A program made the position numbers and the translations under genes. The notes under the pieces were generated by a model. The model was not told where the DNA came from, did not search any database, and worked only from the letters and a program-made list of their open reading frames with translations. A DNA stretch of 30,708 bases from positions 1-30,708 of the forward strand of contig JBLNCY010000009.1 in the NCBI GenBank assembly GCA_050261115.1, given 5' to 3'. Below are positions 1-30,708 of the stretch, piece by piece. This stretch comes from Methanocella sp. (GTDB lineage Archaea > Thermoproteota > Bathyarchaeia > Bathyarchaeales > Bathycorpusculaceae). Each line of letters begins with the position of its first letter. The stretch's first letter is position 1.

Positions 1-1
1 G

Positions 2-292
2 ATGACGGCGTTCACGATTTTCACATCTGACTTCCTTTGGGCTGCACTTTTAGGACCCATTGTACTACTACTCAGCTATGGCTTCTTCAGCAAACGCCAT
101 TTGCTCTACAACGACTTGTTAAATCTTCAACCACGTGAAAATTGGAATCGAACGAAAAGTTTAGCTATAGCAATCTCTGCCGTTAGCACTGTATTATGCT
201 TTGGGATTACAATGCTCTTCAATGTAGATGTATGGCTGATTCTACCCTTCATAATTGTGAGTGTTGCTTCGGTAGCATTAGCCTGTAGATAA
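2..292 (+). CDS. membrane protein, probably the C-terminal part of a gene truncated by the window edge
   Basis: Three hydrophobic segments. The ORF runs from the window edge and converges on cas4, followed by T-rich tracts. Confidence 0.55.
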   Translation: MTAFTIFTSDFLWAALLGPIVLLLSYGFFSKRHLLYNDLLNLQPRENWNRTKSLAIAISAVSTVLCFGITMLFNVDVWLILPFIIVSVASVALACR

Positions 293-349
293 AAGCCTGG
301 GAGCACAGTCTTCTTTTATTACAAATCAATGTTTTTTAATGTATCTTGC

Positions 350-919
350 TTAGGGACAAATCTTTCTATAACAACAGTTTAGGCATCGGTTATCATGTTT
401 TGAGAAGGGCATATTGCCGGTCTTTATTGTATTACTTGTTTTTTGGAGCATCAAAAGCGCGTCTTGCTTGACTTTCTTGGTAATATTAACTTTTACTTCC
501 ACTCGTTCCTTTTTGTCAAAAACTACGATAGCCTGATTGACACTTTTACCAGAGTTTTCCTCTGCAAGAACAGCCAGTAAACCCAACTGCGTTTTTAAGG
601 TTGAACCTATAAAAATATAATCCGAATACTTGCGCTCTATAATCATAACCTGATTATCTGTTTCTATAGCTTCATCAATTTTTCCAGAAAACAAATGTTT
701 TTTTGAGTAAAGCAGAAGCTCAGTTCGTTTGACACCATCCAGTCGCTTTATCTTGTAGCTTTTGTTAGTGGTTGAATGCCGACTGTGGTAAGCACGACCA
801 GATTGGACAGTACCGCGTTTGCCCTCTCTTTGTTCGATTCCTAAAACCAATTGAAAGTAGGTAAATCTTGGGCAGAAGGCATGCTCCACCGCGTTTGTTA
901 CAGTGAGGTAGTTGCTCAA
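350..919 (-). CDS. cas4: CRISPR-associated exonuclease Cas4
   Basis: N-terminal FCPR, RecB-like D..ExK (KIDEAIE...IIERKY), C-terminal Cys cluster RCLNCCYRKICP. Overlaps the cas2 stop. Confidence 0.93.
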   Translation of the reverse strand: MSNYLTVTNAVEHAFCPRFTYFQLVLGIEQREGKRGTVQSGRAYHSRHSTTNKSYKIKRLDGVKRTELLLYSKKHLFSGKIDEAIETDNQVMIIERKYSDYIFIGSTLKTQLGLLAVLAEENSGKSVNQAIVVFDKKERVEVKVNITKKVKQDALLMLQKTSNTIKTGNMPFSKHDNRCLNCCYRKICP

Positions 920-1212
920 AGAACCATACTCTCCAAATCATTAGCGACATATTCCTTGTCAAATCCGCGACCAATAATTGTGACTTTCCCAAAGCATTTC
1001 TGGCACGCTAAAATCAGATATACAGATTCATTTTCCCCAGTAATCCGTTTAAGATTTTCTATAAGGTCTTTTTTCTGCTGAGTAGATAGAGACCCGCAGA
1101 AAACACTTTTCTGTATACGAACAAAACCCACATCTTTGAGCGCTTGAATAGTATGCGTTCTGGTTTTATTATCAGAAATATCATAAACAGCATAAAACAT
1201 AGACTTCTTCAA
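916..1212 (-). CDS. cas2: CRISPR-associated endoribonuclease Cas2
   Basis: VYDISDNKTR and RIQKSVF motifs, 98 aa, directly after cas1. Confidence 0.96.
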   Translation of the reverse strand: MKKSMFYAVYDISDNKTRTHTIQALKDVGFVRIQKSVFCGSLSTQQKKDLIENLKRITGENESVYLILACQKCFGKVTIIGRGFDKEYVANDLESMVL

Positions 1213-1216
1213 GGCC

Positions 1217-2170
1217 TTAACCCTCCTCTAAAAAAGTAGCGATTATTTTTCTGCAGTACAACCAACTTTCTTTCTCTATAGCATCAGATTCATCTTGCAT
1301 GTAGGCCGTAATGACGGCCTTTCGTCCCTCCTTAGATAGGAAGACACCTAAGGGCATATCCTCTGAAGACGTAAACCAAGAGTCCTTAACATATTTTTTT
1401 GTAAACAGCTTCACTGCAATACGATCAACTTTAGCCCTAAACAGCTCTACTATATCGAAAACCAAAGTCGGTTTACCATAAGAGTCAGCGTGATATATCC
1501 CTGCATTCGGGTCTAAGCCACTTAGAATAACAACCTTCTCTACACTCGAATAGGTAAGACCGTAGACATAATTAAGAACCGCATTAAATTTATCTCGCGC
1601 AGGCTGCCGACTTCGTTCTTTGAACGCATACTTCTTAGGTAGAACAGAGGAGATAGCGGAGAAATACTCGGCAGCTGCGAACCCTTCAATTCCCAAAAGA
1701 GTCTGCTTAAAAGAAAGCGAGTAATCCAGGCTGTTTACGCTATGTAATGATTTAGTCAGTGCTTTAATGGCGTTGCTTGTTGTTTCGTTTGGAACTTTGC
1801 GGTTACTTTTGAGATCAACAAGAAGTTTCCTTTGTGCTCTGAGTTTGCATGTAACTATATCTTTGGAAATCTTAAACGCCAAACGGGTATCTTGGTGCAG
1901 ATACTGACTCCGCCTAATTTCTGTTGCCCTGCCCGGAGTACTTACCCAAAATCTTCCAAACGGTTTGCCAGACCAATTAGCCAACACCAGCTGAATGTTC
2001 TTTTCTAAGCATAAAGCAGCTGCCTGAGTGCTAATCAGCGCATTAGCGGTTACTATAACAGCATCAACTTTCTCAGCAGGAATCTCTGTCTTCCCAGCAG
2101 GTGTTTGTACAATGAAGCATTCATGATCTCTTTTTAACACACTACCATGATCACTTATCTCAACTATCAT
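1217..2170 (-). CDS. cas1: CRISPR-associated endonuclease Cas1
   Basis: LLGIEGFAAAEYF, RSRQPARDKFNAVLNYVY, GLDPNAGIYH and LVFDIVELFR carry the Cas1 E/H/D catalytic motifs. Confidence 0.96.
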   Translation of the reverse strand: MIVEISDHGSVLKRDHECFIVQTPAGKTEIPAEKVDAVIVTANALISTQAAALCLEKNIQLVLANWSGKPFGRFWVSTPGRATEIRRSQYLHQDTRLAFKISKDIVTCKLRAQRKLLVDLKSNRKVPNETTSNAIKALTKSLHSVNSLDYSLSFKQTLLGIEGFAAAEYFSAISSVLPKKYAFKERSRQPARDKFNAVLNYVYGLTYSSVEKVVILSGLDPNAGIYHADSYGKPTLVFDIVELFRAKVDRIAVKLFTKKYVKDSWFTSSEDMPLGVFLSKEGRKAVITAYMQDESDAIEKESWLYCRKIIATFLEEG

Positions 2171-2862
2171 AACGCTCGCCTAATAGTACCAAATCCTTTT
2201 GACACACTTTTCCCCAAACCCAAAAAGTCAGGCAGGTCAACGTTTAAGAAGAAACGTGCTGAGAACGCTTCGAAAAGGTTTCCGTGGGCTCTCACGGGGT
2301 AGGAACGGAACGAAACCAAGTAGGATTCAATCCGGTAGTCTACAAAGATGCCTAAGCCTTTTAGGCAGCTGAGTGTGTTGCCGACTAAGATTTTTTCCAA
2401 AAAAGCCTTCTGCTTCTCTTGATCCAAATCCTTAAAGATAGAGTAGTTGACCTCGTTAAGCGGAAGCCAAGGCGTCACAAAATCATAACAACAAGAAACG
2501 TTACGTACCTGCCAGGTCGTCAGCTCCATTTCTTGGCTGTCCACCCTAAGACTTCCACGCCTAGTAGAAATACTATCTACAATCGGCAGCTTATTCATCA
2601 AGACCGTAGCATAGTCCTGAAGCCCAAGCACTATCAAGTCGCCTCTAACCCGCTTGTACTGAACCAGCGGATAATGATAAGAGCGCTCCGCATGATGGTG
2701 GAATTCAGCGTTATCAACAAAGAGGCTACCAAGAAAACCCCTCAGCTTAACTGACGAAATATATCTGCGATCCTCATCTGAAACGTTAAGCTTAACCCGG
2801 CACATCTTAATCAAAGCATTATCCTGCCGATCTGCCGTTGCACTCAGCACTTTTTCACCCAC
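2167..2862 (-). CDS. cas6: CRISPR-associated endoribonuclease Cas6 (Cas6b type). The true start may be slightly downstream.
   Basis: KLRGF, H..YHYPLVQYK, FVTPWLPLN, ILVGNTLS and the C-terminal G-loop GLGKSVSKGFG. Confidence 0.92.
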   Translation of the reverse strand: MGEKVLSATADRQDNALIKMCRVKLNVSDEDRRYISSVKLRGFLGSLFVDNAEFHHHAERSYHYPLVQYKRVRGDLIVLGLQDYATVLMNKLPIVDSISTRRGSLRVDSQEMELTTWQVRNVSCCYDFVTPWLPLNEVNYSIFKDLDQEKQKAFLEKILVGNTLSCLKGLGIFVDYRIESYLVSFRSYPVRAHGNLFEAFSARFFLNVDLPDFLGLGKSVSKGFGTIRRAL

Positions 2863-5096
2863 TTATCCAAGCCCACCTTAGAATCATATACTACACTAAG
2901 ACACTCCCGTTTAGGCATAAGCACGCCCTTATCAAGCAGCTCCTCATCAACTAAAGACTCCAAATCGCCGATTTGCCCAAGGGCACATGGCAGTTGAGCC
3001 ATAAACTCAGCATACTGCCTATAGAGCTTACGTTTACCACCATCTGAACCTAAAGACAAAAACCTGCATTTAACTTCATCCCAATCCTCAGGGTCTGGCA
3101 CAAGAATCGAATCTCCCAACTCAGTAGGCAAAGCATGCTTCTGCACGAAAGCCCAGACGTCATCAAAATTCAGCCGCTTCATCTTTTCATCTAGCTCTTC
3201 AGCCAATTTCTTGTTCCGCAAGTTCTCAGCGGAAACCTTCGCATAATACGCAGGTAACGCCCTATAGAGATCAATAGAAGAGTTAAACCGCGGAATCAAA
3301 TCCAGCGATTCATCAAACTCAAGCTTACTGTAGGGCAAATGGTCGCCGTCAACACGGAAAACAGTAAGCAAAGGATCGCTCCGTTCCCCCTCACGGTTAA
3401 GACGCCCCATAGCCTGCACAATGCTATCTAACGGCGCTACCTCACGGTACATGCGACCAAAACTCACATCCACACCCGCTTCTAAAACCTGCGTAGAAAC
3501 AACCATCGCCGGCTCCTTTCCACGCAACCGTTCTTGGATAATCTTACGCCGGTCACATTTCCGTATACCACTCGACAAGTAAAGCACATCAGGCCTAACA
3601 GGCGACAATTTCTCAAGGAAAGCCAAAGCCTTACGACGGGTATTAAGCATAAACAAAGTGTGACCATCACAGCCAGCAAGCTCTGCCTCGTTTTCGGGGT
3701 CTAACGCAGCCTTGTATTCAATACGTTTAGCAGTCCTCTGCAGATAACGATCTACAGTCTCTGTCGGAGTCCCCAACTTGGGTAACCCCTGCAATTCACT
3801 AGGTATGGTAGCACTGACCAAAAGCACCTTCGAATTATACCGCTCAGAAAGCACCTTAAGTAAAGACACGAGGTTCTGAAGAATCACTTTAGGAATCGTC
3901 TGGACCTCATCGATTATCAGGAAGGAATTTTTGAAAGATACAAACTTTTCCTTATCAGAGACCTGATTCGAGTAGAGCACCATTAGCAGTCTCTGGGTTG
4001 TGGTAACGATTAGCGGTTTGTTAAATGACTCGCGCTCAAAATACTCCTGTGTCTTAAAAAATTCGGGGCCTTCGTCGTTCACATCAAAAAAAGAATCCCT
4101 TGCAAGCCGCTTTTTAAGCAAGCTACCAGTAAAGGCATGATTATAAACCAAAACTTGCTCTGCATCAGCTTGACTAAGAACAGACACATCTTTCTCAGTC
4201 CCGAACAGTTTACTCTCAAAATCATCGGTTAAAGCCAACAACGGGGAAAAATAAAACACCCGCTCAAAACTCTGCCCACCCGAAACCTTCCGAACGATAT
4301 CTAGGAAAATTTTCGTTTTACCTATACCAGTGGGTGCCTCAAGAATTTCCAGATTATCTCCAAGCGTGTTTCCATTAAGGACACACTCTTGAAAGCTCAT
4401 ACGGAGATCAGAAAGAGGAGAACTTTTTCTTACAAGCACATCCGTGTTCAGCATAATGTTAAAAGAAGGCGGCTGCCAATTATCAAAGAAGCTTCCTCGA
4501 TCAGCCTGGATAAGCGCAGAGAAAACTGAAGAAAAATCCAAGAATTCTGAAACAAAGTCGCCATCTGAGAAGTAGTCCTCCTCATTCCGAGGTGTGATTA
4601 AGAATTTCCTTAGGCATTTTTCCCAAGCTAATCCTTTGAATGCCTCGTTTTCCCTTACAGTTTGCACGAAAAGTTCCAAGTTTCTATAAGTCCCATGGAG
4701 GCTTTTCTCAAACCGCGCCCTGTCATGGTCAATGTACTCTAAGCTTTTGGTAAACTGAGAAAGCTTCGAATGATGACCCGCCACTGCAAAAAGCGTCTGC
4801 ATCTGAGCAGCGCTTTCCACCAAAACGGCCGCATTAAGCAGCCTATATGCCGCTAAAGCCGAAAAAATGGAATGCGCCTTAATGTATTCCTCATTGGTAG
4901 CTCCACTAGAGAAGAAAATCTGATAATATGGATTTAGCTTACCAACATCGTGCAGTAATCCTGCGTAATATGCAGCTTCCCCTACACCTATGCTGGCAGC
5001 GATCTCTCGCGCTCGATTAGCCGTCCTAAGAGAGTGCTCAAGCAACCCCGAATTGTTACTGCCCACACTAATCGGACGAGCTAAGAAACGATCCAT
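2844..5096 (-). CDS. cas3: CRISPR-associated helicase/nuclease Cas3 with fused N-terminal HD domain
   Basis: LLEHS...LHDVGK (HD), APTGIGKT (Walker A), DEVQ, SAT, QVLEAGVD, QAMGRLNR. Start placed at ATG 5096 behind AGGGGG. The ORF track extends it to 5141. Confidence 0.95.
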   Translation of the reverse strand: MDRFLARPISVGSNNSGLLEHSLRTANRAREIAASIGVGEAAYYAGLLHDVGKLNPYYQIFFSSGATNEEYIKAHSIFSALAAYRLLNAAVLVESAAQMQTLFAVAGHHSKLSQFTKSLEYIDHDRARFEKSLHGTYRNLELFVQTVRENEAFKGLAWEKCLRKFLITPRNEEDYFSDGDFVSEFLDFSSVFSALIQADRGSFFDNWQPPSFNIMLNTDVLVRKSSPLSDLRMSFQECVLNGNTLGDNLEILEAPTGIGKTKIFLDIVRKVSGGQSFERVFYFSPLLALTDDFESKLFGTEKDVSVLSQADAEQVLVYNHAFTGSLLKKRLARDSFFDVNDEGPEFFKTQEYFERESFNKPLIVTTTQRLLMVLYSNQVSDKEKFVSFKNSFLIIDEVQTIPKVILQNLVSLLKVLSERYNSKVLLVSATIPSELQGLPKLGTPTETVDRYLQRTAKRIEYKAALDPENEAELAGCDGHTLFMLNTRRKALAFLEKLSPVRPDVLYLSSGIRKCDRRKIIQERLRGKEPAMVVSTQVLEAGVDVSFGRMYREVAPLDSIVQAMGRLNREGERSDPLLTVFRVDGDHLPYSKLEFDESLDLIPRFNSSIDLYRALPAYYAKVSAENLRNKKLAEELDEKMKRLNFDDVWAFVQKHALPTELGDSILVPDPEDWDEVKCRFLSLGSDGGKRKLYRQYAEFMAQLPCALGQIGDLESLVDEELLDKGVLMPKRECLSVVYDSKVGLDKWVKKC

Positions 5097-5106
5097 CTGA
5101 TTCCCC

Positions 5107-5871
5107 CTAGAAAAGGCACAAAGCTTGGTCGGAACCTTCAACAGAATAAAACTTAGCCAAAGACAACGCCGAAGTATATTTACTGATTTCTATAACCGAG
5201 CTTTTATCGTTCTCAGGCACAGGGATATAGAAGCGCAGTACTGAACCTTTCAAGGATTCGCCAGAGTAATAATGGTGTAGGTGCCGTTCCACGATTACCT
5301 TGGTGGATGAATCAGAAAAACCGAATTTTACGCCCGAGTTTCTACTTTTTGATTCCATAAGCTCGTCTAAAAGCACGCAAGAGGTACTTACCTCTTCAGG
5401 GTCAACCTCTTTAGCGTTGTAGAGTTCCTCAAACCGTGGAATCATTGCAGGACAATACGCATGTCCAAGCATCGGCGAAAAAACAAACCGATTATCCGCA
5501 AGTCTCTCAAGTAAAGCCCTGTTTACTTCGTCAGTGGATTTTACATACACCGTGTACTTAGGATTAGCCAGCAGTTCAGTTTTGTATGGCTTAGTTTTGG
5601 CTTCTTTGAGTGAACGGTGATTTGTAAAAAAGGTACATTTTACCGCTGGGCTTCGAACTTTAATGCCCACAGCAGTTTTCCGTAGCAGGTCAAGATAGTC
5701 TTCACTGAATAAGCAGTCAAACGAGTGAGATCGTTTTACGCCAAGTAGAGCACCTAGGAGACCTATCAGAGCACTCTTGGATGGTATGACCGTTACAGTT
5801 TGATTTGTTGTTACCGAAGGGTCTCTGAAAGCTGCATAGTCTCCTTCCAAATCGAAGGAGACGATACTCAA
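5107..5871 (-). CDS. cas5: CRISPR-associated protein Cas5 (type I-B)
   Basis: N-terminal FDLEGDYAAFRDP...IPSKSALIGLLGALLG, plus the G-loop PMLGHAYC. Confidence 0.93.
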   Translation of the reverse strand: MSIVSFDLEGDYAAFRDPSVTTNQTVTVIPSKSALIGLLGALLGVKRSHSFDCLFSEDYLDLLRKTAVGIKVRSPAVKCTFFTNHRSLKEAKTKPYKTELLANPKYTVYVKSTDEVNRALLERLADNRFVFSPMLGHAYCPAMIPRFEELYNAKEVDPEEVSTSCVLLDELMESKSRNSGVKFGFSDSSTKVIVERHLHHYYSGESLKGSVLRFYIPVPENDKSSVIEISKYTSALSLAKFYSVEGSDQALCLF

Positions 5872-6872
5872 CTAGCTGTCGCCCCTTTAGGCTCTTCAGT
5901 TGGGACTAGTTCAACTGATATTCCAAGGGCTTCTATGCCAGCTTTGAGTTGCTGCGTATCATTGAGCAGTTCTCTGCAGGATGCCAACCGCACTTTTACA
6001 ACTTTAGCCTTGCGGTTCTTTAAGGCTTCAAGCAACTTGCCGAACTTTAGCGGCGAAGGCGTTAAACCGCTAGCTCTGCCTTTAAGCGCTGGATCCTCTT
6101 CAACCAAAACAGGCAGGTCATTGTAAATCGCTGAGTCATAGGTTACCTCGAAGAGGAATATGCTCCTCTGCGGAAACTTGGAGCGACTGATCAACGCATT
6201 TGTTCCTTCCCAAAGGCAAGAAAACAGTTTGCTCTCGGCCTTCTTGAAGCTCTCCACAACTTCGGGGTCTTCTAGGTATTCCCCTAGGTTAGCAGGGTTC
6301 ACAGCACCCTGTATCTTAATTAAAGCGTAATCCACTGCATAGAATTTGCCAAAGGTGCTAAACTGCTCCTGCTTTTCACCATCTGAAGAATCACTCTTTT
6401 TCTCCTTACCCACGAATCTGCCGGTGATCATAGGATTCAAGACTTGTACCTGGTTAACGCTCCTACCTATAGCGAATTGCACTGGACCAGTTAACTTCTG
6501 GGAGCTTCCCCGCTCTGCTCTAATAGTAACTAGTCCCCCAAACAATGGGACATCAAAAGTCTTTACAGCTAAACCCTTAATGGCGTCTCCTAGGTTGCCG
6601 CCAAGGATTTCTTTAGCTCTATCATCGGCCTTAACGGGTGTACCTTCATCGCCAAAATCAACAAACAAGATTTCGCCATACTTGCTTTTTGCATAATCAC
6701 GGATTGTCCGTTTAATGCGCACGTCGGTGACCATTATTCTCCCGTCTGGCAGCAGGCGAGGTTGATTTTCAAAGCCTGGGTCGCCATTAGGGTTTTGGCG
6801 CGATTCATAGTAGAAGAGTAATTCTTTTTTGAGGTTTTTTAATTCAGGTTGGTTTGCAGTCATGTTTGTCAC
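5868..6872 (-). CDS. cas7: CRISPR-associated backbone protein Cas7 (Csh2/Cas7b)
   Basis: NPNGDP...PR...VTDVRIKRTIRDY, DVPLFGG and TGPVQF motifs typical of the Csh2/Csd2 family. Confidence 0.94.
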   Translation of the reverse strand: MTNMTANQPELKNLKKELLFYYESRQNPNGDPGFENQPRLLPDGRIMVTDVRIKRTIRDYAKSKYGEILFVDFGDEGTPVKADDRAKEILGGNLGDAIKGLAVKTFDVPLFGGLVTIRAERGSSQKLTGPVQFAIGRSVNQVQVLNPMITGRFVGKEKKSDSSDGEKQEQFSTFGKFYAVDYALIKIQGAVNPANLGEYLEDPEVVESFKKAESKLFSCLWEGTNALISRSKFPQRSIFLFEVTYDSAIYNDLPVLVEEDPALKGRASGLTPSPLKFGKLLEALKNRKAKVVKVRLASCRELLNDTQQLKAGIEALGISVELVPTEEPKGATAS

Positions 6873-6873
6873 C

Positions 6874-7182
6874 TTAAGTCAGATTTTCAAATAAACCCTT
6901 GTAGAAAAAGTACGAATAGTCCTCATAAGCCTGGGCGTCATCTATTTCTTCTTTAGGCAAATCATCTTTTATCGATTGGACGAGAGGATCGGTATTGGCC
7001 TTAGAAAGCGAAATGCCCAAGCCAATCCGCTGGTAAACAAATCGAAGGTGTTCCCTGTCATACTTGGAATATGTTAAAATGTCATTTGTTGAATTGTTTG
7101 CCTCTTTATTTGCACGCTTAAATTTAACGTACTTGCCGGCGATTACGCCGATTTTGTATGCATATGCTTCATTTTTGTTCAT
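6874..7182 (-). CDS. cas11: putative Cas11 small subunit (102 aa) translated in frame from within cas8
   Basis: In-frame ATG at 7182 preceded by GAGGAG (7193-7188) 5 nt upstream. Matches the known internal Cas11 translation in types I-B, I-C and I-D. Confidence 0.7.
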   Translation of the reverse strand: MNKNEAYAYKIGVIAGKYVKFKRANKEANNSTNDILTYSKYDREHLRFVYQRIGLGISLSKANTDPLVQSIKDDLPKEEIDDAQAYEDYSYFFYKGLFENLT

Positions 7183-8586
7183 AACTACTCCTCGATCATG
7201 TTTTGTTAATAAATTCAGGCAAAAATGGGAGGTACTAAAGAAATCGTCGATTTCTTTTTTGAGCTGCTTGGTACTTTTTATCCAATTCCAAAGCTGAACC
7301 CGGAGGATTTGGGTATAACGTTGCACTAGACTGGAGCGGTCAAAATAGGTGCTGTTCATAAGGTACCTAATAGCCGAAATGTACTCCATCCAGATGATGT
7401 CCTTGTTATTTTTAATAATAAGCGATTCTAACGCCATAGGATGACTTGCCATTCCATCTTGGGCACGACTAAACATCTCTTTCATTTGGTCTAATGTTAA
7501 ATTATCATCCAAAAGCACTTCAAGTTTTGCCTGCGCTCGTTTAGTACATATGACCTTTAAAGCTGATTGATGGCTAACAGAAAGCCCAGAACGGCTTGAT
7601 AAAAGCCTATAATTGCTGAGCAGCTGATCATAGATGCCTCGACCTTTTGCCTCAAATTTAAGCGAAGGCTCACTTATGTCAAAGAAATACCACTCTAAAC
7701 CAGCTATTACAATAGCGTTATCGGTTGGCATAGAAACCTTTGGGAAAGACTCATTGCCTATACCCAAGTTTTGATAGAACTCTTTTCCAGTTTTACAGTT
7801 TATAGCAAAAGCTCTATCATCAAAAGAGACAAACTTGGCGTTTATGGTTGACCCTGAAGGGTAACATGTTGCAGAGTTCCCAAAGCAATCTTCAAAATCT
7901 TCACTTGAAGGATCGGTATCTTCTTGGTTTCTATACTCGACTTTCCCTTCAGATTGAATCGATATCGGCAAAAGTACTATGCGGAATGAAAAATTTTTTA
8001 ATTCCTTATGCTTTTCAAGGACGATTTTTCCTTTCCAAAACGAGCAAAAGGTTCTGCTAACTTCAAGAAACACTTTTGAGGATAAGCCGCCCTCAGGCGT
8101 TATTACACCGGATTCGCTATAGAGATCGAAGAGCACCTTGTTGTTGGCAAAATAGCTTTTATTATCTAGCCTTAGAAATAATAGCTTGCTTGGAGTTGAG
8201 GAAGATTCTTTGTCTTTTTCAATGTCATATGAGTATGAATATTCTTCTTTCTGCCCATTACTTTTGCCTGCTATAGAGATCTGTAGCCGACCATTTTTAT
8301 AGTAACCATAGAACTCTATGTACGGCTTTTTAGCGGCGGCTCCAGTTCCCCTGTAAGGTAAACCGACAGAGGAAAGGTTATTCGAAGGCATAGACAGAGA
8401 CTCCCGAATATGGGATTCACGAGCTGTCGGGGTTAGATTTTCTCCATAGTGTTCAAGCGTTTTTGAATCCAGTTGAACAGTAACGTCGTCATTATCAACT
8501 CTGACAAAGGCTTTCTTGATTGGAACAGGCTTAACGGCCTCAACGTCACTTGCCTTGTTTTTTAGATATAACTCGTAGGCTAGCAA
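6874..8586 (-). CDS. cas8b: divergent Cas8b-like large subunit
   Basis: First gene of the operon, upstream of cas7/cas5, 570 aa. Helical C-terminus (AYKIGVIAGKY...YSYFFYKG) resembles Cas8b/Cas11 tails. The call rests mainly on position. Confidence 0.75.
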   Translation of the reverse strand: MLAYELYLKNKASDVEAVKPVPIKKAFVRVDNDDVTVQLDSKTLEHYGENLTPTARESHIRESLSMPSNNLSSVGLPYRGTGAAAKKPYIEFYGYYKNGRLQISIAGKSNGQKEEYSYSYDIEKDKESSSTPSKLLFLRLDNKSYFANNKVLFDLYSESGVITPEGGLSSKVFLEVSRTFCSFWKGKIVLEKHKELKNFSFRIVLLPISIQSEGKVEYRNQEDTDPSSEDFEDCFGNSATCYPSGSTINAKFVSFDDRAFAINCKTGKEFYQNLGIGNESFPKVSMPTDNAIVIAGLEWYFFDISEPSLKFEAKGRGIYDQLLSNYRLLSSRSGLSVSHQSALKVICTKRAQAKLEVLLDDNLTLDQMKEMFSRAQDGMASHPMALESLIIKNNKDIIWMEYISAIRYLMNSTYFDRSSLVQRYTQILRVQLWNWIKSTKQLKKEIDDFFSTSHFCLNLLTKHDRGVVMNKNEAYAYKIGVIAGKYVKFKRANKEANNSTNDILTYSKYDREHLRFVYQRIGLGISLSKANTDPLVQSIKDDLPKEEIDDAQAYEDYSYFFYKGLFENLT

Positions 8587-8636
8587 GCGTGTTAACTCTC
8601 TCTTCCACTATTAGAAGAGCCATTATTTCTGCTTGG

Positions 8637-8655
8637 GTATTTAACTTTTTTTGAA
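8637..8655 (-). promoter_or_regulatory. probable BRE/TATA promoter of the cas operon
   Basis: Minus strand reads TTCAAAAAAAG-TTAAATA, about 50 bp upstream of the cas8 start. Confidence 0.55.
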
Positions 8656-8863
8656 CTCTACTGTTTTGAATTTGAAATCACAATTAAGTCCACGCCGCTA
8701 TCGCTTCTCCAGTTTAGCTCGTTTCTAGATGTATTCTTTAATTTCTTGTAAATACTTGGGTGTCTCCTAGAAGCTTGCCTGTTCCCCTGCACCGTCTTTC
8801 GCTAGCACGGCTACCCCTTGTGATAAAGGTGTGTATAGTGTACGCGACGATCAACTCTTCAGG

Positions 8864-10150
8864 GTTTCAATCCTTGTTTTGCTGGATTAGCCTTTTGGAC
8901 CTCACTCTCTCTCTATAGTAATATCTAGAAATAGTTTCAATCCTTGTTTTGTTGGATTAGCCTTTTGGACTGGGAACACCAATATCAGCGATGAACAAAC
9001 AACCATCAGTTTCAATCCTTGTTTTGTTGGATTAGCCTTTTGGACGGCACTATATATGCGAAAGAAGTTGCTTTTCCACTGTTTCAATCCTTGTTTTGTT
9101 GGATTAGCCTTTTGGACCTAATCACGGATGCAGGCACATGAGAACTGATGAATGTTTCAATCCTTGTTTTGTTGGATTAGCCTTTTGGACTCCCATTTTA
9201 CCCTTTTATCTGCAGCTTTCGCCATGTTTCAATCCTTGTTTTGTCGGATTAGCCTTTTGGACGTCGTCCACATACGCATTTTGTACTGTGTTTCTTGTAG
9301 CCAGTTTCAATCCTTGTTTTGTTGGATTAGCCTTTTGGACCTCACTCTCTCTCTATAGTAATATCTAGAAATAGTTTCAATCCTTGTTTTGTTGGATTAG
9401 CCTTTTGGACGCGCTTGGGGCACCAAACAAGGTGGTAGTTAATCAGTTTCAATCCTTGTTTTGTTGGATTAGCCTTTTGGACGCTCCGAAACCGTCACCT
9501 TCTCATGCGTGAACATATCAGGTTTCAATCCTTGTTTTGTTGGATTAGCCTTTTGGACAAAATAGACTATGCGATCCTTGCAGCGGTTGACCCCAGGTTT
9601 CAATCCTTGTTTTGTTGGATTAGCCTTTTGGACTGCGGAGAAATTCAAGGGGCGTCATGTTCATAGAGGTAGCGTTTCAATCTTGTTTTGTTGGATTAGC
9701 CTTTTGGACTTTTTTGTACCGACAGGTTCAATCGCAGGGAGCTAGTTTCAATCCTTGTTTTGTTGGATTAGCCTTTTGGACTTCTTTTTATATTGACAGT
9801 TGCTATTGGATGATTTGGGGGTTTCAATCCTTGTTTTGTTGGATTAGCCTTTTGGACCTGAATCCCCCTACCTTAATTCACCTACAAATACGTTTCAATC
9901 CTTGTTTTGTTGGATTAGCCTTTTGGACAGTGAGTTCACCACGTCGTCCCGATGACATTATATCGCGTTTCAATCCTTGTTTTGTTGGATTAGCCTTTTG
10001 GACGGTTAAGTTGGTGGGAACGTGACGCACTTGAGCATCGTTTCAATCCTTGTTTTGTTGGATTAGCCTTTTGGACGGTATCTACTAACAGGGGATTAGC
10101 AAACAATGGGAAAGTTTCAATCCTTGTTTTGTTGGATTAGCCTTTTGGAC
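8864..10150 (-). CRISPR. CRISPR array of 18 repeats (37 bp, minus strand GTCCAAAAGGCTAATCCAACAAAACAAGGATTGAAAC) and 17 spacers of 33-41 bp
   Basis: Repeats start (+ coordinates) at 8864, 8934, 9009, 9081, 9154, 9226, 9304, 9374, 9446, 9522, 9597, 9674, 9745, 9821, 9892, 9967, 10040 and 10114. Variants at 8864 (T>C), 9226 (T>C) and 9674 (1-nt deletion). Orientation from the 3' ATTGAAAC handle and the leader position. Confidence 0.99.
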
Positions 10151-10270
10151 AGGGGGCTTTTTGGGCTTATTTTGCAGTTTAGGACATTTTTCTCAGGCGA
10201 TTTCTGAGGGGTGTACCCGTATTGATTAATTATTTGTTCCCTTATAAAGATACGGCTGTTTGCGTTTTTA
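10151..10270 (-). promoter_or_regulatory. CRISPR leader with TATA box
   Basis: Non-coding region next to the consensus-end repeat. Minus-strand TTTATAAG at 10248-10241 and a small inverted repeat CTCAG/CTGAG at 10192-10208. Confidence 0.75.
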
Positions 10271-10311
10271 ACGTTGAACCTAGAAAAATAAATCAGAATA
10301 CTCCCGTGCTG

Positions 10312-10614
10312 TTACTGTGCTGGGCACTCCTGTATTAGGGGATTCTGGCTTAACTCGTTTATGTTACTGCTAATTGTCACAACATCACCCACAGCAGTAA
10401 TCAGCGATACAGGCATACATACTGTGGAGCTCCTGAACCGTTTTTTGAATCCTAAAGATTCTGAAGCCGTACCTGAGAGCTTAACATGCAGATGAGTAAC
10501 ACTCCAAGAGGCCGTATTAACCTCTGCGCCTTTAATTTCACCGATAATTGTACCGCCAGATCCAATAACGTTCTTCCCATAAAGCGTATCAATACTTACC
10601 AAAAATTCCACCAA
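10312..10614 (-). CDS. PRC-barrel domain protein
   Basis: LYGKNVIGSGGTIIGEIKGAEVNTASWSVTHL...ITAVGDVVTI is a typical archaeal PRC-barrel pattern. Confidence 0.85.
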   Translation of the reverse strand: MVEFLVSIDTLYGKNVIGSGGTIIGEIKGAEVNTASWSVTHLHVKLSGTASESLGFKKRFRSSTVCMPVSLITAVGDVVTISSNINELSQNPLIQECPAQ

Positions 10615-10710
10615 CAGAGAACTCTCGAAAAGAAATAAATTCCTTATGGCATAGAAGGGGTAACTTAAATTATTTTTTAAATTATGAATTAAAAAAATAA
10701 AAGAAGGGGT

Positions 10711-12948
10711 TTAGAGAATTACCCTTGTATTGTATTTCGCCAGGTAGTCTAAGTGCGCCTTGTCAAAGGGGTAACTCTCTGTACTTGGATATGGGTAGCC
10801 GCTCATGGCCAAGAATGGCATTTCGTCAACCGTGAACTCAAAGCCGTATCCCCAAGCGCCTGGCGGATCCTTGAACCAGCAGGCTACGATAAAGAAGTAG
10901 TCACGCACCATGCCTTCTGGGACTGGCTCAAGCGCGTCAGCATCGAATAGAATATTCACCTGATCGCCCTGGCGTCCGATCACAAACATGTCGTCGGCAG
11001 CTAACAGTAGCTCGGTTACGTCTCCGTATCTTGTGAATGCCCCTCTGGAGGTTGAGTTTGTCTCCCAAAGCTGGTTAAGATCCGCAGAGTCAGGGTCGAG
11101 TCTTTGAACATCTATTTGTGCTTGCGGTGATATGTCGATACCTATGTAGTCGAAAGTGACATTGAAGAAGTTATTGAATCGTATCTGGTAGTCTACTGTG
11201 TCTTCTGGGAAGAGGCCTGTTAACTCGACGCTGTATGAGCGTGAACGGTAGTCTGCGGGAATTGGTATGTCCTTTTCAATGCGTATCCATGATCCGTTTG
11301 CGGCTCTTACTTCTAGGAAGGGCGCTGGGGTGACTTCGGTGCCGTCTTGGATTAAGCCTTGGGCTGCAGCTGCTTGGAAGCTTTCAATCCATGCATAGTA
11401 TGGTTCTGGTAGGCCCCAGTCAACCATGCCGGTAATCACCAGTTTTATCTCTGATGCATCAGTTAAGTCGCCCAGATCCAGCGTTAACTGGTTTAGAGTG
11501 ATATTGTTCCATACGCTGTCATAGCCGTTGATTCCTGGAGTAAATATGCCATCAAGTGTTCGTAGCTGCTCTAAGACGTCTTCGCCGTATTGATTGGTTG
11601 CGCTGGCCGGCGTGAGAATGTTGCTGCTGTTGACTGTGTATATTCTTCCGGTTGGACCTTTGCTTAGGTAACTTGACATGGACATGTAGGCGTCGGTGCC
11701 AGCTGGGTGGTCAACTGCTAGAAGGTATGCTTGGTCGAGGTAGAATAGTTCGTCCCATTGCTGTGCAAGTACGAATTCAAAGTTCCCGTTTTTGCTAGCA
11801 ATTAGGTCTCTTTCTATCTTGACGTAATCAAAAGGGTTTCCATTCTTAAAGACGATTGATCCGTCGGCGTTAATGTGTCCGATGTAGCCTAGCCAACCAG
11901 AGTTTGACACGTCAGTGATGTATGAGTAGCCTGTCCCGTTCCACACGTACAGTGATGGACAAGAAGCATAGCCGCTAATCAAAGTGTAAGAAGCGACTAG
12001 AATTAGCCTGTTAGACAGTGTAAATGTTCGTGAAGCGGATCGTACTCCATCGCTCCAGTAATCAAACGCTAACACCCCTGTACCGACATCAAAAGGTGTA
12101 GGCACTGAAATACTGTAGTCACCAACCGGCAGCACCTCCTGGAAAGCCGTCTGATACTCAACACCATTTAACGTAAAAGGTAAAGCCTTCGATCCGCCGC
12201 CTGAACGGTTAATCGTCAAAGTATGATACCCCGTCTTCACAATAACGAACGTGCCTTGAAGGGTGTTAACTTTAACAGTGTGCTTACCTTCGGCGGATGC
12301 GTTTACATTAAAAGTGAGGGTTTGGGTTTCTCCCGGAGCCATCTCGATCACTGTGGCGTTGACGATTTCGCCATTAACCGTTACGCGTACGTATAGTTCG
12401 TCGGTTTCTGAGGAGGGGTTTTGTGCGGATACGGTGACGGCGACTGTTTCGTTGGCCCAGGCTTCGTAGGGGGTGGTTTTGAGGTTGGATAATATGATTT
12501 TGCTGGAGTCGGGAGAAGCGTCTTTGAGGTTAAAGCTTCCATATTGATCGGCGATTTGTACGCTGTAGTTGCCCGCAACGGTTTTGATGACAGGGAATTC
12601 GACGATTTCGGAGGACCGCAGCCCTGCAAGGGTTAAATTAGTTGATTGATCGACTGTGCCGTTTAGAACCAGCTCTATGAGCACTGAACCCTCAACGTCC
12701 CCTATGTTGGTTACGTTTACTGAGACCATGATGGATTCACCCACATATGCTTCGGCGGGGTTTATTGTGAGGTCAGATACGACAAAGGTGGCGGGTTTTG
12801 AGGCGCCTGTGATTGTGCCTTGATCAAGCAGGTAGAGGTAGGCACCCGCCGCGAAGGCAACGATGATTAAGTCGATGATTAAGATAGCTTTTAATTTTCC
12901 CACAGCTGAGCGAGATAACATAGTAATTTTTCTCCGTTCAGTTTGCAT
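10711..12948 (-). CDS. membrane-anchored surface protein with two CARDB/Ig-like domains and a C-terminal SCP-x-LY-x-WNG module
   Basis: N-terminal TM helix. Two CARDB-like repeats (VSDLTINPAEAYVGESIMVSVNVTNIG and LSNLKTTPYEAWANETVAVTVSAQN). C-terminal motifs ASCPSLYVWNG, TRYGDV and MSGYPYP...YNTR. Confidence 0.75.
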   Translation of the reverse strand: MQTERRKITMLSRSAVGKLKAILIIDLIIVAFAAGAYLYLLDQGTITGASKPATFVVSDLTINPAEAYVGESIMVSVNVTNIGDVEGSVLIELVLNGTVDQSTNLTLAGLRSSEIVEFPVIKTVAGNYSVQIADQYGSFNLKDASPDSSKIILSNLKTTPYEAWANETVAVTVSAQNPSSETDELYVRVTVNGEIVNATVIEMAPGETQTLTFNVNASAEGKHTVKVNTLQGTFVIVKTGYHTLTINRSGGGSKALPFTLNGVEYQTAFQEVLPVGDYSISVPTPFDVGTGVLAFDYWSDGVRSASRTFTLSNRLILVASYTLISGYASCPSLYVWNGTGYSYITDVSNSGWLGYIGHINADGSIVFKNGNPFDYVKIERDLIASKNGNFEFVLAQQWDELFYLDQAYLLAVDHPAGTDAYMSMSSYLSKGPTGRIYTVNSSNILTPASATNQYGEDVLEQLRTLDGIFTPGINGYDSVWNNITLNQLTLDLGDLTDASEIKLVITGMVDWGLPEPYYAWIESFQAAAAQGLIQDGTEVTPAPFLEVRAANGSWIRIEKDIPIPADYRSRSYSVELTGLFPEDTVDYQIRFNNFFNVTFDYIGIDISPQAQIDVQRLDPDSADLNQLWETNSTSRGAFTRYGDVTELLLAADDMFVIGRQGDQVNILFDADALEPVPEGMVRDYFFIVACWFKDPPGAWGYGFEFTVDEMPFLAMSGYPYPSTESYPFDKAHLDYLAKYNTRVIL

Positions 12949-13129
12949 ATGAAATAGCTATCTTGGGCATTAAAGGTTATCGTGAAAAGGATAATCCGGG
13001 GAAAATGGGGTAATCAAGCATAATCCTGCTTTCCACCTTGCGTTTAATTCCTAAAAGTTGCTACATGCTGCGACAACTTAGGTTCAATAGTTTTCTAATG
13101 TAATAATAAGAAAATAAGGAGAAACAGAA

Positions 13130-13405
13130 ATGGTATCAGCAGTTGTTTTAGTCAACACCCAAGTTGGCGAAGAAAACAGGGTCCTTGAGGATATAAAACG
13201 TCTTCCCATTGTTGAGGATGTGCAGGTTCTTTGGGGAGTCTACGACCTCATGGTTAGAGTAAAAACTAACAACGTTGGTGCCCTAAGAGAAACCGCAATG
13301 GATTTTCGTGGTTTGAGCGGCGTATCAAACGTTCTAACACTCATGATACACAATAAAAATCAAAAGGAAGGCGGATTACTTGAGCAGCAATCTACAACTG
13401 TTTGA
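13130..13405 (+). CDS. stand-alone Lrp/AsnC ligand-binding domain protein
   Basis: AVVLVNTQVG...VEDVQVLWGVYDLMVRV...GVSNVLTLMI, no HTH domain. Confidence 0.88.
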   Translation: MVSAVVLVNTQVGEENRVLEDIKRLPIVEDVQVLWGVYDLMVRVKTNNVGALRETAMDFRGLSGVSNVLTLMIHNKNQKEGGLLEQQSTTV

Positions 13406-13439
13406 GCCGAAACTCGAAACCGTAGGAGACAACGCATAC

Positions 13440-13565
13440 ATGCCGCGTGTTTTCGAGGTTAAGATGCCCTGTCAGTGGCTCATGAACTGCTATGAAGGTA
13501 AATGCCCTGCTTTGAGGCGAAAGAATGGAAACCTCTACTGTGCAAAGAAAAGCCGTCCAAGTTAG
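13440..13565 (+). CDS. small Cys-rich protein (41 aa)
   Basis: AGGAG at 13424-13428 before ATG 13440. MPRVFEVKMPCQWLMNCYEGKCPALRRKNGNLYCAKKSRPS has four Cys. Confidence 0.5.
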   Translation: MPRVFEVKMPCQWLMNCYEGKCPALRRKNGNLYCAKKSRPS

Positions 13566-13677
13566 CATGCCTCAGGCAAACTGGCACCTACGCCACAAAA
13601 GAGAACAAGGAACCAAAAAAGAAAACAACTAGTTAAGTTATCCAAAAAATGGAAGCAGCGCTGCTTGCCAGCGCGGT

Positions 13678-15390
13678 CTAGCAGTGTTTCTTTGCCAGCT
13701 TCACATCGATTAATGGTTGTAAATGTAGCTCAAACGCCGCTGCGGGATTCTCAAGCTTCCAAGCCTCAAGCACACCCGGATAAAGCTCACCCACAAATCC
13801 CACACAGACGCCATCCACCAAAACCTCTCCGACGCGCCCTTCCATAAAGCTCGGGTGGGAAGCAGCTTTTATTTGCCACTCAACCCCAAAGTTAGCCATA
13901 AACGAATCCAACGCTGACTTTATTTCGCTGAAATTCGCGTTAGGATGCGTGGTGAGTGCGGCAAGCCAGTTCTCGTCTCGGGTTCTTGTCTCTTTAGTCT
14001 CATCCAGCAGGGTTACTATGCCTAACTCGAAGATTTTTTGGGGAAACTCGACCGATTGGTTAACGCTTGAAAATGCTAAGAGGCTTGGCAGAAGCCAGTT
14101 ACGCAGGCAAGTCATAGTGTTGACTTTTGGGTTAGCCAGCTCAGCAGGTTTGGTTGGTTCAAGGTTCATTTTCTGGAATAGTGTTTCTTGATTGGTTAGG
14201 GTGTTGTTGAGGGTTTCTTGATAGCCCAAGCCAACCATTAAGTCGCGTGCGATGTTGATTAGTCGCTGGTCGGATTTGGCTTTGCCAGTGGTTGGTAGTT
14301 CACGCCAAAGCGGCAGGATGTTATTGTAGCCATAGGCAATCGCCACGTCTTCAATGAGGTCCACTTGATGCATGACGTCAACGCGGTAGCAGGGAACAAC
14401 CACAGACAAACAATCACCCTCAACGCGCTCAACGCCAAGGCCCGCAGTCCCCAACAGGGAAGCTATTTCAGTTGAAGACAAACCAAGACCCAGCAGTCTG
14501 TTAGTGTCAGCCACAGACAACTCGAGAGTGCGGCTGCTAAAATCGGGCGTAACCACCGAACCCAAAGTGTACCCATCAGCAGGATAATGGACTGTCACGT
14601 TGGATGCTTGGCCGCCGCGGTCAATAAGCGCCAAAGTCACCAGGTTCAATGTGTTAAGAACGGATTGATAAACGGTACCTGTAACTTCCACAAGCAAGTT
14701 AACGGACTGCTCGGTAATTTTGCCCAAGTCATTTGAGTTTATGATCGGAGGGAAAGAGAGCACTCTGCCTTCGCTGTCAAAGAGCATCGGGTAGAGGGGG
14801 TGACGTTTCACTATGTGACCGTACTCTTGTCCTTTAGGGTGGCACTCGAGCACTTTATCGAGATCCATCTTTTCATTGAATCCTAAAGGTACAAAGCTAA
14901 CCTCTGAGGGCTTAACCGCCGTGTAGTGGATTGGCGGCTTGATTAAGTCAAGGTTGTAGATGCCGATGCTGGTTTTCTGGCGGTTACGTCCGCTGGTCTG
15001 GTCAAGTTTCTCCTGTAAATGCATGATGCCCTTGATTACTTCATCTGAGAGATGGATGCCTTTTATGACGCTACAGCAGATGTAGGGGCGAATCCCAAAA
15101 ACTTTGGCATCAACAGTGACCTCCACATCCGATTTCCCAAGTGAGTAGGCTTTGATGCCTTTTTCTTGGCCTAGATAGCCGCGTAATGCGCGGCTTAAGC
15201 CTTCAACGCTCCAAAGGTCAGGGCGATTAGTATCCTTAAACTCGACAGTAACCGCGTTCTCTTTCTCGTCAAAGCCCTTAACTTCAGCCTTAACATAGGA
15301 CAGTATGTCGTCTAGTTTTTCCATGTCTCCCGCTAAGTCTATGCCAAGGAGACGTTGCAGTTCTTGGTAGTCTACATCGATTGTTGGCAT
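13678..15390 (-). CDS. pheT: phenylalanine--tRNA ligase beta subunit (archaeal type)
   Basis: NRPDLWSVEG, LSFPPIINS, YRVDVMHQVDLIEDVAIAYGY. Adjacent to pheS. Confidence 0.97.
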   Translation of the reverse strand: MPTIDVDYQELQRLLGIDLAGDMEKLDDILSYVKAEVKGFDEKENAVTVEFKDTNRPDLWSVEGLSRALRGYLGQEKGIKAYSLGKSDVEVTVDAKVFGIRPYICCSVIKGIHLSDEVIKGIMHLQEKLDQTSGRNRQKTSIGIYNLDLIKPPIHYTAVKPSEVSFVPLGFNEKMDLDKVLECHPKGQEYGHIVKRHPLYPMLFDSEGRVLSFPPIINSNDLGKITEQSVNLLVEVTGTVYQSVLNTLNLVTLALIDRGGQASNVTVHYPADGYTLGSVVTPDFSSRTLELSVADTNRLLGLGLSSTEIASLLGTAGLGVERVEGDCLSVVVPCYRVDVMHQVDLIEDVAIAYGYNNILPLWRELPTTGKAKSDQRLINIARDLMVGLGYQETLNNTLTNQETLFQKMNLEPTKPAELANPKVNTMTCLRNWLLPSLLAFSSVNQSVEFPQKIFELGIVTLLDETKETRTRDENWLAALTTHPNANFSEIKSALDSFMANFGVEWQIKAASHPSFMEGRVGEVLVDGVCVGFVGELYPGVLEAWKLENPAAAFELHLQPLIDVKLAKKHC

Positions 15391-15391
15391 C

Positions 15392-16906
15392 TTAATTCAC
15401 CTGCTGTTTACGGAGCCACTCAAGGTCCTGACTAAAAATCTGTCTAATATCACTAATACCTGAATGCATCATAAACAAGCGATCAACACCCAGCCCCCAA
15501 GCGATAACGGGCACTTTTACACCCAAAGGCTGAGTCACCTCAGGCCGGAAAATCCCAGATCCCCCGAACTCTATCCAGCCATAACCCGTCTTGTATGCGC
15601 TTAACTCTACGCTGGGTTCCGTGAAGGGGAAATAGTCGGGTTTGAAGCGTACCTTTTCTGCGCCCGCAATTTCTATAGCAAATTTACCTAAAACGCCTAA
15701 TAGGTCACGTAGAGTCAATTTCTCATCGATGATTATGCCTTCAACTTGGTTGAATTCGCTAAGGTGTGTGCGGTCGGTGATTTCAGGGCGATACACGCGT
15801 GCAATGGCAAAGTGGCGACTGGGTATCGTGTAGTTGCCGCTTTCTAGGGTTCTTGCGCTAAGGCAGGTTCCTTGGCTGCGTAAGATTAGTCGCTGGGCAG
15901 CTTCAAGGGTATATTTGGAGCCCCAGCCGGTGGAGCCAGTTATCCAGCCGTTTTCGTGCGTCTGCTTGACCTGCTCCACTGCTTTAGAGTGGCTTGCTAA
16001 ATCGCCATATTTGGGCTCCTTTATGTAAAATACGTCAGTGGGTTCGCGGGCTGGGTGATCTTGAGGCTCGTTTAAGGCGTCAAAATTGAAGAAGGCAGTT
16101 TCAACTTGGGTACCGCTCATCTCCTGAAAACCCAGCTCTATGAGTTTTGCGCGGACATCATCAAGAAACATCAGGTACGGATGCTTTTTGCCAGGCCAAG
16201 TTTTGGCGACGGGAGCTTCTATGTTGTATTTTTGGAATTTGGTTTCGCGCCACTTCCCAGAAATAATTAGTTCAGGTGTAAGCTTGGTTACCTCTGGAGC
16301 AGTAACTATGGCTGTTGAAGCTGCTTTTTTGCCTTCTTCGGTTATGCTTAGGCTTCGGGTGGTTTTTGGTTCTATGGTAACGAGTTTGCGTTTTTTTAGC
16401 TGTTCAGCTGCGGCTTTTAGCTCATTGCTTAAGCTCTCTAGACTTACCTGGCCCTTTTCGGCGAGGGTTTTTAGGAGAACTTCATCTGACCCCTCAGGTA
16501 CGGTGGCTTGCTGCATGGTTAAGGTGTTGTTTTGGGAGTTGTATGTAGCCCATTTTTTTCGGATAACCCAGCCTTGGGCAATCTGGACAAACTGCTGCTC
16601 AAGGCCAGCTTGCTCTGCGGCTTTCTTTAGGTCTGCGCATCCGCCCATTTGGGCTACTTCTTGGATTAGTTTTCGCTCAGGCAAATCGCTCTGCGCATAA
16701 GTTTTGCCTTCAGCGGTAAGTTTGATGATATTCTGCGTTGTTGCCTGTATAGAGAGTAGATTTTGTTCTTGCAGGGTTAACGCGGCGCGCATAACTGCTG
16801 CATCTGGAAAGCCGCATTGCTCTACTAGCGTCTCTACGCTGGCGTTTCCGCCGAGTTTGTCTAATGCGGCGAGTAACTGTTGTTCCTGCAGCCTAAGTTC
16901 AACCAT
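15392..16906 (-). CDS. pheS: phenylalanine--tRNA ligase alpha subunit (archaeal type)
   Basis: FNFDALNEPQDHPAR, THLSEFNQVEG, YFPFTEPS, GIFRPE, AWGLGVDRL, with a long archaeal N-terminal extension. Confidence 0.97.
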   Translation of the reverse strand: MVELRLQEQQLLAALDKLGGNASVETLVEQCGFPDAAVMRAALTLQEQNLLSIQATTQNIIKLTAEGKTYAQSDLPERKLIQEVAQMGGCADLKKAAEQAGLEQQFVQIAQGWVIRKKWATYNSQNNTLTMQQATVPEGSDEVLLKTLAEKGQVSLESLSNELKAAAEQLKKRKLVTIEPKTTRSLSITEEGKKAASTAIVTAPEVTKLTPELIISGKWRETKFQKYNIEAPVAKTWPGKKHPYLMFLDDVRAKLIELGFQEMSGTQVETAFFNFDALNEPQDHPAREPTDVFYIKEPKYGDLASHSKAVEQVKQTHENGWITGSTGWGSKYTLEAAQRLILRSQGTCLSARTLESGNYTIPSRHFAIARVYRPEITDRTHLSEFNQVEGIIIDEKLTLRDLLGVLGKFAIEIAGAEKVRFKPDYFPFTEPSVELSAYKTGYGWIEFGGSGIFRPEVTQPLGVKVPVIAWGLGVDRLFMMHSGISDIRQIFSQDLEWLRKQQVN

Positions 16907-17275
16907 TCACATGCAACCTGCACTTAAGTATACGTTAACAGTAGTTCGTTTGACAAAGATAAAAGCATGCTGATTTCATCAACAACAGATAACCGAAAAA
17001 TCAAACTGGGCGATGTCAAGAAAAGCCCACTTGTATTCATCCAGTCTCTTCTATTCCTGCTGACACTTGTTCTTTCGGTCCCCTTTTGGTGCACCTGTCA
17101 GTCCACGCATTAGCCGCCTCCTAAAAGTTGGGCACCCTACCTTCCAACTCTGCTTTCTGATCGGATTCATCATTGCATTCTACAACTAACTCGTAAGGCT
17201 CAGGGATGAAGGAAGCCTTCTCGTGCTCATCTCTACAGCTTTTGAGGTAACGCCTGCTAAATATCGGCTGACTAT

Positions 17276-18058
17276 TCATTTTCTCCTAAGCCAAGTTATA
17301 ACGATGGTCACTAATACCCCCATAGCTACTAAAACACTACTTATTTCCGTTAACAATAAGACGTTTTGATTACCGCTGTGGTTGACTCCAATACCGATTA
17401 ATGCCCAAATAACCACCAAAGCATAAGCAATGTCTTTACGAATTCCAAGCATAAGCATGGTTATAACCAAAGCGACCGCTACAACGATTATCGCCCAAAT
17501 CTCAGGACTAATTCCAAAGCCATCCCAATTGTAAGCAGTCAAAGTGACAGCGACATTCGCCATTGAAGCGATTGTTATCCACCCCAAGTAGACACTAAAC
17601 GGAAGATGAACTGCCAATCTCTCACTGGTTTTAACTTTTGAGCGGCCGATGTTTAAGCGCAAATAAATAGCAATCAGGCTAAGCAAAAGCGCAAATATCA
17701 AAACAACCGATAAAATAAGACTTTCAAACTGCCAAACAAAGATCCAAGCGATATTTATTAAACTGCTAAGTGCGAATAACCAGCCGATTTTTTTATGATA
17801 AGCCCTGCTACGTTCTCTTGGTAATGCTTGATAAACGACAAAGACCCCTAGCAGGATATAGATGATAGCCCAGATTGAGAAAGCGTAGCCGGCAGGAGTA
17901 ATAAGCGTAGGATTATTATTCGATATAGCGGCAGTGTCTCTTCCACCAATAAGAGTAGTGCTTCCAGCAATACTGTTCACTATAACGGTCAAAACGAAAA
18001 GTAAGATGTTGGCGTACCTTACAACTGCATAGTTATTTTTTTCCAAAAAACCAACCAA
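17276..18058 (-). CDS. TspO/MBR-related tryptophan-rich membrane protein
   Basis: TLITPAGYAFSIWAIIY, NIAWIFVW, PFSVYLGWITIA and multiple TM helices. Confidence 0.8.
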   Translation of the reverse strand: MVGFLEKNNYAVVRYANILLFVLTVIVNSIAGSTTLIGGRDTAAISNNNPTLITPAGYAFSIWAIIYILLGVFVVYQALPRERSRAYHKKIGWLFALSSLINIAWIFVWQFESLILSVVLIFALLLSLIAIYLRLNIGRSKVKTSERLAVHLPFSVYLGWITIASMANVAVTLTAYNWDGFGISPEIWAIIVVAVALVITMLMLGIRKDIAYALVVIWALIGIGVNHSGNQNVLLLTEISSVLVAMGVLVTIVITWLRRK

Positions 18059-18280
18059 ATTTATTTGGCAATCAAGGATATTTAAAATAATCGTCTATAT
18101 TGCATGCGGCTTTTGCATAAGCAAGCATCAATAAATGTGCGCGTCAAAAAAAATATTTTTTTTTAATTGTAATGTTGTTATGCCTATTCAATCACATTAA
18201 CAATTTAGCTTTTAATTGAAGTCTTGCAGTAAGGGGCCTTTAGAAGGAGCAAATATAGGGTACAAAGTGTAGCTATAAAG

Positions 18281-18433
18281 TTGTTGGACAGCGCCAAGCT
18301 GCAACGTGGCTTTGCCGGTATAGTAAAGGATGCATCTGATGATATGCCTGAGGGTGTAGAGCTGCGAATCAAAGCCGCAATCGAAGGCAACTTTATGGTT
18401 TTAGCTGCCGATAACTTAGCCCTAAAGGGGTAA
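18281..18433 (+). CDS. possible small protein or gene remnant (50 aa)
   Basis: Frame open from 18233 to 18433. Reads LLDSAKLQRGFAGIVKDASDDMPEGVELRIKAAIEGNFMVLAADNLALKG, with its stop abutting the stop of the convergent ORF. Confidence 0.3.
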   Translation: MLDSAKLQRGFAGIVKDASDDMPEGVELRIKAAIEGNFMVLAADNLALKG

Positions 18434-18685
18434 TTATACTTCGCATTTTTGGCTTTGGGGTTTTAGGGTAAGATTTAGTTTTAAGGTGAATTCATATTCG
18501 CCGTGCTCTTTGGCAAAGGCGATGTTGAAGCCTTCAACAGCTACTTTCATAGGTTCACCGCTATCCTGCATGGACTTTATTGTATCAATGAATCCTCGGA
18601 CTTTGCTGACAATTTCATTGATGTCTATGTCGGCGGTTTGGGTTTTTCCTGTAGGTTCTTCCTTTCGAACTTCGATTTCAACCAA
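18434..18685 (-). CDS. hypothetical protein (83 aa)
   Basis: Strong GGAGGTGA ribosome-binding site upstream, TTTAAA TATA near 18734-18739, protein-like composition. Confidence 0.75.
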   Translation of the reverse strand: MVEIEVRKEEPTGKTQTADIDINEIVSKVRGFIDTIKSMQDSGEPMKVAVEGFNIAFAKEHGEYEFTLKLNLTLKPQSQKCEV

Positions 18686-18867
18686 TTACAAATCACCTCC
18701 CAAGGAGCTATCAAATAATCAATGTAGCTATCGTTTAAAGGTGTGTGACTGCAAGATAACAAGCACAGACCTTGATTTTACCTAAGCAGCTTCGGTTCTA
18801 GACCAAAGCTTCCTGTCTCAAGAGAAAGTGCCTAAAAAAGAAAGAAAAGAGTTAGCTCTAAGTCTAA

Positions 18868-21600
18868 CTATAGGGTGGATGCTTCTTCTGTGGTGATTGC
18901 TGGTTGGCTGTCTTTTACTTTATCGTCGCGGAAGTGCATGATGAATTTAGTTACCTCTATGGATATCAGCACTATTGCCGAGAGGCCAACTATGAGTAAG
19001 ACCTCTTCGAGGCCAATGGGTGCAAGGCTGAAGCTTTCGCGTAGGAAGGGTACGTTGACGATCAATGCGATTAGCCCGATTTCCCATAGGATGGTGCCGA
19101 TCAGCAGCTTGTGTGGTCGAGCCTTGATTATGGGGTACTTTAGTGAGCGGCAACATATTGCCAGCACTAATTCGAAGAAGACCAGCACTAGGAAGAGTCG
19201 TGTTTGTGCGACTTCCACACCCAGCGGCAGAGCACTTAGGAATACCCAGAGCAGCAGTGGTACCTCGATGAGTATCGCGCGTATGAGGAAGACTCTGACA
19301 TCTTTGGTAAATATAGATTCTTTGGGGTTTCTAGGTGGCCGCTTCATGACATCGGGTTCAGGTGGGCTCATACCCAATGCGATGGCAGGTAAGCCGTCTG
19401 TGGCTAGGTTAACGTAGAGAATGTGGATAGGCAGCAAAGGTAAGGGGAAACCCGCCAGCACCGCGAAGGAAAGTATCACGATTTCAACCAGGTTGGCTTG
19501 TATCAGGTAGGTGAGATATTTCTTGATGTTGTCGTAGGTCCATCGGCCCATTTCGACAGCGTTAACTATTGTTGCAAAGTTGTCGTCTGCAAGCACTAGA
19601 TCGGCTGATTCCTTGGTTACTTCGGTGCCTGTTATGCCCATGGCCACGCCGATGTCAGCTTTTTTGAGTGCAGGCGCATCGTTTACGCCGTCGCCAGTCA
19701 TGGCTACGACTTCACCGTTTTTCTTCCAAGCTTCAACGATTTTGAGTTTATGGAGGGGTGAGACACGGGCGTATACGGATACCTTGCGCACTGTGTCTTT
19801 TAGTTGTTCGTCTGAGAGTTGTTCGAGGTCTTCGCCTGTTAGGATTTCGTCGCCTTTTTGGTATATGCCTAGTTCTTTTGCTACGGCTAGTGCTGTTAAT
19901 TTGTGGTCGCCTGTGATCATGACTGGTTTGATTTTGATTTGTCGGCATAGTTTGACGGCCTGCATGGCTTCTTTTCGGGGTGGGTCCATCATGCCGATTA
20001 ATCCGAGGAAGACTAGGTCGCTTTCTGCGGTTTCTTCTTTGCAGTTGGTTAAGTCGCCTGTTATTTCTTTGTATGCTATGCCGAGCACACGTAGGCCGTC
20101 GCTTGCCATTTCTTCGTTCATGCTAAGGACGGCTTTGAGTTTGTCTTCGGTTAATTCTACTGTTGTGTTGTTTTCGCAGATTTTGGTGCAGTACTTGATC
20201 ATGAAGTCTGGGGCGCCTTTCATGATTACGAAGTTCTTTCCGTCGGCTTCCTGCATTGTGCTGTGGATGGTGGTCATGCGTTTGCGGTCTGATGAGAAGG
20301 GGAACTCGTTTATTCGGGGGTAAGCGGTAGTTAGCTGCTCTCTGTTGATGCCTGCTTTTAGGGCGGCTACGACTAGGGCGCCTTCTGTGGGGTCGCCATG
20401 CACTACCCATTTGTCGCCCTCTTGGACAATGTCTGAGTCGTTGCATAGTACGGCGCTTTTCATAAGCAATTGGAAGCATTCTGTTTGGGTGACGTCGCTG
20501 TTTTTGCCTTCGAATTTGCCCTGCGGCGAGTAACCTACGCCGCTTACCTCAACAACGCGGCCTGAGGTGTAGACTTTGCGGACGGTCATTTCGCCTTTTG
20601 TTAGGGTGCCGGTTTTGTCTGTGCAGATGACTGTTGTGGAACCTAGGGTTTCGACGGCAGGCATTTTTCTGACAAGCGCGTTGCGTTTTGCCATCTTGTA
20701 CATTCCGATGGCTAAGCTGCCGGTTACGATTGCGGGCAGCGCTTCTGGGACGGCTGCAACTGCCAGGGCGATGCCGAATAGGAACATCTCCAAGATGTCT
20801 AGTCCGCGGGCTACGCCTAGGAGTATGACGGTTATGCTGATGGCTAATGCGGCTAGTCCAAGCCATTTGCCTATTTCTTTGGTTCGTTTTTCTAGCGGGG
20901 TCTCTTTTTTCTCGACTGAGCTGACTTGTTTGGCGATTTGGCCGAACTCTGTGTTCATTCCTGTTTTGACAACTAGGGCTTTGGATTTTCCGCAGGTTAC
21001 GGCTGTTCCTGAGAAAACCATGTCTTTCTTGTCTAAAATTGCGGAGTCTTTGGAGACTTTTTCGATGAATTTTTCTACGGGTACGGATTCGCCGGTCAGG
21101 GGTGCTTCGTTAACGTGTAGGTTGTGTGACTCGATGATGCGGGCGTCTGCTGCTACGCGGTCGCCTTCTTTGAGGACCAAGATGTCGCCGGGTACGATGT
21201 CTTTGGTTGCCACTTGTACCTCTTTGCCGTCGCGCAGCACGGTGGCGGTGGGTACAAGCATCCGGGTTAGGGCTTCAAGCGCTTTTTCTGCGCGGAACTC
21301 CTGGACAAAGCCCAGCGCTGCGGAGAGTACGACGATGATTAGGATGATGCTGGCGTCGAACTGGTGTCCTGTGGCAAAAGAGATCAACGCGGCAGCAATG
21401 AGAATAATGATCAGCACGTTTTTGAATTGACCAAGGAAAATCTTTAGGGGCGAAGCCTTCTTGCCAGCCTCAAGCTGGTTAGGGCCATACTGCGAAAGAC
21501 GTTTGGATGCCTCGGGTGAGCTTAATCCGGATTTGTTGCTGTTGAGTTTTTCTAGCGCCTCTTCGGCGTCTATGGCGTGCCAAGATACCTCGGTGACCAT
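18868..21600 (-). CDS. cation-translocating P-type ATPase (type II, Ca2+-ATPase-like)
   Basis: TGES, AVPEALP, DKTGT, KGAP, MITGD, GDGVNDAPALK and NLATDGLPA motifs. Confidence 0.96.
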   Translation of the reverse strand: MVTEVSWHAIDAEEALEKLNSNKSGLSSPEASKRLSQYGPNQLEAGKKASPLKIFLGQFKNVLIIILIAAALISFATGHQFDASIILIIVVLSAALGFVQEFRAEKALEALTRMLVPTATVLRDGKEVQVATKDIVPGDILVLKEGDRVAADARIIESHNLHVNEAPLTGESVPVEKFIEKVSKDSAILDKKDMVFSGTAVTCGKSKALVVKTGMNTEFGQIAKQVSSVEKKETPLEKRTKEIGKWLGLAALAISITVILLGVARGLDILEMFLFGIALAVAAVPEALPAIVTGSLAIGMYKMAKRNALVRKMPAVETLGSTTVICTDKTGTLTKGEMTVRKVYTSGRVVEVSGVGYSPQGKFEGKNSDVTQTECFQLLMKSAVLCNDSDIVQEGDKWVVHGDPTEGALVVAALKAGINREQLTTAYPRINEFPFSSDRKRMTTIHSTMQEADGKNFVIMKGAPDFMIKYCTKICENNTTVELTEDKLKAVLSMNEEMASDGLRVLGIAYKEITGDLTNCKEETAESDLVFLGLIGMMDPPRKEAMQAVKLCRQIKIKPVMITGDHKLTALAVAKELGIYQKGDEILTGEDLEQLSDEQLKDTVRKVSVYARVSPLHKLKIVEAWKKNGEVVAMTGDGVNDAPALKKADIGVAMGITGTEVTKESADLVLADDNFATIVNAVEMGRWTYDNIKKYLTYLIQANLVEIVILSFAVLAGFPLPLLPIHILYVNLATDGLPAIALGMSPPEPDVMKRPPRNPKESIFTKDVRVFLIRAILIEVPLLLWVFLSALPLGVEVAQTRLFLVLVFFELVLAICCRSLKYPIIKARPHKLLIGTILWEIGLIALIVNVPFLRESFSLAPIGLEEVLLIVGLSAIVLISIEVTKFIMHFRDDKVKDSQPAITTEEASTL

Positions 21601-21742
21601 GTATTATATCCCAGTCTAAGAACAAGCGCTTTCATAAATAAACCATTTGATAAAAAGCCAGATTTATGCACCTAAAAATCGAATGCAATGCGCTCAGAAT
21701 AAGACGTTCGATATAAAAAAGTGGGGGAGTATCACCCAGCGG

Positions 21743-21987
21743 TTAGCTGCTTTTTTGCATCTTAATCACAAATAAAACAGCAAAGGCGCCCCTAGAAACG
21801 CAATAACCGCAATCATTGGTAAGATATTGCCATCGATAACACTTAAATCGAAGTAACACTTTTAATTATAAACGTGCTATCGCAAGTGCAGTCCACACAT
21901 GCCCCGAGGCAGCGCAGTGTCAAGCAAGCCTTTCGGTTGGCTGTAAACAATCGATACCGATGAGGCGATTAAGAGAACCCCCAGCAT
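21743..21987 (-). pseudogene. remnant of a secreted or membrane-anchored protein gene
   Basis: GAGGTGA (22000-21994) then ATG 21987 gives a 36-aa ORF with a signal-peptide-like start (MLGVLLIASSVSIVYSQ). Downstream broken frames give a TM-plus-tail segment (ILPMIAVIAFLG / AFAVLFVIKMQKSS*). Confidence 0.4.
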
Positions 21988-22209
21988 TTTTAATCACCTC
22001 TTAATCGGGCTTCACTTGGCCACACTTAAACTACCGAAAAACAAGACATAGAAGCGCATTATTCTCTATCGGAGACCAAACTTACAATCGCCGCTTTATA
22101 CAAGAGAAAGGTAACCAGCTAAGGGTAACAGGCGTTTACTGATTTGCTCCATATACAAGGGAGGGGGTGGGTGCTCAGAGCAAAGGTAGGTTTAACACAA
22201 TTTTTAACG

Positions 22210-22279
22210 TTTACTGGTTGGGGACGCTTAATATGTATCGGTGGATGAAGTCAGCCGTCCCAGCCTTAGGGCAAAGTAA
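22210..22279 (+). repeat. degenerate att-like copy C of the sRNA-derived site
   Basis: CGGTGGATGAAGTCAGCCGTCCCAGCC resembles the core of copies A and B. The 26 bp at 22254-22279 are identical to 23336-23361. An inverted arm GGTTGGGGACG is retained. Confidence 0.85.
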
Positions 22280-22319
22280 CTTTATTGGGACTAAATTACT
22301 GAAATAATACTATGCTCTT

Positions 22320-23126
22320 CTAGTTATAAGTCTTTAGACAATTCCGCTTCTTTATCATAACGAAGATAGTCAAAGGAATAACCACTAACAAAGACAATAT
22401 CCAGAAGAAAGAGAACTCTGGAACAGAAGGAGACGGAGCTGATGTATCGGTTGGTGTAATTGTAATGTTTTTATCAATTGTTACTATCTGCGTATCGCTC
22501 CAATCAGTGTATTCGCCTTCAAAATAGTATTTTATTAACTCTCCGCCCATAAACACAACGCCCAAGTCATATTTGTTATCATGTCCTATCAGCGCTTGTA
22601 CTTGGACATCTAATTGACCCCCTTCAGGAATGTTTGATGTTCGCCAATTCGGCAAGGTGAAAATTGAATATTCTGAATGCGATGCATCAAGATATTGACT
22701 TCCGCGAGCGCCAGTTTGAAAGGGGTCTACTGGATGAGATGCAGAACCATAATCAGTAGGCACAACGGGGTAGTATATCCACTTGGTTTCATTTTCATAG
22801 TGACCTTTGAATCTTAGATTATAATACAGGCTTGTATGGTTGCCACTTGAATCAATGGTAGAGGTAAACGCTTGGTTCCTGATTTTTACCTCAATAGAGA
22901 AATTATCAAAGTGACCACCCTGCGAGGTAATTATCGTCTCTCCTGTGTAGGGGTCAACAGTAGATTTTGGGGGTAAATCATAAGCATGGTTGACATATTG
23001 CACAACAAATTCTGGCACTGATGGTTTAGATATTGATTGACCAGTAGTAGGTGCAGCTATTAGTAGAAAAGATGCTGCTAAGATTGCACTCAAGAGTATG
23101 GAGAGATACTTACTCATCTTAGTCAT
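22320..23126 (-). CDS. secreted cell-surface protein with a PEF-CTERM-like anchor
   Basis: Signal peptide, KPSVPEF...DPYTG N-domain, Thr/Pro/Ser linker, then VPEF, TM helix and basic tail. Confidence 0.8.
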   Translation of the reverse strand: MTKMSKYLSILLSAILAASFLLIAAPTTGQSISKPSVPEFVVQYVNHAYDLPPKSTVDPYTGETIITSQGGHFDNFSIEVKIRNQAFTSTIDSSGNHTSLYYNLRFKGHYENETKWIYYPVVPTDYGSASHPVDPFQTGARGSQYLDASHSEYSIFTLPNWRTSNIPEGGQLDVQVQALIGHDNKYDLGVVFMGGELIKYYFEGEYTDWSDTQIVTIDKNITITPTDTSAPSPSVPEFSFFWILSLLVVIPLTIFVMIKKRNCLKTYN

Positions 23127-23222
23127 AATTGAACTAATCTGTTTGTTTGGTTATATAATTTACTTATTAGAACTAAATCTTCGATTTCTTTCAAAATAGG
23201 GAACTTACTTTAATGTTGAGTA

Positions 23223-23250
23223 GGCGGCAACCCTTGTGGTTGCTCGCTTC
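23223..23250. repeat. 28-bp hairpin repeat, copy 1 (GGCGGCAACCCTTGTGGTTGCTCGCTTC)
   Basis: Identical to 24855-24882. Contains the GCAACC/GGTTGC stem. Confidence 0.9.
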
Positions 23251-23289
23251 GAGCTGTTTGTGATCGATTTTTTTTCTTTCTCTTCCAAA

Positions 23290-23361
23290 GCCCTTAAGTG
23301 ACTGGGATGATGCACTATCTACGGGGGATGATGTCGCCGTCCCAGCCTTAGGGCAAAGTAA
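23290..23361 (+). repeat. att-like copy A (left end of the autonomous element)
   Basis: 23300-23345 matches 29149-29194 at 41/46 positions, including a 24-bp identical core (23322-23345 = 29171-29194). Extended imperfect palindrome GCCCTTAAG...CTTAGGGC. Confidence 0.9.
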
Positions 23362-23411
23362 TTTTTTTACACTAATTTCTCTATTTTAATCCTTAATACT
23401 CTAAGGAGTCG

Positions 23412-23565
23412 TCTAGTTATAAGTCTTACTAGTCAAATTATCGGCATTGTTTTAAAGCTTAACTACGGAATAGATTAGATTAAAACAACCGCTGTAAGCA
23501 CTATTAAATAAGTCGCTTTTAGTATCAAAATTAAATGAAAGAATCCGTTAACTCTGGATGTCACC
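23412..23565 (-). pseudogene. possible decayed 3' end of a paralog of the 22320-23126 surface-protein gene
   Basis: 16 bp TCTAGTTATAAGTCTT (KTYN* on the minus strand) shared with 22319-22334. Upstream are CCAGAG (PE) and a hydrophobic broken frame FHLILILKATYLIVLTAVVLI*. Confidence 0.4.
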
Positions 23566-23718
23566 GATTATCAAGTTTGCCTAGTGATTTTTCATTATTC
23601 TATCTTAATTAATTATCCCTTAGTAGCTTACTGTTGTGAGACTCAAGCTTTTTTAATAGGAGTATGCTTTTGAAACAGAGTGTAATTATTTTTAACGCGC
23701 GCTAAAATTTCAACCAGA

Positions 23719-24729
23719 TTGGTATTGATCATGAAACAAGCTTATTGTATGAATAAAGAGGAAAAGCTACGATTAGGTCTGAGAATATGTAGCGGTATCG
23801 TTTCAAACTTTGTGGGTGTAAAAACTCCTCTATTTTGTGGTCATAAATTAACATATAATTGTAACTTGAAATGTAAAATGTGTCCTTTTTGGAAGAGAAA
23901 TGCTCAGGATTTGAGCATAGAGAAAGAAAAAATCATTTTAAAGAGGATTTATGATGCAGGCGTTTGCGGAATCGCTTTTGAAGGTGGTGAGCCTCTTCTA
24001 AGAAAAGACTTGGCGGAAATTCTCCAATATGCTAGGTCTTTACCTATGCAAACAAGCCTTATCACCAATGGAACATTATTGGAATCCAGAATAGATGAAA
24101 TAGCTAGATATGTCAACGGGGGCATTTTTGTTTCAATTGATGGTATAGGAAAAACACATGATGAAATCAGGGGTGTTAGTGGTTGTTTTAAAAAAGCCAT
24201 AGAAGGAATTACTGCCGCTTCTCAAAGGATGTCTATTACGATCAATACAACGATAATGGCTGAAAACATCCATGAGATTGAAGATTTGGTAAAGTTGGCA
24301 AAGGAATTAGATGTAAAAATATCTGTTGCTGTAGCACATGATTATGGCAACGCTAAAGTGTTAGCGCTTTCAAGTCAAGAACTAAGTGATATCGCTGAAA
24401 AGCTTGTTTTATTGAAGAAAATGGGTTTTCCTCTCATAAATTCAATAGGTTACTTCCAAGTCATGGCTAAAAGGAAAAATTGGAGTTGTAAGCCTTGGTC
24501 AACGATTAACGTTAGTCCTGAAGGGTCTTTGGTTTTGCCTTGTTATGTGCGAAATAGATATGCAGCTTCTGTTTCTACTTTTGAAACCAGCATTAAAAAT
24601 GCGATTTCAGAGTTTGACTGGAAAACAATACAGAATTGCCAAATTTGTACGCTTCATTGCTATGTTGAGCCATCGCTGGCGCTTTCCTATGATTTGGGTG
24701 TTTTGAGGAATTGGGCTTTTCCTTCCTAA
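23719..24729 (+). CDS. radical SAM protein with a C-terminal SPASM/Twitch-like Cys cluster, resembling the archaeal PTO1314 family
   Basis: GHKLTYNCNLKCKMCPFW (CxxxCxxC), FEGGEPLLR, ITNGTLL, VSIDG, and C-terminal C..PC..CQICTLHC. The family assignment is from memory. Confidence 0.85.
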   Translation: MVLIMKQAYCMNKEEKLRLGLRICSGIVSNFVGVKTPLFCGHKLTYNCNLKCKMCPFWKRNAQDLSIEKEKIILKRIYDAGVCGIAFEGGEPLLRKDLAEILQYARSLPMQTSLITNGTLLESRIDEIARYVNGGIFVSIDGIGKTHDEIRGVSGCFKKAIEGITAASQRMSITINTTIMAENIHEIEDLVKLAKELDVKISVAVAHDYGNAKVLALSSQELSDIAEKLVLLKKMGFPLINSIGYFQVMAKRKNWSCKPWSTINVSPEGSLVLPCYVRNRYAASVSTFETSIKNAISEFDWKTIQNCQICTLHCYVEPSLALSYDLGVLRNWAFPS

Positions 24730-24854
24730 GGGGTGTCCCAGCTAGGAGGGGGTTGTCTTGATTAGTACTCTAGTTAATTTTAAATAATAGCGATAGTTGA
24801 AATTCTAAGGAAATTATTGTTAGTGTGCTTACTAAATTTTTGAAAAAAATTATC

Positions 24855-24882
24855 GGCGGCAACCCTTGTGGTTGCTCGCTTC
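24855..24882. repeat. 28-bp hairpin repeat, copy 2
   Basis: Identical to 23223-23250. Sits between the cargo and the core module. Confidence 0.9.
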
Positions 24883-24910
24883 CCACATATCTCTCTAAAC
24901 CGTGATAGTT

Positions 24911-25561
24911 CTAACTTTTCTCAAGGGCATCTTTAAGAAACAGTTCAGTTTTCTTCATTTTTTCCATAATCTCCACTATTTGTTCTTTAAACCCTGAGAA
25001 CTGCTCTGGATACTTCTTCATAAGAGCGATTACATCTAACACTTTTTCCAAGCTCAAATCCTTCATAAGTCCAGTACTGAGCATTAGAGAAACATCGCTA
25101 TCTTCCAATTTTCCTTTTTTGAGGATTGCTTGATAGCCTACCTGATATATGTCTGTCCCAAGGTATGTTGTAAGCTCAACAAAACATTGAAGCAGCTTAT
25201 TATCAGGATACACTTCGGCTGTTCGATTCAGAACAGTTTTTACGTTTGCACCATAAACGAGCGCAACAAATACTGCGCCAGACGTTAGCCAATAAACTGA
25301 GTGTTCTTGACTTCGGTATTCCTCTTTTTTGATTTCGACAAGTATCCTTTTCTCTATAAGGTCATCGATTGCGTCATACACTGATTTGTAGTATCCCTTA
25401 ATTCCTCTTTTCACGCCGTATTTAGATTTTGGAAGATTTTCTGCGAGGTATAGCAGAATCTGCTTCTGCAAAGGTGGCAAATATTGATTTTCTGTTACGC
25501 CTTTTAATGTATGTTCTCCCTCAGTCGGCTGGGACATAGTATGTACTCCGAATTCTGCCAA
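24911..25561 (-). CDS. winged-helix DNA-binding protein (element regulator)
   Basis: LPPLQKQILLYLAEN.PKSKYGV...YKSVYDAIDDLIEKRILV...YWLT fits a wHTH. Divergent from rep. The start may be ATG 25537. Confidence 0.7.
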   Translation of the reverse strand: MAEFGVHTMSQPTEGEHTLKGVTENQYLPPLQKQILLYLAENLPKSKYGVKRGIKGYYKSVYDAIDDLIEKRILVEIKKEEYRSQEHSVYWLTSGAVFVALVYGANVKTVLNRTAEVYPDNKLLQCFVELTTYLGTDIYQVGYQAILKKGKLEDSDVSLMLSTGLMKDLSLEKVLDVIALMKKYPEQFSGFKEQIVEIMEKMKKTELFLKDALEKS

Positions 25562-25612
25562 GTTATACGGTTTCTATATTAACGGTCGGCAGTTAATCTT
25601 TCGGTGTAATAC

Positions 25613-26659
25613 TTGGAAAACAATCAAGTAATAAATAATCAAAATAACTCGGTAGAAAATGATTGGCTTGAATATAATCAACAATTCGAGTCTAACAGCA
25701 ACGGTAAAATTAAGAACGATTTTTGGATTTATGGCGAGTATGAACTTGTCGGTCATGGCAAACAGACATCCCCTAAATGCGGATTATTCAACAAACATGT
25801 GGGATGCTTAGACTATAAGGCACACAATCAAGCTCGCTTCTTCACTGAAGGTTTACCTGAAAATGCTGTTTTCGTTAAACCAATCTATCATTCATGCGAT
25901 AAACCTACTTGTCCTGTATGCTTCAAGTATGGTTGGGCTGTTCGTGAAGCTTACCGCATGGAAGCACGCCTAAAAGAAGCTTCTAACCGTTTCGGGCTTC
26001 CAGTTGAACATATTGTCGCAAGCATCAGAAGCGAAGACTATGGGTTAAGCCTTGATGCGTTACGACAAAAAGCCATTAAACTCATGGCTAAACGTGGAAT
26101 AATCGGCGGTTCCATTATCTTTCATGGTTTCCGTTATGCTAACCGAAAAGAAGCTCGCATAAAAGGGGTTCCATTTGGCTGGCGGTGGAGTCCTCACTTT
26201 CATATTCTCGGTTTTGTTGGTGGTGAAGGTTACGGTTTATGCCGTAAGTGCAAAGGCGGTGACTGCTATTCCTGCAAAGGTTTCGAAGGTGTCACGCGGC
26301 GTGAGAACAAAAAGGACGGTTGGATTGTCAAAGTCCTTGAAAAAAGAAAAACCGTAGGCGGTACTTGCTGGTATCAACTTAACCACTGCTCAGTTCAAAG
26401 AGGCTCTAAAAAATCACATGCTACAACATGGTTCGGTGCTTGCTCCTATCGAAAATTAGAGATAATCAACGGCGAGAAAGACGTTGGAATACAACACAAA
26501 TGCCCAATCTGCAACTCCGAATTAGTCCACATCCGCTACTTAGGCAACGCTAAACTATTGCTTACTCGAAAAGGCGAAGTCCAAAGCATGTTTGCCGAGG
26601 ATGGCACACCACTTTGGGAAGTAGCGCATGAAGGTGAATGTCATGGGGAGTGCGGATAA
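25613..26659 (+). CDS. rep: HUH-superfamily rolling-circle replication initiator with Zn-binding motifs
   Basis: EHIVAS (motif I), WSPHFHILG (HUH), WYQLNH (catalytic Tyr), GGSIIFHGFR, TWFG. Cys clusters SCDKPTCPVC, CRKC...CYSC and CPIC. Confidence 0.85.
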   Translation: MENNQVINNQNNSVENDWLEYNQQFESNSNGKIKNDFWIYGEYELVGHGKQTSPKCGLFNKHVGCLDYKAHNQARFFTEGLPENAVFVKPIYHSCDKPTCPVCFKYGWAVREAYRMEARLKEASNRFGLPVEHIVASIRSEDYGLSLDALRQKAIKLMAKRGIIGGSIIFHGFRYANRKEARIKGVPFGWRWSPHFHILGFVGGEGYGLCRKCKGGDCYSCKGFEGVTRRENKKDGWIVKVLEKRKTVGGTCWYQLNHCSVQRGSKKSHATTWFGACSYRKLEIINGEKDVGIQHKCPICNSELVHIRYLGNAKLLLTRKGEVQSMFAEDGTPLWEVAHEGECHGECG

Positions 26660-26661
26660 AA

Positions 26662-26985
26662 ATGATTCGTCAACAAAGAAGGCGAAGGGAGCGCCAATGG
26701 GCTAAAATAAACGTGGGTGACGACTGCACAAAATTCATTGAGCGAGAAAATCTCTTTGCTATGCCTCAAGTCATAGAGTTCCAAGCGGTAAAAATCTCAA
26801 AGAAACGCCTGAAAGTTCGTAGTGTAGGCGTTTTTGAGAACCATCGATACGGTGGGCATATTGAGCTTGAAACAACCTGTGAATGGGTTGAGGGAGAATT
26901 CAAAATGCTATCCCACAAACAAGTCGGCGTCATTCCCGAAGGCGATTTATGGGAAGCTGAGGAAATCGATGACTCCAGCGCTTAA
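26662..26985 (+). CDS. hypothetical element protein
   Basis: ATG 26662 lies 2 nt after the rep stop (the ORF track starts it at 26638). Arg-rich N-terminus and acidic C-terminus. Confidence 0.6.
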   Translation: MIRQQRRRRERQWAKINVGDDCTKFIERENLFAMPQVIEFQAVKISKKRLKVRSVGVFENHRYGGHIELETTCEWVEGEFKMLSHKQVGVIPEGDLWEAEEIDDSSA

Positions 26986-26991
26986 CGTTTG

Positions 26992-27053
26992 GCTCTTGCG
27001 GAACATTCGGCAAGGGCGAGTGGAGCGACCCGCGAAGCGGGAGCGAAGCGAAC
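26992..27053. other. GC-rich hairpin cluster, candidate replication origin (dso or sso)
   Basis: GCTCTTGC..GCAAGGGC stem (26992-27017), CCCGC-GAA-GCGGG (27029-27041) and GAGCGA/GAAGCG iterations just after the rep operon. Confidence 0.5.
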
Positions 27054-27131
27054 AATCTAAAAGAACCTGAAATAATGGTCGCATACTAAAAGATTTGTCG
27101 CAACCTTCTAGCAAAGTAACGAACTAGACTA

Positions 27132-28115
27132 TTATTTGTTTTCTATATTTTCAAGGAGTCTATTTATTATCTTCAACTTCTTCCCCTCTAAATGCGATAT
27201 CGGGTCAGGTTTTATAGAATATTCGCTCTTATCCGTTTTTTCAAAGACTCTTTTTAGCAGGTCGCTGAAGTTATTCTCAGAACTTTCGAGAAAACGGTAA
27301 AGCGTAATTAGCTGTTTTTGATTAAAAATACTTAGAAAAACATGCCCGACATCAAACTCATTCCGCAAGACCATAATAGGAATAAAGTTGCTTTCAATCT
27401 CTTTTTTAGAATATCCAAGCTTTGCTAATTCACACCTCACATCATCAATTCTTTCCCCGAACAAGACCTGCAATACTTTGCATAGGTTTAAAATGGTCTC
27501 AGCCATAAATTCGAAAATAGAATTCCCCGTTTCAGCTAATCTTCTTGCAACATAAGAATAATAAGCTGCGGCAATCAGTCGCCGACTGTTAAGGTTCTCA
27601 ATCTTTAAGAATGAGTTAAGCGCCTTTTTTTCCTGAAATTCATCGTCAGTAACATCAAAACTTGAACTTCTTTGGTCAATTTCCCAGTTAAACTCAACGT
27701 TCCCTACCTTTCCCTTCGTATTTTGAATTAAAGGTGCTTCTATCAATTCAATATTTAATAGCAGTGGCAAAGTAAAATGCGAGGTCTCAAGTAGGTTTTG
27801 TAAGTCTTCTCTAGAATTACAATGTTGTCTAACGGTGAGTAAGTTGCCTTTTAGATGCAGTGTTAGATTATTCCACACAACTTTAGTGTCAATTTCTTTG
27901 AGTGATAAATCAGAATGAACCCACGTTCTTCCCGTATTCGCATCAAAAATAAGATTCGCATTGCTTCCTTTCTTAATGGTCTTTCCAACTTTTAATGGAT
28001 TACCAAATTGAGTTGACGGTTTGAACAAAACATTGATTTCAACATCATTCGGAAAAGAAATCGCCGTCTTGCCATTTAACCTTAAAACTCTATGTTGCAA
28101 TTGATAGGTTAGCAT
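27132..28115 (-). CDS. putative HEPN-domain protein (ApeA/MauJ-like architecture)
   Basis: Beta-rich N-terminus and a helical C-terminus with AAYYSYVARR...ILNLCKVLQ...LRNEFDVGH (Rx6H). Confidence 0.55.
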   Translation of the reverse strand: MLTYQLQHRVLRLNGKTAISFPNDVEINVLFKPSTQFGNPLKVGKTIKKGSNANLIFDANTGRTWVHSDLSLKEIDTKVVWNNLTLHLKGNLLTVRQHCNSREDLQNLLETSHFTLPLLLNIELIEAPLIQNTKGKVGNVEFNWEIDQRSSSFDVTDDEFQEKKALNSFLKIENLNSRRLIAAAYYSYVARRLAETGNSIFEFMAETILNLCKVLQVLFGERIDDVRCELAKLGYSKKEIESNFIPIMVLRNEFDVGHVFLSIFNQKQLITLYRFLESSENNFSDLLKRVFEKTDKSEYSIKPDPISHLEGKKLKIINRLLENIENK

Positions 28116-28180
28116 ATTTGCCCTCGTGCTTTAGTTACTCTTTTCTTGAGGTTTTTATGGTTTTTGTGGTTATTTCGATC

Positions 28181-29116
28181 TCAATTAGGTTTTTTAAAAT
28201 ATGTTATTCCTTCTGCTTGGCACACTAGAATGCAGTCGTCTTTGATGGCTTGCTCTATTTCCGCTTGGTTATGGCATACTATAGGTATCCAGCTTACGTT
28301 AGAGTCATCAAAAACACTGATATAGCGTTCTATGCTTCGTAAGTCCTTGTGTCCAAGCAATTGTTTTACATAGAAGGTATTGTGCTGTGAGAGAGTATAT
28401 TCTTTAGATGCTTTAAATCGCCTGAAATCATACAAGCAGATTTGTTTTAGCTCTGGCATGTTGTAATCTTTGGCTAATCGATTTCTAGAATGCCGATAGT
28501 TGTTTGCAAAGTTATCGGAGGTTATATTGAATAATCGGCTATTGGCGTTAAGCTGCTTTTTCTGTATGTAGATTTTCAAAAGCCCGATTGATTTTGCCTT
28601 CAGTTTTCCATCTCTTCCTACAGTGTGTTTGGCTCCTGTTATGCTTACCATTCCTGTGTTTAGGTCTATGTCTTTGACTGTTAACCATATTAGCTCTTGA
28701 GGTCGAGTTCCCAAGTCTTTCGTCATTGATAATTTAAGAGATAATTCTAAACGGAAGTGATTTATCATAAAGTCCAAGAGGGCTTCTTTGGGTGCTCTGT
28801 GTTTTTTGTCATAACGTTGATAAAAAGGTTGGTTCCATGTTAAGCCTAAGGATTTTATTAGTATTGCATATGATTCTATGAGGTTCTCTTTTCGGGCATT
28901 CGAGCAGTTCTTTTTAGCTATGAAAAGTTTGACTGCTTCAGGATTATTCGTATTGCAGTTGCGTTCTAAGTGCCTTAGTTCCTTAGCTACTCTTTTTACT
29001 GTGGTTTGTTCATAGGCGTTCTTTAGCATCCACAGCATAACGTTTGGGATATTTAGTTTTCCGATGTCTTGGGGTTGTTCGTTACTTTCCTGCTGGGTTT
29101 TTTGGTTTTTGCTCAA
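28181..29116 (-). CDS. tyrosine recombinase/integrase
   Basis: GTRPQEL (R), GAKH (K), YDFRR (HxxR variant), LLGHKDLRSIERY (H, Y). Starts ~30 bp from att copy B. Confidence 0.93.
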   Translation of the reverse strand: MSKNQKTQQESNEQPQDIGKLNIPNVMLWMLKNAYEQTTVKRVAKELRHLERNCNTNNPEAVKLFIAKKNCSNARKENLIESYAILIKSLGLTWNQPFYQRYDKKHRAPKEALLDFMINHFRLELSLKLSMTKDLGTRPQELIWLTVKDIDLNTGMVSITGAKHTVGRDGKLKAKSIGLLKIYIQKKQLNANSRLFNITSDNFANNYRHSRNRLAKDYNMPELKQICLYDFRRFKASKEYTLSQHNTFYVKQLLGHKDLRSIERYISVFDDSNVSWIPIVCHNQAEIEQAIKDDCILVCQAEGITYFKKPN

Positions 29117-29138
29117 TTTTCATTTCCTATTACGGTAG

Positions 29139-29196
29139 CCCTTTAATAGACTGGGATGCTGTTCTATCAGCGGGGGATGATGTCGCCGTCCCAGTC
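29139..29196 (+). repeat. att-like copy B (integrase-proximal end), including TATA-like TTTAATA at 29142-29148
   Basis: Direct repeat of 23290-23345, with inverted arms GACTGGGATG / CGTCCCAGTC. Confidence 0.9.
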
Positions 29197-29237
29197 TGAT
29201 TGGGAAAGATGACGAATAAAAACGATTGACAGACCCC
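29172..29237 (+). ncRNA. box C/D 2'-O-methylation guide sRNA, predicted to guide 23S rRNA Gm2251 (E. coli numbering)
   Basis: Terminal stem GGGG/CCCC. C box ATGATGT (29177-83), 12-nt guide CGCCGTCCCAGT, D' CTGA (29196-99), C' ATGACGA (29209-15), D CAGA (29230-33). Geometry fits a K-turn and a TATA lies ~24 nt upstream. The guide pairs with the conserved P-loop RCUGGGGCGGY. Confidence 0.8.
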
Positions 29238-29254
29238 AAAGGGAGCCAAACTGT

Positions 29255-29392
29255 ATGCAGTGCCCAAAATGTAAATCCAACCGCGTTGAGCGTCAACGTA
29301 ACCAGGAAGTTAAGTGTCTAGCGTGTGGTATGGTGTTTTATTTTGTTACGCCTGACACGGGTTCGCTGGATTATAGCCGATACGAACTCTAA
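29255..29392 (+). CDS. small zinc-ribbon protein (45 aa), absent from the ORF track
   Basis: MQCPKCKSNRVERQRNQEVKCLACGMVFYFVTPDTGSLDYSRYEL has CxxC-x14-CxxC, with GGGAG upstream. Confidence 0.75.
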   Translation: MQCPKCKSNRVERQRNQEVKCLACGMVFYFVTPDTGSLDYSRYEL

Positions 29393-29440
29393 AACCTCAT
29401 CCATCTCGTTTTTCCCTTATATTTTAGGGGTCAACCTTAA

Positions 29441-29456
29441 ATGAATAATTATTCAT
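29441..29456. promoter_or_regulatory. perfect 16-bp palindrome, probable ArsR-family operator overlapping the TATA box
   Basis: ATGAATAA-TTATTCAT directly at CTTAAAT, upstream of the ArsR gene. Confidence 0.7.
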
Positions 29457-29464
29457 ATGATTAG

Positions 29465-29812
29465 GTGTTCATACAAATCACGAGTAGGTGCAGCACAACG
29501 AAGAAAGCCCCCACAAAACTCTGCCACCGCGTATTCGCAAACCTAGCCAACCCCACACGCCTCGCAGCCATCGAGCAACTCATCAACAAGCCGCTGAGCG
29601 TGACCGAACTCGCAAAAGCCCTGGGAAAAGAACAAAGCATGATCAGCCACAACATCAAGCCCCTAATCGAATGCAACATCCTAACCAGTCACCGAATGGG
29701 AAAAAAACACATCCTAACCGTAAACCTGGAAACCATCGCACCTATATTCGAAGCCATAGAAAACCACAACCTAAAATTCTGCCCCTACGGCGGAAAATGC
29801 AGGGAGGAATAG
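29465..29812 (+). CDS. ArsR/SmtB-family transcriptional regulator
   Basis: VFANLANPTRLAAIEQL..KPLSVTELAKALGKEQSMISHNIKPL and a C-terminal HNLKFCPYGGKC metal or redox motif. Start uncertain. Confidence 0.9.
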   Translation: MFIQITSRCSTTKKAPTKLCHRVFANLANPTRLAAIEQLINKPLSVTELAKALGKEQSMISHNIKPLIECNILTSHRMGKKHILTVNLETIAPIFEAIENHNLKFCPYGGKCREE

Positions 29813-29815
29813 AGA

Positions 29816-30460
29816 GTGAAACGGAAAATCGTACAGATAGATGAATCGAAATGTAACGGATGCGGAGCATGCATCCCCAAATGCGCAGAAGGCGCACTCC
29901 AAATAATCAACGGCAAAGCCCGACTAGTCAAAGACACATACTGCGACGGGTTAGGCGCATGCCTAGGACACTGCCCCCAAGACGCCATCACAATCACCGA
30001 ACGCGAGGCAGAAGAATTCGACCAAAATGAGGTACATGAATACCTCAAAAGCAAAGAAACCCCAAAACCCACAACCCCAGCAGTCAGCACAGAACCGCAG
30101 AGACCGCAGTGGCCAATAAAACTCGACCTCGTCCCGCCCAAAGCACCCTTCTTCGAAGGCGCACACCTATTGCTAGCCGCAGACTGCGCACCAGTTGCCC
30201 TCAAAAGCTTCCACGACCTCATGGCAGGCAAACGCATCGTCATCGGCTGCCCCAAATTCAACGACGCCCGAGCCTACGCAGCAAAACTAACCGAGATCCT
30301 AAAACAAAACAACATCGCATCCATCACAGTAGTCCACATGGAAGTCCCTTGCTGCACCGGCCTAAAATGGGCCGTTAACAAAGCCATAGCAGAATCAGGC
30401 AAACAAGTACCTGTCAAAGAGTACGAAGTCAAAATCGGAGGTGAACTCTTTGAGCTCTGA
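29816..30460 (+). CDS. 4Fe-4S dicluster domain protein / Fe-S oxidoreductase
   Basis: CNGCGACIPKC and CDGLGACLGHCP, followed by QWPIKL, AADC, GCPKF and MEVPCC. Confidence 0.9.
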   Translation: MKRKIVQIDESKCNGCGACIPKCAEGALQIINGKARLVKDTYCDGLGACLGHCPQDAITITEREAEEFDQNEVHEYLKSKETPKPTTPAVSTEPQRPQWPIKLDLVPPKAPFFEGAHLLLAADCAPVALKSFHDLMAGKRIVIGCPKFNDARAYAAKLTEILKQNNIASITVVHMEVPCCTGLKWAVNKAIAESGKQVPVKEYEVKIGGELFEL

Positions 30461-30701
30461 CAAAAAAATAGAGAAAAACCCCGAAACATGCCCCGGACTG
30501 CGCGACCTACTGCAGCCTAAACCATCATACATAAACTGTCACGTCTGCGGCGCTGAACTAGAAATCTGGAGCGACGAAGACAAAACCACATGCCCAAGCT
30601 GCGGCGCCGAATGGAAACGCCCCGACCCCAACGCGGCATGCCTACAGTACTGTCAATACGCCGACAAATGCCGAGGCATAATTGAAGCAAGAAAACGCTA
30701 A
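30441..30701 (+). CDS. small Cys-rich Zn-ribbon protein
   Basis: CPG...CHVCGAELEIWSDE...CPSCG...CLQYCQYADKC. Overlaps the upstream gene. The start may be TTG 30450. Confidence 0.8.
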   Translation: MNSLSSDKKIEKNPETCPGLRDLLQPKPSYINCHVCGAELEIWSDEDKTTCPSCGAEWKRPDPNAACLQYCQYADKCRGIIEARKR

Positions 30702-30708
30702 CAACCAA

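Follow-up and report, generated by a model that had tools for sequence, protein, structure and literature searches.

The DNA analyzed here, referred to as the window (30 708 nt), is the complete contig C9 of a 66-contig Bathyarchaeia assembly. On its plus strand we observed a 66-nt element (29172–29237) in which all the parts expected of an archaeal box C/D sRNA are present, and we annotate it as a box C/D sRNA gene on the basis of its sequence, a genome-wide pattern scan, its conservation and weak Rfam matches. The element starts with a GGGGG lead (29172–29176), the first four bases of which (29172–29175) form the 5′ strand of a terminal stem with the CCCC at its 3′ end (29234–29237), a pairing that is also supported by covariation. 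The lead is followed by the C box AUGAUGU (29177–29183), a variant that matches RUGAUGA in six of seven positions, by the 12-nt D′ guide CGCCGTCCCAGT (= CGCCGUCCCAGU; 29184–29195) and by the D′ box CUGA (29196–29199). A linker of 9 nt (TTGGGAAAG, 29200–29208), presumably the K-loop, leads to the C′ box AUGACGA (29209–29215), the A/T-rich D spacer ATAAAAACGATTGA of 14 nt (29216–29229) and the D box CAGA (29230–29233), which agrees with CUGA in three of four positions and keeps the GA of the sheared pairs. The spacing is 12 nt from C to D′ and 14 nt from C′ to D, where ∼12 nt is usual; like the C and D boxes, the D spacer deviates from the consensus. The order and coordinates of the boxes given in the original prediction match the sequence letter for letter, and C29191 is indeed the fifth base upstream of the D′ box, as had been stated there.

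The sRNA sits between a divergently oriented ORF of 311 aa (28181–29116, minus strand) and a downstream host neighbor, a plus-strand zinc-ribbon ORF of 45 aa (29255–29392) assigned by a weak Zn_Ribbon_TF match below the cut-off. A TATA-like box (TTTAATAG, 29143–29150, plus strand) ends 22 nt before the RNA's initial G, and an A/T-rich block of this kind is found ∼22–30 nt upstream of the sRNA in all 19 same-genus relatives. The TATA-like block is probably the promoter of the sRNA. The 45-aa ORF is also found downstream of the sRNA in four relatives' loci (L012, L013, L019 and L026), and the order of zinc ribbon, ArsR and ferredoxin-like genes is syntenic in L012, L014, L018 and L026; on the upstream side these loci differ.

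Next, we searched the 2.15-Mb assembly with a regular expression for the full architecture, i.e. the C, D′, C′ and D boxes, spacers of 10–14 nt and a terminal stem of at least 3 pairs. This search returned a single match, which is the locus described here, and no match was observed in 10 genomes simulated with a first-order Markov model. Two regular-expression scans of the genome for C/D sRNAs gave this sRNA and one dubious match. At gathering scores, the only Rfam matches in the window were 17 CRISPR repeats, and the sRNA locus had none. In E-value mode, a search of positions 28900–29500 yielded five weak matches with E-values between 1.7 and 7.2, all of them to C/D-box families, on the plus strand and with identical ends; the best was snoU31b (17.2 bits, E = 1.7), and snoPyro_CD reached 13.7 bits. 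The snoU31b alignment places the D′ guide opposite the guide of snoU31b itself, GUCGCCCCAGUCU, and U31 is the only Rfam family among those weak matches that has a guide aligning to the D′ guide.

In order to describe the conservation of the element we compared it within the genus and across Archaea. With a query of 281 nt the element was found in 21 of 24 same-genus genomes at an E-value of 8e-14 or better; the three genomes in which it was not found are 56, 58 and 88% complete. In many of the same-genus genomes the match both starts and stops at the borders of the RNA (query positions 53–119/121). When our own sequence was aligned with 19 same-genus sequences, the stem, the C box, the D′ guide, the D′ box and the D box were invariant, and the C′ box read AUGA(A/C/G)GA, so that the boxes proposed from the single sequence are kept in the relatives with variation in the C′ box only. 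In most of the genus the linker sequence is UYGGGAAAG. Variation is seen in the flanks and in the D spacer, which also differs in length (11–14 nt). For the comparison across Archaea we used a pattern made up of the C box, the guide core and the D′ box only, which leaves the C′ and D boxes unspecified. It matched at least 121 stretches in the species-genome collection, and those listed are mostly from Bathyarchaeia, with others from Iainarchaeum, Micrarchaeota, Thermoprotei, Acidilobaceae, Jordarchaea, Njordarchaea and Baldrarchaea. In 108 of the 121 listed stretches a C′ box and a D box are also present at the proper spacing. The remaining ones consist of three stretches cut by contig ends, one partial copy and nine chance or coding matches, which include the bacterial ones. 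Among the matches listed, the C box ATGATGT occurs in 87 of 108 full homologs, a C′ box of the form AUGA(A/G/C)GA, which the pattern did not select, in 93 of 108, the D box CAGA in 92 of 107 and a D spacer of 12 nt in 63 of 107. The 103 distinct sequences from the matches listed were combined in an alignment (A1), in which the D′ box column is invariant, the D′ box being demanded by the search pattern. In this alignment 95.1% of the cells of the terminal stem are paired and each of the four pairs has been altered on both strands somewhere in the set, as in the GAGC/GCUC of the DPANN forms. The covariation score of the stem is 0.161, compared to 0.075 for shuffled alignments (reached by none of 500) and at most 0.094 for slid partners. 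We conclude that the 66-nt stretch is a genuine and widely conserved small guide RNA.

The comparison also bears on the unusual boxes. The original prediction had held that the variant C and D boxes still pair with each other, and the pairs U-A, G-C, U-A and C-G can be read from the sequence. Together with the base preceding the D box, the variant boxes allow U-A, G-C and U-A to follow the sheared G-A pairs, and in 88 of the 103 A1 sequences (among the matches listed) U5 of the C box has the A at position 2 of the D box as its partner. The combination T7/CAGA/A-1 is found in 72 of 108 homologs, again among the matches listed, and AUGAUGU with CAGA is the usual pair of box forms of this sRNA family within that set. 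The usual kink-turn has U-U where the sRNA has Watson–Crick pairs. By the general properties of K-turns, the variant boxes should form a workable kink-turn, and the fixed AUGAUGU/CAGA combination offers a natural kink-turn variant whose L7Ae binding could be measured.

We then asked which RNA the D′ guide may recognize. The 23S rRNA present in the assembly covers model positions 16–1783 only and is cut off by a contig end, which leaves the P-loop of the host itself outside the assembly; six occurrences of the P-loop motif elsewhere in the host genome are not rRNA. For this reason the 23S rRNAs of relatives were used for the pairing. The P-loop reads GGCUGGGGCGGCA in three genomes of the same genus (G003, G014 and G008) and in one of another family (G040). 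Positions 1–11 of the D′ guide pair with GCUGGGGCGGCA of the G003 and G014 23S rRNA in 11 consecutive pairs, nine Watson–Crick and two G-U: a G-U pair at position 1, five Watson–Crick pairs, the second G-U pair, four further Watson–Crick pairs and a mismatch at position 12. Guide position 5 lies opposite the second G of GGGG. Counting directly along rrlH of E. coli MG1655 (A2247, C2248, U2249, G2250, G2251) identifies this G as E. coli G2251. About 11 pairs with one or two G-U in the register of G2251 had been foreseen from the guide alone, and 11 pairs with two G-U are what the P-loops of the four relatives give. In the 16S and 23S rRNAs of G003 and G014 the P-loop is the top site with a score of 19, followed by scores of 14 (16S) and 9. 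This score is reached somewhere in 16S and 23S by 148 of 5000 random genomic 12-mers and by 237 of 5000 shuffled guides. As ∼3–5% of random guides score equally well, it is site, register and conservation that make the case, not the score. Complementarity, register and conservation of the guide make it most likely that the sRNA directs 2′-O-methylation of the P-loop G2251 equivalent, with the second G of GGCUGGGGCGG in the 23S rRNA as the predicted site. The proteins of such a complex are encoded in the host genome: fibrillarin (323 bits) and Nop5 (243 bits) are adjacent on contig C4 and L7Ae (101 bits) lies on contig C43, in agreement with the expectation of an archaeal host with C/D machinery.

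For the D guide, no credible target was found in the 16S and 23S rRNAs of G003 and G014 (one register) or in 41 host tRNAs (two registers). The best rRNA score is 10, which is matched by 92% of random 12-mers, and the best tRNA score is 8, so that the second guide has no assignable target here either, as it had none in the original prediction. Among the matches listed, position 2710 of the G003 23S rRNA is the best site, with a score of at least 15, for 33 of 107 D guides; there (A)CUCAUGACGG(A) pairs with ACCGUCGUGAGA and guide position 5 corresponds to E. coli U2593. In a looser test, which allowed at most one mismatch in positions 2–11, 44 of 108 D guides among the matches listed pair with the U2593 site. 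Two D guides of the Thermoprotei type, CCUCGUGACGAU, fit H89 better, at the U2460 equivalent, and 58 D guides have no site scoring at least 15 on the reference rRNA (both counts among the matches listed). Within the genus the D guide CUUAUGACGG occurs only in L018, in L029 and in a second gene of G003 (L178). This distribution suggests that the genus has mostly lost the U2593-directed D guide, and that the RNA of the window may be a single-guide sRNA with a drifted D spacer.

A second set of observations concerns the DNA upstream of the sRNA. A plus-strand partial copy of the gene, resembling an attL site and consisting of the promoter-like region, the C box and the guide, lies at 23300–23345, where 41 of 46 bases are the same as in 29149–29194. 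Within it, positions 23323–23345 are identical to 29172–29194; this 23-nt core thus occurs twice in the window, while no second occurrence is expected by chance. After ...CCCAG the partial copy switches to CCTTAGGGC (junction sequence CCTTAGGGCAAAGTAATTTTTTT). The direct repeats at both ends, the base composition and an integrase gene at the right end point to an integrated element of 5.8 kb between the two copies (23346–29171), and its G+C content is 0.38–0.42, compared to ∼0.47 for most contigs. The integrase is the 311-aa protein encoded divergently from the sRNA (28181–29116, minus strand), a tyrosine integrase according to PF00589 (35.4 bits, cut-off 27.1) and to a match to the phrog_216 integrase (1.2e-11). 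Its identification as the chromosomal XerA was rejected, as the XerA model gave 40 bits compared to a cut-off of 220. We assigned as the core gene of the element an ORF of 348 aa (25613–26659, plus strand), for which the Atlas leads (feature scores of 0.95–0.96 and TM values of 0.50–0.55 to clusters carrying PF01446 Rep_1) and an HFHIL stretch suggest that it may encode a rolling-circle Rep; we treat this as a lead. A Pfam search of the other proteins of the element, including the core protein, gave nothing significant at E-values up to 5. Homologs of the core gene are found downstream of the junction in G008 and in five metagenome loci. The element further carries a radical SAM protein of the PTO1314 family (23719–24729, plus strand; TIGR03961, 320.9 bits, cut-off 306), which appears to be extra cargo, and its gene is absent from the otherwise collinear metagenome copy L226.

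Further to the left, a copy of the junction that is older and decayed (GGTGGATGAAGTCAGCCGTCCCAG, then CCTTAGGGCAAAGTAA) can be recognized in the plus-strand sequence at 22240–22279. Its part 22240–22263 differs from the core by two substitutions and one inserted A. It bounds a 1-kb remnant (22264–23299) with an ORF (22320–23126) whose homologs are located inside the elements of L202 and L249. The layout of partial copy, CCTTAGGGC junction, cargo, integrase and full sRNA was also observed in G008 and G010, and in G003 the same layout is found in tandem, with two partial copies. Of the 19 relatives' loci, 11 have an integrase homolog or a fragment of one immediately upstream of the sRNA. Searches for the 27-nt junction matched 21 of 81 same-genus genomes, compared to none for a reversed-pattern control, and 71 metagenome stretches. 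In seven of these metagenome stretches an integrase gene immediately precedes the junction, as would fit a free attP or tandem copies; in six, a full sRNA is located 0.5–1.8 kb downstream of the junction, and several show the gene order of the window's element minus the radical SAM cargo gene. The idea that the partial copies are ordinary local duplications lacking the CCTTAGGG junction is contradicted by the recurrence of the junction in genomes and metagenomes. In a tblastx comparison, none of the 19 relatives' loci has the left flank of the window directly beside the sRNA, as an empty site would. Nor was an excised circle found. In IMG/VR, 11 matches to 19 nt of the 5′ half were rejected as chance, apparently within unrelated coding sequence, because they come without the GGGGG lead, the boxes or homologs of the element proteins.

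The observed anatomy, conservation, covariation, complementarity to the relatives' 23S rRNA, protein genes, repeats and integrases are with high probability best explained by a C/D sRNA that methylates the P-loop and whose gene is used as an attachment site. Other explanations have to be weighed against this. The RNA could be a real C/D sRNA with a function other than G2251 methylation, such as a chaperone of 23S folding that would pair with the P-loop but leave it unmethylated, or a guide to another RNA, for example to G5 of tRNA-Cys. The D′ guide does pair with nt 1–11 of the host tRNA-Cys(GCA), with position 5 on G5 and a score of 18 compared to 19 for the P-loop; moreover, the variant boxes might impair catalysis, and the methylation is a prediction from sequence. 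We nevertheless rate the tRNA-Cys target as unlikely, since the guide is conserved far beyond the genus, and its invariance from Bathyarchaeia to DPANN, Thermoprotei and Asgard suits pairing with an invariant rRNA loop more than pairing with the acceptor stem of a tRNA. At 12 nt the spacing is canonical, and position 5 falls exactly on a nucleotide that is reported to be modified in several organisms (PMC4644070); altogether, a function of this other kind appears improbable. It is very unlikely that the 66 nt are a mere recombination site, kept because integrases depend on it, or a relic of mobile elements, with no functional RNA made in either case. This reading would agree with the integrases and fragments adjoining 11 of the 19 relatives' loci and with the copy of the 5′ half carried by the elements, but repeats and junctions span only the 5′ 23–28 nt, and yet the C′ box, the D box and the covarying stem are conserved, also in integrase-free loci and in distant phyla. 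Moreover, the 3′ half is missing from the partial copies, each genome retains one full copy, and the guide matches the P-loop.

The nearby zinc-ribbon ORF raises the question of whether the stretch is instead a 5′ leader, a kink-turn regulator that is bound by L7Ae and controls translation of that ORF. The ORF begins 18 nt past the element and is located downstream in four relatives' loci, and a single RNA-library contig, beginning at 29215, extends into it. However, such a contig cannot mark a transcript start and may be derived from DNA, the downstream sequence is unrelated in most homologs, and a two-motif architecture with a 12-nt guide complementary to rRNA would be superfluous for a leader, so that we give this explanation hardly any weight. 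The metatranscriptome data as a whole (20 runs listed, 6 RNA libraries) are contigs and are mute either way on an RNA of 66 nt; those from four runs of four studies reach from 29215 or 29248 onward and do not include 29172–29214. Finally, a chance resemblance to a C/D sRNA could be suspected from the Rfam E-values above 1 and from the 3–5% of random guides that pair equally well. The lack of any architecture match in the 10 simulated genomes, the occurrence of the element in 21 of the 24 same-genus genomes and well outside the genus, and the covarying stem all speak against it, and given the comparative data, which refute it, we regard the probability of this explanation as negligible.

Returning to the P-loop guide RNA, we propose the following mechanism. 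The sRNA would be transcribed from its own TATA-like promoter, its ends would pair as GGGG/CCCC, and the C and D boxes would fold into a variant kink-turn with two sheared G-A pairs followed by U-A, G-C, U-A and C-G pairs in place of U-U. The D′ and C′ boxes would make a K-loop, and L7Ae, Nop5 and fibrillarin would load on both motifs. The 12-nt D′ guide would then pair with the 23S equivalent of E. coli 2247–2257, and fibrillarin would methylate the 2′-OH of the nucleotide opposite guide position 5, the P-loop G2251. The 14-nt D spacer, its target lost, would act as a spacer only. With regard to the DNA, we consider it likely that the C/D guide-RNA gene is an attachment site of small Bathyarchaeia elements that encode a tyrosine integrase and possibly a rolling-circle Rep and insert in its 5′ half. 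These elements would recombine within the invariant 5′ half of the sRNA gene and bring along their own promoter and 5′ half, so that the gene would be rebuilt upon insertion. We suggest that the 5′ half came to be used as an attachment site because an RNA segment held constant by pairing with an invariant rRNA loop is a reliable target for integration. The empty site would then consist of the left flank joined to ...CCCAG and TCTGATTGGG, and the excised circle would join 29171 to 23346 via one core. If this is true, the P-loop guide RNA is after insertion a chimera under an element-borne promoter, while the displaced original 5′ half stays behind, followed by a T-run.

Integration into the genes of small stable RNAs has precedents. 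Integrases that target tRNA and tmRNA genes have been described (Williams 2002, cited in PMC11705971), and the arrangement is alike: a tyrosine integrase lies beside the gene of a small stable RNA, the target segment is directly repeated and the displaced part of the gene is carried along. Tandem and decayed copies, as seen in our data, also occur there. The differences are that the target here is a C/D guide-RNA gene and that the element replaces the promoter and the 5′ half. In a limited literature search we found no report of a C/D sRNA gene as an integration site (the words integrase, integration, virus and viral do not occur in PMC6009581) and no paper on C/D sRNAs in Bathyarchaeia. If the proposal is true, and within this limited search, the gene is apparently the first C/D guide-RNA gene, as opposed to a tRNA or tmRNA gene, that is used in this way. 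The rule by which integration targets stable-RNA genes would thereby be extended to methylation guide RNAs, and the 23-nt core would provide a handle for tracing such elements in archaeal metagenomes.

The sRNA itself belongs to an already known type, since C/D sRNAs directed to G2251 have been predicted before: Dennis et al. (2015) predicted for three archaea that C/D box sRNAs modify G2520 of their 23S alignment, the equivalent of E. coli G2251 (PMC4644070). In the supplement of that paper, Sac-sR110 has the D′ spacer CGCCGCTCCAGT, which is two positions off CGCCGTCCCAGT; its targets are listed as NP, so that this near-identical spacer comes with no target prediction. Those sRNAs are of the same RNA class as ours, are directed to the same nucleotide and use the same protein machinery. 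The sRNA reported here differs from them in that it comes from Bathyarchaeia, has AUGAUGU/CAGA instead of RUGAUGA/CUGA boxes, has lost the second guide in the genus and has a gene that would serve as an integration site. For a specialist the RNA is ordinary, and the integration hot spot and the fixed kink-turn variant add moderate interest.

In eukaryotes, U31 (SNORD31, yeast snR67) targets the same P-loop G. In the alignment with snoU31b (RF01285) the guide core CCCAGUCU directly before the D′ box aligns with the consensus, although the match is insignificant (17.2 bits compared to a gathering score of 37), and the U31-type RNAs of eukaryotes are longer than the Bathyarchaeia sRNA and have degenerate C′/D′ motifs. 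Common descent with U31 cannot be claimed, because a shared target forces similar guides. In bacteria and mitochondria the Gm2251 methyltransferases RlmB and Mrm1/Pet56 are protein-only enzymes of the SpoU type that need no guide RNA. Their product, a 2′-O-methyl-G at the P-loop, is the same as that predicted for the sRNA, the difference being the absence of a guide RNA.

Our analysis adds an unannotated and well-supported C/D sRNA for Bathyarchaeia, an uncultured group. With its spread over Bathyarchaeia, DPANN, Thermoprotei and Asgard, the G2251 guide could serve as a marker for C/D sRNA annotation in metagenome-derived genomes, and the G2251 guide and the P-loop are a candidate for one of the oldest guide–target pairs. 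Within the present genome, the sRNA should not be regarded as the only C/D sRNA: a second plausible one is located on contig C31 (92791–92844, minus strand), and snoPyro_CD ranks it higher, with 22.3 bits.

Sequence reading of the window revealed a third, decayed copy of the 5' half of the box C/D sRNA gene at 22240–22279, where GGTGGATGAAGTCAGCCGTCCCAG is followed by CCTTAGGGCAAAGTAA and an end of the integrated element is joined directly to the decayed sRNA half. From this additional copy we conclude that the island is a tandem, composed of a 1-kb remnant and the 5.8-kb element (23346–29171). Immediately 3' of the displaced 5' half that borders the 5.8-kb element on the left (core 23323–23345), the element end reads CCTTAGGGCAAAGTAATTTTTTT (23346–23368). 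Judged from the sequence, and speculatively, CCCAGCCTTAGGG within this end could fold into a small hairpin and the T-run of the same segment could provide a transcription end for a truncated RNA.

Partial copies of the sRNA gene were also observed in a same-genus genome (G003), which carries two full sRNA genes, L178 (contig C1, ~601.6 kb) and L175 (~1107 kb). One of the two retains the 12-nt D guide GCUUAUGACGGA, and in the other the D spacer has drifted and two partial copies together with an integrase fragment adjoin the gene. In the DPANN versions of the sRNA (L048, L060, L108 and L125–L127) the guide against the 23S rRNA P-loop is retained, but the boxes are canonical (UGAUGA/CUGA), the stems are others (GAGC/GCUC and GGC/GCC) and the D guide, itself conserved, is a different one, GG(U/G)GGUAACUG.

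Searching the host assembly genome-wide with the snoPyro_CD model, we obtained as top match a site on contig C31 (92791–92844, minus strand), which scored 22.3 bits, under the cut-off. The site is a plausible second C/D sRNA, with the order GCC, GATGAAGA, a 10-nt spacer, CTGA, TTGA, TGATGC, a 12-nt spacer, CTGA and GGC. The D' guide of the sRNA in the window also pairs with nucleotides 1–11 of the host tRNA-Cys(GCA) (aragorn, [39442,39517]; score 18), placing guide position 5 opposite G5 of the tRNA; this pairing is probably a coincidence arising from the G-rich acceptor stem. The rRNA operon of the host is poorly assembled: the 16S rRNA is divided between two contig ends (C24 and C18) and was matched as several pieces, and the 3' 40% of the 23S rRNA is absent from the assembly.

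A 168-nt contig from the RNA library of run X12, assembled at a depth of 3.5 and still bearing traces of adapter sequence at its two termini, covers 29215–29348 of the window. It begins within the C' box and extends into the downstream zinc-ribbon ORF (29255–29392, plus strand), is possibly DNA-derived and is uninformative on co-transcription of the sRNA and the ORF. Elsewhere in the window, Rfam identified a CRISPR array of 17 repeats (CRISPR-DR7, 37 nt) at 8864–10150 on the minus strand, which is flanked on either side by long ORFs that are probably cas genes.
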